From Alkalispirochaeta sp. (GTDB lineage: Bacteria > Spirochaetota > Spirochaetia > DSM-27196 > Alkalispirochaetaceae), in assembly GCA_965242725.1 (NCBI GenBank), contig CBDESZ010000016.1, positions 192,001 through 256,000 on the forward strand: 64,000 bases of DNA, read 5' to 3'. The notes under the pieces were generated by a model. That model worked only from the letters and a program-made list of their open reading frames with translations. It was not told the DNA's origin and did no database searches. This document shows, piece after piece, positions 1 to 64,000 of the stretch. The first letter of the stretch is position 1. Each line of letters starts with the position of its first letter. The translations under genes were made by a program, and so were the position numbers.

Positions 1-351
1 GACGCCGTGGAGACCGCCTGATACCTTGTATGTATCCTTGTCAAACTTGCCGCCTGCGTGGAGGCGGGTCATGACGATTTCCAGGGCGCTCACCTGTTCA
101 CCGGCGTGGAGGTCGACGGGGATACCCCGTCCGTCGTCTATGACGGTAATGGTATTGTTTTTTCCGATGATGACGGAGATTGTGGAACAATATCCGGCGA
201 GGGCCTCGTCGATACTATTGTCTACGACTTCGTATACAAGATGGTGCAATCCATCGATTCCGGTACTACCGATATACATCCCGGGACGTTTCCGAACGGG
301 ATCCAGACCGGTCAATATCTGGATGTTTTCTGCAGAATAATTTTCGGACAT
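1..351 (-). CDS. gyrB: DNA gyrase subunit B, N-terminal part (runs off window start)
   Basis: Manual translation from ATG at 351: [53 protein letters not shown]...DDGRGIP...[20 protein letters not shown] (GHKL ATPase motifs). GAAGGA RBS; divergent from dnaA. Confidence 0.95.
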
Positions 352-481
352 GTTGTTCCTTCGTGAAGTTACCGCATTATAAGGAATTAGGTCGGTAGAG
401 TAAACTGCCGGCACCCGTCGCGACGATCGCCGTTATCGGGAACTATCGGGGCCTGTATAGAATGCATTTCGGTGGATTCTG

Positions 482-714
482 TGTGGATTTGTTGTGGATA
501 ACTACAGGAGAGTTCATGCAAACCTATGCGCCATCGACCTTTAGGAGATGTGGAAAGAGTGGATAGTTCATTTCGGCATGAATTTCAGGGAAAATCGGGC
601 GAAATTTCGGAAAAATCCCGTCTCGTTCTAGCTGGTAAAGAATCGGTGCTATGGTATCATTACCATTCGTCATGACTGGGAGGGAATGACTGTATGTGGA
701 TAAAATGTGGATAA
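482..714. promoter_or_regulatory. oriC part 1: DnaA-box cluster upstream of dnaA
   Basis: Perfect TGTGGATAA (reverse complement of TTATCCACA) at 493-501, 695-703 and 706-714. Near matches include TGTGGATTT at 482-490. Confidence 0.85.
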
Positions 715-726
715 ATTGAGGGCAAT

Positions 727-2191
727 ATGAGCGACTGGCAGGATAATCGGGTTTTCTGGGATGAGGCGTTGAAGCATATCGAGCATCAGGTCTCGGAACA
801 GGAATTCGTTATGTGGTTCCAGCAAATTCAGTACGCACGATCAGAAGAACATACGATCACCGTTTCCGTTCCTTCGTCATTTTATCGGGATCAGGTTAAA
901 CAACGCTACCTCGACATCATTGAAGGCAAGCTTCATGAACTGTCGGGAAGACCGTTTCGAATCGATTTCGAAATCCAGAAGGCGGATCTGACATCCCGTG
1001 CCGTTTCACAGGGAAACGGATATCTCCGGAAACATGCCGAACATCCTGCGTCACCGGGGAAGGAACCGGCGGCGAGGAGAACACCGATCCCGTGAAGCCG
1101 GATCCCGTCATCCCGAGGCGCGTCGTCTCCAGCCGGCGGAACGGCGCATGTCCGCACCCGGACTGAGCACGGAATATACCTTTGAACACTTTGTCGTCGG
1201 TGATAATAACCGGTTTGCCGCAAACGCCGCGATGGCGATCGCCAACAATCCCGGTACCACCTACAATCCCTGTCTCATTTACGGAGGTGTGGGACTCGGA
1301 AAGACACATCTCCTGCAGTCAATCGGCAACTCCGTGTGGCAGGGCGACGCGGAACAGCGAATTGTCTACGTCACTGCCGAGGATTTCACCAACGAGTTCA
1401 TCCGCTCCATTCAGGAAAACCGGACACACCTTTTCAAGAACAAATACCGGAACGCCGATGTCCTGCTGATCGACGACATTCATTTTCTTCAGAAAAAGAA
1501 TGAGACCCAGGAAGAGCTCTTTCACACCTTTAACGCCCTCTTTGATGCCAAGAAACAAATGGTCTTCACTTCAGACCGTCCGGTTAGTGAAATCAAGGAT
1601 ATCACTGAACGGCTGCAGAATCGCTTTACCCGTGGATTGACCGTCGATCTGCAACCACCGCAAATGGAAACAGCCGTGGCGATTCTCAAGAAAAAGGCGG
1701 AAAAGACGGGAATCAGCGTTCCCAACGACGTGATCAACCTCATCTGTCAGAAGATCACCACAAACGTCCGTGATCTCGAGGCCGCCCTCACTCGTATCAT
1801 CGCTTATGCGGAACTGGTCAACAAAGAGGTTACCGTTGAAGTCGCACAGCGTCAGCTGAAGGATTTTTTCTCAAGTCCCCTCCAGAACAACATCACCGTG
1901 GACGTTATTCAACGGACCGTGGCCGACTATTTCAATCTCTCTCCCAATGAACTGAAGGGAAAGAAACGAACCAGGCAGGTCGCATTTCCACGCCAGATCG
2001 CCATGTATATCGCCCGTGATATCACCGAGGCGTCCATGACCGACATCGGTCTCGAGTTTGGTGGACGGGATCACACGACGGTCATGCACGCCTGTCAGCG
2101 GGTGGAAAGCCGCATGCGCACCGATCCGACACTTGAAGATGTCCTGCAGACGTTGAACCGGAGAATCAAGGAAGAAGGCAGTCGAGCATAA
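727..2191 (+). CDS. dnaA: Chromosomal replication initiator DnaA, frameshifted in the domain II linker (~1056-1161) as assembled
   Basis: ORF 727-1095 encodes domain I (FWDEAL...EFVMWFQQI...VPSSFYRDQVKQRY). ORF 998-2191 encodes AAA+ (YTFEHFVVG, GGVGLGKTHL, LLIDDIHF) and domain IV (FGGRDHTTVMHA). Confidence 0.95.
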
Positions 2192-2380
2192 TGGGGATAT
2201 CTGCCGGATAAAGGGGGTATGAAATGGGGATATCGCATACCGTCGTGGATAAGTGGATAACACCGGGACAGAACAGTACACGTTATCCAACGGGTAACAT
2301 ACGACGGTGTAAAGAATTACCCCCTATTTCCACAAATGCACCGAGCCTACTACTGTTACTACTACTATTTATATATAATC
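2192..2380. promoter_or_regulatory. oriC part 2: DnaA boxes, DnaA-trio array and AT-rich unwinding element
   Basis: CGTGGATAA 2244-2252, AGTGGATAA 2252-2260, TTATCCAAC 2283-2291 and ATTTCCACA 2326-2334. These are followed by CTACTACTGTTACTACTACTA (2347-2367) and TTTATATATAAT. Confidence 0.85.
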
Positions 2381-2406
2381 AGCTAGGGAAAGGAGCCTGA
2401 ATAACC

Positions 2407-3519
2407 GTGAAATTCACCGTAGAACGAGACCAGATAATCCGGGAGATTCAAGTCGCCCAGGAGATCATTTCCTCGCGTTCCAACATGTCAATCCTGTCCA
2501 ACGTTCTCCTTCAGGTACAGGAAAGCACTCTCACCGTTCGGGCAACGGACCTGAAAGTGAGCTTTGAGACGACCCTGCCGGTAACCGTCATGGAGCCCGG
2601 CGTCACGACCGTCTTTTGCGACAAGCTCCTCGGGATCCTCCGGTCCGTTCCATCGGGTGAGATTGAATTTGAACAGAATCCCTCAAAGACGGGCGAGAAT
2701 TTCGTCATTCGTCCGAAGTTCAAGAAAATCGATTTCAAACTTCGAAGCATCGCGGCGGACAAGTTTCCTGAAATACAGATTCAGGCGCCGGACGGGTATT
2801 TTGACGTTCCCCAGGAACAGTTCATTGAAATGGTTTCGCAGACCTCCTTTGCCGTCTCCGACGATGAGACGCGCTTCTTCATGAACGGCGTCTTCATGGA
2901 ACCCGACAACGATAAACTCGTCATGGTCGCCACCGACGGTCGGCGCCTTTCGTTCATCAGTCATGATCTGCCGGAAGGAATCAGTGACTTTGACGGCGTC
3001 ATCATTCCGCCGAAGGTACTCAACCTGGTGAAGCATCTCGCATCCGGAGAGGGTACCCTCCGCATGGCCGTTGCGGATAAACACGTCTTCTTCGATTTTG
3101 AAAACCACCTGATATCTTCCGCCCTCATCGACGGGCAGTTTCCCAACTACCGTCGCGTCATTCCGGAAACCCAGCATTACTCGGTGGTGGTGGACAAGGG
3201 AGAGCTCAACGAGGCGCTGAAACGCGTTTCCCTTCTCGTGGAAAAATCACGGCGTATCTATGTGGAACTCTCTTCCGGTCAAATGCAGATTCGCAGTGAA
3301 GAGAGCGAAATAGGTATTGCCCGGGAAGATATCGCCGTGGAGTATGACGGACCGGAAACGACGATCGCCCTGAACTACACCTATCTGGTGGAACCCCTGC
3401 GTGTCATGGACAGTGATACCATCTCTCTCCATTTCACCGAAGCCAACAAGGCGATTACCATGTATTCAGAACCGCGGGGACGATACTTTCACATCGTCAT
3501 GCCCATGCAGATTCAGTAG
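2407..3519 (+). CDS. dnaN: DNA polymerase III beta sliding clamp
   Basis: 370 aa; ATDLKVS, FAVSDDETRFFMNGV, VATDGRRL, LIDGQFPNYRRVIP, C-terminal VMPMQ; AAGGAG RBS. Confidence 0.97.
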   Translation: MKFTVERDQIIREIQVAQEIISSRSNMSILSNVLLQVQESTLTVRATDLKVSFETTLPVTVMEPGVTTVFCDKLLGILRSVPSGEIEFEQNPSKTGENFVIRPKFKKIDFKLRSIAADKFPEIQIQAPDGYFDVPQEQFIEMVSQTSFAVSDDETRFFMNGVFMEPDNDKLVMVATDGRRLSFISHDLPEGISDFDGVIIPPKVLNLVKHLASGEGTLRMAVADKHVFFDFENHLISSALIDGQFPNYRRVIPETQHYSVVVDKGELNEALKRVSLLVEKSRRIYVELSSGQMQIRSEESEIGIAREDIAVEYDGPETTIALNYTYLVEPLRVMDSDTISLHFTEANKAITMYSEPRGRYFHIVMPMQIQ

Positions 3520-3530
3520 TCCGACGGCTC

Positions 3531-4610
3531 GTGGCTTTCGAGCATATCCGGTTTTACCAGTTTCGAAACCTTGAGGACGGGACGGTAGATATACCGTCCC
3601 GTCAGATTTTTCTTGTCGGCGAAAACGGTCAGGGAAAAAGCAACTTTCTTGAAAGTCTCTATCTTCTCAGCTACGGCGGCAGTTTCCGGACCCGTCGCGA
3701 TACGGAATTGTGTCGGACGGGTGAACGGGAAATGGCGGTGGACGGTACGGTGACGAATCCGGAAGGGTCTCACCGCATCCGGATTCGATTTCAGGATGGA
3801 AAAAAACGGATCGTCCTCGACGATTCACCCCTGACGGACCGGCGGGACATGATTTCCATTATCCCGTCGGTGATCTTCCGCCATGACGATATGGGGTTCG
3901 TCAACGGACCGCCGGAAATGCAGCGCTGGTTTGTCGACCAGACCCTCAGCATGAATCGTCCCGGCTACGTTGACGACCTCAGGCGCTATCGCATCATCCT
4001 GAAAAACCGGAACCATGCGATCAAGAACGATCAACTCGACCTGCTTGATGTATACAATCCCGAACTGGCCGCGGCGGGGCTTCTGATTCAGGAGCGTCGG
4101 CGTGCCGTCATAGACGCCTTTAACGCGGTATTTCACAATGATTTCATGCGAATCTCCGGTCTGACCGAGCCGGTGTCACTGGAGTACCGGCCAAGCTGGC
4201 GCGGTCTGACCGGCGTGGAAGAGGTGGTGGCGGATCTGGAATCCCGTCGGGCACAGGAGTACAACCTCAAGACGACGACCAGCGGACCCCACCGTGATCG
4301 TGTCCTATTCCGGTACGGGGGACGGGATTTTCTTCAGATCGCCTCGACCGGGCAGATTCGCCTGGTGGCGCTCATTCTTCGCGTCGCTCAGGCGCGATAC
4401 TACGGGAATACCACCGGACGTCTGCCGGTGCTCCTCCTTGACGATGTGCTGCTGGAACTGGACCCGGGACGTCGCGCACGATTTGTCGAATCACTTCCCG
4501 AATCGGAACAGCGCATTTTCACCTTTCTGCCCGGTGAACCCTATCACGCTTATCGAAACGATGAGACCTTGATATATTTTGTGGACCATGGCAGGGTACG
4601 GCGAGAGTAG
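3531..4610 (+). CDS. recF: DNA replication/repair protein RecF
   Basis: FRN, GENGQGKSNFLESLY, GSFRT, GPHRD, STGQ, LLLDDVLLELD; follows dnaN. Confidence 0.95.
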   Translation: MAFEHIRFYQFRNLEDGTVDIPSRQIFLVGENGQGKSNFLESLYLLSYGGSFRTRRDTELCRTGEREMAVDGTVTNPEGSHRIRIRFQDGKKRIVLDDSPLTDRRDMISIIPSVIFRHDDMGFVNGPPEMQRWFVDQTLSMNRPGYVDDLRRYRIILKNRNHAIKNDQLDLLDVYNPELAAAGLLIQERRRAVIDAFNAVFHNDFMRISGLTEPVSLEYRPSWRGLTGVEEVVADLESRRAQEYNLKTTTSGPHRDRVLFRYGGRDFLQIASTGQIRLVALILRVAQARYYGNTTGRLPVLLLDDVLLELDPGRRARFVESLPESEQRIFTFLPGEPYHAYRNDETLIYFVDHGRVRRE

Positions 4611-5148
4611 CGCCAGAGATCTTATCGCGCGATTTATCGATTCCATAGGCATTCGAGACGAAAAGGGAATCGTTCCTTTTGTACGGGCGTGGCCCGATAT
4701 CGTGGGAAATGATCTGGCCGCACATTCACAGGTGCTGGACATCAAAAACGGTGCCGTCCTCGTCGGTCTGGATCATCCGGCGTGGCTGCAGCGGATGCAC
4801 ATGGACCGGACGCGTATCGTGCGGTTGATTCAACGCCGCTTTCCCGCGCTGGACGTACGGTATCTCCACATGACGGTGGTGGACAGACTGGAACCGGCCC
4901 GCTCTCAGCGGGTGGATACGGAGTCCGGAAACACCCCGAACGGTGATGATGGTTCAGCCGGGCAGGATGTGACCGATCGGAGCGAGGAAACGGGCCCCGG
5001 GACAAGGGACTCACGTTCCACTGACCACCGGTCCGCAGGCGGTGACGATGATTCGGTACCACAGAAAGCGGATGAAGATCCGGAGTTTTTGAGCAAGTTA
5101 CAGAGTCTTGAGGAGGCGATCCGTCGCAAGAACGGCGACGTTGATTGA
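4588..5148 (+). CDS. DUF721/DciA-family protein with acidic low-complexity C-terminal tail
   Basis: WPDIVGNDLAAHSQVLDIKNGAVLVGLDHPAWLQRM matches the DUF721 pattern; canonical position after recF. Start is 4579 (GTG) or 4588 (ATG). Confidence 0.8.
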   Translation: MAGYGESSARDLIARFIDSIGIRDEKGIVPFVRAWPDIVGNDLAAHSQVLDIKNGAVLVGLDHPAWLQRMHMDRTRIVRLIQRRFPALDVRYLHMTVVDRLEPARSQRVDTESGNTPNGDDGSAGQDVTDRSEETGPGTRDSRSTDHRSAGGDDDSVPQKADEDPEFLSKLQSLEEAIRRKNGDVD

Positions 5149-5174
5149 CACGGCCGGAAAACGGTCGGTATACT
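5145..5174 (+). promoter_or_regulatory. Putative sigma70 promoter of the rpmH operon
   Basis: TTGACA (5145-5150), 18-nt spacer, TATACT (5169-5174). Confidence 0.6.
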
Positions 5175-5210
5175 CCGATGCCTGTTACGAAATAGACGAG
5201 GAGAAGACGA

Positions 5211-5366
5211 ATGAAGCGAACTTATCAGCCGAGTCGCGTTAAGCGTAACCGCAAGTTCGGCTTTCGCGCCCGTATGAAGACCAAGGGTGGTCGGCTGGTT
5301 CTCAAGCGTCGCCGAGCAAAGGGACGCAAGAAACTGAGTGTTGCGGACGAGAAGAAGCCTTACTAA
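5211..5366 (+). CDS. rpmH: 50S ribosomal protein L34 (not in the ORF track)
   Basis: Manual translation [60 protein letters not shown]. Confidence 0.97.
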
Positions 5367-5694
5367 GGCGGAAATATTACGAAAACGACGTGATATTCTG
5401 CGCGTCTTTCAAAGTAAAGACGTGCACCGAGTGAAGGGACTCCACCTGCGTGTTGTGGCAAACGAAATTGGGTGGAGTCGCGTATTGTTTGCCACAACAC
5501 GATCATTTTCCGGAGCGGTAGCCCGTAACCGGGCTCGCCGTCATCTCCGGGAAGCGTATCGATTGATAAAACGGGATATTCAGGGGCACTATGATATCGC
5601 CTTTGTGTTGTATCCGGGTTCGCACGACTTCACCGATCGTCAGGCACAAGTTGAGAAACTGCTACATCGGGCGGGTTTGTTGCCCCCCGGGTAA
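5338..5694 (+). CDS. rnpA: Ribonuclease P protein component
   Basis: [13 protein letters not shown] (RNR motif); overlaps the 3' end of rpmH; exact start uncertain. Confidence 0.9.
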
Positions 5695-5704
5695 GGACAC
5701 ATAA

Positions 5705-7489
5705 ATGGAAAAGAACACGCTTCTCGCGGTCGTTCTCTCAGTGATTGTCATCAGTGTTGGCTTTATGGTGCAGAACATGCTGTACCCTCCTCAGCCCGTT
5801 GAATCGACCCAGACCGAGAGTACAGCCCCCGGCGAAATTGAGACGACTCAGCAGACATCATCCGGCTCGCAGACCGGAGGTGGAACAACGGCACCGGCAA
5901 ACGACGCAACGGCCCCCGCGGTCAGCCGTCAGCAGATCGGGAATCCGGTACAACCTGTCGCACGGGACGGTATAGACGCCTCACCCGTCACCTATCGCAA
6001 CGATGTGATGGAGGTTGTTTTTGACCCGGCGGGAGCCCGCATCGTTTCGCTGAAACTTCTGGAACACATGGATGGTGACGTTCCGGTGGAGATGGTACTT
6101 CAGGGAGAGACCGATCGCGGCGCCTTTGAACTGCAGTTCGGGGGAGCCGACGCACAGCCGGTGGACGCCCTGTTTGAGCGGGTTGATTCCGTCGATTCAA
6201 ATCTGGTGAGTTTTCGCCGCGATTTCTACGTCGAGGGAGCACCTGATCAGCCATTTACCGTCACCAGGAGCTACCGGTTCTATCCGGAAGAGTATGTTAT
6301 CGAGGTCGGAGTTGATATCCAGAACTCGGTGAACGCCTTTGTTCCGCTGGACTTCAACGGCGACGCCTACACCATCACCTACGGCCCCCAGATCGGACCT
6401 TCCTATGAAGAGCTGGACGGACGAAATGAGTATCGCAACTTTTACTACTACGACGGCGACCGCCGACGAAACATCCGCATTCGCGGTGAAGGGGTAGAGA
6501 CGCTCACCGAGCGCGTGCAGTGGGCCGCCCTCTCGGGCAAATACTTTGCCGTCATCGGCATCCCCGGCGCCGTCGACTATACGTGGACCTTTTCCAGTAT
6601 CACTCCTCCCGGTCTTGAAAACGGGCATACCCTTTCCATGACGAGACCGGTCATTCGGTCCGCCGCAAACAGGGACACCTTTCGGTTCTACGTCGGTCCC
6701 AAGGTGAAGCGAATTCTGGAGCGATACAATCGGGCGGAAGAAAACGCCCTCGGGCTGCGAAACCTCGATCTCGATCAGGTTCAGGACAGCCGGTTTCTCT
6801 TCGGATGGCTTGAAAATATCCTGAAGTTTCTGATGCAGCATATCTACCGTTTTGTCCCCAACTACGGGTATGCAATTATCATCCTGACGGTCCTGGTGAA
6901 ACTTCTCCTCTTTCCTCTTACCCACAAGAGCTACGAAAGTACGAGCAAGATGCAACAGCTGAATCCCAAGATTCAGCAGCTGCGGGAGAAATACAAGGAC
7001 AATCCCCAGAAACTCAATCAGGCGATGGCGGATATGTACAAGAAGGAAGGGGTCAATCCCCTGGGTGGGTGTCTGCCTCTGCTCCTTCAGTTTCCCTTCT
7101 TTATCGCCATGTTCGGTGTGTTCAACAATCACTTCGATTTGCGGGGAGCCGTCTTTATTCAGGGCTGGATCACCGACCTTTCCGCTCCGGAATCAATCCT
7201 GAATTTCGGAAGCTTTACCGTTCCCTTCCTGGGTTGGAACGATTTACGATTATTGCCGATACTCTTTGTGGGGAGCCAGTTGCTTTCAAGCAAGCTGATG
7301 CAGAACCCCGCGGCCGGCCAGAGTACCGGTCAGATGAAGTTTATGCAGTACGGGATGCCGATCATGTTTTTCTTCATCCTGTACAACATGCCCAGCGGAC
7401 TGCTGGTGTACTGGATTTTCTCCAACGTGTTGACCGTTGGACAGCAGTACTTCATCAACCTGCGTAGAAAACGCCAAGCAACGGAGTAA
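5705..7489 (+). CDS. yidC: Membrane protein insertase YidC
   Basis: N-terminal TM, large periplasmic domain, NYGYAIIILTVLVKLLLFPL, GVNPLGGCLPLLLQFP, WITDLSAP, PSGLLVYW. Confidence 0.97.
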   Translation: MEKNTLLAVVLSVIVISVGFMVQNMLYPPQPVESTQTESTAPGEIETTQQTSSGSQTGGGTTAPANDATAPAVSRQQIGNPVQPVARDGIDASPVTYRNDVMEVVFDPAGARIVSLKLLEHMDGDVPVEMVLQGETDRGAFELQFGGADAQPVDALFERVDSVDSNLVSFRRDFYVEGAPDQPFTVTRSYRFYPEEYVIEVGVDIQNSVNAFVPLDFNGDAYTITYGPQIGPSYEELDGRNEYRNFYYYDGDRRRNIRIRGEGVETLTERVQWAALSGKYFAVIGIPGAVDYTWTFSSITPPGLENGHTLSMTRPVIRSAANRDTFRFYVGPKVKRILERYNRAEENALGLRNLDLDQVQDSRFLFGWLENILKFLMQHIYRFVPNYGYAIIILTVLVKLLLFPLTHKSYESTSKMQQLNPKIQQLREKYKDNPQKLNQAMADMYKKEGVNPLGGCLPLLLQFPFFIAMFGVFNNHFDLRGAVFIQGWITDLSAPESILNFGSFTVPFLGWNDLRLLPILFVGSQLLSSKLMQNPAAGQSTGQMKFMQYGMPIMFFFILYNMPSGLLVYWIFSNVLTVGQQYFINLRRKRQATE

Positions 7490-7492
7490 ATA

Positions 7493-8224
7493 ATGGTACG
7501 AGAATTTGAAGGTCGCACGGAACAAGAGGCGATCGACGCGGCGGTCAGGGCGCTTTCCCTGGACCGCCATGAGTTTGAAGTGGAAATCCTGGAAACGCAG
7601 AAGGGTTTTCTCGGAATGAACCGGTCCACCCGGATTCGTGTCCACATTCCGGATCATCTGAACGTACCCGACGTTGACGATGACCGGGAATCCAATGCGG
7701 CAGCTGCCGGACGAAGTTCTTCGGTCTCGCCGAACTACGGTAATACCAGCCCCGATCCGGAAACCGATTTTGAACACGGAGTGGTGGACTTTGTAACGAC
7801 TCTCTGTGAGAAGATGGGTTTTCCCGCAACGGTGACGATCATGTACCGGGAGCCGAAGAAACTGGGTCTCCGTCTGGACAGCGAACACGCCAATATCCTT
7901 ATAGGGCGTAAAGGAAAAAATCTCGATGCCCTGCAACTTCTGGCAAATGTCATTGCCGGTCGCCTTGAAGATTCGGAAATCAAGGTTATACTGGATACCG
8001 AAGGATATCGGGGTCGACGGGAAGAGCAGTTGATACGGCTTGCCCAGAAGGTGGGTGACCAGGTACTGCGTACCCGGGGAAGTAAACTCCTTGAACCGAT
8101 GAATCCCTTTGAGCGCCGACTCATACATACGACCCTCAATGATATAGATAACCTGGGGACGGAGAGTGAAGGCGAAGGATTGTACAAACAGGTCCGGATA
8201 TTCTATCGGGGTTCCGGCCGGTAA
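7493..8224 (+). CDS. jag: Jag/EloR (KhpB) RNA-binding protein
   Basis: Jag_N (FEGRTEQEAIDAA), KH (LIGRKGKNLDALQ) and R3H (PMNPFERRLIH) domains. Confidence 0.93.
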   Translation: MVREFEGRTEQEAIDAAVRALSLDRHEFEVEILETQKGFLGMNRSTRIRVHIPDHLNVPDVDDDRESNAAAAGRSSSVSPNYGNTSPDPETDFEHGVVDFVTTLCEKMGFPATVTIMYREPKKLGLRLDSEHANILIGRKGKNLDALQLLANVIAGRLEDSEIKVILDTEGYRGRREEQLIRLAQKVGDQVLRTRGSKLLEPMNPFERRLIHTTLNDIDNLGTESEGEGLYKQVRIFYRGSGR

Positions 8225-8247
8225 GATCGCCGATATTCGGCACCTTT

Positions 8248-8419
8248 TGGGGATATCCTGTGGATAAGTCGCAAAATAGATACACATATATGTAGGTGTT
8301 TTCGCGGCATTATTGGCGATAATAGAAATATTATGGGATTATGGCGGCGTTATTTCGTTGATTCTGTCTACCAAACGGGGAGACTGCGATATTCGCGCCT
8401 GTGGAAAGGTTGTGGATAA
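8248..8419. promoter_or_regulatory. Second DnaA-box cluster in the jag-gcvH intergenic region
   Basis: TGGGGATAT 8248-8256, TGTGGATAA 8259-8267, TGTGGAAAG 8400-8408, TGTGGATAA 8411-8419. Confidence 0.65.
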
Positions 8420-8434
8420 GAGGAGGAAAGCAGC

Positions 8435-8824
8435 ATGAAATTCGATGATTCCGTGAAGTATCAAGAAAGTCACGAATGGGCGCGTCTCGATGGTGACGTC
8501 GCCACCGTTGGAATTTCCGACTACGCACAGGACGAACTGGGAGATGTCGTCTTTGTTGAGCTTCCCGAAGTCGGTACATCAATGAAAAAGGGCGACGCCT
8601 TTGGTGTCGTTGAAAGTGTAAAGGCGGCCAGCGATATCTATATGCCGGCGACGGGGGAAATCGTCGAGGTCAACGAGGTTCTGAAGGACACACCGGAAAA
8701 GGTCAATGAGGATCCTTTTGGCGACGGATGGATTGTGAAGATAAAAGTCTCCAATGCATCGGAGCTGGACCAGATGATGGACGCAGGATCATACAAGACG
8801 TTTACGGAAGGTCTGAACGAATAG
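8435..8824 (+). CDS. gcvH: Glycine cleavage system H protein (lipoyl carrier)
   Basis: SHEW, GISDYAQDELGDVVFVELP, ESVKAASDIY (lipoyl Lys), NEDPFGDGW. Confidence 0.96.
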   Translation: MKFDDSVKYQESHEWARLDGDVATVGISDYAQDELGDVVFVELPEVGTSMKKGDAFGVVESVKAASDIYMPATGEIVEVNEVLKDTPEKVNEDPFGDGWIVKIKVSNASELDQMMDAGSYKTFTEGLNE

Positions 8825-8855
8825 CACCTGCCCCCGGTATCAGTTTGTAACCGAG

Positions 8856-8889
8856 ACCCGCCGTACCGGAAGGTATGGGCGGGTTTTTT
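8856..8889 (+). terminator. Intrinsic terminator after gcvH
   Basis: ACCCGCCGTACC-GGAA-GGTATGGGCGGGT hairpin followed by a T run. Confidence 0.75.
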
Positions 8890-8992
8890 CATCTTCGGTC
8901 TCTCATGACCGTATCTTGCCGTATCCGTACATCGAGGTGTACCCTCTACCGGACTGTCCGTATTCCGGACACGGCCAAACAGGAGCATAAAA

Positions 8993-10456
8993 ATGAGTAC
9001 TGCAATGACACATTCACCCGTCACGGGCGACCGTTTTCGGGTTCGCGATATTTCCCTGGCCGATTGGGGACGGAAGGAAATCACCATGGCCGAGTATGAA
9101 ATGCCCGGCCTCATGGCAACCAGGGAAAAATACGGCCCCGGTAAACCCCTTTCAGGAGTGAGGATAGCGGGCAGCCTTCACATGACGATCCAGACTGCCG
9201 TTCTCATCGAAACACTTGTCGCATTGGGTGCGGATGTACGCTGGGCGAGCTGCAATATCTTTTCGACCCAGGACCACGCTGCGGCGGCCGTAGCCGTCGG
9301 CCCCGACGGAACACCGGAAGATCCCCGGGGGGTTCCCGTCTTTGCCTGGAAGGGCGAGAGCCTCGAAGAGTACTGGGAAATGACCCTCAACGCCCTTTCG
9401 TTCCCCGGTGGAAAGGGTCCCAATCTCGTCGTTGATGACGGCGGTGATGCAACCCTCCTCATACACAAGGGAGTGGAAATGGAAAAAGGTTCCGACTGGG
9501 TATCGACTCCGTCGGAGAGCCACGAAGAGTCGGTCATCAAGAGCCTCCTGAAGCGAGCCCATCAGGACGATCCGAAGTATTTCGGGAAGCTCGCCGCCGA
9601 GTGGCGCGGCGTCAGCGAGGAGACCACAACCGGCGTACACCGCCTCTATAAGATGGCCGCGGAGGGAACCCTTCTCGTTCCGGCGATCAACGTCAACGAC
9701 AGCGTGACGAAGAGCAAGTTTGACAACCTCTACGGATGCCGGGAGAGTCTCATCGACGGCATTAAACGGGGCACCGATGTGATGATCGCGGGCAAGACCG
9801 CCCTTGTATGCGGCTACGGTGATGTCGGAAAGGGAAGCGCCCAGAGCTTGCGCAGTCAGGGTGCCCGGGTCATCGTCACGGAAATCGATCCCATTTGTGC
9901 GCTGCAGGCGGCTATGGAAGGGTATGAGGTCAAGACGGTGGAGGAGGCTCTCCCCGAGGCGGATATCATTGTCACCGCAACGGGAAACAGGGACATCATC
10001 ACCCTGGAACACATGAGGGCGATGAAGAATCAGGCGATTCTCGCCAACATCGGTCACTTCGACAATGAGATCCAGGTGGGACGTCTCAACGACGCCGCGG
10101 ATGTCCACCGACAGACGATAAAGCCCCAGGTCGACAAATACCGCTTTCCCGAGGGGCATGAGATCTATCTGCTCAGTGAGGGGCGGCTGGTCAATCTCGG
10201 GAATGCAACGGGTCATCCAAGTTTCGTGATGAGCAACAGTTTTACAAATCAGACGCTTGCGCAGCTCGACCTGTGGGAGAACCGTGACAGCTACGGACCG
10301 GGTGTACGGGTCCTGGACAAGGTTCTTGACGAGGAAGTGGCGAGGCTCCATCTGGAAAAACTGGGCGTACATTTGACGACCCTCACCAAAGAACAGGCGG
10401 CATATATCAATGTCGAAGTAGCCGGACCGTACAAGTCGGACTGGTACAGATACTGA
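8993..10456 (+). CDS. ahcY: Adenosylhomocysteinase
   Basis: [76 protein letters not shown]. Confidence 0.98.
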
Positions 10457-10481
10457 ATCGGCAGGGACAAGGATTTTACAT

Positions 10482-11648
10482 ATGAGCGATCGACGATACC
10501 TCTTTACTTCGGAAAGTGTCAGCGAGGGACATCCCGACAAGCTGGCCGATCAGATCAGCGACGCCGTCCTGGATGCATGTCTCCGGGACGATCCGACGAG
10601 CCACGTGGCGTGTGAAACCTTTACCACCACCGGACTGGTCCTGGTGGGCGGAGAAATCACGACCAATACCTATGTGGATATTCAGCAGATTGCCCGGGGC
10701 GTCGCAAAGCGGGTTGGATATGATGATCCCGCCTACGGACTTGATTTCGAATCGATGAGTGTCATGAGTGCGATTCACGCCCAGAGTGTCGATATCAATC
10801 AGGGTGTCGTCGGCAGCGGGCTCAAGGAGTATGAAGGAAAGCAGGGGGCCGGCGATCAGGGTATGATGTTTGGATACGCCTGTGACGAAACGCCGGAACT
10901 GATGCCGGCGCCAATCAGTTACGCCCATCAGCTGCTGCGGTACGCCGCCAAGATGCGCAAGAACGGCGACATCACGTGGATGAGACCCGATTCAAAAAGC
11001 CAGGTCACCGTGGAATATGACGGCCACACGCCCCGCAGGATCGATACCGTCGTTATCAGTCATCAGCACGATCCCGACGTCACCCACGCCCAGATCAGGG
11101 ATGAGGTGATCGAGCTGGTGATCAAGCCGATTCTGGAACCGACGGGCCTGCTGGACAAGTCGACGCGGTATTTCATCAACCCCACCGGCCGGTTTGTCAT
11201 CGGCGGACCCCATGGCGACACCGGTCTGACGGGACGCAAGATCATCGTCGATACCTACGGCGGCATGGGACGCCACGGCGGCGGAGCATTTTCAGGAAAG
11301 GATCCCAGTAAGGTGGATCGATCGGCGGCGTATATGGCGCGATATGTGGCAAAGAACATCGTCGCCGCCGGTCTCGCCGGGCGGGCGGAGGTGCAACTCG
11401 CCTACGCCATCGGCGTCCCCTTCCCGGTAAGTGTCATGGTGGAAACCTTCGGCACCGGAACGGTTCCGGAAGAGCGCATTGCAGGGGCCGTTGAAACGGT
11501 TTTTGACCTCTCGCCCCGGGGCATTATCGATACGCTGGATCTTCTGAAACCCATTTACCAGGAAACGGCAACGTACGGCCACTTCGGAAGGGACTCCTTT
11601 CGCTGGGAAGTCACCGACAAGGTGACGGACCTCCAAAACGCCGTCTAG
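10482..11648 (+). CDS. metK: S-adenosylmethionine synthetase
   Basis: [35 protein letters not shown]. Confidence 0.98.
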
Positions 11649-11668
11649 GTCGCTGTGGACGAGTGACT

Positions 11669-12598
11669 ATGGGCAAAGAGACACCCCGCGTCGCCGACCT
11701 GCTTGAAGCGGGTCGGACCATTTTCAGCTTTGAGTTTTTTCCCCCGAAGACGGAAAAAGGATGGGGAAACCTGTTGCGGACCATCGGAACGGAGCTTCTG
11801 CCTCTGGAACCGGCTTACGTCAGCGTTACCTACGGCGCCGGCGGGTCCACCCGGCGGCAGACCCATGAACTGGTTACCCGAATTCAGGAGGAGTTCGGAC
11901 TCACCGTGGTCGCACATCTCACCTGCGTCGGATCGCTCAGGGATGAGATCGACGGAATTCTTGAAGGCTATGCCCGCGCGGGGGTGAGAAACATCCTCGC
12001 CCTTCGTGGAGACCCGCCGGCGGACGAAGAGACACGGTCCGCCCTCGCGGACAGACTCGGCGCCGACGGAGAGGGTAGCCGCGATTTTCCCTACGCCGGT
12101 GATCTTGTGGCACACATCCGCCGGCGATATCCCGATTTTTCGATCGGTGTTGCAGGTTTTCCCGAGGGACATCCGGCGACACCCAACCGCCTGCAGGAAA
12201 TAGAGCTCCTGAAACAGAAGGTGCAGGCCGGGGCGGACTACATCGTGACGCAAATGTTTTTTGATAATCGCGACTATTTTGACTATGTCGAACGGTTGCG
12301 TCTGGCCGGTGTTTCCGTACCGGTTGTACCGGGGATCATGCCGGTGACGAGTCGCAAGGGTATGGAAAAAATGGCGAAACTTGCCGCGGGGTCCCGTTTT
12401 CCCGCTCCCCTCCTCCGTGCGGTGTCACGGGCGCGGGGTGACGATGCGGTGACCAGGGTGGGGACGCAGTGGGCGACGGCACAAATTGCGGAACTCCTGA
12501 ACGCAGATGTGCCGGGGATTCACCTGTACACCCTCAACAACTCCCGTTCGACAATCGATATCTGCCGGAATCTGGGGCTGGACTCCTACAAGGTGTGA
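11669..12598 (+). CDS. metF: 5,10-methylenetetrahydrofolate reductase
   Basis: SFEFFPPKT, SVTYGAGG, AHLTC, LALRGDPP, FPEGHP, TQMFFD, HLYTLN. Confidence 0.95.
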   Translation: MGKETPRVADLLEAGRTIFSFEFFPPKTEKGWGNLLRTIGTELLPLEPAYVSVTYGAGGSTRRQTHELVTRIQEEFGLTVVAHLTCVGSLRDEIDGILEGYARAGVRNILALRGDPPADEETRSALADRLGADGEGSRDFPYAGDLVAHIRRRYPDFSIGVAGFPEGHPATPNRLQEIELLKQKVQAGADYIVTQMFFDNRDYFDYVERLRLAGVSVPVVPGIMPVTSRKGMEKMAKLAAGSRFPAPLLRAVSRARGDDAVTRVGTQWATAQIAELLNADVPGIHLYTLNNSRSTIDICRNLGLDSYKV

Positions 12599-12694
12599 TA
12601 TACAAAGTGTGATATCCGGGGAGAGAAGCGGGTGCCCGTCCGGAACGGCGCACTCCACTACCCCGTCGACCGGGAAGTGTCACCTTCCAATTCC

Positions 12695-14167
12695 CTAATA
12701 GTGGTGGCCGAGGCCGATAAAGAGTTCCCGCGCCTCCGACGACAGCGGCGCCGCGCCGTCCTGCACGGCGTAGAGATCCACTCCCAGGGATGCGCGAATG
12801 TAGAGACTCCGGGCAAAGAGGGGAAATCCGACGACCTCTATGCCGGTGCCGTACCGCAAATCCCGTTTGGATTCAAAGGATTTGTCCGTGTAGAAATCGC
12901 CTCGCAGATCCCTTACGTAGGCGACATCAAAAAAGGCGCCCACCTGAGCCTCAAAGAGCGGCCGAAGTGTCCAGAGGGTAAAGACCGCGTCAAGGTTGAG
13001 AAAGAGCCCGAGATCGCCGTTCATCGTATTGTCAAGAAGACCCCGTGCAGCGGCTGCGGCGTCCTCCTGGTCTTCATCCGCCCCGTCGATAAGGTAAAAA
13101 CCGGAGAAGGCGGCGCTCACTCCCGCCTTGGGTGGGTTTTCAGGATTTTCAGGCATCAGGGGTTGGTATACCGCGGTGAGAAAGGCGACTTCCCGATTCC
13201 AGCGCTCCCGGACGATGTTGTAGGCGTTGTCATTGCTGATTTCGATCGTGCTGCCTCGACGGTAATTGCCGAACCAGTCATAGTCGCCCGCGCCGAGGGC
13301 GTGCTCAAATCCGGCGGTGATTCCACTGCGGTTCCTGCTGATCCCGCCGGGTCGGTGGTTCCGCTCCACATAGACACCGGGACGGTACTCCACCGTACCG
13401 TACAGCGGCAGAGCAACACCGGTATCGACGGTACTGCCCAGTTCCACTTCACTGGTGAAGTAGGAAAAATCTTCCTCCGGATCGTCGGTGAGGTAGCGAT
13501 AGGACTCGGTGTAGATTGCTTCCCAGTCAAGTCCCAACCAGTCGAAACGATAGCCGAGGCCGGCGGAAATGTCGAAGTCGAAATCCTCACCGTCGGTTTC
13601 AAAACTCTCCGTAAAGATCAGTTCCCACCGCTGTTCCAGCAGGTTGAAGGGCAATCGAAACTGAGACGCGATGGTGAACAGGTCGGTATCGTCTTCGGTC
13701 CGCTCGTAGTCGAAATCGATTTCAAGCTCCTGCATCGTTCCGAAGAAATTATAGTCCCTCGTCCTGAGACTCAGTAACAGACCGCTGTTGGAGTCGTATT
13801 TGAAATAGGGAAGAATGATGAAATTCCACGTATCCCTGACGCTTACCGTCACCGCTACATCCCGGGTGTTATCTTCCGACGGGGAGTCGGAGATGACCCA
13901 TTCCACCGCGACATCCTGCAGGACCCGCTGGTTCACGAGAATCTGCCTCTGCCTGAGCAGAAACTCCTCCAGCTCGACTTCCGAGGCGAAAATCGCCCCC
14001 TCCTGCAGATCGAGAATGTCGTCGAGGGCCCACTCCCGGGTCCGACCGTCGATGTTGTAGGTTATCGTATCTATACGAAATCCGGAGGCGGGGGTATCGG
14101 CGAAAAGTGCAGCTGTAGCTGCCAAGAAGGTTGCTGCCGCAATGATTAGGAGTCGTTTGCTCGTCAC
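12695..14167 (-). CDS. Outer-membrane protein, POTRA-like N-terminus plus beta-barrel (Omp85/TamA-like, tentative)
   Basis: Probable GTG start at 14167 (AAGGA RBS) giving signal peptide MTSKRLLIIAAATFLAATAALFA. GRTREWAL and VRDTWNFIILPYFKYDSNSG segments, alternating beta-strand pattern, C-terminal LFIGLGHHY. Confidence 0.6.
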   Translation of the reverse strand: MTSKRLLIIAAATFLAATAALFADTPASGFRIDTITYNIDGRTREWALDDILDLQEGAIFASEVELEEFLLRQRQILVNQRVLQDVAVEWVISDSPSEDNTRDVAVTVSVRDTWNFIILPYFKYDSNSGLLLSLRTRDYNFFGTMQELEIDFDYERTEDDTDLFTIASQFRLPFNLLEQRWELIFTESFETDGEDFDFDISAGLGYRFDWLGLDWEAIYTESYRYLTDDPEEDFSYFTSEVELGSTVDTGVALPLYGTVEYRPGVYVERNHRPGGISRNRSGITAGFEHALGAGDYDWFGNYRRGSTIEISNDNAYNIVRERWNREVAFLTAVYQPLMPENPENPPKAGVSAAFSGFYLIDGADEDQEDAAAAARGLLDNTMNGDLGLFLNLDAVFTLWTLRPLFEAQVGAFFDVAYVRDLRGDFYTDKSFESKRDLRYGTGIEVVGFPLFARSLYIRASLGVDLYAVQDGAAPLSSEARELFIGLGHHY

Positions 14168-14210
14168 CTGTTTTTCCTTAATTTTGACCGACAGAATACA
14201 TGATTTGCGG

Positions 14211-14762
14211 TCATTGCGAAAGCCCGCGTCCCTCGGACGCCTCTTCCACGGTACGGACTGCCCGGGAGATGACGGCAGGCAGCGCGATCTCTTCATCGGG
14301 AGAAAAGCGTTCCAGAATCCAGTCTCCCGGTTTCCGGCCCGCCGGCGGTCTGCCGACACCGATTCGGAGTCGCCAGAAATCGGCAGTGCCGAGGGACTGA
14401 CTGATGGAACGGACTCCGTTGTTGCCGCGGTGGCCGCCGGAAAAGGCGATTTGAACCGTACCGAATGGCGTTTCCATGTCGTCATGGACGACGAGTATCT
14501 CCGCGGGAGAGAGGTTGAAGAAATCCCGCGCCGCCTGCACGCTCCGGCCGCTCACATTCATGTAGGTCAATGGCGTGAGGAGTATCCGTTCTCCTTCTTT
14601 GATGAAACGGCCGTGAAATTTCTCTTTCCACGCCGAAGCGGGAGCGGACGTCAGCTCGGGAACGAGAAGCCACGCCACGTTGTGGCGGCTACGTTCATAC
14701 TGCCGACCGGGATTCCCCAATAATGCGATGAGCCGGATTGCTTGATTTCCTTGTGCCTTCAT
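14211..14762 (-). CDS. pth: Peptidyl-tRNA hydrolase
   Basis: LGNPGRQYERSRHNVA, PLTYMNVSG, VVHDD, GNNGVRSI, RLRIGVGRP. Confidence 0.93.
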   Translation of the reverse strand: MKAQGNQAIRLIALLGNPGRQYERSRHNVAWLLVPELTSAPASAWKEKFHGRFIKEGERILLTPLTYMNVSGRSVQAARDFFNLSPAEILVVHDDMETPFGTVQIAFSGGHRGNNGVRSISQSLGTADFWRLRIGVGRPPAGRKPGDWILERFSPDEEIALPAVISRAVRTVEEASEGRGLSQ

Positions 14763-14776
14763 AGTAGTTAGTTCAT

Positions 14777-15784
14777 ATGGTTGAAGATGTACGTGTATTA
14801 CTGTCGGACAGCACCGATCCGTGGTTCAATCTCGCAACGGAAGACTGGATCTTCCGTGAGCTCGATCCCCATACGCATACGCTCTTTCTCTGGCGCAACG
14901 ATAACACAGTCGTCATCGGACGTCACCAGAACCCCTGGGTGGAATGCAAGGTGGACAAAATGGAACGGGACGGCGTCTTTCTTGCCCGCCGACAGAGCGG
15001 CGGTGGTGCCGTCTTTCACGACCTGGGAAATACGAATTTCACCTTCCTTTCATCAAGCGACGGATACGACCAGGAAGGCAATTTTTCAGTCGTCATCGAC
15101 GCACTGGCGCAGTTCGGTATTGTTGCGGAACGTTCCGGGCGAAACGACATCCTCGTGGAGGGACGGAAGGTCTCCGGCAGCGCCTTCAAGCACACAAGGG
15201 AGCGCAGTTTCCACCACGGCACGCTGCTCATCAACGCCGATCTGGGCAGGCTCACGGACTATCTCAACCCCCACAAAAAAAAGCTCGTCGCAAAAGGGAT
15301 AAAATCGGTACGAAGTCGCGTTGCCAACCTCACGGAATTTCAGCCGGGGCTTACCCACGACGCGATGTGCGCGGCGGTGACGGAGAGCTTTTTCCAGCGC
15401 CTCGGAAAACGGTGTGAACCGGAGCTGCTCAACCTGGACACCCTCCGGAGGATTCCCTCCCTGGACGCCTACTACCGGCAGATGGCTGACTGGGAGTGGC
15501 GATTCGGCCGTACCCCCGACTTCACCCACCATCTTGAAGAGCGCTTTGACTGGGGCGGTATGGATATCTACCTGGATGTCCATCGCGGGACGATAGCCAC
15601 GGCGAAAATATTCTCCGACGCGATGGACTCGGAGATGATCGACGTCCTGCAGGGGCTGTTGCCTGATACGCGGTATACCCGAACCTCCATAGAAGACCGC
15701 ATCGCCGAGGCGGAACGGACCATTCCGGAACGTTCGGCGGAACTTGAAGATCTGCGACGGTGGTTGTCGCAGATGATCGCCTGA
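14777..15784 (+). CDS. lplA: Lipoate-protein ligase A
   Basis: DPWFNLATED, IGRHQNPW, RRQSGGGAVFHDLGN, RNDI...KVSGSA, HHGTLL, KSVRSRVANL. Confidence 0.96.
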   Translation: MVEDVRVLLSDSTDPWFNLATEDWIFRELDPHTHTLFLWRNDNTVVIGRHQNPWVECKVDKMERDGVFLARRQSGGGAVFHDLGNTNFTFLSSSDGYDQEGNFSVVIDALAQFGIVAERSGRNDILVEGRKVSGSAFKHTRERSFHHGTLLINADLGRLTDYLNPHKKKLVAKGIKSVRSRVANLTEFQPGLTHDAMCAAVTESFFQRLGKRCEPELLNLDTLRRIPSLDAYYRQMADWEWRFGRTPDFTHHLEERFDWGGMDIYLDVHRGTIATAKIFSDAMDSEMIDVLQGLLPDTRYTRTSIEDRIAEAERTIPERSAELEDLRRWLSQMIA

Positions 15785-15811
15785 ATCAAATTCACGACCA
15801 GGGAGGAGCGC

Positions 15812-16516
15812 ATGAGTATTCACATAGGGGCAAAGAGCGGTCAAATCGCCGATACGGTTCTTCTGCCGGGTGATCCCCTGCGGGCACAATTTGTGGCCAG
15901 GGAGTTTCTGGAAGGAGCGCATAAGTACAACGACGTCCGGGGGATGCTTGGATTCACGGGCAGCTACAAGGGGACGCCCGTCTCCGTTCAGGGATCGGGA
16001 ATGGGCATGCCAAGCCTTTCCATATATGTGAACGAACTGATCCGCTTTTACGGTGCCCGGCGTCTCATCAGGATCGGATCGTGCGGTGCGATTCAGGAGG
16101 CGATCGGACTGCGGGAGATTATCCTCGCCATGACCGCCTCCACAGACAGCGCCATGAACCGCCTGCGCTTTCAGGGCATGGACTTTGCCCCCGCCGCGAC
16201 GTGGTCTCTCTTTCGCGCCGCCGTGGACGTTCTGGAGCGTCGGGGCACGCCCTACCACGCCGGGGGCATTCTCTCAAGCGACGCCTTCTATACGGACGAT
16301 CCCGACCAGTGGAAGCTCTGGGCCGCCCACAACGTCCTCGCAATCGAGATGGAAACCAACCAGCTCTACACCCTCGCCGCCCGGCACCGGGTTGAGGCGT
16401 TGAGCATTCTCACCGTCAGTGACAGTCTTGTTTCTCAGGACGAACTTACGGCGGCGGAACGGCAGTCATCCTTTCATGAAATGGTTGAAACCGCCCTTGA
16501 AACGGCGATTTCGTGA
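15812..16516 (+). CDS. deoD: Purine-nucleoside phosphorylase (DeoD type)
   Basis: LLPGDPLRA, VRGMLGFTG, GMGMPS, RIGSCG, EME, LTVSD. Confidence 0.96.
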   Translation: MSIHIGAKSGQIADTVLLPGDPLRAQFVAREFLEGAHKYNDVRGMLGFTGSYKGTPVSVQGSGMGMPSLSIYVNELIRFYGARRLIRIGSCGAIQEAIGLREIILAMTASTDSAMNRLRFQGMDFAPAATWSLFRAAVDVLERRGTPYHAGGILSSDAFYTDDPDQWKLWAAHNVLAIEMETNQLYTLAARHRVEALSILTVSDSLVSQDELTAAERQSSFHEMVETALETAIS

Positions 16517-16537
16517 GTATCCCTTTTCACGCTTGAG

Positions 16538-17473
16538 TCAGCCGATAAAGAGGATGGCCACCCCCGCAACCGCGACGACGGCGCCGGCGATCTCCTGAAG
16601 GGTGATCGCCTCTTTTTTTACAAAGACGGAAATCGGAATGAGGATGACCGGCACGGTGGCGATGAGCGTTGACGCCACACCCGTTCCCGCCCGTTGCGCC
16701 GCGAAGAGGCCGAGGGAGACCCCCAGAAAGGGACCGAAAAAAGCACCCCTGGTGATAGACTTCATCGCTTTTCCGTCCCGAAATGCGACGGCGACGCGCT
16801 TCCAGCGGTGGGTCACCGCAAAGAGGATGATAAATCCCGCCATTCCGGCGAGGGATCTGATTTGGGTCGCCCCGAAGGGATCAAAATCCGGCGCTCCGTG
16901 ACGGCTGAGGACGAGACCGAGTGCCTGCCCGAGGGCGCCCAGCACGGCAAACCAGACGCCACGAAGGGGGTGTTCCACCAGCCGCTTCTTCTCAAGTGTA
17001 GCCGCCGGTGCGGCGATGTCCGGTGCGGCAAGGCGTTTCCTGGTGGTCACAACCATGACGATACCCGAGACGGTCGTCACCATTCCAAAGAGCTGTGACG
17101 GTGAGAGGGTCTCACCGAGGATTACCCAGCCAAGCACGGCGGTCATGGGAGGTACCGACGAATAGATGAGCATCGCCTTTCGGGCGCCGACGTCGACAAA
17201 GGCCTGAAAGAGGAAGAGGTCACCAAATACAAATCCGACGAGCCCCGAGAGGGTGAGCCACGTCCACACGTGGGCACCCGCGTCAAAGGGAAGGAACCGG
17301 TGATGGACGATGGAGCCGTAGACGGTGAATATCGCAAAGGCGACGATGAGACGTATGAGATTTACCTGGAGACTGCCGACCCGCTTCCCCGCGGATTCAA
17401 AGGACAAACTGGTGATTGCCCAGCAAAAGGCCGTTCCCAGGGCGGCGAGCTGCCCGAAAGTCTGTGTATTCAA
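16538..17473 (-). CDS. DMT/EamA-family transporter
   Basis: About ten hydrophobic segments in two repeats; LSGLVGFVFGDLF, GPFLGVSL, ILGETLS. Confidence 0.88.
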   Translation of the reverse strand: MNTQTFGQLAALGTAFCWAITSLSFESAGKRVGSLQVNLIRLIVAFAIFTVYGSIVHHRFLPFDAGAHVWTWLTLSGLVGFVFGDLFLFQAFVDVGARKAMLIYSSVPPMTAVLGWVILGETLSPSQLFGMVTTVSGIVMVVTTRKRLAAPDIAAPAATLEKKRLVEHPLRGVWFAVLGALGQALGLVLSRHGAPDFDPFGATQIRSLAGMAGFIILFAVTHRWKRVAVAFRDGKAMKSITRGAFFGPFLGVSLGLFAAQRAGTGVASTLIATVPVILIPISVFVKKEAITLQEIAGAVVAVAGVAILFIG

Positions 17474-17518
17474 TCGTTGCCTGCCCTTTCCTTCTCGTTT
17501 ACAATGATCAACACGAAC

Positions 17519-18037
17519 ATGTCCTTTGAAACACTGTTATCGATCCTCATTCAATACCGACTGGGCGTATACATTGCGCTTGTAATTCTCCCGCTTGCGA
17601 TTTTCGGGATGAGCTTCTTTCACGGCGTCTACGATGGTCGGGAAGCGCCGTGGCGTCACACCTACGCCTTCATGGTTCATGTGTTGACGGCGTTGTTTGC
17701 TGCGGTGGGAGCGCTCACGGTATATCACATTTTGGAGAGCGGGTCATCTGTAGTGGGCAGGGACGTGGTGACCGTCGTCGCGGCCTTCGCGGCGTCCTGG
17801 CTTCTTGTGCTCCTCGTGGTGAAACGGGCCGTCGACTTTTCAATGCTCCTTTCGGTGCGCAATCCGTTCGTATTGTTCACGTCGTGGGCCGTCGGGTGGG
17901 CCGCCGCATGGACCGTCGACCAATACGCCGTGCTGCCCTTTTCCGCGCCGCGGGTGGCGGTCCTCGCCATCACCGCGTGTATCGTATTTCTCGTGATACG
18001 GGTGATCCTCTCCATAGCGTTCAAGGTTCGTTCATGA
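17519..18037 (+). CDS. Hypothetical membrane protein
   Basis: About five TM segments; ATGA overlap with the next gene; start at 17504 or 17519. Confidence 0.6.
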   Translation: MSFETLLSILIQYRLGVYIALVILPLAIFGMSFFHGVYDGREAPWRHTYAFMVHVLTALFAAVGALTVYHILESGSSVVGRDVVTVVAAFAASWLLVLLVVKRAVDFSMLLSVRNPFVLFTSWAVGWAAAWTVDQYAVLPFSAPRVAVLAITACIVFLVIRVILSIAFKVRS

Positions 18038-18843
18038 CCTCCGACAGACTCCCCTGGAACAGCTACTGGATAACCGGCGCGGGGTCCGGAATCGGTAGGG
18101 CCCTTGCGCTTCACCTCTCTGCAACGGGACGGCGTCTTGTCCTGTCAGGACGGAGAAGGGATGCCCTTGAGGAAACCGCCGCCATGTGCCGAGGTTATGG
18201 CGCAGAGGTTGAGAACCTTCCCGTGGATCTCGCGGATGAGGCGGACCGTGTGCGTGCCTATCGGCACCTTGTGGAGAGCGCCGCTCTTCCGGAAGCGGTC
18301 TTTCACAACGCCGGCATCAGTCAGCGGTCATACGCGGCGGATACGGAGTTTTCCGTGGACAAAGCGATACATGAAGTGAACTTCGTTGCGCCGGTCCATC
18401 TCACCAAACTGCTTCTGCCTCATATGATCGAGGAGAACCGGGGATGCATCGTCGCCGTTTCCAGCCTTGCCGGACTGCTGGCCGCTCCGCTGCGCAGTGC
18501 CTATAACGCCGCGAAGGCGGCACAGATATCCTACTTCCGTACCCTCAGGAATGAGCTGCACGATACGGGCGTCCTCGTTGCCGTGGCGTTGCCGGGATTT
18601 GTCCGCACCGATGTCTCCCGCAACGCCCTTACTGGAAACGGTGCTCCCTACGGCACGATGGATCCCAATCAGGAGTCGGGAATTACACCGGGTGACGCCG
18701 CCGCGGCGATTATCGCCGGTGTGGAACGGCGCAAACCGATAATCTCAACAGGTCTTTCCATCCGCGGCCGGGTCATTCTGGCGATTGAACGATTTTCTCC
18801 CTCCCTTGCCGACGCGATTCTCCGCAGCCGCGAGGTGCGGTAG
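18034..18843 (+). CDS. Short-chain dehydrogenase/reductase
   Basis: ATG at 18034; WITGAGSGIG, HNAGISQRS, VSSLAG, YNAAK (YxxxK), PGFVRT. Confidence 0.9.
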   Translation: MTSDRLPWNSYWITGAGSGIGRALALHLSATGRRLVLSGRRRDALEETAAMCRGYGAEVENLPVDLADEADRVRAYRHLVESAALPEAVFHNAGISQRSYAADTEFSVDKAIHEVNFVAPVHLTKLLLPHMIEENRGCIVAVSSLAGLLAAPLRSAYNAAKAAQISYFRTLRNELHDTGVLVAVALPGFVRTDVSRNALTGNGAPYGTMDPNQESGITPGDAAAAIIAGVERRKPIISTGLSIRGRVILAIERFSPSLADAILRSREVR

Positions 18844-19718
18844 TGATAATTGGTCTCTTTCCCGACGCGCTGTCGGTCGTCGTTGCAACCGACGGAAGGG
18901 GAACTTCCTTCCGTCTGCCGACCACAGGCGAGCTGCAGGAGGCGGGAGTTTCGGTGCCCGAGGATATCTGGGAGTTTTTCCGGTACGGTGAGGATTCCGT
19001 CGGCGGCCTCCTCCTTGATCCGGGGGCGGCGGCGCACCTGCCTCTGAAAGGCGGAAACGGTGCCGGCGCAGGCGACGCCTCCGACCGCTCCAGCCTCCAT
19101 CTTGAAGTGGTCCGCCGGCGGGATGCCGTTTCGCACATGGATACGGACGACTTCTGGGCTATGAACAGGACCTTTCACCTTGCCCACTGGGACAGGCACA
19201 CCCGTTTCTGCGGCGCCTGTGCAGCCGCGATGGAACGGAGTTCCTCGGAGATTTCAAAACGCTGCCCCTCCTGCGGAGCAGTCAGCTATCCCCACATCGC
19301 TCCGGCCGTTATCGTTGCGATCGTGAAAGAGGGAAAACTGCTCCTTGCCCACAACGCTCAGCGACCGACAAATATGTACAGCGTTCTCGCCGGATTTGTG
19401 GAACCGGGGGAGTCCCTTGAGCATGCGGTCAGCCGGGAAGTATTTGAAGAAAGCGGAATTACCGTGCGCAATATTGAATACTTTTCCAGCCAGCCCTGGC
19501 CCTTTCCCGGCTCCCTCATGATAGCCTTTACGGCGGAGTACGCAGCGGGTACCGTCGTTCCCGACCGGGAAGAAATTGACGAGATCGGCTGGTTTGCTCC
19601 CGGTGAGCTGCCCGAGGAGTTGCCCGGGTCGCTGAGCGTCGCCCGCCGGCTCATTGAGTGGTTTGTGAGCGAATATGGAACGGATGATGACCTTCGGGCG
19701 CTGTGTGCACGTTTGTAA
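18843..19718 (+). CDS. nudC: NAD(H) pyrophosphatase
   Basis: Zn finger CGAC...CPSC, Nudix box GFVEPGESLEHAVSREVFEESG, SQPWPFPGSLM signature. Confidence 0.93.
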   Translation: MIIGLFPDALSVVVATDGRGTSFRLPTTGELQEAGVSVPEDIWEFFRYGEDSVGGLLLDPGAAAHLPLKGGNGAGAGDASDRSSLHLEVVRRRDAVSHMDTDDFWAMNRTFHLAHWDRHTRFCGACAAAMERSSSEISKRCPSCGAVSYPHIAPAVIVAIVKEGKLLLAHNAQRPTNMYSVLAGFVEPGESLEHAVSREVFEESGITVRNIEYFSSQPWPFPGSLMIAFTAEYAAGTVVPDREEIDEIGWFAPGELPEELPGSLSVARRLIEWFVSEYGTDDDLRALCARL

Positions 19719-19778
19719 CAGTTTAGTTTTACACTTGATCAATCAATAGCAACCAATTACCTTATGGAGGAGGAAATT

Positions 19779-20765
19779 ATGAAACCAGTAGTTTGGGGTG
19801 TTCTTGGCGTATCAACGCACTATCGCCTGCGGGTATCGGCCGGGCTGAAAAAATCGGATGCGGTGCAGCTTCACGCCATCGCGTCCAGAGACGGCGCCCG
19901 TGCGGAAGCGGCGGCGAAGGAACAGGGGTTTACCCATGGCTATGGAAGCTACGAGGCCCTTCTTGAGGACCCCGCGATCGAGGCGGTCTATATCCCCCTT
20001 CCCAACCATATGCATCTTCAATGGATAAAACGGGCCGCCGATGCGGGAAAACACATTCTCTGTGAAAAGCCCCTCGGCCTCAACGCCGGCGAAGTGGAAG
20101 AGGCGATCGCCTATACACGGAAAAAGAAGGTTCTCCTCATGGAGGGCTTTATGTACCGCTTCCATCCCCAGTGGATCAGGGCGCGGGAACTCGTCGCCAT
20201 AGGGGAAGTGGGAACGCCCACGGCGGTGCAGGGACACTTCTTTTACAACAACCAGAATCCCGGTGATATCCGCAACCGGCCCGAGGCGGGCGGCGGCGGT
20301 ATCCTGGACATCGGATGTTATGCCGTTTCGTCGACCCGCTACCTTCTGGGCCGGGAACCGAAGCGCGTGGTCGGTCTCATTCAATGGGATGAGCGCTTCG
20401 GCACCGACCGACTGGCAAGCGGAATTCTCGACTTTGAGGACGTCCAGGCGACCTTTACCGTCGGTACTCAGACGGGTGCCGCCCAGGGTGTGCGCCTCTT
20501 CGGAACGGGCGGCAGCGTGGAGGTGGTTCTTCCCTTTAACGCCTACCCCGACGTTCCCCTGGCGGTCCATGTCCGCTCCGGTGTGGGAAACCGCACCGTA
20601 TACACCGGACCGACCGACCAGTACGTGGAGCAGTTTGAGGCCTTTTCCCGGGCGGTGAGAAACGGTACGGAAGAACCGACGCCACCCGAAGATGCCCTGA
20701 ACAACCAGAAAGTCCTGGACGCCCTCTTCAGGAGCGGGAAAAGCGGCAGCTGGGAGAAGGTATAG
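19779..20765 (+). CDS. Gfo/Idh/MocA-family oxidoreductase
   Basis: WGVLG, YIPLPNHMH, HILCEKP, EGFMYRFHPQW, GGGILDIGCY. Start 19764 or 19779 (GGAGG precedes 19779). Confidence 0.9.
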   Translation: MKPVVWGVLGVSTHYRLRVSAGLKKSDAVQLHAIASRDGARAEAAAKEQGFTHGYGSYEALLEDPAIEAVYIPLPNHMHLQWIKRAADAGKHILCEKPLGLNAGEVEEAIAYTRKKKVLLMEGFMYRFHPQWIRARELVAIGEVGTPTAVQGHFFYNNQNPGDIRNRPEAGGGGILDIGCYAVSSTRYLLGREPKRVVGLIQWDERFGTDRLASGILDFEDVQATFTVGTQTGAAQGVRLFGTGGSVEVVLPFNAYPDVPLAVHVRSGVGNRTVYTGPTDQYVEQFEAFSRAVRNGTEEPTPPEDALNNQKVLDALFRSGKSGSWEKV

Positions 20766-20768
20766 TCG

Positions 20769-22053
20769 ATGAGTCAAAGGGGGCACCGTCAACCACACGG
20801 ACACGTGGTCGTCGTCGGCGGTGGCGGCACCGGCGCGGCGATCATTCACGATCTCGTGTCCCGTGGTTTTACGGTGACCCTCATCGAGCGGGGTGAGTTG
20901 ACCTCCGGCACCACCGGGCGCCACCACGGTCAGCTCCATTCCGGGGCGCGCTACGCCGTCGGCGACCGTGAAATCGCCCGTGAATGCATGGAGGAGGTCC
21001 GCATACTCCGGCGCATCGCCCCCCAGGCTCTGGAAATGAACTACGGCCTCTTTGTCGCCCTCAACGAAGAGGACGACGCCTTTGCCGAGGAGTTTATTGA
21101 CTCCTGCAACGCCGCGACCATCCCTGCAAAAGAGATACCATTGGATTCGGCCTTTGCCATGGAGCCCAATCTGAACCGTTCCATTCGCCGGGCGGTACAG
21201 GTACCGGACGGAACGATAGATGCATGGCGTCTGCCCCTCCACTTCTTTGCCACCGCCCGGGCCGCCGGGGCCGATATCCGCACCTTTACCGAGCTGATCG
21301 CCGTGGAGCGGACCAACGGACGCGTCAATGGCGTACGGGTCCGGCGCCTCACCGACGGGCGGGGAATACTCTCTTCCTGCGGATGCGGTCGTCAGCGCCA
21401 CCGGCGCGTGGGCGGGAAGGGTGGCGCGATCGGCGGGAATAGAGCTCCCGGTGACGCCCGCTCCGGGGACGATGGTGGCGGTGAAACAGCGGCTGAACAA
21501 CATGGTGGTCAGCCAGCTCCACCCTCCCGGAGACGGGGACATCATCGTTCCCCAGCGGGGATTGTCAATCATCGGATCCACCCAATGGCAGACCGATGAT
21601 CCTGACGACGTGCAGGTTCCCCCCGAGGATATTTCCTACCTTCTGGGACGAGCGGCTGAAATGATTCCCGCCTTTTCGGAAACACCCTTTCACGCCGCCT
21701 GGACGGCGAGCCGCCCCCTGGCCGGAGCGGCACGGGATGTCGACGACGGACGGAAGCTGAGCCGCGACTTTCTCGCCATCGATCACGGTCGCTCCGACGG
21801 CTTGAGCGGTTTCATTTCCGTCATTGGAGGAAAGGCGACGGTCCTGCGGGCGATGGCGGAAAAAACCGTTGATATGGTGTGCGACCTTTTTGGCGTTGAA
21901 GAGCGGTGCCGGACGGCGGAGCTGCCCCTGTTGCCGCACCGGGCGATGTATACCGCCGCTGCGGGTGAGCGTGCCCGCCCGTCGGCGGCGACGGGCGACG
22001 GAACTCCCGGCGAGGCGGGTGATGCTTCGGTATGGAAGGGGGATGTCCGGTGA
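20769..22053 (+). CDS. GlpA-like FAD-dependent glycerol-3-phosphate dehydrogenase, short form; frameshifted at the G4 run 21361-21364
   Basis: VVGGGGTG, SGTTGRHHGQLHSGARYAV, AREC; second frame AVVSATGAWA, DGDIIVP, SRDF, GGKAT, CRTAELPL. Removing one G gives ...LTDG-R-EYSLPADAVV. Confidence 0.85.
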
Positions 22054-22847
22054 CGACCGTCAGGTTTCGAATAGAAAGAAAACAACGAAAAAACCGCTGG
22101 CAGGAGTACGACGTACCCGTTGAGGACCATTTCACCGTTGTGGACGCCCTGGAGTGGATTCGTCGGTGCGACGAGACGCTCATGTATCGCCATTCATGCC
22201 ATCATGGAAGCTGCGGAACCTGCGGGATGATCGTCAACGGTAAGCGCAAACTGGCGTGCACCACCAATGTGCTGGCACTGGTGTCGGACGATGACGCGGC
22301 AGGTAGCGAGACGGCGGACGATGCGGACGCGGGGGAGGCCGCGGCTGCAGCACCCGTTGTCGAACTGCGTCCCCTGGATACGATGGACCATATCGGCGAT
22401 CTGGCGGTTGATCCGACGCGCCTCTTTCACGATTTTCCCGGGGACGCCGGTTACCTCAGGCCGAGCGAGTTCAACAGGGAGAGTACGCCCCCGGAAGAGA
22501 TCGCCCGATTTGTACGCTTTGAGAACTGTATCGAATGCGGGCTGTGTGTTTCGGCATGTCCGGTGATCGCCGTGCGCAAATTCACCGGTCCGGCGGCGCT
22601 CTCGGCGTACAACAGGGAGCTGGACAAGAATCCCGGTCGGTCCGATGAGTTGTTACCGCAAATCGACTCCCCCGAGGGGGTGTGGGGATGTGACCGCCAC
22701 CTGGCGTGCAGCGCCGTCTGCCCCACCGGCGTCTATCCGGCGAAACAGATCGCCATGCTGCAGCGGAAGATCAGGAAGTGGCGCGAGCAGAGCAGCGGTG
22801 GAGCCGGCGACGAAGGCGACGAGAACGGCGACAGTGGCGGGCGCTGA
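22050..22847 (+). CDS. SdhB/FrdB-like iron-sulfur protein
   Basis: GTG start at 22050 (GTGA overlap); YRHSCHHGSCGTCGMIVNG...LAC, IGDLAVD, CIECGLCVSACP, GPAAL, CDRHLACSAVCP. Confidence 0.88.
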   Translation: MTTVRFRIERKQRKNRWQEYDVPVEDHFTVVDALEWIRRCDETLMYRHSCHHGSCGTCGMIVNGKRKLACTTNVLALVSDDDAAGSETADDADAGEAAAAAPVVELRPLDTMDHIGDLAVDPTRLFHDFPGDAGYLRPSEFNRESTPPEEIARFVRFENCIECGLCVSACPVIAVRKFTGPAALSAYNRELDKNPGRSDELLPQIDSPEGVWGCDRHLACSAVCPTGVYPAKQIAMLQRKIRKWREQSSGGAGDEGDENGDSGGR

Positions 22848-22971
22848 ACAACGCATCCGGATCCGGTAGGGGTCGGACGCAACGATCGGGATGTAATGTT
22901 CAGGATTGCGCGGAGCGGGCGGACCGCTTTGGCCCGCATTGCCGTCCGCTCACCGGCGGTCCACAGGTTAT

Positions 22972-24399
22972 CTACAGCTTATCCACCAGCATTGAACATT
23001 TGCCCGACGGTATGGGCAATGTTTTTTCCTTCTTTTCACTCAGGAGATCGAGGGTAAAGTAGTACAGCTTTTCCGATTCATGCCGGATTTCCCAGCCGCG
23101 GCCGCTCTTCTGACTGAGGATGGTGATGGTGTTGCGTCGGAGGTTGAGGTTTTCAATCCCCATGATTTCCAGGGTGGGGACGATCCACCGCACCGTCTTG
23201 CGAGGCAGGCTCACTTCCAGGCCGACGACATTTTCGATCATGAGCGCGATCGTCGACAGTCCCACCGAGGGTATGTGCATTGCCCGGGGAAAGTCGGGGT
23301 TTTCCGCCCATTCCGCCTCACCGTCCCGGAGGGGTTTGTACGCTTCCCAGACGTTGCCGCGCTTGTTTCCTTCAGGGTGGAGCGTGTCCAGCATGTAGTA
23401 CAGATGGCGTATCGCAAATTCCCGGGCCAGCTCGTAGTGGTGCTGCTTTTCCAGCCCCTTTATGATCATGAATGTATAGGGAGGAAAGACCGATCCCCGC
23501 CAGCCGTCGCCGGCTTCCGAGAAACTCGGCTCATCCACGGCAACGGAGGGAAAGGGGTTTTCCGTCCCGAAACTCTGGGGGTCCTTGAGGTGCTCCACCA
23601 GCCGGCTTGATCGCGCTTCATTGGGAATGTCCGTTATCAGCGGCCAGAACCCGGCCACCGTCTTGACGGCGACCTGATCCTTGTCCTTGGTCAGGTCATA
23701 GTAAAAGCCGCTTTCATCGTTCCACATGAGCTGGTTAATCCGCGTCTTCAGGGAGAAGTACTGGCGGCGGTATCGAAACTCGATGTCCTTGTCGTTGAGG
23801 ACGTGACCGAGTTGGGCCATGCAGGAGACGTTGAGGGCCGCCTGGGTGTTGAAATCCACGGGATAGTACATGCCGTCCCGGGGAGAGTTGCTCATGCCCG
23901 TTGCGGCAAGGGGAACGTGAAAGAGTCCCGAATCATCCATGAAGTTGTCGGTGAGCCATTGGAAGTGCTTTTCCAGGATCGGCATGATCTCCTTGATGCG
24001 CTTCTTGTTGCCCACCTTGTGATACAGGTTGTACTCCGCCCACGCAAAGAGCGGCGGAGACAATCCATCCGGATTATCGTCGGAAATGATCGGTTTCCCC
24101 GTTTCAAGGGAATACTCCGAACGGACGGCGCCGTCTTCTTCCTGTTTGGCGTAAAAATTGTCCAGCAGCGGTGCGGCGGGATAGTTTCTGTTGCTGTATA
24201 CCAGGAAAAATGTAGCATTTATCGCGTCGAGCTGATTGATTCGATCGGCGTCGGGGGCGACAAAGACCCGCGGATCAAATCCGCTCTTGTCCTGGCTTTT
24301 TTGCCAGTAGTCTTTTATCCACGCCCACGTCTGCTCGTATATGTCTACAAAATCCTGATCGTAGAAGTGTATCGTTGGAAACTCTTTTTTTATTACCAC
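22972..24399 (-). CDS. MGH1/GH63/trehalase-like glycoside hydrolase
   Basis: PPLFAWAEY, GMSNSPR, MWNDESGFYYD, KTVAGFWPL, FPSVAVDEP, WRGSVFPP, WEAY motifs of the (alpha/alpha)6 family. Confidence 0.8.
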   Translation of the reverse strand: MVIKKEFPTIHFYDQDFVDIYEQTWAWIKDYWQKSQDKSGFDPRVFVAPDADRINQLDAINATFFLVYSNRNYPAAPLLDNFYAKQEEDGAVRSEYSLETGKPIISDDNPDGLSPPLFAWAEYNLYHKVGNKKRIKEIMPILEKHFQWLTDNFMDDSGLFHVPLAATGMSNSPRDGMYYPVDFNTQAALNVSCMAQLGHVLNDKDIEFRYRRQYFSLKTRINQLMWNDESGFYYDLTKDKDQVAVKTVAGFWPLITDIPNEARSSRLVEHLKDPQSFGTENPFPSVAVDEPSFSEAGDGWRGSVFPPYTFMIIKGLEKQHHYELAREFAIRHLYYMLDTLHPEGNKRGNVWEAYKPLRDGEAEWAENPDFPRAMHIPSVGLSTIALMIENVVGLEVSLPRKTVRWIVPTLEIMGIENLNLRRNTITILSQKSGRGWEIRHESEKLYYFTLDLLSEKKEKTLPIPSGKCSMLVDKL

Positions 24400-24434
24400 G
24401 CGTCTTTATCCTATACTTGGGGGTGCAGTCCTAC

Positions 24435-24463
24435 AAAATAGCGCGTCCAACCCCGTTCGTCAA
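24435..24463 (-). promoter_or_regulatory. Putative sigma70 promoter of the glycoside hydrolase gene
   Basis: Minus strand TTGACG (24463-24458), 17 nt, TATTTT (24440-24435). Confidence 0.5.
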
Positions 24464-24480
24464 ATACGCCAAGTCCTTGC

Positions 24481-24509
24481 TTGACATGCTTATACCGCAC
24501 TGTCATAGT
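24481..24509 (+). promoter_or_regulatory. Putative sigma70 promoter of gatCAB-aspS
   Basis: TTGACA (24481-24486), 17 nt, TGn-extended CATAGT (24504-24509). Confidence 0.55.
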
Positions 24510-24516
24510 TCCTCCC

Positions 24517-24795
24517 ATGGACCCTTCTGAACTCAGAACCACCGTTGATATGGCGATGCTTGAGATAGACGAGCAACATATCGAGGCGCTGGAAGGTGCC
24601 CTTCGACAGATGTTGGACTATTTTACCACTATGTCGACCGTTGATGTGGAAAATGTCGAACCAACCACGCACGCGCTCCTGACGGAAAACCGTACCCGGC
24701 GTGACTACCCCGATCGGATGGTTGATCCCGATACCCTCCTTGAGAATGCCGCCGATCTGGAAGACCGGTTTCTGGCGGTCCCCAACGTATTATAA
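24517..24795 (+). CDS. gatC: Asp/Glu-tRNA amidotransferase subunit C
   Basis: MLDYFTTMSTVDVENVEPTTH, LLENAADLEDRFLAVPNVL; directly upstream of gatA. Confidence 0.9.
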   Translation: MDPSELRTTVDMAMLEIDEQHIEALEGALRQMLDYFTTMSTVDVENVEPTTHALLTENRTRRDYPDRMVDPDTLLENAADLEDRFLAVPNVL

Positions 24796-24799
24796 AGCG

Positions 24800-26275
24800 A
24801 TGTGGAAGACAATAGTTAAAACGAAACGGGAGCAGTATGTTCGCTTTCTGCAGGAGCAGGATAGTGAAACGGGCTCCTTTCTTGAAATCGGAGAGCCCCG
24901 GCGGTGGAACGTGTCTCTTTCCGCCGCGGAACAATCAGCCGACGATCGTGACCTGACGGAGGTCGTCGCGGAGGCGGGAGAATCCCTTCACCTTCCCGTG
25001 GCGGTGAAGGACAATATCGCCGTGACGGGATACCACCTGACCTGCGGCAGCCGGATGCTTGAAGAGGTGGTGAGTCCCTATACGGCGACGTCGATACGCC
25101 GCCTTGTTGCGGCGGGTGCCGCCGTGGTGGGCAAGACCAATCTTGACGAGTTCGGGATGGGCAGTTCCACCGATAACTCGGCGCTGAAAAAGACAAACAA
25201 TCCCTGGGATTATAACCGCGTTGCAGGCGGCTCCAGCGGCGGCTCCGCGGCGGCGGTTGCACAGCAGCTGGTTCCTCTGGCAGTGGGAAGCGATACCGGC
25301 GGTTCAGTGCGACAGCCCGCCGCGTTTTGCGGTGTCTACGGTCTGAAACCGACCTACGGTACGATTTCCCGCTACGGCCTGGTTGCCTATGCGTCGTCAT
25401 TGGAGGGTATCGGCCTTCTCGGTGCCGACGTATCCCTTCTCGCGCAGGCGTACCGCGTCATGGCCGCCCGGGACGATCGGGATCAGACGTCGGTGTCGCG
25501 GCCGGACGGGAGTGCCGAGGGGTCTGGAACGGCGGCGGACGCGGATACAGCGGGTGGTGCGGCCCGGGGCGGGGCCCTCAGGATCGGCGTCCTCGCCGGA
25601 GATCTGGGTCTCGATGAACCGGTGGCACGCAACTATCGCGCCACCGTGGAAGCGCTCAATGATCTGGGCCACGAGACGGCACCGGTCTCGCTCTCCACTC
25701 TGGAGTACGTCGTACCGGCGTACTACACGATCGCCGCCGCCGAGGCGGCGGCCAATCTCGCGCGATACAACGGCGTGCGCTACGGGTATCGGCCCGCCTT
25801 TTCGGAAAATCCGGAAGAGCTCATGCGCGCCGCCCGTACGGAAGCGCTGGGGGACGAGGTAAAGCTCCGTATCGTCCTGGGAACCTACGTCCTGAGAAGC
25901 GGTTTTCAGGATCAGTATTACACCCGGGCGCAGAAAATTCGCACCCTCATACGCCGTGAACTGAACGAGAAGTTCCGGGAATTTGACCTCATGGTACTGC
26001 CCACATTTCCGACCCAGGCCTTTGCTCACGGCGACAAGGGTATGGACGCCTTTCAGCAGAAGGTTGCAGACCGGTTTACCGGTACGGCCAACCTCGCGGC
26101 GATCCCGGCGCTTACCGTGCCGACGGGGCTTGAAAAGGGTCTGCCCGTGGGCATGCAGCTCATGGGACCCGCCTTCAGCGAAGAGCGTCTCTTTGCGGTA
26201 GCCGGTGCGCTGGCGAAGCGAATGCCCGTGGAATTCCCGGCAAACTCGAAGTCCTTCCAATCCTGGGAGGGCTGA
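24800..26275 (+). CDS. gatA: Asp/Glu-tRNA amidotransferase subunit A
   Basis: Amidase signature VAVKDNI, GKTNLDEFGMGSST, GGSSGGSAAAVA, GSDTGGSVRQPA; NLARYNGVRYG. Lys-Ser-Ser triad intact. Confidence 0.95.
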   Translation: MWKTIVKTKREQYVRFLQEQDSETGSFLEIGEPRRWNVSLSAAEQSADDRDLTEVVAEAGESLHLPVAVKDNIAVTGYHLTCGSRMLEEVVSPYTATSIRRLVAAGAAVVGKTNLDEFGMGSSTDNSALKKTNNPWDYNRVAGGSSGGSAAAVAQQLVPLAVGSDTGGSVRQPAAFCGVYGLKPTYGTISRYGLVAYASSLEGIGLLGADVSLLAQAYRVMAARDDRDQTSVSRPDGSAEGSGTAADADTAGGAARGGALRIGVLAGDLGLDEPVARNYRATVEALNDLGHETAPVSLSTLEYVVPAYYTIAAAEAAANLARYNGVRYGYRPAFSENPEELMRAARTEALGDEVKLRIVLGTYVLRSGFQDQYYTRAQKIRTLIRRELNEKFREFDLMVLPTFPTQAFAHGDKGMDAFQQKVADRFTGTANLAAIPALTVPTGLEKGLPVGMQLMGPAFSEERLFAVAGALAKRMPVEFPANSKSFQSWEG

Positions 26276-26391
26276 CTGTCGCCCCGGGGAACATCGCTCC
26301 GATTCGGTCGTTCCCGGGAGATGAAATACCAACAGAAAGAGGGACGTGGAGCCGTCTTGCGTCCCGATGAACGGAGAAGGGGAAAAGCAGC

Positions 26392-28830
26392 GTGTACCAG
26401 TCTTTTATCGGACTAGAAATCCATACCCAGTTGTTGACGGAGACAAAGGTCTTTTGTGATTGTCGCGCCAATTTCGGCGATGAACCGAACACCAATGTCT
26501 GCCCTGTATGCATGGGCTATCCAGGTGTATTGCCTGCCCTCAATGAAGAGGCGATTCGTATGGCCTATACCGTCGCCCGGGCGCTCAATTGTGATCTCAA
26601 TCCGCGCTGCCTCTTCGACCGGAAGAATTACTTCTATCCCGATCTGCCCAAGAACTACCAGATTACCCAGTTTTATGAGCCCCTCGGCCGCAACGGATAC
26701 ATCGATATCGAGTTTCACAAGAAAAAGAAGCGTGTCCGTATTCATGAGATCCACCTGGAGGAAGACGCCGGAAAGATGATCCACGCCGGGGACATGTCCC
26801 TTCTCGACTACAATCGCGCGGGAACGCCACTTCTTGAAATCGTAACGGAACCGGATCTCGAAATCGGCGACGAGGCGGAAGTCCTTCTGCAGGAGTTGCG
26901 TCGCATGGTCCGCTACCTGGGCGTCTGCGACGGTAACATGGAGGAAGGGTCCCTCCGCTGCGACGCAAACGTCTCGGTGAACCGTGCCGGCGAGGGTCTG
27001 GGAAACAAGGTCGAAATCAAAAACCTCAACAGCTCCCGCTTTGTCCGCAAGGCGCTCAACTTCGAGATTGAACGACAGGAGGAAATCCTGGAGCGGGGCG
27101 GCACGGTGACGCAGGAAACTCGATTGTGGAACGAGAACCGGGACCTCACGGAGAGCATGCGCTCAAAGGAGAGCGCCCACGATTACCGTTACTTTCCCGA
27201 GCCGGACCTCCCGCCCTTTACCGCGGACGACGCCTTCCTCGCAAAGGTTGAAGCCTCCCTTGTCGAACTCCCTGCGCCGCGGCGCGTTCGTTTTCGAAAA
27301 GACTACGGCCTCAGCACCTCCCAGGCGGAGTTTATATGCGACGAGAAAAGCACCGCCGACTTCTTTGAGGCCGCCGTGGAAGAGGGCGCCGATGGTGAAC
27401 AGCTTGCGATCTGGCTCGCCGGGGATGTGCGAAAACAGCTGAACCGCAGCGGCGTTACGCTGCAGGAGAGCCCCCTCACCCCCTCACGCATGGCCTCTCT
27501 TCTCAAGATGCTCGACGGCGGCGTGATCCACGGAAAGATCGCCAAACAGGTCCTTTCCATGATCTTTGTGGAGGACAAGGACCCCGACCGTATTATTTCG
27601 GAGCAGGGATGGGAGCAGATCACCGATCCCGCCGAGCTCACGGAGGTGTTGCGGGACGTATTGGCCGCCCACCCCCAGGCGGAGAATCAGATCCGTGAGG
27701 GAGACCGCAAACCCTGGGGTTTTCTGGTGGGACAGATCATGCAGGCCACCAGCGGCCGCGCGGAACCGTCCCTGGTCCAGAAGATTCTCCAGGATCACTT
27801 TACCGTCAGTACCATCGACGTTTTTTCCTTCGGCGGCGCCATCGCCGGTCACCGGGAGGAAAACGGCCTTGTCGTTCCGGGAGACCTGAAGAACGTCAGG
27901 GAACTGCTGCAGCAGGATCCGGCGCTGCCGGGAGGGCTCAGTTTTGAGGAAATCCAGCTCGGACGCTTTCTCAGTGAGGAGATCACCCCCGCCGACTGGG
28001 CCGCCCTTGTCGCCCGGACCGCCCAACGGCTCGAGACGGGGGAGAGCCGGGGCATCGTCATCGGCCACGGGACCGATACCCTCACATATACGGCCAGCCT
28101 CCTGTACTGGTTTTTTGCGGACGCGAGGATTCCCATCGTTCTGACCGCCAGCGCCGTTCCCACCGGGGACGGGAGCCGCGGCGAGGGCGTTGAAAACCTC
28201 CGGCGCGCCGTGGCGACCGCCGCGGGAACGGATCGGGGTATACATGTAGTCTACGGCAGCGACGACTACCTGCCGCTGAATCTGAAATTCGAGCGCGCCG
28301 GGAGCAGCGACGTCTACGTCGGCGCCTTCCGGAACTGGAACACTCAGCGTCTTACGAGAAGCGGTCACGCCCTTGCCTCCTCCGCCCGCTCCCTGAATAA
28401 GGAGAAGCTCGTCGAACTCTTGGAGACGGCGATAGGCCGTACCTTCATCGCCAAGGTCTATCCGGGAATGCGGGGAGAGACGCTGATCGCCCTTATGGAC
28501 GCGGGAATTCGCTACTTTGTTCTGGAAATATACGATACGGGAACGGCCAATTTGAGGGAGACGCCCTTCTCCCTGAAAAAGGCACTGACGGAAGGACGGG
28601 AACGGGGCGTTTCCTTCTTTTGCACCTCCCAGCAGGAGGGGGTTGTCGACTTTTCCGAGTATGTGACGGCCCATCAGCTCTGGCGGGAAGGAGCCATTCC
28701 GATGGGAGCCCTGACCACCGAGACGGCATGGACACGCCTCGTCGCCGCCCAGGTTGAGGCGATGGCGGGGGAGTATGAAGGGCAGACAATTGAAGAGACG
28801 GTACTGCAGTTAATGGAGGACGGACAATGA
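26392..28830 (+). CDS. gatB: GatB fused to a C-terminal type-I asparaginase/GatD-like domain (812 aa)
   Basis: aa 1-~470 GatB (IGLEIH, CPVCMGYPG, FDRKNYFYPDLPK, HLEEDAGK, NRAGTPLLEIV, RCDANVS, EIKNLNS, YRYFPEPDL, GFLVGQIMQATSGRA). aa ~475-812 asparaginase fold (FGGAIAG, LSEEITPADW, GHGTDTLTYTA, PIVLTAS, KVYPG, TSQ, GALTTETAWTRL). Confidence 0.92.
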   Translation: MYQSFIGLEIHTQLLTETKVFCDCRANFGDEPNTNVCPVCMGYPGVLPALNEEAIRMAYTVARALNCDLNPRCLFDRKNYFYPDLPKNYQITQFYEPLGRNGYIDIEFHKKKKRVRIHEIHLEEDAGKMIHAGDMSLLDYNRAGTPLLEIVTEPDLEIGDEAEVLLQELRRMVRYLGVCDGNMEEGSLRCDANVSVNRAGEGLGNKVEIKNLNSSRFVRKALNFEIERQEEILERGGTVTQETRLWNENRDLTESMRSKESAHDYRYFPEPDLPPFTADDAFLAKVEASLVELPAPRRVRFRKDYGLSTSQAEFICDEKSTADFFEAAVEEGADGEQLAIWLAGDVRKQLNRSGVTLQESPLTPSRMASLLKMLDGGVIHGKIAKQVLSMIFVEDKDPDRIISEQGWEQITDPAELTEVLRDVLAAHPQAENQIREGDRKPWGFLVGQIMQATSGRAEPSLVQKILQDHFTVSTIDVFSFGGAIAGHREENGLVVPGDLKNVRELLQQDPALPGGLSFEEIQLGRFLSEEITPADWAALVARTAQRLETGESRGIVIGHGTDTLTYTASLLYWFFADARIPIVLTASAVPTGDGSRGEGVENLRRAVATAAGTDRGIHVVYGSDDYLPLNLKFERAGSSDVYVGAFRNWNTQRLTRSGHALASSARSLNKEKLVELLETAIGRTFIAKVYPGMRGETLIALMDAGIRYFVLEIYDTGTANLRETPFSLKKALTEGRERGVSFFCTSQQEGVVDFSEYVTAHQLWREGAIPMGALTTETAWTRLVAAQVEAMAGEYEGQTIEETVLQLMEDGQ

Positions 28831-30098
28831 GAGTGTTGGCGCGGGACGTGGCGGCCCGGGAGGGAACGGAAGTAACGGTATCGGGATGGGTTCACCGCAT
28901 TCGCAATCTCGGAGGTATCAGTTTTGTGATGCTTCGCGACCGGAGCGGTCTCGTCCAGGTCGTCTACGAGAGCGAGCCGGAATTTGGCCACGAGACGGTT
29001 ATCTCCGTCACGGGGAGCGTTGCGGCCAATGAAAAGGCGGAGGGCGGCTTTGAGATTCACGCCTCCTCGACGGAGATTCTCGGTTCCGTTGAGGCTGACC
29101 TTCCCGTGGCGGTGAATCAGGACCTGGGAAAGCTCGGCATCGATGCGCTGCTGGACAACAGACTGGTGACCCTGCGGAACCCTCGGGTTCGACATATATT
29201 TGAACTGCAGGCGGGAATTCTGAAGTACTTCGCCGAATGGCTGCGGGGCGAAGGCTTTACGGAAATAAAGTCGTCCAAAATCATCGGATCCGGTACGGAG
29301 GGGGGGACGGGCCTCTTTTCCGTGGACTACTTCGGCGAGACCGTCTTTCTTGCGCAGAGCCCCCAGTTTTACAAGCAGGCGATGGTGGCCTCCGGCCTGG
29401 AGCGCGTCTTTGAGATCGGCGCCGCTTATCGGGCGGAGAAGCACGACACGCCGCGGCACCTCAATGAGTACGTCTCCCTCGATGTGGAAATGGGCTTTAT
29501 CGAGAGCGAGGCGGACCTGATGGACCTCGAAGTGGGACTGCTGGGCCACATCTTTGAGAGCGTGGCCCGCGATTTCGGATACGTTCTTGAGGAGTACGGC
29601 GTTTCCGTACCGACCGCTGAGGAGATGCGGAAGACGCCCCGTATCAGCCACGACGACGCCAAGAAGATCATCAAGGAGCGGACGGGGAAGAGCGCCTTTG
29701 AGATCAATCCCGAGGGCGAGCGGGAGCTCTGCGACTGGGCCCTTGAGGAGCACGGTGTGGACGCCGTCTTCGTCTTCGCCTTTCCCCGGAAGAAACGGCC
29801 TTTTTACACCTTTCCAGAAGGTCTCAAGACGCGGAGCTTCGATCTTCTCTTTCGGGGGCTTGAAATTACGACGGGAGGGCAGCGTATCCACGACTACCGG
29901 ACCCTGCTTGAGACGCTGCCCAAGTTCGGCCTTACCGAGGAGGGACTTGGTGACTACTGCTCTATTTTCAAGTTCGGGTGTCCCCCCCACGGCGGATTTG
30001 CAATCGGTCTCGAACGAATCACCCAGAAAATTCTCGGCCTGCAGAACGTGAAGGAGGCGTCCCTCTTTCCGCGGGACCGGAAGCGCACGCGGCCATAG
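28827..30098 (+). CDS. aspS: Short archaeal-type aspartyl-tRNA synthetase, probably non-discriminating Asp/Asn
   Basis: 423 aa with no GAD domain; GWVHRIRNLGG, LAQSPQFYKQ, RAEKHDTPRHLNEY, FDLLFRGLEITTGGQRIH, PPHGGFAIGLER, LFPRD; ATGA overlap with gatB. Confidence 0.93.
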   Translation: MRVLARDVAAREGTEVTVSGWVHRIRNLGGISFVMLRDRSGLVQVVYESEPEFGHETVISVTGSVAANEKAEGGFEIHASSTEILGSVEADLPVAVNQDLGKLGIDALLDNRLVTLRNPRVRHIFELQAGILKYFAEWLRGEGFTEIKSSKIIGSGTEGGTGLFSVDYFGETVFLAQSPQFYKQAMVASGLERVFEIGAAYRAEKHDTPRHLNEYVSLDVEMGFIESEADLMDLEVGLLGHIFESVARDFGYVLEEYGVSVPTAEEMRKTPRISHDDAKKIIKERTGKSAFEINPEGERELCDWALEEHGVDAVFVFAFPRKKRPFYTFPEGLKTRSFDLLFRGLEITTGGQRIHDYRTLLETLPKFGLTEEGLGDYCSIFKFGCPPHGGFAIGLERITQKILGLQNVKEASLFPRDRKRTRP

Positions 30099-30099
30099 G

Positions 30100-31241
30100 A
30101 TGAAAAGACCGCGTAGCCTCCGGACGAAGGGGTGCCGCAGTGCCGACCTCCACGCCCGGTCGAGTCGTCCCCGGGGAACGACGGTGTCGCCGCTATGTGT
30201 GTCGACTTGTATGAGCGGCGGTAAGCCGGGTGTGCCGGCACGATGCGGCGAGCGGCGTATCCGCCGACGGTTTCTGCGTCGATGCAGTTCTCCCCTGCTG
30301 CGTTTCCTTCCCGTGCTCTTCGTCCTGGCGGGGTGCGCCACCACACCATTCCCGTCGCGCTCGTCCGACGTCCCGGGAATACCGGGCATGCCGGAAGTAC
30401 CGGACGACTCGGCGATACGGACCGCCCCGGTCGTTCTGAATCCCGTGTACCACTCATACATCGATACGCTCCCGACGCCTGCCGGTGATGTCACGCTGGA
30501 TGTGGTGTTTCTGCGTCCCGAGGCGACGGTTGCATTGGTCACCCCCCAAAGTCCCGCACCGACGGGCGCGGTGATCGTGCTTACAAATCCGTGGCGGCGA
30601 CCGGGTCGACGGCCGGTGGGTATCGTCATTGACGGCGCACGACAACTGAATCCTCCCGAACCACCCTATTGGGCGCTGGTCATGGACGACAGGCTTTCCT
30701 CGGCGCGGGTTGTCCCCCAGGACGGGTTGCGTCCGGCGCAGTCGCGTGGCATCGCGGTAGGGGGTTCTATCCTCTACTGCTGGACGGACGGATTGTTGCG
30801 GCGGATTTTCCCGGTTCCACGATTCGTGCCGCCCGGGTGGTAGTTGCAGGGGGCGCCTCCGCCGGTGAAGCAGGCAGCGCCGCGCCGGGGACGGGTGGTG
30901 CCGTATCGGGAAGAGATGCTATATCAGGAAGAAATCGCGGCCCTGTATCGGAAAGAGATGGCGGCCCCGCGCCGGGGTCTGTACCGGGAAGAAATGGCGC
31001 CGGCTCCGAGTCATCCGGAATCATCGCCGTCGTGACCGCCGAAGGAAGTCGGCCATTTACTCCGGGGCCGACTACGACAGAGATCGCCGAATACCTGCGT
31101 CGCCGCGGTTTTCAGTGGGCTCTCAATCTGGACGGCGGTCGCTCGGCAACGGTACTCCTTTCCGACGATACGGTCATACCCGAAGGTATCATCTTCCGAC
31201 GTCCCGGCCCCGTCGGTATTGCCCTATATGTGATACCATAG
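30100..31241 (+). CDS. Phosphodiester-glycosidase (NAGPA-like) lipoprotein, frameshifted at the G5 run 30760-30764; start uncertain
   Basis: Lipobox VLAGC and PVGIVIDG in frame 1. Adding one G gives IAVGGFYPLLLDG; frame 2 continues to WALNLDGGRS, which resembles the NAGPA LDGGGS motif. Confidence 0.65.
30901..30996 (+). repeat. Four degenerate 18-nt repeats inside the NAGPA-like gene
   Basis: ccgtatcgggaagagatg 30901, ctatatcaggaagaaatc 30919, ctgtatcggaaagagatg 30943, ctgtaccgggaagaaatg 30979. Confidence 0.75.
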
Positions 31242-31245
31242 GGCG

Positions 31246-32643
31246 ATGTTATTCCCTTCCAAAGGGTCCATGCACAGCGGTGTCCGGCGCATTGCCGCTC
31301 TGACTTTCGTCCTCCTTTTCCTTTTCGGCGGGTGTGTCACCCGACCCGATGGGATCTCACGCCGGAAAACTCCCGGCGGCGCGGAGGGGCTCCCTGAAGC
31401 GGATACAAATGTGGCGATTGACCGACGTCTTGAAGAGATGACCCTGCGGGAAAAGCTGGGTCAGCGTTTTCTCATTTATGTTCCCCGGGACGGAGGAATC
31501 ACTGAAGAGTATGTCACGCTCCTGAAGCGTACCGCTCCGGCGGGAATGATCGTCTATCCATGGAATTACCGTGACAGAGATGCCCTTATCAATCTTACGG
31601 CAAAACTGCAGCGCCTCGCCGCGTATCACCCCGCAGGCGGTAACTTTCTCATAGCTGCGGATCAGGAGGGGGGACGGGTTGCGGCATATCGCTTTCCCGA
31701 CCTGCCCCGGTTTCCATCGGCGGCGGCGATGGCGCGGCAAGCGACGGTGCCGCACCAAGCGGCAGCGGCGCACCAAGCGACGGTGCCGCACCAAGCGGCA
31801 GCGGCGCAACAGGCGACCGTGCCCGGACCGGCCGACTCCGATGAAAGCGCCCGCTCTTCCCCGCCGTCCGCCACGAGTTCGGAACCAACCTCTTCCTCGC
31901 CGTCCGACGTGGTACCCGATGGAAGCCCCCGCCACTCCGCAGTCGACGATAACTACCTCTACAGTCAGGGATACATCACCGGCCGGGACCTGCGTTCCCT
32001 GGGCATAAATATAAACTTTGCCCCGGTGGTGGACCTCGTGGAGGTGCAGGATCGCTCCATCATCGGCGACCGCTCGTGGGGAGGAGATCCGGACCGTGTT
32101 TCCGCAATGGCCCGGTCCTATCTCGCGGGCCTCCGCGAAGCGGGCGTCATCGGCACGGTAAAGCACTTTCCCGGCCACGGCGTGACGCGGGTGGACAGCC
32201 ACGGACGGCTCCCCGAGGTCGACCTGACGATTGATGACTTGATGGACCGGGATCTGCGCCCATTCATCGCCGCCGTGGACGGCGGCGTGCCCGCCGTCAT
32301 GACCGCTCACATCCTCTTTCCCCGGATCGACCCGGAATATCCCGTCACAATCTCGGAAGTATTCCTTCACGACATCCTTCGGGAACGGCTACAATACGAC
32401 GGAGTGGTCCTCTCCGACGGTCTGTCCATGGCGGCGCTCTCCGACAACTACGACATCGACCTCGTCCTGGAGCGGGCCCTTAAGTACGACGTGGACCTCA
32501 TTCTCATCCACGACCGGTACGACTTCACGGAAATCCTGGCGCGCACGGAAGCGCTCGTTGCATCGGGACGCATCACCGAGGAGGACATCGACCGCGGTGT
32601 CCGTCGCGTCCTGGCCCTCAAAGAACGATATCGACTGTTCTGA
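31246..32643 (+). CDS. GH3 beta-N-acetylhexosaminidase (NagZ-like) lipoprotein
   Basis: Lipobox LFGGC, DQEGGRV, NFAPVVD, IGDRSWG, KHFPGHG...DSH, VMTAHI, SDGLSM. Confidence 0.88.
   Translation: MLFPSKGSMHSGVRRIAALTFVLLFLFGGCVTRPDGISRRKTPGGAEGLPEADTNVAIDRRLEEMTLREKLGQRFLIYVPRDGGITEEYVTLLKRTAPAGMIVYPWNYRDRDALINLTAKLQRLAAYHPAGGNFLIAADQEGGRVAAYRFPDLPRFPSAAAMARQATVPHQAAAAHQATVPHQAAAAQQATVPGPADSDESARSSPPSATSSEPTSSSPSDVVPDGSPRHSAVDDNYLYSQGYITGRDLRSLGININFAPVVDLVEVQDRSIIGDRSWGGDPDRVSAMARSYLAGLREAGVIGTVKHFPGHGVTRVDSHGRLPEVDLTIDDLMDRDLRPFIAAVDGGVPAVMTAHILFPRIDPEYPVTISEVFLHDILRERLQYDGVVLSDGLSMAALSDNYDIDLVLERALKYDVDLILIHDRYDFTEILARTEALVASGRITEEDIDRGVRRVLALKERYRLF
31738..31824 (+). repeat. 36-bp tandem repeat (about 2.4 copies) encoding QATVPHQAAAAH
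   Basis: CAAGCGACGGTGCCGCACCAAGCGGCAGCGGCGCA(C/A) at 31738 and 31774, partial third copy from 31810. Confidence 0.9.
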
Positions 32644-32657
32644 AAAGGAAGGTTGCT

Positions 32658-33509
32658 ATGGGAAAATTGAAAATTGAACTTCGTTCCGCGGTGATCACGT
32701 TTCTCCTGCTGGCGGGCATCAACAGCCTCGTCCAGGGGCAGAGCGGATCGGCCTTTTCCACGGAAGAGGTGTCGAGACTCCTTCAGCGGGCGGCGTCATA
32801 CACGGGCGACGAGCTGATGAACCTGGCGGACGACGCCCTCTTCCCGCCGACCTTCGTGGCGACCATGAGAATGACGACGGAGCGGCCCGGTCGCAGGACG
32901 ACGGAAATGGTCCTTGAAAACTCCCATCAGGATGACGTCGGTACCTACATGGAGGTGCTGGAACCGAGCCGCTCCCGGGGCATGCGTTTCCTTCAAAAGG
33001 AGGACGACCTGTGGATGTACAATCCCCGCTCCCATTCGCGCCGAGCCGTCCGTCTCGCCCCGCGGGATTCATTTCAGGGAAGCGTCTTCTCCAATAACGA
33101 CGTCTCCGACCCCAACTACGCCGATGACTACACGGCGACCGTCGAAGGTCGGGAGACGATCGACCACCGTGAGTTCGGAACGGTACCCGCCCTGCGTATT
33201 ACCGCCCGTGCACGGCACGACGAGGCGGCGTACGGACGCATCGAGATGTGGTTGCGTCCCGACGAGGAGAGTCCCGACGATCTGCGGGTGATTCCCCTGC
33301 GTATCGACTACTACTCCCGGTCGGGGCTGCTCTTCAAGCGGATGACCCTCCGGGAGATCGGCCCCCTCGCGGGGGCGCGTCGTCCCTCGGTGATGGAAAT
33401 GGAGTCCCTGGAGGAGCAGGGGGCGGTCACCACCGTCCGTATTGAGTCCCTGGAATCCCGGGAAGAGCTGCCGCCGCGTCTCTTCAGTCAACAGGAATTG
33501 ACGAGATGA
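32658..33509 (+). CDS. LolA-like outer-membrane lipoprotein-sorting protein
   Basis: Signal peptide; RGMRFLQKEDDLWMYNP, SFQGSVFSNND, YYSRSGLLFK, FSQQEL. Confidence 0.8.
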   Translation: MGKLKIELRSAVITFLLLAGINSLVQGQSGSAFSTEEVSRLLQRAASYTGDELMNLADDALFPPTFVATMRMTTERPGRRTTEMVLENSHQDDVGTYMEVLEPSRSRGMRFLQKEDDLWMYNPRSHSRRAVRLAPRDSFQGSVFSNNDVSDPNYADDYTATVEGRETIDHREFGTVPALRITARARHDEAAYGRIEMWLRPDEESPDDLRVIPLRIDYYSRSGLLFKRMTLREIGPLAGARRPSVMEMESLEEQGAVTTVRIESLESREELPPRLFSQQELTR

Positions 33510-33527
33510 TATACACTTGTACTGCCA

Positions 33528-34778
33528 ATGGTTGATCTGCCTGCTATGATCCGGCGGCTACGCGTCCTGCCTTTGCTGCCGCTCCTGATGTCATTCATCG
33601 TCATGTTACCCGTCGCAGGTAATCTCTATCCCCAGGAGTATGACCTCCTCGGAAGCGTGGAACTCAGTAGCACAACGCACCATCTGAAAGAATCTCCCGT
33701 CGTGTCGGGAACGGGTCTTCGGCAGGATGCGTGGGAAACGGCGGGCACCATGCGTATCGAGGCAACCCACCGCCTGACCTATTCCGGCGCGGAGTTTGTT
33801 CTCGATCACGGGTTGGATATCTCTCCCGCGATCACCTCGGACCAAACGATTTTTGACATCACATCCGACGCCGGAAGTGCCGGGACGGGAGACACCGGGG
33901 CGGGCACGGTGACGCTTGTGCACAGTCTCAACCAGGGATATCTCTCCCTTTTTCCCGCCGAGTGGCTCGTCGTGCGTATGGGGCGGCAACGGATGAACTG
34001 GGGACGGGCCTATACGTTTTCCGTCACCGACGCGATGCATCCTCACCACCCGGACGCACAGATCGAGACGGGATTTGACGGCCTCTCCCTCGCCCTGCGA
34101 CCAACACCGGATATCTCCCTTGAGGTGGCCGGGGCGATCCAGAATGCCGTCGATACGGGAGAAATGGAGGACGTCCGTCTCGGCGCGTATGGTCTGTTCT
34201 TCCTCGCCCCGGTGGAACTCGGCGCGACGGTGGTCTATCAGTACCGGACAATTCTCCGACCCGGATTTGTCACAACCTTTCCCGTGGGACCGCTCCTCGT
34301 CGTCGGAGAGGGAGCCATGGAAATGTACGATCCCCGGAACGAGCGCATGGACTATCAACCCCAGTTCAGTATCGGCGGCGAATACACGTGGTACGGTGAG
34401 GTGACCGACATTTCCCTCACCGCGGAGTATCTCTACAACGGACTGGCAGAACACGTGCCGGAAATACTCCTGGGGAGTCAGCCCGTTGAAGATCTGTCGG
34501 TGACAACCGATTTTGCCGGCGGTTTTGCCCGCCCGGGCTACCGCTACCTGTCGGGAAGCGTGTCCATGCACGTGACGGACAGCTGGTCGACGACACATAC
34601 CGCATTGACCAATATTTCCGACGAAAGCTGGTGGGTCACCCACGGTGTCACGCTGCTTCGCGTTCCCGGAGTCGATCTGGGTGCGCAGGTGACGTGGAAC
34701 AGCGGCGATCCGGGAACGGAGTTCGGCAATCTGTCCCGGGATGTAGTCGTGGAACTCACGGCAAAGGCGCATTTCTAG
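33528..34778 (+). CDS. Putative outer-membrane beta-barrel protein
   Basis: Signal peptide; RMGRQRMNWGRA...TDAM motif; amphipathic strands; C-terminal F (LTAKAHF). Confidence 0.6.
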   Translation: MVDLPAMIRRLRVLPLLPLLMSFIVMLPVAGNLYPQEYDLLGSVELSSTTHHLKESPVVSGTGLRQDAWETAGTMRIEATHRLTYSGAEFVLDHGLDISPAITSDQTIFDITSDAGSAGTGDTGAGTVTLVHSLNQGYLSLFPAEWLVVRMGRQRMNWGRAYTFSVTDAMHPHHPDAQIETGFDGLSLALRPTPDISLEVAGAIQNAVDTGEMEDVRLGAYGLFFLAPVELGATVVYQYRTILRPGFVTTFPVGPLLVVGEGAMEMYDPRNERMDYQPQFSIGGEYTWYGEVTDISLTAEYLYNGLAEHVPEILLGSQPVEDLSVTTDFAGGFARPGYRYLSGSVSMHVTDSWSTTHTALTNISDESWWVTHGVTLLRVPGVDLGAQVTWNSGDPGTEFGNLSRDVVVELTAKAHF

Positions 34779-34795
34779 GCGCCCGGGCGGAATAC

Positions 34796-35485
34796 ATGGA
34801 GGAGAAAGTGGCCCTTGTAACGGTTTCGGACGTAACAAAAGAGTACCCTCTGGGAAAGACGACGATACACGCCCTGAGAGGCGTATCCCTTCACATTGAG
34901 GCCGGAGAGATCGTTGCGGTCGTCGGACCGTCGGGCTGCGGCAAGACGACACTTCTCAACCTCATCGGTTGCATCGATCGACCGACAAGCGGCGAGGTCA
35001 CGATGGACGGGCAACCCCTGAGTCATCTCAACGACGACGAAGAGAGCGCCCTTCGGCTCCACCACATGGGGTTTGTCTTTCAGAGTTTCAACCTCATTCC
35101 CGTCCTTACGGTCCGGGAAAACGTTGAATTTCCCGCCGTTCTTGCGGGAACGCCGGCGGCGGAACGGCGGGAATACGCAGACTATCTGCTCAATGCCGTC
35201 GACATCGGCCAATACGCGTCGCATCGGCCCGATGAACTGTCGGGGGGACAGCGGCAGCGCGTCGCCGTCGCCCGGGCGCTCATCAACCGGCCGAGTCTCG
35301 TCATCGCCGACGAGCCGACGGCAAACCTCGATTCCGAGACGGGTGATCGCATTATCGCCCTCATGCGGGACCTCAACCACCACGACAACGTGACCTTTCT
35401 CTTTTCCACCCACAATCCGGAAATACTCCAATACGCGGACCGGACAATACCGCTCAGGGACGGCCGGGTGGGAGGAACGGAATGA
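34796..35485 (+). CDS. LolD/MacB-type ABC ATPase
   Basis: GPSGCGKTT, GFVFQSFNL, LSGGQRQRVAVARAL, ADEPTANLD, STHN. Confidence 0.93.
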   Translation: MEEKVALVTVSDVTKEYPLGKTTIHALRGVSLHIEAGEIVAVVGPSGCGKTTLLNLIGCIDRPTSGEVTMDGQPLSHLNDDEESALRLHHMGFVFQSFNLIPVLTVRENVEFPAVLAGTPAAERREYADYLLNAVDIGQYASHRPDELSGGQRQRVAVARALINRPSLVIADEPTANLDSETGDRIIALMRDLNHHDNVTFLFSTHNPEILQYADRTIPLRDGRVGGTE

Positions 35486-36870
35486 TATGGAAGATCGCCT
35501 GGGCGAGTCTCCTCAGACACGGACGGCGAAGTCTCCTTATTCTCCTGGCCGTCGCCCTTTCCGTCGCGGTCATGGAGTTTGTCGTCGGAATGATGACGGG
35601 GATGCGGGAGGACTTTTTTGAAACGATGGTCAGTTCCGGAGGGCACCTCCGGGTGGAACACATCGATTCCGCCGACGCGCTGGATCCCCTTTCCCTTGAG
35701 CTCCTGATTTCGGACTGGCGGAAGTACGACGACTGGTTTCGTTCCCGGCCGGAAGTGGTCGCGACGGAGGCGGTTCTCCCGTTCGGGGCGCTGCTCATAC
35801 ATGGGGAAACCAACGCCCCGATGGTGGGTATCGGTGTTTCACCGGACACCTCGTTTTATTCGGATGTCCGGGGCGGTATGGAGGAAGGGCGATTCCTGGG
35901 TGACGGGGACGGGGACGGCGCCGGCGCGGGAGGTGGCGACACAGACAACGGCTACACCGCAGACACCGACAGCTCCACCGCCGACACCGACAGCTCCGAC
36001 ACCGCAGCCGCCCCGACCTCCGGGGAGGCGTTGAACAGGGAAATTCTCATATCCACACAGACGGCGGACATGCTCGATCTCGTCGTCGGCGATTCCGCAA
36101 TGGTCCTTGTGGAAGACTCCACCGGGGCACCCTACTATCTGGACTACCTCGTCGCGGGGATCTTCCGCAGCGACTCCGGCGAGTTTGACGACACATCCTT
36201 TCTCATGAGCCACGATGATGCCCGGGAACTGCTGTACGTTGGTGAGGGGACACGGGAAATCAGGGTTGTTCTTCGGAGCGACGACCTTGCCGACGAGGTG
36301 GCGGCGCACTTTGCCGGAGCGTTCAATGACGTTTCAGGGGCGGGAAGCGCCGGGGAGACCCTGACCGCCTCCTCCCCGGCCGTCACGGTCCGTACGTGGC
36401 GTGACATTCACGGCGGCACCGCCGTGCTCCTTGAGATGTTTGACGTATTCATTTACGCCATAAATCTCCTTATCGTCATCGTCGCCGCGACGGTCATCAC
36501 CAACGCCATCCTCATGAATGTCTTTGAAAAGGCAAGGGAATACGCCGCCATGCGAGCCGTGGGCATGACCGCCCGGGGAATATTCCGTCTCGTCCTCGCC
36601 GAGGGAGCGGTCTACGGTATCGTCGGAAGCATCATAGGTCTCGCCGTCGGCATTCCGCTGGTCATCTACTTTCAGCACAACGGTATCGACTTTGGAGAGG
36701 TCATGGAGTCCTTCAACCTGGGCCGGGAGATCAATACCCGGTTTTCTCCCCTCTCATCACTCATGAACGCCCTCCTGGGAACGCTCATCGCCGTCGGTGG
36801 AAGCCTTTACGCCGGTCTTATCTCACGTCGACGGACGATCATGGAAAGCATGCGGGGAGGTACGATCTGA
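35482..36870 (+). CDS. LolC/E (FtsX/MacB-like) ABC permease
   Basis: KIAWASLLRHGRRS, periplasmic domain, NAILMNVFEKAREYAAMRAVG, four-TM layout. Confidence 0.88.
   Translation: MIWKIAWASLLRHGRRSLLILLAVALSVAVMEFVVGMMTGMREDFFETMVSSGGHLRVEHIDSADALDPLSLELLISDWRKYDDWFRSRPEVVATEAVLPFGALLIHGETNAPMVGIGVSPDTSFYSDVRGGMEEGRFLGDGDGDGAGAGGGDTDNGYTADTDSSTADTDSSDTAAAPTSGEALNREILISTQTADMLDLVVGDSAMVLVEDSTGAPYYLDYLVAGIFRSDSGEFDDTSFLMSHDDARELLYVGEGTREIRVVLRSDDLADEVAAHFAGAFNDVSGAGSAGETLTASSPAVTVRTWRDIHGGTAVLLEMFDVFIYAINLLIVIVAATVITNAILMNVFEKAREYAAMRAVGMTARGIFRLVLAEGAVYGIVGSIIGLAVGIPLVIYFQHNGIDFGEVMESFNLGREINTRFSPLSSLMNALLGTLIAVGGSLYAGLISRRRTIMESMRGGTI
35956..35997 (+). repeat. 21-bp tandem duplication (TADTDSS x2) in the permease loop
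   Basis: accgcagacaccgacagctcc followed by accgccgacaccgacagctcc. Confidence 0.85.
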
Positions 36871-38132
36871 TGACTATCGCCGCCGTCGCCTGGCGCAACA
36901 TCTTCCGCAATCGCCGCCGCACCGTCCTCAATATCATCGCCCTCACGGTCGGCATGTCCGTCCTCGTCCTCGCCCTCGGCTGGATCGGCGGATACCACAG
37001 CTACATCTACGACACCCTCCGTGACTTCCAGACGGGAGACGTCCAGATCGTCCATCCCAGGTGGTACGCAGAACGCACACGCCTTCCCGTTGAATATCTC
37101 ATAGAAAATCAGAACAAACTTCGTTCCGCGGTGCAGGAACTGCCCGAGGTTCGCAGTGTAACGCCTCGGGTGGTCTTTTCGGTCAGAACCTCCACGGGGA
37201 GCACCGCCTTCCGCATGCAGGGTGTGGCTATCGATCCCCGACACGAGCCGGAAGTGAGCGTGCTCCACCGCCACCTCGTCTCCGACGGCGGAGATCAGGG
37301 GGAAGGCCCCCTGAGCGTCTCAGCGGACGGGGGTATCTGGATCGGCAGACCCGTGGCGGAAAAGGCGGGCATCGCCGTGGGGGACACCCTTTTCCTCCGC
37401 GCCATGAACCGGCACGGTGTGGAGAACCTCTATGACGCCCCTGTTGTCGGAATCTTCGAGTACGGTTATCCCGTCCTCGACCGGAACGTCCTCTACCTCG
37501 ATCTGGCAACGGCGGAGGAACTCCTGGATCTGGACGGCGGCGCCACGCACCTTGTGATCCGTCTCGCCGACGGCGTTGCGCCGGGTGACGGGGTGGAGGC
37601 TGTCGCATCGCTTGTCGAAAACCGCCGGGGTGACCTTCTGGAGGTCCGTCCGTGGAAGGACTTTGCCCGTGCCGCCGTCTCCGCGGTGGAAGGCGATACC
37701 TACAGCTTCACCGTCATGATCGCCGTCGTGTATCTCCTCATCATCATCGGTATACTCAATTCATTGTCCATGAGCGTCCATGAGCGCACGAGGGAAATCG
37801 GTACCATCAGGGCGATCGGCATACGTCGCCGCCAGCTGGTCGCCCTCTTCGCCCTTGAAAGTGTCTGGCAGGCGCTCATCGCCGCGGTGATATCCCTCGC
37901 CATTACCACCCCCATTGCACTGTGGCTCGTCCACACCGGCGTGGATATCGCCTCCAATATGCCCGACAACATTCCCGTGCCCTTCGGCACCCGTTTTCGC
38001 GCGGACTTTGCGGTATGGCACTACCTTCTCACCCTGGCGAGCGGCGTCGTCACCTCCCTCGCCGGGGCGGTCCTCCCCGCCAGACGGGCGGGAAAGATGG
38101 TCGTTTCCGAGGCGATGCGGACGGTGATATAA
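36870..38132 (+). CDS. LolC/E (FtsX/MacB-like) ABC permease
   Basis: AWRNIFRNRRRT, ILNSLSMSVHERTREIGTIRAIG, LPARRA...EAMR. Confidence 0.9.
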   Translation: MTIAAVAWRNIFRNRRRTVLNIIALTVGMSVLVLALGWIGGYHSYIYDTLRDFQTGDVQIVHPRWYAERTRLPVEYLIENQNKLRSAVQELPEVRSVTPRVVFSVRTSTGSTAFRMQGVAIDPRHEPEVSVLHRHLVSDGGDQGEGPLSVSADGGIWIGRPVAEKAGIAVGDTLFLRAMNRHGVENLYDAPVVGIFEYGYPVLDRNVLYLDLATAEELLDLDGGATHLVIRLADGVAPGDGVEAVASLVENRRGDLLEVRPWKDFARAAVSAVEGDTYSFTVMIAVVYLLIIIGILNSLSMSVHERTREIGTIRAIGIRRRQLVALFALESVWQALIAAVISLAITTPIALWLVHTGVDIASNMPDNIPVPFGTRFRADFAVWHYLLTLASGVVTSLAGAVLPARRAGKMVVSEAMRTVI

Positions 38133-38158
38133 AAAAAGCCCGGCCGTTGCGGCCGGGC
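38131..38158 (-). terminator. Intrinsic terminator of the NhaC-family gene
   Basis: GCCCGGCCG-ttg-CGGCCGGGC hairpin with A7 on the + side (U7 on the minus transcript). Confidence 0.8.
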
Positions 38159-38212
38159 GCGTGACGATCTCTGAAGACCGCTGCTGTGTTGTTGGTATCG
38201 TTTGTTCCGGCG

Positions 38213-39793
38213 TCACTCCGTAACGGGATTCTTGCTGTCCAGCAGGGCGATCTCTTCCGCGGTGAAGTGTTTTTTCTGGTATCTGCTTCCCAGAAAACGG
38301 GAGACGATAACCAGGGCAACAATACCGAGTATAAGAAGAACCCATCCCGCCTGAATGACCGAGGAGAGGAGATAGAGAACACCGGAAATGCCCGCAACAA
38401 GAAGGGCGTAGGGCACCTGGGTCTTCACATGGGCGATGTGGTCTGATCCGGCGAAAATGGAGGCCATGACGGTGGTATCCGAAATGGGGCTGCAGTGGTC
38501 GCCGAAGATGGCACCGGCAAATACTGCACCGATGACGATGTGAACCAGGGGAAGTCCGCCGATTGAATATGCGAGGGGAATACCGATGGGTGTCATGATT
38601 GCCATGGTGCCCCAGGAGGTACCGGTGGAGAAGGAGATGAACATACAGATGATGAAGACGAGAAAGGGCAGGAGCGCCGGGGTCATCCAGCTTTCCGTTG
38701 CACCGACGACAAAATCGGCGGTACCCAGTTCTCCGGTAACCGTTCCGATGGACCACGCGAGGATCATGATCACCAGCGCCGGCAGCATCGTCCTGATTCC
38801 GCCCATGACGGTGTCTTCAATCTCCTTGAAGCTCATTTTCTGAATGATCGCAAGGACGACACCCACAAAGGACATGGCAAACGCTGCCCACGTGAGGGCG
38901 ACGTCGACTTGCGTATCCGCCAGGGCGTCCATAAGGCTCTTACCCTCGGGTCCGCCTCCGGTATACCAGAGGGCCCACACGCCCACACCGATGAGTGTCA
39001 CCAGGGGCAGGATGAAGTAAAAGACGTTGGCCTTTTCAGGGTTGACCGCTTCACCGAGGTCCATTTCCACCGATGAAAGGGGCGTTGCCCCGTCTTCTAT
39101 CAGTTTTCCCGTCTTCAGCGACCGCAGTTCCGCAGTTGCCATGGGACCAAAATCCTTCCCGAATATGAAGAGGGGAACGGCGATGAGACTGAGAATGCTG
39201 TAAAAGTTCCATTGAATGGAGCTCAGGAAGGCAAAATAGGGTTGAGACTCTACAAGTGAAATGGAAACAAACGCAGCGGCGATGAGGGATACCTGAAAAC
39301 CGATCCAGTCCGATACGGGGCCGATCGTCGCCATGGGAGCTGCGGTGGCGTCCAGGATGTAGGCAAATTTCTCCCGGGATACGCGGTACTTGCCGTTTAT
39401 GTCCTTGGAAGCGTTTCCGGTGATGACGGAGTTCACATAGTCATTGAAGAAAACGACGATACCGAGAATCCACGCAAAAAACTGTGCCCGTTTTCGGTTG
39501 GTGATTCTGTGCTGCAGAGATCGCGTCAATGCGTGAGAACCGCCGACTTTGTACATGAGACCGGCGCCGATGCCGAGAAAGGCGACAAGCACCAGAAAGC
39601 GGGCGTTCCACCCGTCGGTCATGACGTCCTTCATCCAGTCAAAGGTCACGCCGACGGCGGCAAAGGGATTGCCTCCTGTATAGATCAAACCGCCGATCCA
39701 GACGCTTACAAAAAGCGAGATCAGCACTTTCCGGGTCATAATGGCCAGCGCAATTGCGACAACCGGTGGTACAATGGACCACAATCCAAACAT
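38213..39793 (-). CDS. NhaC-family (Na+/H+ antiporter / amino-acid) transporter
   Basis: SIVPPVVAI, FFNDY, SREKFAYILDATAAP, SFSTGTSWGT, GAIFGDHCSPISDTT, HVKTQVPYA. Confidence 0.88.
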   Translation of the reverse strand: MFGLWSIVPPVVAIALAIMTRKVLISLFVSVWIGGLIYTGGNPFAAVGVTFDWMKDVMTDGWNARFLVLVAFLGIGAGLMYKVGGSHALTRSLQHRITNRKRAQFFAWILGIVVFFNDYVNSVITGNASKDINGKYRVSREKFAYILDATAAPMATIGPVSDWIGFQVSLIAAAFVSISLVESQPYFAFLSSIQWNFYSILSLIAVPLFIFGKDFGPMATAELRSLKTGKLIEDGATPLSSVEMDLGEAVNPEKANVFYFILPLVTLIGVGVWALWYTGGGPEGKSLMDALADTQVDVALTWAAFAMSFVGVVLAIIQKMSFKEIEDTVMGGIRTMLPALVIMILAWSIGTVTGELGTADFVVGATESWMTPALLPFLVFIICMFISFSTGTSWGTMAIMTPIGIPLAYSIGGLPLVHIVIGAVFAGAIFGDHCSPISDTTVMASIFAGSDHIAHVKTQVPYALLVAGISGVLYLLSSVIQAGWVLLILGIVALVIVSRFLGSRYQKKHFTAEEIALLDSKNPVTE

Positions 39794-39904
39794 AATTCAG
39801 CCCCCTTCTTTGAGTAAATATTACAAGTATAGGTCTTTTTGCCCTTTTGAGAATTTATACTACCACAGGTATGGAACGGGGTAAAATAAAAATTTCCCGT
39901 ATTT

Positions 39905-40975
39905 TCAGAAGGCGAAGCCCAGCCCCGGCTCCTCCGAGGGGATGATCGCGCCGTCGACGATCGTCACCGCCGCCGCAGTGGGATCGTCGACAAACTCGAG
40001 GTGACCGTCCAGATCGGCGTACTTCACGTTGGGGCTGGCGAGCGCCAGATGCGCCCCCGCTGCAACTCCAAGGCCCGCCTCGTCCATACACCCCACCATG
40101 GTCGGCGCCCCGGCGGCGGCGGCAATCGCATCCAGCTGTCCGGCCCGCATGATGCCTCCCGTCTTTGCCAGCTTGATGTTGTACATGTCGGCGCCGCCGT
40201 GATTCATGATGGTCAGGACGTCTTCAGGTCCCAGGACCGCCTCGTCGGCCATCACCGGGAATCCCGTGCCGATCGCTCCTCTGAGGACAAAGAATGCATC
40301 CAGATCGTTCTTGTGGCACGGCTGCTCGATGAATTCCGCCCCCACCGTTTGGAGTGTTTCCATGCACTGCAGCGCCTGCAGCACCGAATAGCCCTGATTG
40401 GCGTCAAAGTAGAGGCGTACGTCATCACCCACCGCTTCACGTACCTTGATGATCCGTTCGCAGTCCTCCTCCACGTCTGCACCGCCCTTGAGCTTCAGGG
40501 TGGTGAAGCCCCGGTGACACCACTCCACAGCTTTTTCGACGGTCCGGGCGGGAGACATGATTCCGATTGTGACGGAAGTTCGAACCAAATTTTCGTACCC
40601 GCCAAGGAGGCGATAGAGAGGCAGGCGCGCCGTACGCGCCATGATGTCCCAGAGTGCCATGTCCACCGCCGCCATCGCCGTGGGTTGATCCTTCAACGTC
40701 TCCATGAGCCGATGCAGAATGCGGGCGGGCCGCAGGGGATCTTCACCGAGGAGCTGCGGTATGGCCACATCACGCAACGCCCGTTCCACGGTCTCCGCCG
40801 TCTCACCGGTAACCTCCTCATCATGGGCGGCGCATCCAAAGCCGGTCACGCCGCCGTCGGTCTCGATGCGGAGAAAGACATTTGTCGTGTGGTCTATGGT
40901 GGAGTAGGCGATTGCAAAGGGTTCACTCAGGGTAAGGCGGAGGGGCCACGCCTCGCAGCGGGTGATTTTCATCAC
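39905..40975 (-). CDS. Enolase-superfamily dipeptide epimerase / N-acyl-amino-acid racemase
   Basis: AVDMALWD, LKLKG, DANQGY, EQP, ADE, NIKLAKTGG, GCMDE, ADLDG. Confidence 0.9.
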   Translation of the reverse strand: MMKITRCEAWPLRLTLSEPFAIAYSTIDHTTNVFLRIETDGGVTGFGCAAHDEEVTGETAETVERALRDVAIPQLLGEDPLRPARILHRLMETLKDQPTAMAAVDMALWDIMARTARLPLYRLLGGYENLVRTSVTIGIMSPARTVEKAVEWCHRGFTTLKLKGGADVEEDCERIIKVREAVGDDVRLYFDANQGYSVLQALQCMETLQTVGAEFIEQPCHKNDLDAFFVLRGAIGTGFPVMADEAVLGPEDVLTIMNHGGADMYNIKLAKTGGIMRAGQLDAIAAAAGAPTMVGCMDEAGLGVAAGAHLALASPNVKYADLDGHLEFVDDPTAAAVTIVDGAIIPSEEPGLGFAF

Positions 40976-42117
40976 GTTCCTCCCGGGGAGCGCTTCAGGA
41001 TCTCGTCAATGAAGGAATCGAAGTGATGGATCAGGGGATCCAGTACGGGCAGCCCCGTCTCGTCACGGAGACGTCGGCACTCCTCGTCGATCTCTTCAGG
41101 CTTCATATCCTCGTGGTTGATCGTGACTGCAACCACGGGAACGTCGGAAATGAGTTCCACCGCGCGGATTTGACGCTCCAGCGGGTGAATCGGCGTTCCC
41201 GGGATTCCGTCGTAGTCGCGGCGGCGCGGTACATGCTGCATGATGACGCCGTGGGGTCTGCCGGCGGCAAGTATTTCAAATCCGCCCGGATAGATCGGAT
41301 TCATGAGGCTCCCCTGCCCTTCGATGACCATCATCTGCGGCCGCTCCGCGTCCCACGCGCTGAGTATCGCATGTTCAATCTCTCCGGCGACAAAGTCGTT
41401 GATCAGCGCGTCCATGATCACGCCGTAGCGGGCGCCCTGCATCCACGCCGTCTGTCCGGTACCGATCATCGCCGCCGTCATGCCCAGCCGTTCCAGCGCT
41501 TCCACCAGTTTCCATGCGGTTGTCCGTTTGCCCGCAGATGAGTCTGTTCCGAGGACGGCGATGCGTCGGGACGCAACCTCCCGGATACGTCCGGTGAAGG
41601 GATGGAGGTCCCGGCGCGGGGGCGTTTTGCGGACATCGCGGATGGCGGCACCGCTGCGTGCTGCGGCCTCCCGCATTTCCGTATCCTCCGAGAGAAAGGT
41701 ATGCATACCGCAGTCCACATTGAGTCCACGCTTCAGGGCGTGAAGAAGGTCCCGACGCATTTCGTCGTCCAGCTTTCCGCCGTCCGGAGCGATACCGAAT
41801 ACAAGATGGGTTATCTCCGTACCGAGTTGCCGCGCTTTTTCGACGGCGTCGTCTATTGTTGCATAGATTGTGATACCCGACTTGTTTTGGTCGAGAACGT
41901 CTCCGGCATCCCGTCCCGCGTATCGACCGTCGACGACGCCGAAAACATTGTAGCGCCGGGTGAATCGAACGAGACCGTGGGCCGTCTTTCCCCATAACGT
42001 ATTGAAATACCCCTGGCAGTAGACGAGGGCGTTCCCGTCCCGCCTGTCCGTGTCTGCCGTGACCTGTTGCTTCTCCACCGGAAACCTCACTTTCTGTCTG
42101 GTCGTATTGTGCATCAT
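40972..42117 (-). CDS. DUF1611-family protein (DgcN-like)
   Basis: GKTAHGLVR, GIAPDGG, GMHTFL, VLGTDSSAGKRTT, GTGQT, DFVAGEIE, EGQGSL. Confidence 0.85.
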   Translation of the reverse strand: MMHNTTRQKVRFPVEKQQVTADTDRRDGNALVYCQGYFNTLWGKTAHGLVRFTRRYNVFGVVDGRYAGRDAGDVLDQNKSGITIYATIDDAVEKARQLGTEITHLVFGIAPDGGKLDDEMRRDLLHALKRGLNVDCGMHTFLSEDTEMREAAARSGAAIRDVRKTPPRRDLHPFTGRIREVASRRIAVLGTDSSAGKRTTAWKLVEALERLGMTAAMIGTGQTAWMQGARYGVIMDALINDFVAGEIEHAILSAWDAERPQMMVIEGQGSLMNPIYPGGFEILAAGRPHGVIMQHVPRRRDYDGIPGTPIHPLERQIRAVELISDVPVVAVTINHEDMKPEEIDEECRRLRDETGLPVLDPLIHHFDSFIDEILKRSPGGT

Positions 42118-42194
42118 ACACCGTTACCATGTAATTTTGTCTTGCAGTAATACTTTTCATTGTGGATATCTCCATTACGGTGTAGCATCAGTTC

Positions 42195-42710
42195 ATGAAA
42201 AATAGTTTCCTGCCCTCTTTTATGGTTATTTCAGTCATATTTACGACTCTTGTGCTGGTTGCCGGATGCGCCCAAACGGAGACCGAGGAGATGTCTGAGG
42301 CGGAAATCGTCGAGCTTCTCTCCCAGGTCGTCGCCGGTGAAGAAGCCATTGAGGAGGCGGGGCAGCGCTACTTTCTCGGGCTATCCAATGAAAACAACAA
42401 CATCATCGCTCCAGCGGCTCTGCATGAGCGCCTGACCAACGGAGAACCCATTACGGTGGTGGACATACGGCGGGCCCAGGACTATGCACAGGGCCATATT
42501 CAGGGAGCTCGAAATATCTGGTGGTTTGACGTGGGGCACCATCTGGCAGAATTGCCGCTGGACCAGCGCATTCTCGTTACCTGCTACAGCGGTCAGGCGG
42601 CGGGCCAGGTTGTCGGTGTTTTACGTACCATGGGATATGAGGCGGTCTCCCTCGCGGGCGGCATGAATAACGGCTGGTACGCCTCGGAACTCCCGGTGGT
42701 GACGGACTGA
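42195..42710 (+). CDS. Rhodanese-domain lipoprotein
   Basis: Lipobox [26 protein letters not shown], active-site loop [18 protein letters not shown]. Confidence 0.88.
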
Positions 42711-42714
42711 TACC

Positions 42715-44610
42715 ATGAGAAGCATACGTTTCCAGCTCATTTCCGCGTTTTTAAGTATTGTCCTGCTTATCATCGTCATTGCAGGGGCGGGATTTTGGGG
42801 TATAGATTCGCTTTCCCGCGGCGTAGACCGTATCGATGGAAACAACAACCGGATTCTCACCTATCGCGACGCGACAAACATGGTCGATGATGTGCAGAGT
42901 AATATCCAGAGCCTTATAGAAAACCGCAATCAGGTCGGCCTGCAGGAGTTTTCCCGCCTGAAAGAGACGTTTGCCGAGAACGGCGACCTGGACCGTCGGG
43001 GACTGCCCGCGGTTCAGCAGGTTCTTGTCTATGTTATCAGTGACGGCATCGAGAGTTACATAGCCACCTTTGAGGACCAATTCCTTCCGGTCCTTGAAGA
43101 GCGACAGCTTCTCCTGTCCCGTTCTGTTGAGCAAACCCTCCGCAACGCCGCTTCCGGGGGAGCGACCGATGACGGAACGTCCATGAATGCGGAGTACTAT
43201 CACATCGGCCTGCAGCAGACGGCACGACAACTGGAAATGACCCACACGACGATCTCCCGGGCGGGAAGCACCCTCAACGGGCTTCTCACCGATGAGATCT
43301 ACCAGGTTACCGCGAGGAGCGATGATGTGGGCGACAGACTCCGCAGCGTCCTCCTGATCGCCTCTCTCGTCGCGGTTGCGGTGAGCGTGGTTCTTTCACT
43401 CCTCTACAGCAACCGTTTTACCGGTGCCGTTCAGTCGATCTTTCACGCCATGAAGGACGTTTCCGGCGGAAACCTGACGATCCGTCTGGAGACGAAGTAT
43501 CGCGACGAGATCGGTGCGCTGGGCCGGAGTTTCAACGACTTCCTGGTGAACCTCTCGGGCATTGTCGCGAGCACACGAACGAGTGCCGTGGAAACACTGA
43601 CCGGTACCGACCGGCTCCTGAAGGCGATGACCGTCACGGGAAAATCCGCTGAGGAAATCACCGCTCTTTCCGCACAAGTTGAAGAGGTGATCTCCCGGCA
43701 GGGAGAAATTGTTACCACCGTCTCCTCCAACATGGAGGAAATTGCCCGGACGATTGAGGAGCAGGACGCCAATATCGCCACCCAGTCGGAGACGGTGGAG
43801 CGGAGTAACCGGTCTATTTCTGCGCTGATTGACAGTATTCAGGAGACCGCCGCCAATCTGGGTACGGGCGCGATAGAGTCCGATCACCTGCAACAGGTGA
43901 CTTCGACGGGCAGCGCGCGCCTTGATGAGCTCAAGGAAACTGTTCATACCCTGAGCCAGCGTTCCGAGGCGATCATTGAGGCCAACTCGACGATCAAACA
44001 GATAGCGTCCCAGACGGACCTGCTGGCGATGAACGCCGCAATAGAAGCAGCCCACGCGGGCGAGGCGGGCCGCGGCTTTTCCGTCGTGGCCGAGGAGATA
44101 CGGAAACTTGCGGAGGTCTCCAACGAGCAATCCCGCACCATTTCCGAAAATCTCAATGACGTGAAGGAATCGATAGAGCGCGCCGTCGGCATTTCCGGCG
44201 AGACCGAGGTCTCTTTCGAGCGCATCACCGCATCGGTCGCGAAGGTGAACACCCTCCTCAACGACATCAAGGTGCAGGTGGATGGCCAGTCAAAGAACAG
44301 CGAACAGATACTCGCGTCCCTGGAGGAGATCGGCCGTATCACAGAAAGCGTCAAGACCGGCTCACGGGAGATGCTGGTGAGCGGAAAGGTTGCCATCGAC
44401 GCAATCGGTGGACTCGTCAACATCAGTGCCAGAGTGAGTGATTCCGCCCATTCCGTCTCCGGCGAGGCGACGCGGGTCCGCAAGGATACCGAGGAGTCCC
44501 TCTCTCTGGTGAACTCCATGGTCGCCGTTACCCGCTCACTGAACGAACAGGTTGCGATTTTCCAGATCGAGGATGTCGACACCCTTCAGGCGGTCGGCGA
44601 GGAGGAGTGA
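42715..44610 (+). CDS. Methyl-accepting chemotaxis protein
   Basis: Two TMs, helical periplasmic domain, HAMP ([11 protein letters not shown]), [38 protein letters not shown]. Confidence 0.95.
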
Positions 44611-44648
44611 CCGGTTTTCCGCCCCGGGCGCTCCGGCCGGGACCCCGG

Positions 44649-45698
44649 TCAGTGTGCCACCGTCTGCATGAAGACATTCTGCATGAAGAAGAGCCCCACA
44701 AAGGTGAGAAGCGCCGCCGCCGTCGGGGTGGCAAACCATCCGATGAGAATGTTCCGCAGCAACCGCATATTGAGGTTCCGTCCACCCTTGGCGAGGCTGA
44801 TGCCCACCACCGATCCCACCGCCGCCTGCGATTGTGAGACGGGAACGAGGGGAAAAGAGGGCAGGCCCATTCCGGTGAGCCACGCCTTGAGCCCCTCCGA
44901 TGCGAAGAGAAAAAGAACCGTTGCAGTAGACGCGATGACGACAAAGGCGGCAACCGGTGAAAGCTTGTACAGACCCGACCCCATCGTCACCATGACGCGC
45001 TCGGAATAGGTGGCGACGCCGACAGAGGCGGCGATTCCGCCGAGGGCGAACAGTTGCTGTGTTCCCGTCACCGTTACGGGTCCGATCGTGAAGGTGGTGA
45101 AAGGGGACGATTCCAGAAAGACACCCACCACATTGGCCATGTTGTTGGCACCCAGGCTGTAGGCGCCGAATATTCCCGCAAGAATGAGGGCAAACCGGGT
45201 GTAGCGGTCCAATCGTATGAGGTGAATTTCCACGTGCTGCAGGACAAATCTGACGACAAAAAAGAGCAGGAACGCCAACAGTCCCCCGAGAATCGGTCCG
45301 TAGACCCACGTTGCCACGATGCGCGTCAGTGCGGTGGGGTCCGTGGCATGGCCGGTAAAGAGATTCCAGCCGATAATGCCCCCGACGATTGCCTGTGTCG
45401 TAGATACGGGCAGACCGCTGCGGGTCATGAACATGACCGTTGCCGCCGCGCTCAGGGAGACGACAAAGGAGCCGGCAAGGGCGTTTACCGCTCCCAGTGC
45501 ACCCAGACCGTGTGCCGTCCCGGAGCCGCTGTAGACGGCGCCCAGGGTGATAAAGACGGCGCAAATCACCGCGGCGGTACGAAAGCGTACCATCTTGGTG
45601 CCCACGGCAGTCCCGAATATATTGGCGGCGTCGTTTGCGCCGAGAGACCACCCCATGTACAGGCCGCTGGATAGAAATATCAGTCCCGCAATTCCCAT
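44649..45698 (-). CDS. PiT-family inorganic phosphate transporter
   Basis: GANDAAN, GLPVSTTQ, GANNMAN, PVSQSQ signature repeats. Confidence 0.92.
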   Translation of the reverse strand: MGIAGLIFLSSGLYMGWSLGANDAANIFGTAVGTKMVRFRTAAVICAVFITLGAVYSGSGTAHGLGALGAVNALAGSFVVSLSAAATVMFMTRSGLPVSTTQAIVGGIIGWNLFTGHATDPTALTRIVATWVYGPILGGLLAFLLFFVVRFVLQHVEIHLIRLDRYTRFALILAGIFGAYSLGANNMANVVGVFLESSPFTTFTIGPVTVTGTQQLFALGGIAASVGVATYSERVMVTMGSGLYKLSPVAAFVVIASTATVLFLFASEGLKAWLTGMGLPSFPLVPVSQSQAAVGSVVGISLAKGGRNLNMRLLRNILIGWFATPTAAALLTFVGLFFMQNVFMQTVAH

Positions 45699-45714
45699 GT
45701 TCTACTCCGCCGAA

Positions 45715-46386
45715 TCAGATCTGCCGCTTAATGGCATATACCGCGAGGCGGTCGGCGACAGCTTCCGCTTCATCGGCAGTTCGGGATATCTGCTCCGCGA
45801 AATAACGGATATGGACCTTTTTACTGAACTTTTCGATCTCATCGGAGGCGAAGGTCTTCCGCTTCAGGCGCTCTTCAATCTGATCGGCCTGATGTTCCCA
45901 GTAGTAGACTTTGTCGACGTGTTCATTGACGCGGTAGAAATCCTTGAAGAAGGCACGGACCGCCGCGCACACTTCCGTTACCGCCTTGGAACAGGTGGCG
46001 CTGAGTTCCAGAAAATCGTCCTTCACGAAGTCGTATATGTCGGGCTGTTCTATACTGAAGTGTTTTGCCACATCCTTGGCTTCGTCGGTAACGTTGTCCA
46101 GCGTCTCCAGCAGGGCAAGAACGTCACCCCGGGCGTCGGGGATGAGCATATCCGAGTAAAGGCGATGCTTGATTTCCCGCCTCAGATTGTCCGCCTCCTG
46201 CTCCATCGCCTGGATTTCATTGAGCTTGTCCTCAAAGAGTTCTTTCTTGTCTTCGATGTATTTATGTACCGCGTCTTCAAGGAGCAGCACGCTCTGTTCC
46301 ACGATGCTCACATAGCGGTCGATCTTGTTCTCCAGGCTCTTTACCTTGAGACCGAGATGCAGACTTTGTCCACCTTTTGCCCTCAT
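45715..46386 (-). CDS. DUF47/PhoU-like Pit accessory protein
   Basis: Duplicated E(Q/H)(E/Q)AD motifs (MEQEADNLRREI, WEHQADQIE); directly upstream of pit. Confidence 0.88.
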   Translation of the reverse strand: MRAKGGQSLHLGLKVKSLENKIDRYVSIVEQSVLLLEDAVHKYIEDKKELFEDKLNEIQAMEQEADNLRREIKHRLYSDMLIPDARGDVLALLETLDNVTDEAKDVAKHFSIEQPDIYDFVKDDFLELSATCSKAVTEVCAAVRAFFKDFYRVNEHVDKVYYWEHQADQIEERLKRKTFASDEIEKFSKKVHIRYFAEQISRTADEAEAVADRLAVYAIKRQI

Positions 46387-46451
46387 ACCTGATGTTACTC
46401 CGGAATATTTTGATGTATTGGAGACCGAAACGACGTCAAACCGATCGGATC

Positions 46452-46490
46452 CTCACAAAATCCTAACATTTGTTTAACACGGGTGCAACA
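46452..46490 (+). promoter_or_regulatory. Putative Pho-box array: four hexamers at an 11-bp period
   Basis: CTCACA 46452, CTAACA 46463, TTAACA 46474, GCAACA 46485, between divergent pit and phnD-like genes. Confidence 0.65.
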
Positions 46491-46570
46491 AAATTTCATT
46501 GCGGGGTCCCGAATGCCCATGTTACACTCGTGGACACAATGTTTCTGTGGAAAGAAGGAGGATTTACGGA

Positions 46571-47581
46571 ATGAGAAAATTGATGCTCTTGGTTTTGGTG
46601 TTCCTGGCGGTATCCGGCGTCGTCTTTGCGAGCGGTGCGAGCGAGACGGGAGCGGCGTTGGAACCGATTCCTGCGAGTGAATGTTCGCCGGAAGAACGGG
46701 GCAAGCTGGACGTCTACTACTGTGACAAGAACGGTGACCTCGTCGCCGATCTGCCGGAGGATGAGAAATACTGGCTCGATCCGGAAACCCTCATCTTTGC
46801 ATATACCCCGGTAGAAGATCCCGCGATATACGAAGATATGTGGCAGCCCTTCCTGGACCACCTCTCGGAAGTTACGGGACGGAATGTACGTTTTTTCAGT
46901 GTCGATTCCTATACGGCTCAGGTTGAAGCGATGCGCGCCGGCAGGCTCCATATTGCCGGTATTTCCACCGGACCGACGCCCTTTGCCGTTAACCTGGCCG
47001 GATACGTGCCCATCGCAATCATGGGTGGAGCGGACGGACAGTTTGGATATACCCTGCAGATGTTTGTCCGCGCCGACAGCGACTATTATGAGCTGGAGGA
47101 CCTGAAGGGCAAACGTGTCGCCCACGTCACCCCCACATCCAATTCCGGTCATCAGGCTCCGAGCGCCCTTTTCCCTGAAGAAGGTCTCGTTCCGGGTGAG
47201 GATTATGAACCGGTCTTCTCGGGAAGTCATGAAAACTCCGCCCTCGGAGTGGTGGCCGGCGACTATGACGCCGCCCCCGTTGCGTCGGAAGTGGTCGACC
47301 GCATGGCGGAGCGTGGACTCTATGATCCCGATGAGATCAGGATCATCTTTGAATCCGACTCCTTCCCCACCACCTCCTACGGAATATCCCATCGCCTCCA
47401 TCCCGACCTCCAGGAAAAAATAAGGGAAGCGTTCATGTCCTATGAGTTTGCCGGGACACCCCTTGGAGAAGAGTTCCAGGTCGACGGTTTCATTCCGATT
47501 ACCTACGAGCAGCACTGGAAGGTGATCCGGACGATCCAGGAATACAACGGTGTGGAATATCGTCTCGAGGATATCGACTAA
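46571..47581 (+). CDS. phnD: Phosphate/phosphite/phosphonate ABC substrate-binding protein (PhnD-like)
   Basis: Signal peptide ending FASGASE; FAYTPVE, SYTAQVEAMRAG, TPTSNSGH, FSGSHENS. Confidence 0.85.
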   Translation: MRKLMLLVLVFLAVSGVVFASGASETGAALEPIPASECSPEERGKLDVYYCDKNGDLVADLPEDEKYWLDPETLIFAYTPVEDPAIYEDMWQPFLDHLSEVTGRNVRFFSVDSYTAQVEAMRAGRLHIAGISTGPTPFAVNLAGYVPIAIMGGADGQFGYTLQMFVRADSDYYELEDLKGKRVAHVTPTSNSGHQAPSALFPEEGLVPGEDYEPVFSGSHENSALGVVAGDYDAAPVASEVVDRMAERGLYDPDEIRIIFESDSFPTTSYGISHRLHPDLQEKIREAFMSYEFAGTPLGEEFQVDGFIPITYEQHWKVIRTIQEYNGVEYRLEDID

Positions 47582-47602
47582 GCTGATTCAACGGACCGAA
47601 TT

Positions 47603-47635
47603 ACACCGGCGTGTACTTTACGCGCCGGTGTTTTT
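47603..47635 (+). terminator. Intra-operon hairpin/terminator between phnD and phnC
   Basis: ACACCGGCGTGTA-ctt-TACGCGCCGGTGT followed by TTTT. Confidence 0.7.
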
Positions 47636-47672
47636 GTGTGCATCCTGCACGTCCAATGTGGAGTAAAACAAC

Positions 47673-48464
47673 ATGCTGAAAATTACCAATCTCGTGAAGA
47701 GCTACGGTCACGGTGAGCCGGTATTGAAAGGTCTGAATCTCACAACCGACAACCGCCGGCTGACGGCAATCATCGGCTCCTCAGGTGCCGGAAAAAGTAC
47801 GTTGCTGCGGTGTATAAACCGTCTGGTACCCGCCAACTCCGGGCACATAGAACTTGACGGAACAGACATCCTCTCCCTTCACGGCAAAGAGCTCCAGCAC
47901 GCCCGTCGCCAGATTGGAATGATCTTTCAGGCCTACAACCTGGTTGACCGGTTGACGGTCATGGAGAATGTTCTGTCCGGCCGCCTCGGCTATGTCGGGT
48001 TTCTCCGCGGCCTCTTTCGCCGGTTTCCCCAGGAGGACGTTGACAGGGCGTATTCTCTTCTGAAACGTGTCGGGTTGTCCCACTACGTGAATAAACGATG
48101 TGACGCCCTCTCGGGAGGTGAGCGTCAGAGAGTCGGATGTGCCCGGGCACTCATGCAGAATCCGCGCATTCTTCTGGCCGACGAGCCGACGGCCTCGCTG
48201 GATCCCAAGACTTCGGAACGCATCATGGAGCTTATCGCGGGAATCACCGATGAGCTCGACCTGCCGGTACTCATTAACCTGCACAACGTCCCCCAGGCAA
48301 AGACCTATGCAGACCGGATCCTTGGATTGCGACACGGCGTGATGGTCTTTGACGGAGAGGCGGACGATCTGACGGAAGACTGGCTGGAGCGGATCTACGC
48401 CGGCCACGAGGATGACCTGAAGAAACAGATGAAAGTCGCCTCGGGAGCGGAAGACGATGAGTGA
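47673..48464 (+). CDS. phnC: Phosphonate-type ABC ATPase
   Basis: GSSGAGKSTLLRCINRL, ENVLSGRLG, LSGGERQRV, ADEPTASLDP, INLH. Confidence 0.9.
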   Translation: MLKITNLVKSYGHGEPVLKGLNLTTDNRRLTAIIGSSGAGKSTLLRCINRLVPANSGHIELDGTDILSLHGKELQHARRQIGMIFQAYNLVDRLTVMENVLSGRLGYVGFLRGLFRRFPQEDVDRAYSLLKRVGLSHYVNKRCDALSGGERQRVGCARALMQNPRILLADEPTASLDPKTSERIMELIAGITDELDLPVLINLHNVPQAKTYADRILGLRHGVMVFDGEADDLTEDWLERIYAGHEDDLKKQMKVASGAEDDE

Positions 48465-49260
48465 TCCCGCAACTCCTTTTCACTGGCGCCGTCCGCACTT
48501 TATTGAAAATCCCTATGTCCGATACGGGCTGCTGGCGGTTGGACTGGCATACCTCTACTACGCCGTAAGTACCCTGGAGGTAAATCCCCAGCGCATCGCC
48601 GAGGGTATCCCCCGGGCGATCAACATGTTCAAGGGTGCGGTTCCCCCGGATTTCCAGTCCCGGGGCGGTCTCATCATCCAGGGGTTCATTGAGAGCATTC
48701 AGATGACCCTCATCGCCACGGCGGTGGGTGTCCTCTTGAGTATTCCCATTGGCTTTATGGCGGCAAAAAACGTCGTGATCAAGCCGGTGTATGTGATCGG
48801 CCGGATGATTGTCGTCGTTGCCCGCAGTCTGCATCCCGTCGTGCTGGGTGTGCTCTTTGTCGCCGCCGTCGGTTTCGGTGCCTTTGCCGGCATTTTGACG
48901 CTGATTCTCTATACCATCGGGTTTGTGGGAAAGCTTCTCGCCGAGGCGATAGAGGAGATAAAATTCGGGCAGATTGAAGGAGTCCGTTCAACGGGAGCGG
49001 GGTACTTCATCATGCTGGTATATGCGGTTTTCCCCCAGATTCTGCCGCGACTCATCGGGCTTTCCATTTATCAACTGGATATCAACCTCCGGGCGTCGGC
49101 GGTTGTCGGTATTGTCGGAGCAGGTGGAATCGGCAGCACCCTCAACACCGCCTTTGGTCGGTATGACTATGCTACGGCCGCGGCGATACTGATCATCATG
49201 ATCGGCATCATTCTCGTTGCGGAAGGAATCAGCGGACGGCTCCGGAGGTTAACGAAATGA
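48457..49260 (+). CDS. phnE: Phosphonate-type ABC permease
   Basis: GKLLAEAIEE, PQILP, DINLRASAVVGIVGAGGIG. Confidence 0.88.
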   Translation: MSDPATPFHWRRPHFIENPYVRYGLLAVGLAYLYYAVSTLEVNPQRIAEGIPRAINMFKGAVPPDFQSRGGLIIQGFIESIQMTLIATAVGVLLSIPIGFMAAKNVVIKPVYVIGRMIVVVARSLHPVVLGVLFVAAVGFGAFAGILTLILYTIGFVGKLLAEAIEEIKFGQIEGVRSTGAGYFIMLVYAVFPQILPRLIGLSIYQLDINLRASAVVGIVGAGGIGSTLNTAFGRYDYATAAAILIIMIGIILVAEGISGRLRRLTK

Positions 49261-50057
49261 CGGCTGCATCGGAAGGTTTCAGGTGGATACGATTCAGCCG
49301 TAAAGAACGTATCATTCGTACGGTAGCGTACTTTGCGGTGGCGGCAATTCTCTATTGGGCGTTGTCCACGGTCGACGTATTCTGGCCGTGGGTGTGGACC
49401 GCGCCGGCGCAGATCAATGACATGCTCTTTCGCATGTTCCCTCCGTCACTGGCCTCATTGAATGGAATTCTGCGGGCTCTTCTTGAAACGGTGAATATCG
49501 CCGTCCTCGGTACGATCGTGGCGGTGATCCTTGCCCTGCCGGTCGCCTATCTTGGAGCGCAGACGGTGACGCCGAACAAGGGAACCCTCTGGTTTGCCCG
49601 GGTCATTATCGTCGGCAGCAGGTCGGTGGACACGCTCATCTGGGCGCTCATTTTTGTCGCCATCATCGGTCCCGGACCGTTGGCGGGCGTCCTGGCAGTG
49701 GGATTTCGATCGATCGGATTCCTGAGTAAGCTCATCGCCGAGGCGATAGAGGAAATCGACTGGGGCCCCGTGGAAGCGATGCAGGCGGCGGGAGCGTCAA
49801 AGGCGCATGTCGTCGTCTACGGAATTGTTCCCCAGATTGTGCCCTCCTTCTGGGCGATAACGATCCTGCGATGGGATATCAATATCAGGGAATCCACCGT
49901 TCTGGGACTGGTCGGAGCCGGCGGTATCGGTCTGCTCTTTCAGAGTGCCATTGATACATTCCGCTGGAACACGGTCTCCCTCGTCCTGATCGTCATTGTG
50001 CTTGTCGTGCTTGCGGGTGAGGTGGTCACCGGCCTGGTGCGGAAGAAGCTGCTGTAA
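49257..50057 (+). CDS. phnE: Phosphonate-type ABC permease
   Basis: GPGPLAGVLA, KLIAEAIEE, RWDINIRESTVLGLVGAGGIG. Confidence 0.88.
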   Translation: MTAASEGFRWIRFSRKERIIRTVAYFAVAAILYWALSTVDVFWPWVWTAPAQINDMLFRMFPPSLASLNGILRALLETVNIAVLGTIVAVILALPVAYLGAQTVTPNKGTLWFARVIIVGSRSVDTLIWALIFVAIIGPGPLAGVLAVGFRSIGFLSKLIAEAIEEIDWGPVEAMQAAGASKAHVVVYGIVPQIVPSFWAITILRWDINIRESTVLGLVGAGGIGLLFQSAIDTFRWNTVSLVLIVIVLVVLAGEVVTGLVRKKLL

Positions 50058-50219
50058 CACGCCGCAGTACCTGCGGGCGTCCGCCGGCGAATGAGGCAGA
50101 ATTGTCCGGTCGGCGGGCGGTGACGGGACTCCGATTTCTTTGTTCGGACGGCGGGCGAAAACTCGCCGCTCCGGAAAGAAAATAGTAGTAAATAACTCAT
50201 AATACGGTATACTGATACG

Positions 50220-50951
50220 GTGAAATCCGTACTGTATGCTGCGGTATTGATGGCCGTCGTCCTTCCCGTTGCAGTCGCCGTTGATTCCTTCGGGGACGCG
50301 GCGGAATATGCGGGTGCGCCGGTTTCATCAGAACACCTGTCGTCCGATACGTCCTTCGATGACGACGCCGGAACCATCACCTTCCAGGATACGCTGCTGC
50401 TCACCCTCCCTCATGTCGCGGTAAATACCGTTCCCGGATTCGGTCTCGGATCTCTCGCCCAGGGTGACGGAAGGGGATTCCGGAACGCTCTGTACTTTGA
50501 CCTTCTGGCGTGGTCACTCCTTGGTTTCGGGATCTCCACCCTGAATCTCGATGCAGACGGTCCCCTTGCCGGACCGGCAATTCTGTCCCTCTTTGCGGGG
50601 TACGGGGCATATGGTGTGAGCCGGGTATACGGCGCTGTACGGCCCGTATCATATGCAAACGACGCCGGCATCGACCGGAACAACCTCTTTTCGCCCGTCT
50701 TTTACAATCAGGTCCCCGGCTTTGGTGCGGGGTCGTACATTCAGGGCGATCAGTGGGGCGGCAGTGTCGGGACCATTCTGGATTTTACCGCCTTTGTCCT
50801 TGTGGGCGTCCTGTCGGGGGCGGCTCTCGGCGGAGAAATCGCCGTATCCCAGGCCGCGGGAGTCGGCGCCCTTGCCGGCTTCGCGGCCGCACGCATCTGG
50901 GGAGTTGTGCGGCCTATACGCTACCGAGACGAGACGATCCTCTTTCCCTGA
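50220..50951 (+). CDS. Exported membrane protein with two tandem Borrelia P13-porin-like repeats
   Basis: Signal peptide; repeat 1 NTVPGFGLGSLAQGD...FD...SRVYGAVRP; repeat 2 NQVPGFGAGSYIQGD...LD...ARIWGVVRP. Confidence 0.65.
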   Translation: MKSVLYAAVLMAVVLPVAVAVDSFGDAAEYAGAPVSSEHLSSDTSFDDDAGTITFQDTLLLTLPHVAVNTVPGFGLGSLAQGDGRGFRNALYFDLLAWSLLGFGISTLNLDADGPLAGPAILSLFAGYGAYGVSRVYGAVRPVSYANDAGIDRNNLFSPVFYNQVPGFGAGSYIQGDQWGGSVGTILDFTAFVLVGVLSGAALGGEIAVSQAAGVGALAGFAAARIWGVVRPIRYRDETILFP

Positions 50952-50977
50952 CGGCGTCCTACGGAGCCGGCGGATCG

Positions 50978-51967
50978 TCATCCATGGATAAAGACCACTT
51001 TTTCGTCGCCGAGCCGGTCCCGCAGCAGCCGGCCCACCGCCTCATGTACCGCCTGTATCTCCTCCTCCCGGTAGGTGACCAGCCCTCCGTCACGGCGAAA
51101 GGGGTGGTGGAGGAGCGCGCTGTCCCGTCGTTGAGGAGTGATTCTCCCCATGAAATCGCTTCCCATGCGGAACACGCCGTACGTTGCGGATTCGATCTTT
51201 TCCGGCGGGATTCGGTGAAAGAGCGTATGAATCATCTGACCGTACGCCTCACGCCAACCCGGCACGAGGAGAACCGGATCGACGGCGATACGGACGCGCC
51301 AGCCGTTGCGAATTGCCGTCTCCATTGCGAAGAGCCGGTTTTGAAAGCTGGCACATCCACGTTCATGACGGGATGCGATGAGGGGCGGAGAGAGGGACCA
51401 CACGAGGACAAAGCGGGAAGCGGCGGCGGAACGGACAAGACGGGAGGCCTCGCCTTTTGTGCGCACTTCCACCGTTACGTCCGGATGGTCTTTTGAGAAG
51501 GAGATCCATTCCGAGACGAGGGGGAGGATCTCCTCGAAGGCAAGAATATCGCTGAGATAGGAAATACTGAGCCACGTCTCCCGCATCGTCGCCTGCCGTT
51601 CGGCGGCGCGGTGAAAATCCGACGTATTGACGAAGACGAGGGAATGGCCCGACGCGTGCATACCCTGAAGAAAGCAGTACTCGCAGTTATAGACGCAATT
51701 GCGAAGCTGGTCGGTATAGAATACGGGAGTCTCCGACGCACCGGCGACGCGTTCCGTTGCTTCATAGAGAAAAGGTGGAGACGCGACGGCGGCAATGAGG
51801 GCGGGCGCGGCCTTTTGGGCCTGAAAGTCCTGACCGGGACGGTGAAAAAACTCGCCGTAGTGGTCAAGTTCGATGACGGGATGATCTCTGAAGAGAGAAA
51901 GAAGGCGTCGTCCATGGGCGTATTCTTTCGCCCCTTTCTCGATATAGAGGGCGTTATAGTGCTTCAT
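50978..51967 (-). CDS. Spore-photoproduct-lyase-like radical SAM protein
   Basis: NCVYNCEYCFLQG (CxxxCxxC), FVN, SDILAFE, VEVRTK, WSLSP, RIAVDP; probable ATG at 51967. Confidence 0.82.
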   Translation of the reverse strand: MKHYNALYIEKGAKEYAHGRRLLSLFRDHPVIELDHYGEFFHRPGQDFQAQKAAPALIAAVASPPFLYEATERVAGASETPVFYTDQLRNCVYNCEYCFLQGMHASGHSLVFVNTSDFHRAAERQATMRETWLSISYLSDILAFEEILPLVSEWISFSKDHPDVTVEVRTKGEASRLVRSAAASRFVLVWSLSPPLIASRHERGCASFQNRLFAMETAIRNGWRVRIAVDPVLLVPGWREAYGQMIHTLFHRIPPEKIESATYGVFRMGSDFMGRITPQRRDSALLHHPFRRDGGLVTYREEEIQAVHEAVGRLLRDRLGDEKVVFIHG

Positions 51968-52772
51968 TGTTCCACTCCGACAGCTCCCGAAGGAGACGTC
52001 CCACGTCCCTGGCACGGTCCTGCCTGGACGGGACCGCTCCGGTACGGGCGGAGAGGGCGTTGCCGCCTGAATCGCGCAACGGGTCGGGCACCACCCCGGA
52101 ACGTACAGCCGCAGATCGTGCGGCAGCGGCGAGTTGCGCCCGCTGGGTGAAGCTCAGTCGGAGTTTGTGCGCAATATCAACGACAAGTCCGGCGGTCTCT
52201 CCGACGTGGGAGCCTCCGGACAGACGGTTTTCCCTCCGATCCACGTGATATGCGGTCTCCAGGGCTATGCGGAACGCCTCTTGTACGCCCTCCCGGGCGT
52301 GTGAGGGGTTCATGACCACACCGACAACCTGGAGGGGAGAGAGGACGCTTATCGCTGCCGATAGCGCCGCGGCGGCGGGGGGCGGGATGAGACGGCAGCC
52401 CCCATCCGCGGGGCCGGTATCGGCAACCGAAAGAGGTGTGATGTCACGGCCGACCACCACGTCGGGCATCCACGTTTCGTCGGCGGTACGACACCGGTAG
52501 ATGATACCGACATCGCCGTCGTCGCGATCGGGCGTACCGTGAAGATCCTGAAAGACCGTTGCAATGACGACGATTTCGGGACTCCGTCGGGCGATCGTGT
52601 GTCCCGCCATCGCCGCTGCGGCGATGCGTCGTTCCGGGAGGCGGTGGACTTCCGCGGAAACCTGTTCCGTCCCTTCTCCGGCGGTGAAGGCGCCTTTCTT
52701 TTGCCCCGGGCGGCGGATCGCGGCCGTCACACTGCGATGTATGCTGTTGTTATCCGTAAAGAAAAGTACCAT
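51954..52772 (-). CDS. Hypothetical protein, possibly a degenerate nucleoside phosphorylase/nucleosidase-like partner of the radical SAM gene
   Basis: Overlaps and precedes the SPL-like gene. Weak resemblance from memory (TWMPD, LSPLQV, LRLSFTQRAQL) to ORFs found beside such genes. Confidence 0.45.
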   Translation of the reverse strand: MVLFFTDNNSIHRSVTAAIRRPGQKKGAFTAGEGTEQVSAEVHRLPERRIAAAAMAGHTIARRSPEIVVIATVFQDLHGTPDRDDGDVGIIYRCRTADETWMPDVVVGRDITPLSVADTGPADGGCRLIPPPAAAALSAAISVLSPLQVVGVVMNPSHAREGVQEAFRIALETAYHVDRRENRLSGGSHVGETAGLVVDIAHKLRLSFTQRAQLAAAARSAAVRSGVVPDPLRDSGGNALSARTGAVPSRQDRARDVGRLLRELSEWNNEAL

Positions 52773-52807
52773 TCGACGATTCCGACAAAAATATACGACA
52801 GAATTTA

Positions 52808-52834
52808 TCATGTTAATACCCGCCCGGCCGATAA
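52808..52834 (+). promoter_or_regulatory. Putative sigma28 (FliA) promoter of the downstream MCP
   Basis: TCATGTTA-N11-GCCGATAA against the consensus TAAAGTTT-N11-GCCGATAA; 58 nt before the MCP start. Confidence 0.65.
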
Positions 52835-52892
52835 TTTGCAGGGAAAAAGAGGCTGGGGTAAAATAGACAGGTATTCAAAAAAGGAGTCATGA

Positions 52893-55148
52893 ATGGCGGA
52901 CGAAAAATCGGCTGTGTCCGGTGAAATGAATGAGCCGGAACGGGTGCCGGACGCCGGGGCACGGAGCTACTATCCAACGCGACGCAAACTTTTTCTGCTT
53001 ACCCTCGTCGCCCCGCTTGTCATTTTCTTCGGCGTCACCATACTGCTGGGATACCTCAACTTCCGACATAGTTTCGAACAGGAACAGGAGCGACTCGAGC
53101 TGATCGCCGAGTCGGTTGTCCTGGAAATTGAAACGTACGTTCAGGAGAATGCCCAGTTGCTGCGGGGACTCGTTCGTATCGATCCCCTGGTGGAACTCCT
53201 GCCCCGCATCGATGAGTTGAATGAAGAGCTGTACAATTCCGAAAATCTCCGCATCCCCCGGCAGATCATACAGGGAATCGGGGATCAGGACGGTATCGAT
53301 GCACTGTATATGGCCGGCGCGGGCACGGGGGGGCTCTTTGCCAATCGCTGGATTGCCCTTCCCGACGGGTATGACGCCCGGTCGCGGCCGTGGTATCTCG
53401 GGGCGGCACAATCGGGAGATCTGTACGTTACCGATCCCTACGAGACGGCAGATCAGGATATGGAAAACGCCCTGGTAATCAGTGTCGCCTACCCGATCAG
53501 GAGAAACGGGCAACTCCGCGGGGTTGCCGCACTTGATACGGGATTCGGAAGAATTTCCGAGATTGCCGCGGAAGCGGCGGCCGAGCACGACGTGTCCGTC
53601 TCTCTCTTCTCCCTGCGGGAGGAGACGATCATTTGGAGCGCCAGCCGGGAATCCTGGGGAACGCCTCTATCGGCGCTCGCAGCGGATCTCGGATACGGCG
53701 AGGATGATATACCGGTGCTCCTTGATAGTCTTCGGACCAACGGGATGCTCTATTTTGAAGGTCATGCAACGGGAATAGAAGGTGACGCGATGATACAGAC
53801 AAATCGTGTCCCCGGTGTTCCCGAATGGGGCATCCTGCTTTTTGCGGAAAAGAGAACGGTGACGCGGCAGATCATTCGCTCCGTCATTGCCCCGCTTCTG
53901 ACCGCCTCGATTATCTTTCTCGTCGCCCTGGGCATCAGTTTCCTCGTTGCCGCCGTTACCATTCTGCGACCCCTCAACTTCGTCAGTGACAGTCTGGGGG
54001 ATCTCGCCGGCGGGGCCGGTGACCTGACCGTATCCGTTTCGGTACGTACGAGAGACGATATCCGTCGTCTCGCAGACAATTTCAACGACTTTGTCGGGAA
54101 AATGCGCAGGCTGGTGATCAACATCAAGAACGCCGCGGCGGAGGAGACGGCGGTATCCCAGGAGCTGACGGCCTCGATCAATGAGACGAGTGCCGCCATG
54201 CACGAGATCGTCACGAACATGGAATCCATTGAGCGACAGGTTCACCGTCTGGATGAGTCCGTGGATACCTCGGCCACATCCGTAGAGGAGATTACCCGGA
54301 ACATACGCAACATGCTCAGTCAGATCTCCAACCAGGCGGCAATGGTTGAAGAGAGCAGCGCATCAACGACGGAGATGATCAGTTCCATAAACAGCGTCGC
54401 CGTCATCACCGAGCGGAAATCCGAGAGCATCCACAGTCTCAGCGCGTCGGCGGAACGGGGCAAGGAAAAACTGAACGAAATGAATCGAAGTTTCCTGGAA
54501 GGTGTCGTCAGTCGTATGGGTGAAATCCAGAAAATGACGGTGGAAATCGCCGGTATTGCCGCCCAGACCAACCTGCTGAGCATGAATGCCGCGATTGAAG
54601 CGGCCCACGCCGGAGACGTGGGCCGCGGTTTTGCCGTCGTGGCGGAAGAAATCAGAAAGCTGGCAGACGGCGCAGGGGGCAGCTCCAAGAGAATATCGGC
54701 GACCCTGAAATCGATCCTTTCCTCCGTGGAAGAGACAAAGAGCCATGTCGATGCCACGTCCCGGGAGTTTGACGTGATTATGGGTGAAGTTGACGATACG
54801 AAAAATGCATTCATGGAGATTCACTCAACCACGCAGGAGCTGAATGTCGGTGCCAATGAGATCACCAAGGCGGTCACGGAACTGAACAACGTCACAGCCG
54901 CCATTCAGACGGGCTCCCAGGAAATCGAGAAGGGGACGCAAACACTCCTTGATCATCAGGGAGTCCTCAGGGACGTCTCATCGGGGGTAACCAACGGTAT
55001 CAGGGAAATCGTCGCCGGTGCGAACGAAGTTCGCCAGTCGATGCAAATCCTCACCGACGAAAATCATCGTCTCCAACAGGCGGTGGAAACACTCAACTCC
55101 GAAGTGGGGCGTTTCAGGACGGAAGATGACGTGACGGAGGACACGTAA
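52893..55148 (+). CDS. Methyl-accepting chemotaxis protein with a dCache sensor
   Basis: YDARSRPWY...TDPY...VAALD (dCache), [41 protein letters not shown]. Confidence 0.95.
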
Positions 55149-55179
55149 CGGCGCGTGCCTCCGGCTTCATGCATTGAAC

Positions 55180-57099
55180 TTACTCGAGAGGGGAGAGTGA
55201 TACCGGATCGGCAGAGGGAGATTCCGGCTGCCCCGGTTCTTTCGTTGCGGGAAGGAGACCAATCAGGTCAACGTTTGTATCCTCTCCCTCCACCAGGTTG
55301 TCCGGGGCCACCTCTTCCAGCGCCTCGTCCGAGTCATCTTCCACACCGGTTTTGAATACGCTTATCTCCATGTCCAGCGTCTCAGAGACGGAGTCGAGGC
55401 GATTTGTCTGATCCGTTACGTTGTCCAGCCCCTCATGCATGATGTGGGTCGCATCGAGAATGATGCCGACGCGCTGCACGACCTGGCCGGAAAGGGAGGT
55501 GACCTCCTCGGTCGCCTGTCTGTTGTCCCGTACCGCCGCCGACATGGCGTCGCCGCTTTCGGTGACGGTGGCGGAAACGTCGTTGAGGCGATGCATCGCT
55601 TCCAGAATCTGCCGTCCTCCCACCTCCAGCTCCGCCGTACTGCCGATGATCTCTTCAAAGGCGGCAACGGCGTCGTTCACCTCGGTTCCGATACGGTGGA
55701 ATACCGCCCGGGTCGTCTCACCTGCGTCGGCGGCGTTCCTGATATTCCCGATGATCCCCGAGAGGACATCGTTGATTTGACGCGAGTTGATTGCCGATGC
55801 CTCGGCGAGTTTCCGGATCTCACCGGCGACAACGGCAAATCCTCTGCCCGACTCTCCGGCGTGGGCCGCTTCTATGGCGGCGTTCATGGCAAGCAGGTGA
55901 GTCCTGTCGGCCATATCGTTGATCACGGTAACGGCGGCGTGTATTTCGTCGATGCTGCTGTGGATTTTATCGATTATCCCGGCAGTGTTTTCCATTTTTC
56001 GCAGTCCCTCGGATGCGCTTGATCCGAGGGTATCCATGGATTCCCGTTTCTGTGTCGTCGTGGTGTGAATGTTTCCGATGGAACTGATCATTTCCGTCAC
56101 CGACGCCGTCGATTCCTCGATCATCGTGACCTGATCGTTCAGGACGCTTTTCAGACGCTCTACGTTGCTCTGCACCGTCTCAACGGTCTGCCGGGAGACA
56201 TCGACGGCGGCGCCCAGGCGGGACATATCGTTATTAATGGACTGGGCCCCCGATGTAACGCCGTCAACCATTTCGGTGAGGGCGGCGACGCCGTTTACAA
56301 GTTTTCCCTTGATGGTGACGTTGCTGCCTGAAGCACGCTTCACCCGAGCCATCGATCGTCCCAGTTCTTCCGTGAAGGTGTTGACGTCACCGCTCAAACG
56401 GCCCAGTTCGTCTTTGCTTTTCACGGCGATACGATCCGCCAGATCGCCTTCCTTCATTTTCTGGATACCCCGCTCGATCATCACAATCCGCCGGCTGATG
56501 CTCCGGGCGACGATCAATCCGATGGTGACTGAAAAGAAGACGACGACGGAGATAAAGACGATGAGAATCGTCTTGAATCGCTGCTGAATGGCGGCGATTT
56601 CCGCCGCCACCTGCTGGGACTGCATACTCAGGTTCTGCATTGCCCCTGAAGTGGTGAAATCAAGGACATGGGTTGCCCGGGTCAGTACTTCCTCTTCGTC
56701 GTCACCTTCGGTTTCGGCGGTTTCCGCGGTTGCCGCCTCGAGAAAGGTTGTAAAACCTCCGTCGATAGCCGTCTGGAAACGGGGCATCGTTCCAAGGGCG
56801 TTTTGAACGGTTTCATTGATGGTCGGGAGCACCCGGGCTTCCGCGACAGCCTGGAAGGCGCGGTCAAGTTTGGATTTCTGAAGACGAATTACCTGAAGTT
56901 GAGAGTTGTAATCCTCCTGATGGAGGCGGCCCACCTCATAGGCAAAGGTCATGAGTGCTTTTTCAAGGTCTTCCAGGGTCTCCTGTTCACGTTCTATCGT
57001 GGCAATTCTGTTTTCGACGAGAAACTGTGCGCCGAAAGAAATAACATTTGCCGCGCCTACCAATACAACCAGGACGACAAGTTTTACGCGAATCGACAT
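55180..57099 (-). CDS. Methyl-accepting chemotaxis protein
   Basis: Two TMs, HAMP (KDELGRL), [35 protein letters not shown]; acidic tail. Confidence 0.95.
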   Translation of the reverse strand: MSIRVKLVVLVVLVGAANVISFGAQFLVENRIATIEREQETLEDLEKALMTFAYEVGRLHQEDYNSQLQVIRLQKSKLDRAFQAVAEARVLPTINETVQNALGTMPRFQTAIDGGFTTFLEAATAETAETEGDDEEEVLTRATHVLDFTTSGAMQNLSMQSQQVAAEIAAIQQRFKTILIVFISVVVFFSVTIGLIVARSISRRIVMIERGIQKMKEGDLADRIAVKSKDELGRLSGDVNTFTEELGRSMARVKRASGSNVTIKGKLVNGVAALTEMVDGVTSGAQSINNDMSRLGAAVDVSRQTVETVQSNVERLKSVLNDQVTMIEESTASVTEMISSIGNIHTTTTQKRESMDTLGSSASEGLRKMENTAGIIDKIHSSIDEIHAAVTVINDMADRTHLLAMNAAIEAAHAGESGRGFAVVAGEIRKLAEASAINSRQINDVLSGIIGNIRNAADAGETTRAVFHRIGTEVNDAVAAFEEIIGSTAELEVGGRQILEAMHRLNDVSATVTESGDAMSAAVRDNRQATEEVTSLSGQVVQRVGIILDATHIMHEGLDNVTDQTNRLDSVSETLDMEISVFKTGVEDDSDEALEEVAPDNLVEGEDTNVDLIGLLPATKEPGQPESPSADPVSLSPLE

Positions 57100-57240
57100 G
57101 GACGTCCGCCTCCAGAGTTAGGTGATAGTTTTGTCCACGATTATTAAAAAGGAGCGAGCTATGATTTTCGCATCCGCTACGGGAGCTGTCAACATGTAAC
57201 GCCGACTCCACCGGAACTACCCGTTCCGGTGGACAATCAG

Positions 57241-58326
57241 TCAGCCTTTCTTGAATCGCCGTTGTTCCTTTGCGATCGCTTTCCATTTCCTTTGTTCGTC
57301 CTGCCGCGCCTTCTGGTCCCGCCGGCGGTGGAGGTACGCAAGCTCACGCCGGTACTCCCGGTACGCCTCGTACCGGTCCGGTGAAAGCTCACCCGTTTCG
57401 AGAGCTTCCCGGACACGGCATCCCGGTTCACCGTCGTGAGTGCAATCGCGGAAACGGCAACCTCCGGCGAGGGATTCGATCTCGGGAAACGCGTCGTCCA
57501 GCGCCTCGTCATCCGCCCACACCTGGAGCTCCCGGAGTCCCGGCAGGTCCGCGACGATTGCACCGCCGTCGATGATGTGGAGTTCCTTGTGTGTCGTCGT
57601 ATGGCGTCCGCTGAGGTCTCCCCTGCGCAGACCGCCCGTCCGTGCGCGTTCCGTTCCGGCAAGGGCGTTTACCAGCGCCGACTTTCCCACGCCGCTCTTT
57701 CCAAGCAACCCGATCGTCCTGCCTTCTGTTGCCTCTTCACGGAGTCCGGCGATCCCGTCGCCCCGGAGGGCACTGACGATATGACAGGCGACGCCCGGCG
57801 CCGCAGCGGCGAGCGCCCCCGTGACGGTGTCCATGGTTTCCCGTGTCGCGCAGTCCACCTTGTTGAGGACGACGACGGGCCGTGCCCCCGACTGTCGCGC
57901 CGCCACGAGGGAGCGTTCAAGCAGTCCGACGGTGAAGTTTCGCCCTCCGTCCAGACCGAAGACGAGGAAAATCACATCGATGTTTGCAACGAAGAGCTGC
58001 TCCACCGTCACATTTCCCGCAGCCGCCCGGGAGAGTGACGTTTTCCGGGGGAGAACGGCGTGTATGATCCCTTCCTCGGGGGTAAGGACAACCCAGTCAC
58101 CCAGGACGGGAAAGTCTGAAGGCTGGATCGCCCGAAATTCAAACGCTCCCGAGACGCGGCTGTCGATGAAGTGAATCCGATCGTCATCGTCGGCGTGGAC
58201 GACGCGATATATGTGATGCGTCTGCCGAACGACGCGTCCGACGGTGGTACCGTCCAGAATGTGTGAAGAAGCGATGGCGGTGAGGTCTTCCGTCCATCCC
58301 CAGCTGTGAAGGGTTGTGTCTTCCAT
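57241..58326 (-). CDS. rsgA: Ribosome small subunit-dependent GTPase A (long paralog type)
   Basis: PVLGDWV, ANID, LNKVD, GKSGVGKS, GRHTTT, DLPGLRE, CRFRDCTHDGEPGC Zn finger. Confidence 0.93.
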   Translation of the reverse strand: MEDTTLHSWGWTEDLTAIASSHILDGTTVGRVVRQTHHIYRVVHADDDDRIHFIDSRVSGAFEFRAIQPSDFPVLGDWVVLTPEEGIIHAVLPRKTSLSRAAAGNVTVEQLFVANIDVIFLVFGLDGGRNFTVGLLERSLVAARQSGARPVVVLNKVDCATRETMDTVTGALAAAAPGVACHIVSALRGDGIAGLREEATEGRTIGLLGKSGVGKSALVNALAGTERARTGGLRRGDLSGRHTTTHKELHIIDGGAIVADLPGLRELQVWADDEALDDAFPEIESLAGGCRFRDCTHDGEPGCRVREALETGELSPDRYEAYREYRRELAYLHRRRDQKARQDEQRKWKAIAKEQRRFKKG

Positions 58327-58473
58327 GACCCGATCCTTGAGGCGTCACCAATGAGAGTTCGAATGATGAATGCCGCTGTTCAACAGGCGGATACAGGAAT
58401 GGTACCTGCCAGGTGACGATAAAATTGCCCGACGCGAAAGGAACGGTGTTTGCCGATAACGAACCAACGGACG

Positions 58474-58530
58474 TTACAGGGCCGTTACACTCTCCTGAAC
58501 AGGAGCATTTTGAAGAGCAATGACCGACAT
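58474..58530 (-). CDS. Putative 18-aa leader peptide (uORF) upstream of rsgA
   Basis: AGGAGG, 6 nt, ATG; translation MSVIALQNAPVQESVTAL*. Confidence 0.45.
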   Translation of the reverse strand: MSVIALQNAPVQESVTAL

Positions 58531-58575
58531 GTACGACCTCCTGAAACAGACAAGATGTGAAATTGTACGACCAGA

Positions 58576-59409
58576 TCAGCGCAGCGTCAACGCCGTACCG
58601 AGGGTCACCGTTGTCAGATTGATCCAGTTGAAGGTGAACGATTCCGGATCGTCGTTTTCCGCGCCTCCTCCGAGGTAGCGATAATTCACAAAGAACTCCA
58701 CTCCCTTGCCCGCTGAGTACCCCGCCCGGACGGAGGCATCCAGGAGGGCGCCGGCGGTATTATTGTCGCTGCCGTTGAGGTAACTGATGGGTGCGTATAT
58801 TCCGTCCATTTCCGTACCCACCCAGAAACGGCGGGAAAGATCGTAGCGCATGCGGAATTTCAGCAGGGGAACGGGACCCACATCGGCTGAACGATAGTAC
58901 CCCTCCGGAGGAACGATCCCTCCTCCGTCGTCCTTTCCGCCGGATGCTTCAAACTCGATATTAGCGTTCCGTATTTGCAGTGACGCCCCCGCCGCCACCG
59001 TAAGTCTGGGTCCGGTGACAATCTCATTGAGGTAACTCAACCGATAAAAGGGAAAGCTGTAGACGAGATTGAGGGTGGAACCGGAAAAATCCTCTCCGTC
59101 TACGGTAAAGGCGGCGGGCATGGACACCCTGGTCTCCAGGAGAAGGGGCTGGTAGAGAAAGACGACGGTATGCCGACTCACCGCAAGTTCCGCCGAAAAA
59201 CGGTTCACCGGAAAGAGTACGTCCTGGCCACCGTCCTGGTGATAGAGAATCGTCTCATCGTCGTCGGAAAATGCAATGCGATGGTCCACGACGTCAAGAA
59301 AACCCGCCTCCGCAATGAGGCGGATCGACGGCTGCGACTGAGCCGCCAGGGACGGAACAAGAAAGAGCGGAATACAGAGAGTAACGACAATCAATCGACG
59401 CATATTCAC
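58576..59409 (-). CDS. Hypothetical exported, probable outer-membrane beta-barrel protein
   Basis: Signal peptide (PSLAA-QSQ); aromatic/alternating beta-strand pattern (FYRLSYL, FRMRYDL, FFVNYRYLGG). Confidence 0.6.
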   Translation of the reverse strand: MNMRRLIVVTLCIPLFLVPSLAAQSQPSIRLIAEAGFLDVVDHRIAFSDDDETILYHQDGGQDVLFPVNRFSAELAVSRHTVVFLYQPLLLETRVSMPAAFTVDGEDFSGSTLNLVYSFPFYRLSYLNEIVTGPRLTVAAGASLQIRNANIEFEASGGKDDGGGIVPPEGYYRSADVGPVPLLKFRMRYDLSRRFWVGTEMDGIYAPISYLNGSDNNTAGALLDASVRAGYSAGKGVEFFVNYRYLGGGAENDDPESFTFNWINLTTVTLGTALTLR

Positions 59410-59470
59410 CGCCTTTGAATACCTGGTATGCCTCTATTGTACGTACGTGGAATGGCTTCCTGCAAATCGT

Positions 59471-60817
59471 TCAACCGCCGCAGGCGTCGCCGGCGACCCA
59501 CCCTCCCGCCCAGCAGATCTGAAGACTGTAGCCGCCGCTCTGACGGTTGAAATCAAGCAGATCTCCGAGGACGTATACGTTGGGTACCTTCCGCAACCGC
59601 ATCGTCCGGAAATCAACTTCCGAAGGGTGAACGCCACCGCTGGAAACAACAGCCTTGTCCCGACCCATGAGGCCGTCGTAGCGGCAGGGAATCCCGGTGA
59701 GGCGCGATACGATGGTGCGTCTGCCGTCACGGGAAAGGGTTGCAAGTTTCTGGTCGGCAGGTATACCCGCGACGGTACAAATTCCACGGGCGAGACGGGG
59801 CGCAACCAGCTCGGACAGAAGCTTTCCCACCGTCTTTTTGCCCCGTTCTGCGACCGCCGTGAGGATGTATCGATCCGTTTCCGCGGGATCCGTATCGGGC
59901 CGGGGATTGATGAGCAGCCGGAACGGCGTCGTCCCCGCGAGCTCTTCCAGCTCCGCCGATGAGTTGAGCGCCGCGGGACCGCTCAGACCGAAATGGGTAA
60001 AGAGAAGCTTGCCCCGTCGTATGACCCTGCGCTTTCCATTTGCCCAGAACGCCTCGTTGTATGCGTCGGGCCCATCGTTACCGGCCGGGCCGGCCGGCGG
60101 ACCGTCTTTCACCGGCGGTACGGTCTGTGCAATCAGCTCCGCATCCTGAATCGCAAGGCCCTGCAACTCCGTCACCCAACGGTCGGAAACGCGGATCGGT
60201 ACGAGGGCGCTCTCGGCAACCCGTACCGCCACGCCCAGCCGGGATAGCCATGGCAGGGCGTCGCCGGTTGATCCCGTATCGGGCCGCGCCGTTCCGCCCG
60301 TTGATAGAACGAACTCGCGTCCCGCGATGATTTCTCCCCGCTTCGTCTGCACAGCCCGCACCGTCCGGGGCGAATCGTCGGCGGTCACCAGCGACGCGAC
60401 GGCACAGTTCCGACGGATCGCAACACCGCCGTCCGACATGTACGATTCAAGGGCCGCGCGAACCGATACGGCGTTGTCCGTTACGGGAAAAACACGTCCT
60501 TCCGCTTCCACTTTTGTCGCCAGTCCGTATCGGTCAAAGAGCGCGCGAGTCTCGTCAGGCCCGAATCGGGCGAAGAGACTGTGCAGGTGTACACCATTCT
60601 TGCCGTATTTTCCCGTCAGGACGTGGCGGTTCGTCACGGCGTTGGTGATGTTGCAACGGCCGCCGCCGGTGAGAACCAGTTTCCTGCCGAGAACGTGATT
60701 TTTTTCAAGAAGGATGACCCGCAGGCCCCGTTCCGCGGCGCGGCCTGCGGCGGTCATGCCGGCGGGGCCGCCGCCCACGACGACCACGTCCCACAGAGCG
60801 TCGTCTGATGCACCCAT
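59471..60817 (-). CDS. BaiN/YhiN (HI0933)-family flavoprotein
   Basis: VVGGGPAG, GRKLVLTGGGRCNITN, EGRVFP, STGG...TGSTGD, LLFTHFGLSGPA, GGV, GGYSLQ. Confidence 0.92.
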   Translation of the reverse strand: MGASDDALWDVVVVGGGPAGMTAAGRAAERGLRVILLEKNHVLGRKLVLTGGGRCNITNAVTNRHVLTGKYGKNGVHLHSLFARFGPDETRALFDRYGLATKVEAEGRVFPVTDNAVSVRAALESYMSDGGVAIRRNCAVASLVTADDSPRTVRAVQTKRGEIIAGREFVLSTGGTARPDTGSTGDALPWLSRLGVAVRVAESALVPIRVSDRWVTELQGLAIQDAELIAQTVPPVKDGPPAGPAGNDGPDAYNEAFWANGKRRVIRRGKLLFTHFGLSGPAALNSSAELEELAGTTPFRLLINPRPDTDPAETDRYILTAVAERGKKTVGKLLSELVAPRLARGICTVAGIPADQKLATLSRDGRRTIVSRLTGIPCRYDGLMGRDKAVVSSGGVHPSEVDFRTMRLRKVPNVYVLGDLLDFNRQSGGYSLQICWAGGWVAGDACGG

Positions 60818-60918
60818 GGCAGAAAAATAACGCGCGCAACCGGGTGATTACAACGGGGCGGCGGCGTTTGATCCGGTGAGATGCACATGCACCTCACCGA
60901 ATGGTGCGACCGGTATTC

Positions 60919-61509
60919 CTACGCCTCCGGGCGCACGACCGTCAGTGTCTCCGTTGCGGATACGTTGTCCGTTACATAGGCGTTTACCCGTATGAGCGTC
61001 TCCGTGTAGTAGAGGGGCACATCGACGGAAAAAGAACCGGTTTCGTCTACGGAGATTCTGGTACCCGTTACGGTGATCATCGCCGCCGGATCCGAAACGG
61101 ATCCGGAAACGGTTATTGAGGTACCCGTCGTTTCCGTCATTTCTTCCGGAGTCGCGATGCTGAGGGACAAGGCGCGGGTAACCGTCAACGACCGTGTGGC
61201 GGGAGTGACCCCTTCCTTCTCTGCACGAATACTGATGCGGTTGGCTCCGTAGTTGAGGGGAATGGTGTGGCTGAATGCACCGTCCGTGGACAGAGCAACG
61301 GTCTGACCATTTATTGTGAGTGTTGCCGATCGGTCCGACACGACCCCGCTGACGAGTGTTTCTCCCTCCGAGACGGTGCCCCGGGTTGACGGCGTGGTGA
61401 CTTCGATCGTCAGACGCTGATTTCTGGACGGGGTGCCACACCCTGCAAGGAGGAATACCCCAAGAACAGTGATGGCGAGTACCATCGTGGGGACTCTTTT
61501 TTTTGTCAT
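60919..61509 (-). CDS. Lipoprotein with two Ig-like beta-sandwich repeats
   Basis: GGAGG RBS, ATG at 61509, lipobox LLAGC; repeats VSGVVSD...DGAFSHTIPLNYG and VSGSVSD...TGSFSVDVPLYYT. Confidence 0.75.
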   Translation of the reverse strand: MTKKRVPTMVLAITVLGVFLLAGCGTPSRNQRLTIEVTTPSTRGTVSEGETLVSGVVSDRSATLTINGQTVALSTDGAFSHTIPLNYGANRISIRAEKEGVTPATRSLTVTRALSLSIATPEEMTETTGTSITVSGSVSDPAAMITVTGTRISVDETGSFSVDVPLYYTETLIRVNAYVTDNVSATETLTVVRPEA

Positions 61510-61573
61510 ACCTACCTCCGGTATTGCGGTAACAAATTCTGGTAGAATAATAGAACCGAGGTGTGAAGAAGTT

Positions 61574-62275
61574 GTGAATGAATCGACGATTTTGGTGGTC
61601 GAGGATGACGAACGGACCTCTCGTCTCGTCAAATCGTATCTCATCAGAGAGGGGTACACCGTATTTACGGCGGGAAACGGAATCGATGCGATCGAAATTG
61701 CCAGAAAGTGCAACCCCACGCTGGTGGTGCTGGATCTCATGCTGCCGGGATTGACCGGGCGGGAAGTGTGCAGGATTCTCAGGGAAGAACAGAACCCCCT
61801 GATTATCATGTTGACGGCCCGTACCGCGGAAGACGACAAAATTGCGGGACTCGACAGCGGAGCGGACGACTATATTGGAAAACCCTTCAGTCCCCGGGAG
61901 CTGACCGCCCGCATCCGTGCGGTGTTACGCAGGGGCGTGGGCTCCCATACCGACGAAAAGGGCGGCGGGACAATTTCGTCAGGTGACGTGGTTCTGTCCG
62001 TCCGGGAGCAGCGGGTGCAGGTCCGCGGCCGGTCGATAGAGGTGACACCCGTCGAGTATCGGATACTCCTGCTGCTTATGCGTCATCCCGATACCGTATA
62101 CTCCCGGGAGCAGATTATCGATCACGTCTTTGGATATGACTACGACGGACTGGACAGAACCGTGGATGCCCATATTAAGAATCTACGTCGCAAGATCGAA
62201 ATCGACCGCAATGCGCCGCACCATATTAAAACCCGTTTCGGGTCGGGGTATTACTTCGACTCAGGTAATCCCTGA
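61574..62275 (+). CDS. OmpR-family response regulator
   Basis: GTG start at 61574; ILVVEDD, VLDLMLPG, MLTA, GADDYIGKPFSP, RTVDAHIKNLRRKI, TRFGSGY. Confidence 0.94.
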   Translation: MNESTILVVEDDERTSRLVKSYLIREGYTVFTAGNGIDAIEIARKCNPTLVVLDLMLPGLTGREVCRILREEQNPLIIMLTARTAEDDKIAGLDSGADDYIGKPFSPRELTARIRAVLRRGVGSHTDEKGGGTISSGDVVLSVREQRVQVRGRSIEVTPVEYRILLLLMRHPDTVYSREQIIDHVFGYDYDGLDRTVDAHIKNLRRKIEIDRNAPHHIKTRFGSGYYFDSGNP

Positions 62276-63612
62276 TGGTGCGTCTGCGGAGTCGTCTCTT
62301 TTTCGCCTTCGGCATCGTCATTTTTGTCGCGGTGGGTACTATTTCCATCTTTGTTACGCGGTTTGCCGGCAATGAATTCGACAACTACGAGGAGATCTCC
62401 GAACGACTGCAAACGACGCGCATGGCCCAATGGCTGACGGGATTCTATCTGGTCGATGAATCCTGGGAGGGTGTGCAGCCCTTTGCCGAAGAGATGGATG
62501 CAATCACAGGGGTCGCCGTCGTGGTGGCCGACGGAACGGGAGCGATCGTCGGAAACTCCCGGAGCCACGAAGTACCGCCGTTCCCGCCTTCCCTGTGGAG
62601 TAAACATGAGTTGTTTGCCGGCTCCGAAGAGGCAGGAATCGGTACGCTCTATCTCAGCAGCGCCCGGACCATACAGGAGCAGTATCGTGCCCGCCTTCAA
62701 AGCATACTGTGGATTCTCCTCCTCGGTGGCAGCGCCCTGGGGGCGGTCGCTGCGCTGATTGTATCGACAGTCGTCGCGGCAATGATATCGGCTCCTATCA
62801 GCAGTATTGCCCGTGCTGCCGTAAAGGCGGGGGGAGGTGATTTTTCACAACGTGTCGATATCCGTAGGAACGATGAAGTGGGTGAACTTGCCGGGGCTTT
62901 CAATAGAATGGTTGAGGATCTGGACGCCGGCCTCCGGCAGAGACGGAATCAGATTGCCGACACGGCTCATGAGTTGCGCAACCCCGTTACCAATATCCGG
63001 GGATATGTGGAGGCTCTGAATGACGGTGTGATGGGTATCTCCGAATCTCTTCCGGTGCTGCGGGATGAGATTGAACTGCTGACCCGGTTGATCGATGACT
63101 TACAGGAACTCGCGCTCGCGGAATCGGGGATCCTGAAAATCGAACGGCGAACGGAAGACCTCCTGCGCATTGTCGGTCACGCAATTTCAGCAATGCGACC
63201 CCGGGCGAAGGAAAAGAATATCGCCGTAACGCTCGAGGCGCCGGACGATACGATTCCGGTATATGCGGACGGCGACCGAATCGGTCAGGTGTTTTCAAAC
63301 ATATTGCGAAACGCCCTGTACTACACGCCGCCGGGCGGGACGGTTACCGTTTCCATTCAATCCGTTGACGAATCCGTTACGGTGTCGGTATGTGATACCG
63401 GGAGCGGGATTCCGCCTCAGGAACTGGAGAGGATTTTTGAGCGCTTTCGTCGTCTCGATCCGGCTCGCTCCCGATCTACCGGCGGCAGTGGTCTCGGTCT
63501 GACGATCGCACGCCTCCTTGTGGAACTGCACGGCGGGAAGATCGTTGCGGAGAACCGGCAAGGCGGCGGGAGTTGTTTCTCCTTTACCATACCCCGTGAC
63601 GTCACTCAATGA
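62275..63612 (+). CDS. Sensor histidine kinase (BaeS-like: HAMP-HisKA-HATPase)
   Basis: Two TMs, DEVGELAGAFNRM, AHELRNP, NILRNALYYT, DTGSGI, GGSGLGLTIA. Confidence 0.94.
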   Translation: MVRLRSRLFFAFGIVIFVAVGTISIFVTRFAGNEFDNYEEISERLQTTRMAQWLTGFYLVDESWEGVQPFAEEMDAITGVAVVVADGTGAIVGNSRSHEVPPFPPSLWSKHELFAGSEEAGIGTLYLSSARTIQEQYRARLQSILWILLLGGSALGAVAALIVSTVVAAMISAPISSIARAAVKAGGGDFSQRVDIRRNDEVGELAGAFNRMVEDLDAGLRQRRNQIADTAHELRNPVTNIRGYVEALNDGVMGISESLPVLRDEIELLTRLIDDLQELALAESGILKIERRTEDLLRIVGHAISAMRPRAKEKNIAVTLEAPDDTIPVYADGDRIGQVFSNILRNALYYTPPGGTVTVSIQSVDESVTVSVCDTGSGIPPQELERIFERFRRLDPARSRSTGGSGLGLTIARLLVELHGGKIVAENRQGGGSCFSFTIPRDVTQ

Positions 63613-63663
63613 CGGGCGTTCATGTGTGGTGGCTTGTAACAAATACTGCTATTCTACCTCTTG

Positions 63664-64000
63664 ATGGCAAAGATCCTTCTTATCGTAAACCCCAACGCCG
63701 GTAAGCGGCGGGGGCTTCAGGCGGCGTACGATGCGGCGGAAGAGTTGAATCGTCACGGACACGAGGTGACGACAAAGATCTCCAACTTTCCCGGCGATAC
63801 GGTGATTCTCGCCAAGGAACTCATCACCGAAGGTGGTCGCGATCACGGTATCGACATCGTTGTTGCCGTGGGAGGGGACGGAACCTTGTTTGAGGTCGTC
63901 AACGGCCTCTTTGCAGGAATGCGTGAAGCCGCCACTGAGCCGCCGGAGAGTACGACACATGACACGCTTCCGACGGTCGCGCAGATTCCCGTCGGTACCG
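63664..64000 (+). CDS. Diacylglycerol/lipid kinase family (YegS/DgkB-like), partial; runs off window end
   Basis: Manual translation MAKILLIVNPNAGK...VVAVGGDGTLFEVVNG...QIPVGT. Confidence 0.88.
   Translation, partial: MAKILLIVNPNAGKRRGLQAAYDAAEELNRHGHEVTTKISNFPGDTVILAKELITEGGRDHGIDIVVAVGGDGTLFEVVNGLFAGMREAATEPPESTTHDTLPTVAQIPVGT

What the first reader, a model, noticed from the sequence alone, without database searches (positions are those of the whole stretch)
26392..28830. GatB fused to a full asparaginase/GatD-like domain: a hybrid GatCAB/GatDE-type tRNA amidotransferase
Seen: one open frame of 812 aa. A complete GatB ends near aa 470 and continues in frame into ~340 aa with both subdomains of a type-I L-asparaginase: FGGAIAG (A483), LSEEITPADW, GHGTDT (T561/D562), a Lys at 632, KVYPG...GTA...TSQ...GALTTETAWTRL. 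Motif spacing (78 and 71 aa) fits the family. Established: bacterial GatB is ~480 aa and gets ammonia from the amidase GatA; archaeal GatDE uses an asparaginase-like subunit (GatD) instead. Here GatA is also present with its Lys-Ser-Ser triad intact. The LSEE(I)TP..W segment looks more like GatD (LSENM.P..W) than AnsA (DSS.M.P..W). The first catalytic Thr of the GGT motif is Ala (GCC at 27838-27840), while the second Thr, the Asp and the Lys are kept. Inference: the domain is either a second ammonia donor, or more likely a disabled Asn/Gln/Asp-binding or oligomerising module that couples transamidation to amino-acid or nitrogen status, or scaffolds the adjacent AspRS.
Basis: partly seen in the sequence, partly recalled or inferred. 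Interest (0 to 1): 0.82.

Follow-up and report, generated by a model that had tools for sequence, protein, structure and literature searches.

The report
GatB carrying a disarmed asparaginase sensor
Many free-living spirochaetes have joined GatB, the enzyme subunit that makes asparagine on its tRNA, to an asparaginase-shaped domain that lacks two catalytic residues but keeps its amino-acid pocket, so the domain likely binds an amino acid and tunes the enzyme instead of supplying ammonia.

Summary
The fusion is real: one 812-aa frame with intact GatB (aa 1-470) and a full asparaginase fold (aa 473-790). It is conserved across Spirochaetia (46 of 301 sampled genomes) in a gatC-gatA-gatB::domain-aspS2 operon, with dN/dS about 0.1.

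The 'hybrid GatCAB/GatDE' reading fails. The nucleophile Thr is Ala (110 of 114). The catalytic Lys is also gone: it aligns to Phe633, not Lys632. GatA is intact. The domain groups with stand-alone 'SE-motif' asparaginases, with GatD as a cousin.

The pocket residues are near-invariant. Sister operons have lost the domain repeatedly, so it is accessory. This genome, and 37 of 44 other carriers, have both AsnRS and GlnRS, so the operon likely serves Asn biosynthesis. Best reading (0.45): an Asn/Asp/Gln-binding dimer module that regulates this route; untested.

A treponemal paralogue keeps the domain, has no gatA or aspS2 beside it, and has a GatB active site rebuilt with invariant Arg/Lys. No paper was found in 7 targeted searches. 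This scan noted the fusion before on other DNA (7 reports, plus 1 on the paralogue).

The parts
26392..27801 (+). GatB moiety (aa 1-470): catalytic cradle, helical domain, YqeY tail; catalytic residues intact (H11, E124, E149)
   Evidence: Pfam PF02934 and PF02637; TIGR00133 556 bits against cut-off 314.8; residue table
27802..28830 (+). Asparaginase-fold domain (aa 471-812), joined by about 3 residues to the last YqeY helix
   Evidence: PF00710 475-621, PF17763 685-786; model pLDDT 84.5, pTM 0.89; VIA Z 30, rmsd 2.4 over 302 residues to E. coli AnsA 2p2d; helix 459-469 then strand 473-479
27838..27840 (+). Ala483, in place of the nucleophile Thr (E. coli AnsA T14)
   Evidence: Ala in 110 of 114 live-GatB fusions
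27973..27978 (+). Ser528-Glu529, equivalent to AnsA S60/S61 of the substrate pocket; invariant in 114 of 114
28072..28077 (+). Thr561-Asp562 (AnsA T91/D92); T 113 of 114, D 114 of 114
28285..28290 (+). Lys632-Phe633: Phe633 replaces the catalytic Lys (AnsA K163); Lys632 sits at AnsA T162, where GatD has Arg
24481..24795 (+). gatC (start may be the ATG at 24517)
   Evidence: TIGR00135 over cut-off
24800..26275 (+). gatA, amidase with Lys-Ser-Ser triad motifs intact (ORF finder start 24701; likely ATG 24800)
   Evidence: PF01425; TIGR00132 best match at 467.7 bits, just under its 481.1 cut-off; motifs
28827..30098 (+). aspS2, archaeal-type non-discriminating AspRS; start overlaps the fusion's stop (ATGA)
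   Evidence: TIGR00458 382 bits against 368.4; PRK05159 over cut-off
22972..24399 (-). Divergent GH63/MGH1-like gene; conserved neighbour, probably ancestral synteny only
   Evidence: PF22422; found in 52 of 52 Spirochaetia genomes tested, with or without the fusion

Best explanation
This gene encodes a GatB with intact catalytic residues fused to an asparaginase-fold domain that lacks its nucleophile Thr and catalytic Lys, and that domain likely works as an amino-acid-binding (most likely Asn), probably dimer-forming module that tunes tRNA-dependent asparagine synthesis rather than as an ammonia donor. Step 1 (genes shown, chemistry from established knowledge): AspRS2 puts Asp on tRNA(Asn), GatA releases ammonia from Gln or Asn, and GatB amidates. 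Step 2 (shown): this genome also has AsnRS, GlnRS and AsnA, so the route is not needed for translation as such and is inferred to be an Asn-supply route. Step 3 (inferred): the domain keeps the pocket that holds the amino-acid backbone but cannot cleave, like laboratory Thr-to-Ala trap mutants. Step 4 (inferred): it dimerises as type I asparaginases do, linking two GatCAB through their tRNA-gripping YqeY tails, and ligand occupancy changes tail freedom or complex assembly so that the ATP- and Gln-consuming route is damped when Asn is plentiful.
For: T14->A483 and K163->F633 against E. coli AnsA, while all 19 Sa, 13 Sb, 11 GatD and 16 type I rows keep the Thr. In 114 live-GatB fusions: A483 110, S528/E529/G560/D562/T718 114 each, T561 113; a near-fixed Ala suggests selection against catalysis rather than drift (inference). 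Domain dN/dS 0.04-0.11 in 8 pairs, like GatB. PDB titles show Asn-bound T13A and T19A mutants of the same fold (equivalence to the GGT threonine inferred from numbering). Accessory: unfused GatB in the same operon ends at the junction and interleaves with fused ones, 8 changes on the tree and at least 4 forced. Redundant route: of 44 other carriers, AsnRS in 42, GlnRS in 38, both in 37; neither AsnA nor AsnB found in 20 of 44. tRNA(Asn) has U1-A72. PMC2330236 (passages read) describes this arrangement as the Asn route of Thermus and Deinococcus. In 17 dead-GatB paralogues the pocket is less strictly kept (A483 10, T561 13).
Against: No binding, oligomer or activity data exist. The ligand is not identified, and the substrate of the stand-alone parent family is unknown. 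Four distant live-GatB fusions have Leu at T561. The domain is as well kept as GatB or better in the paralogue that has no working GatB (52% against 39-48% mean identity in 13 sequences), which points to a role not tied to transamidation. Keeping the domain does not follow AsnA: 19 of 44 carriers against 6 of 17 hand-picked genomes with an unfused operon. The full-length model gives no fixed placement of the domain on GatB (pTM 0.58), so no allosteric path is shown.
Confidence: 0.45

Rival explanations
1. Ligand-blind scaffold: the domain only dimerises or stabilises GatCAB (or the transamidosome with AspRS2), and the pocket is kept for folding.
For: Both catalytic residues lost. C-terminal subdomain motifs as invariant as the pocket. 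Leu at T561 in 4 distant fusions. aspS2 follows directly in 74 of 80 loci.
Against: T561/D562/S528/E529 are near-invariant and 483 is nearly fixed as Ala. The operon persists without the domain in many sister genomes. The domain is kept where gatA and aspS2 are not adjacent.
Confidence: 0.25
2. The tRNA-binding GatB body plus the amino-acid pocket form a sensor with an outside partner (reading tRNA charging or amino-acid status), a second job of the protein that the dead-GatB paralogue has specialised in.
For: Form II (17 sequences) has H11R, H121R, E149R, D191N, E208K, K210R nearly invariant, a rebuilt basic pocket rather than random decay. It is nested in form I, stays at the ancestral locus, and coexists with a live GatB in G001, G002, G003, G276, G300, G282, G291 and G105.
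Against: No output domain and no specific partner gene found; the GH63-like neighbour is in 52 of 52 genomes. Form II is frameshifted in G105 and its pocket drifts. Form II may have gained its job after the duplication.
Confidence: 0.17
3. The domain has a changed catalytic activity that uses T561/D562 alone, for example slow hydrolysis of mischarged Asp-tRNA(Asn) or of another ester or amide.
For: T561/D562 kept. It is tethered to the tRNA-binding tail. PMC6667453 (passages read) says the asparaginase mechanism is still debated.
Against: The Lys of the Thr-Lys-Asp triad is replaced by Phe, so both proposed mechanisms lose a needed group. The fusion point is at the tRNA-elbow end, away from the CCA end (YqeY binds the D-loop, PMC2330236).
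Confidence: 0.08
4. Hybrid GatCAB/GatDE: the domain is a second ammonia donor for GatB.
For: Asparaginase fold; GatD, the stand-alone SE family and the fused domain group together against classical type I enzymes (99/95). 2 of 114 live-GatB fusions have Thr at 483.
Against: Nucleophile and Lys lost. GatA's central motif is kept in 66 of 72 neighbouring GatA frames, the other 6 being cut short. Where gatA is not adjacent, GatB is dead too. No GatD N-terminal domain.
Confidence: 0.05

Closest known systems
Bacterial GatCAB with archaeal-type ND-AspRS as an Asn-biosynthesis route (Thermus thermophilus, Deinococcus radiodurans; PMC2330236, PMC4206432, passages read)
   Same: GatC, intact GatA, intact GatB, second archaeal-type AspRS, coexisting AsnRS and GlnRS, tRNA(Asn) U1-A72
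   Different: GatB carries a 340-aa C-terminal asparaginase-fold domain; the four genes form one operon; AsnA is also present in this genome and in 19 of 44 other carriers
Archaeal GatDE (GatD subunit; PDB 1zq1, 2d6f)
   Same: An asparaginase fold associated with a GatB-family kinase; SE motif; basic residue before the catalytic Lys position
   Different: GatD is a separate, active subunit with Thr nucleophile, Thr-Lys-Asp triad and an N-terminal domain. Here the fold is fused after YqeY, lacks Thr and Lys, and GatA is kept
Type I L-asparaginases (E. coli AnsA 2p2d; P. furiosus 4q0m) and Thr-to-Ala trap mutants (Blasnase T13A 7c8x; guinea pig T19A 5dnc)
   Same: Whole two-subdomain fold (Z 30, rmsd 2.4); pocket residues equivalent to S60, T91, D92
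   Different: T14 and K163 lost naturally; fused; 96-100 bits against the TIGR00519 cut-off of 260.5
Stand-alone SE-motif 'asparaginases' of Paenibacillus, Desulfuribacillus, Methanolobus and Endomicrobiaceae (P0218, P0226, P0360, P0392)
   Same: Nearest non-fused relatives; share the SE motif and the G-T motif at 717-718
   Different: All 32 aligned keep the Thr; 14 of 19 of one subgroup keep the Lys; not fused; no study of them was looked for or seen

Membership tests
GatB (GatCAB subunit B) | GatB_N plus YqeY domains over family cut-off | tested here: met
   TIGR00133 556 against 314.8; PF02934, PF02637
GatB (GatCAB subunit B) | Mg-binding His/Glu/Glu and GatA-contact motifs intact | tested here: met
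   H11, E124, E149, Y80/Y82, D264/R266 present. Role of His/Glu/Glu from PMC2330236 for GatE; mapping to GatB numbering and the GatA-contact role are recalled
GatB (GatCAB subunit B) | GatC and an active GatA encoded alongside | tested here: met
   GatA next door in 72 of 80 loci
GatB (GatCAB subunit B) | [quoted passage not shown] | not testable with these tools
   needs an assay
GatD (GatDE subunit D) | Score over the GatD family cut-off | tested here: not met
   94.9 against 324 (TIGR02153); 94.6 against 310 (PRK04183)
GatD (GatDE subunit D) | N-terminal GatD domain (PF18195) | tested here: not met
   not among the 4 Pfam hits at E<=0.01; present in the true GatD hits
GatD (GatDE subunit D) | Thr nucleophile plus Thr-Lys-Asp triad (PMC2330236) | tested here: not met
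   A483 and F633
GatD (GatDE subunit D) | Branches within the GatD clade | tested here: not met
   Fused clade joins stand-alone SE enzymes at 100/98 and excludes 6 GatD; GatD sample narrow (named ones are Bathyarchaeia), fused stem long (1.6), no AU test run
Type I L-asparaginase | Two-subdomain asparaginase fold | tested here: met
Type I L-asparaginase | Catalytic T14, T91, D92, K163 (E. coli AnsA numbering) | tested here: not met
   T91 and D92 kept; T14 and K163 lost. The role of K163 is recalled; one search supports T14
Type I L-asparaginase | Intimate homodimer completing the pocket | not tested
Archaeal-type non-discriminating AspRS (neighbour) | Score over the ND-AspRS cut-off | tested here: met
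   382 against 368.4
Archaeal-type non-discriminating AspRS (neighbour) | His and Pro relaxed-anticodon signature (recalled from Deinococcus AspRS2) | tested here: inconclusive
   His present in 74 of 74 locus copies; Pro in most of them, but Glu in the window's copy

The most novel reading that the evidence does not exclude
Spirochaetia evolved an asparagine sensor from a disarmed asparaginase and attached it to GatB, giving feedback control of tRNA-dependent amino-acid synthesis. A treponemal duplicate then turned the whole protein into a double pseudo-enzyme, an Arg/Lys-lined tRNA- or nucleotide-binding GatB joined to an amino-acid pocket, that reports tRNA charging or nitrogen status.
Probability: 0.25. 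Interest if true: 0.8.

Novelty: new variant of a known kind. Interest (0 to 1): 0.55.

Why it matters
How the indirect Asn-tRNA route is tied to nitrogen metabolism, and why it is kept beside AsnRS, is named as an open question in PMC2330236. This family makes it testable with natural controls: fused, cleanly unfused and dead-GatB versions of one locus, with cultured carriers (Alkalispirochaeta). A conserved asparaginase pseudo-enzyme acting as a sensor would also be a new use of a well-studied fold. Databases mostly label these proteins plain 'GatB'. If the domain is only a scaffold, the finding is a modest architectural variant.

Tried and rejected
Assembly artefact: rejected.

K632 as the catalytic Lys: rejected.

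Recent foreign insertion: GC3 of the domain 0.75 against 0.72 (GatB), 0.71 (gatA) and 0.74 (aspS2), so no sign.

Specific link to the GH63-like neighbour: rejected, present in 52 of 52 genomes.

Link between keeping the domain and lacking AsnA: none seen, 19 of 44 against 6 of 17 (small, related, hand-picked sets).

A stand-alone close copy of the domain: the shorter-protein search gave 76 hits; the strong ones look like fragments of fusions (most on short contigs, not checked one by one), plus one distant stand-alone enzyme.

Full-length fold: both parts confident, relative placement undefined. Expression: no RNA holder listed.

My first form I/II split misfiled 4 sequences and was corrected. 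The regional identities quoted use the first split (118/13/4).

Literature: seven searches aimed at the fusion or at an inactive asparaginase sensor gave no paper on it; one search returned only the general review. The library lacks most subscription journals, and no supplements were read.

Full report
Observation. Window 26392-28830 is one frame of 812 aa. Pfam finds GatB_N (5-282), GatB_Yqey (323-468), Asparaginase (475-621) and Asparaginase_C (685-786), all over cut-off. The gene lies in gatC-gatA-gatB::domain-aspS2. GatA has its triad motifs, and the AspRS is of the archaeal non-discriminating type and overlaps the stop codon. A model of the domain is confident (pLDDT 84.5) and matches type I asparaginases over its whole length (Z 30, rmsd 2.4 to E. 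coli AnsA). In a full-length model about three residues separate the last YqeY helix from the domain's first strand, and no fixed docking is predicted (pTM 0.58).

Spread. A search with aa 470-812 gave 552 proteins; all of the best 120 listed carry GatB and asparaginase domains together, and the named ones are spirochaetes. Of 80 GTDB loci kept (of 111 found), 77 have both parts in one frame, 72 have gatA upstream and 74 have aspS2 downstream. In an even draw of 301 genomes of the class, 46 including this one carry the domain at E<1e-50. A profile search also found distant fusions with intact GatB motifs; one partial protein that groups with them is named from a Candidatus Wallbacteria bacterium. 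The domain is under purifying selection like GatB itself (dN/dS 0.04-0.11 in 8 pairs). An assembly artefact is excluded.

Active site. Aligned to E. coli AnsA (fetched), T14 is A483, S60/S61 are S528/E529, T91/D92 are T561/D562, T162 is K632, K163 is F633 and N246 is T718. Among 114 fusions with a live GatB, position 483 is Ala in 110, Ser in 2 and Thr in 2; position 633 is Phe in 110, Tyr in 3 and Leu in 1; S528, E529, G560, D562 and T718 are invariant and T561 is kept in 113. PMC2330236 (passages read) states that GatD needs a Thr nucleophile and a Thr-Lys-Asp triad. PMC6667453 (passages) discusses T14 as the nucleophile and notes that the mechanism is debated. PDB titles of T13A and T19A mutants with Asn bound show that such enzymes can still hold substrate; that these are the same threonine is inferred from numbering.

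Origin. The nearest non-fused relatives are stand-alone 310-390-aa proteins with the same SE motif and an intact Thr, named asparaginase in Paenibacillus, Desulfuribacillus, Methanolobus and Endomicrobiaceae. In a 43-row IQ-TREE tree the 13 fused domains form one clade (100/100) that joins these stand-alone proteins (100/98). The six GatD rows lie outside it, and all of these together are separated from seven classical type I enzymes (99/95) (rows chosen by hand from 98). GatD is therefore a cousin, not the parent. The GatD sample is narrow and the fused stem is long.

What the operon is for. This genome (91.8% complete) also has AsnRS, GlnRS, a bacterial AspRS, AsnA, an AsnB-like gene next to a putative glycosyltransferase, and a short 165-aa asparaginase. 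Of 44 other carriers, 42 have AsnRS, 38 GlnRS and 37 both; 19 have AsnA, 9 an AsnB-like match, and 20 neither (draft genomes, so 'not found'). tRNA(Asn) has the U1-A72 pair. This is the Thermus/Deinococcus pattern, in which GatCAB plus a second AspRS makes Asn (PMC2330236, PMC4206432; passages). A route that duplicates AsnRS and spends ATP and Gln is one that would gain from an Asn brake (inference).

The domain is accessory. In 15 hand-picked genomes (L114-L128) gatC-gatA-gatB-aspS is kept while GatB ends at the junction; 8 of these stretches also show the divergent GH63-like gene. On a GatB tree, fused and unfused copies interleave: 8 changes, at least 4 forced by starred branches (quick tree, one GatE-like stray row L132 included). 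Since the domains form a single clade, repeated loss is the simpler reading. Keeping the domain does not follow AsnA (19 of 44 against 6 of 17).

A second form. In treponemal genomes a paralogue sits at the ancestral locus without gatC, gatA or aspS2 beside it. Its GatB part has lost the tunnel and GatA-contact motifs and has H11R (16 of 17), H121R (17), E149R (16), D191N (17, the classing residue), E208K (17) and K210R (17): a basic pocket, not random decay. It is nested within the live form on a long branch. Eight genomes hold it beside a live GatB. In G270 and G258 it was the only GatB-like match, though G270 has 16 kb withheld and G258 is a draft. Its asparaginase domain is kept at 52% mean identity (13 sequences), with more drift in the pocket. 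This argues against the ammonia-donor idea, since where gatA is not adjacent GatB is dead too, and it shows that the domain has value apart from AspRS2.

Mechanism. Shown: the architecture, loss of two catalytic residues, a conserved pocket, dispensability, and redundancy with AsnRS/GlnRS. Inferred: amino-acid binding, dimerisation and feedback on transamidation (0.45). Rivals: ligand-blind scaffold (0.25), sensor with an outside partner (0.17), changed catalysis (0.08), second ammonia donor (0.05).

Novelty. Seven searches of the paper library aimed at this fusion or at an inactive asparaginase sensor found no study of it; most subscription papers are outside that library. Databases hold the proteins, mostly named GatB. 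Earlier agents of this scan reported the live form on seven other genomes and the dead-GatB form once; I read those notes after reaching my own reading, and they are not independent support. Verdict: a real, conserved and apparently unstudied variant of GatCAB; the hybrid GatDE title is not supported. Interest 0.55.

Noticed in passing
window 22972-24399 (-): GH63/MGH1-like gene found in 52 of 52 Spirochaetia genomes tested (44-76% identity). The position that is usually the catalytic Asp (motif recalled) is Asp in only 8 of 71 copies and Ser here: possibly a core spirochaete pseudo-glycosidase.
   Followed up: partly
L047:4597-6981, L071:685-3081, L075:1028-3424, L102, L103, L105-L108: Form II paralogue: GatB active site rebuilt with near-invariant Arg/Lys, asparaginase domain kept, no gatCA/aspS2 beside it; frameshifted in L109.
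   Followed up: partly
L082:1483-1980 (G000:C13): A 165-aa asparaginase with only the N-terminal subdomain and intact GGT and HGTDT motifs.
   Followed up: no
G000:C3:142678-144510 (-): The bacterial AspRS has His in its RDHG motif, recalled as a non-discriminating signature, so both AspRSs may charge tRNA(Asn).
   Followed up: no
window 28827-30098: This AspRS2 has Glu where most locus copies have Pro in the anticodon-domain loop; its specificity may differ.
   Followed up: no
P0218, P0222, P0226, P0197: A stand-alone asparaginase subgroup (named members are Firmicutes) keeps the Thr but mostly lacks the catalytic Lys, and has Ser for the second Thr in 5 of 13: substrate unknown.
   Followed up: partly
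G413, G449, G463, G475, G481, G493, G498, G508, G513, G523, G528, G557: These genomes carry a shorter, lower-scoring AsnRS (465-489 bits against about 580-670 in the rest), perhaps a replaced type.
   Followed up: no
L132 (G311:C89): A weak GatB_N match in a 689-aa frame whose sequence continues unlike GatB, perhaps GatE-like or a contaminant.
   Followed up: no
window 20769-22053: An FAD-dependent oxidoreductase-like gene is split over two overlapping frames (20769-21599 and 21328-22053): possible frameshift (family judged by eye).
   Followed up: no
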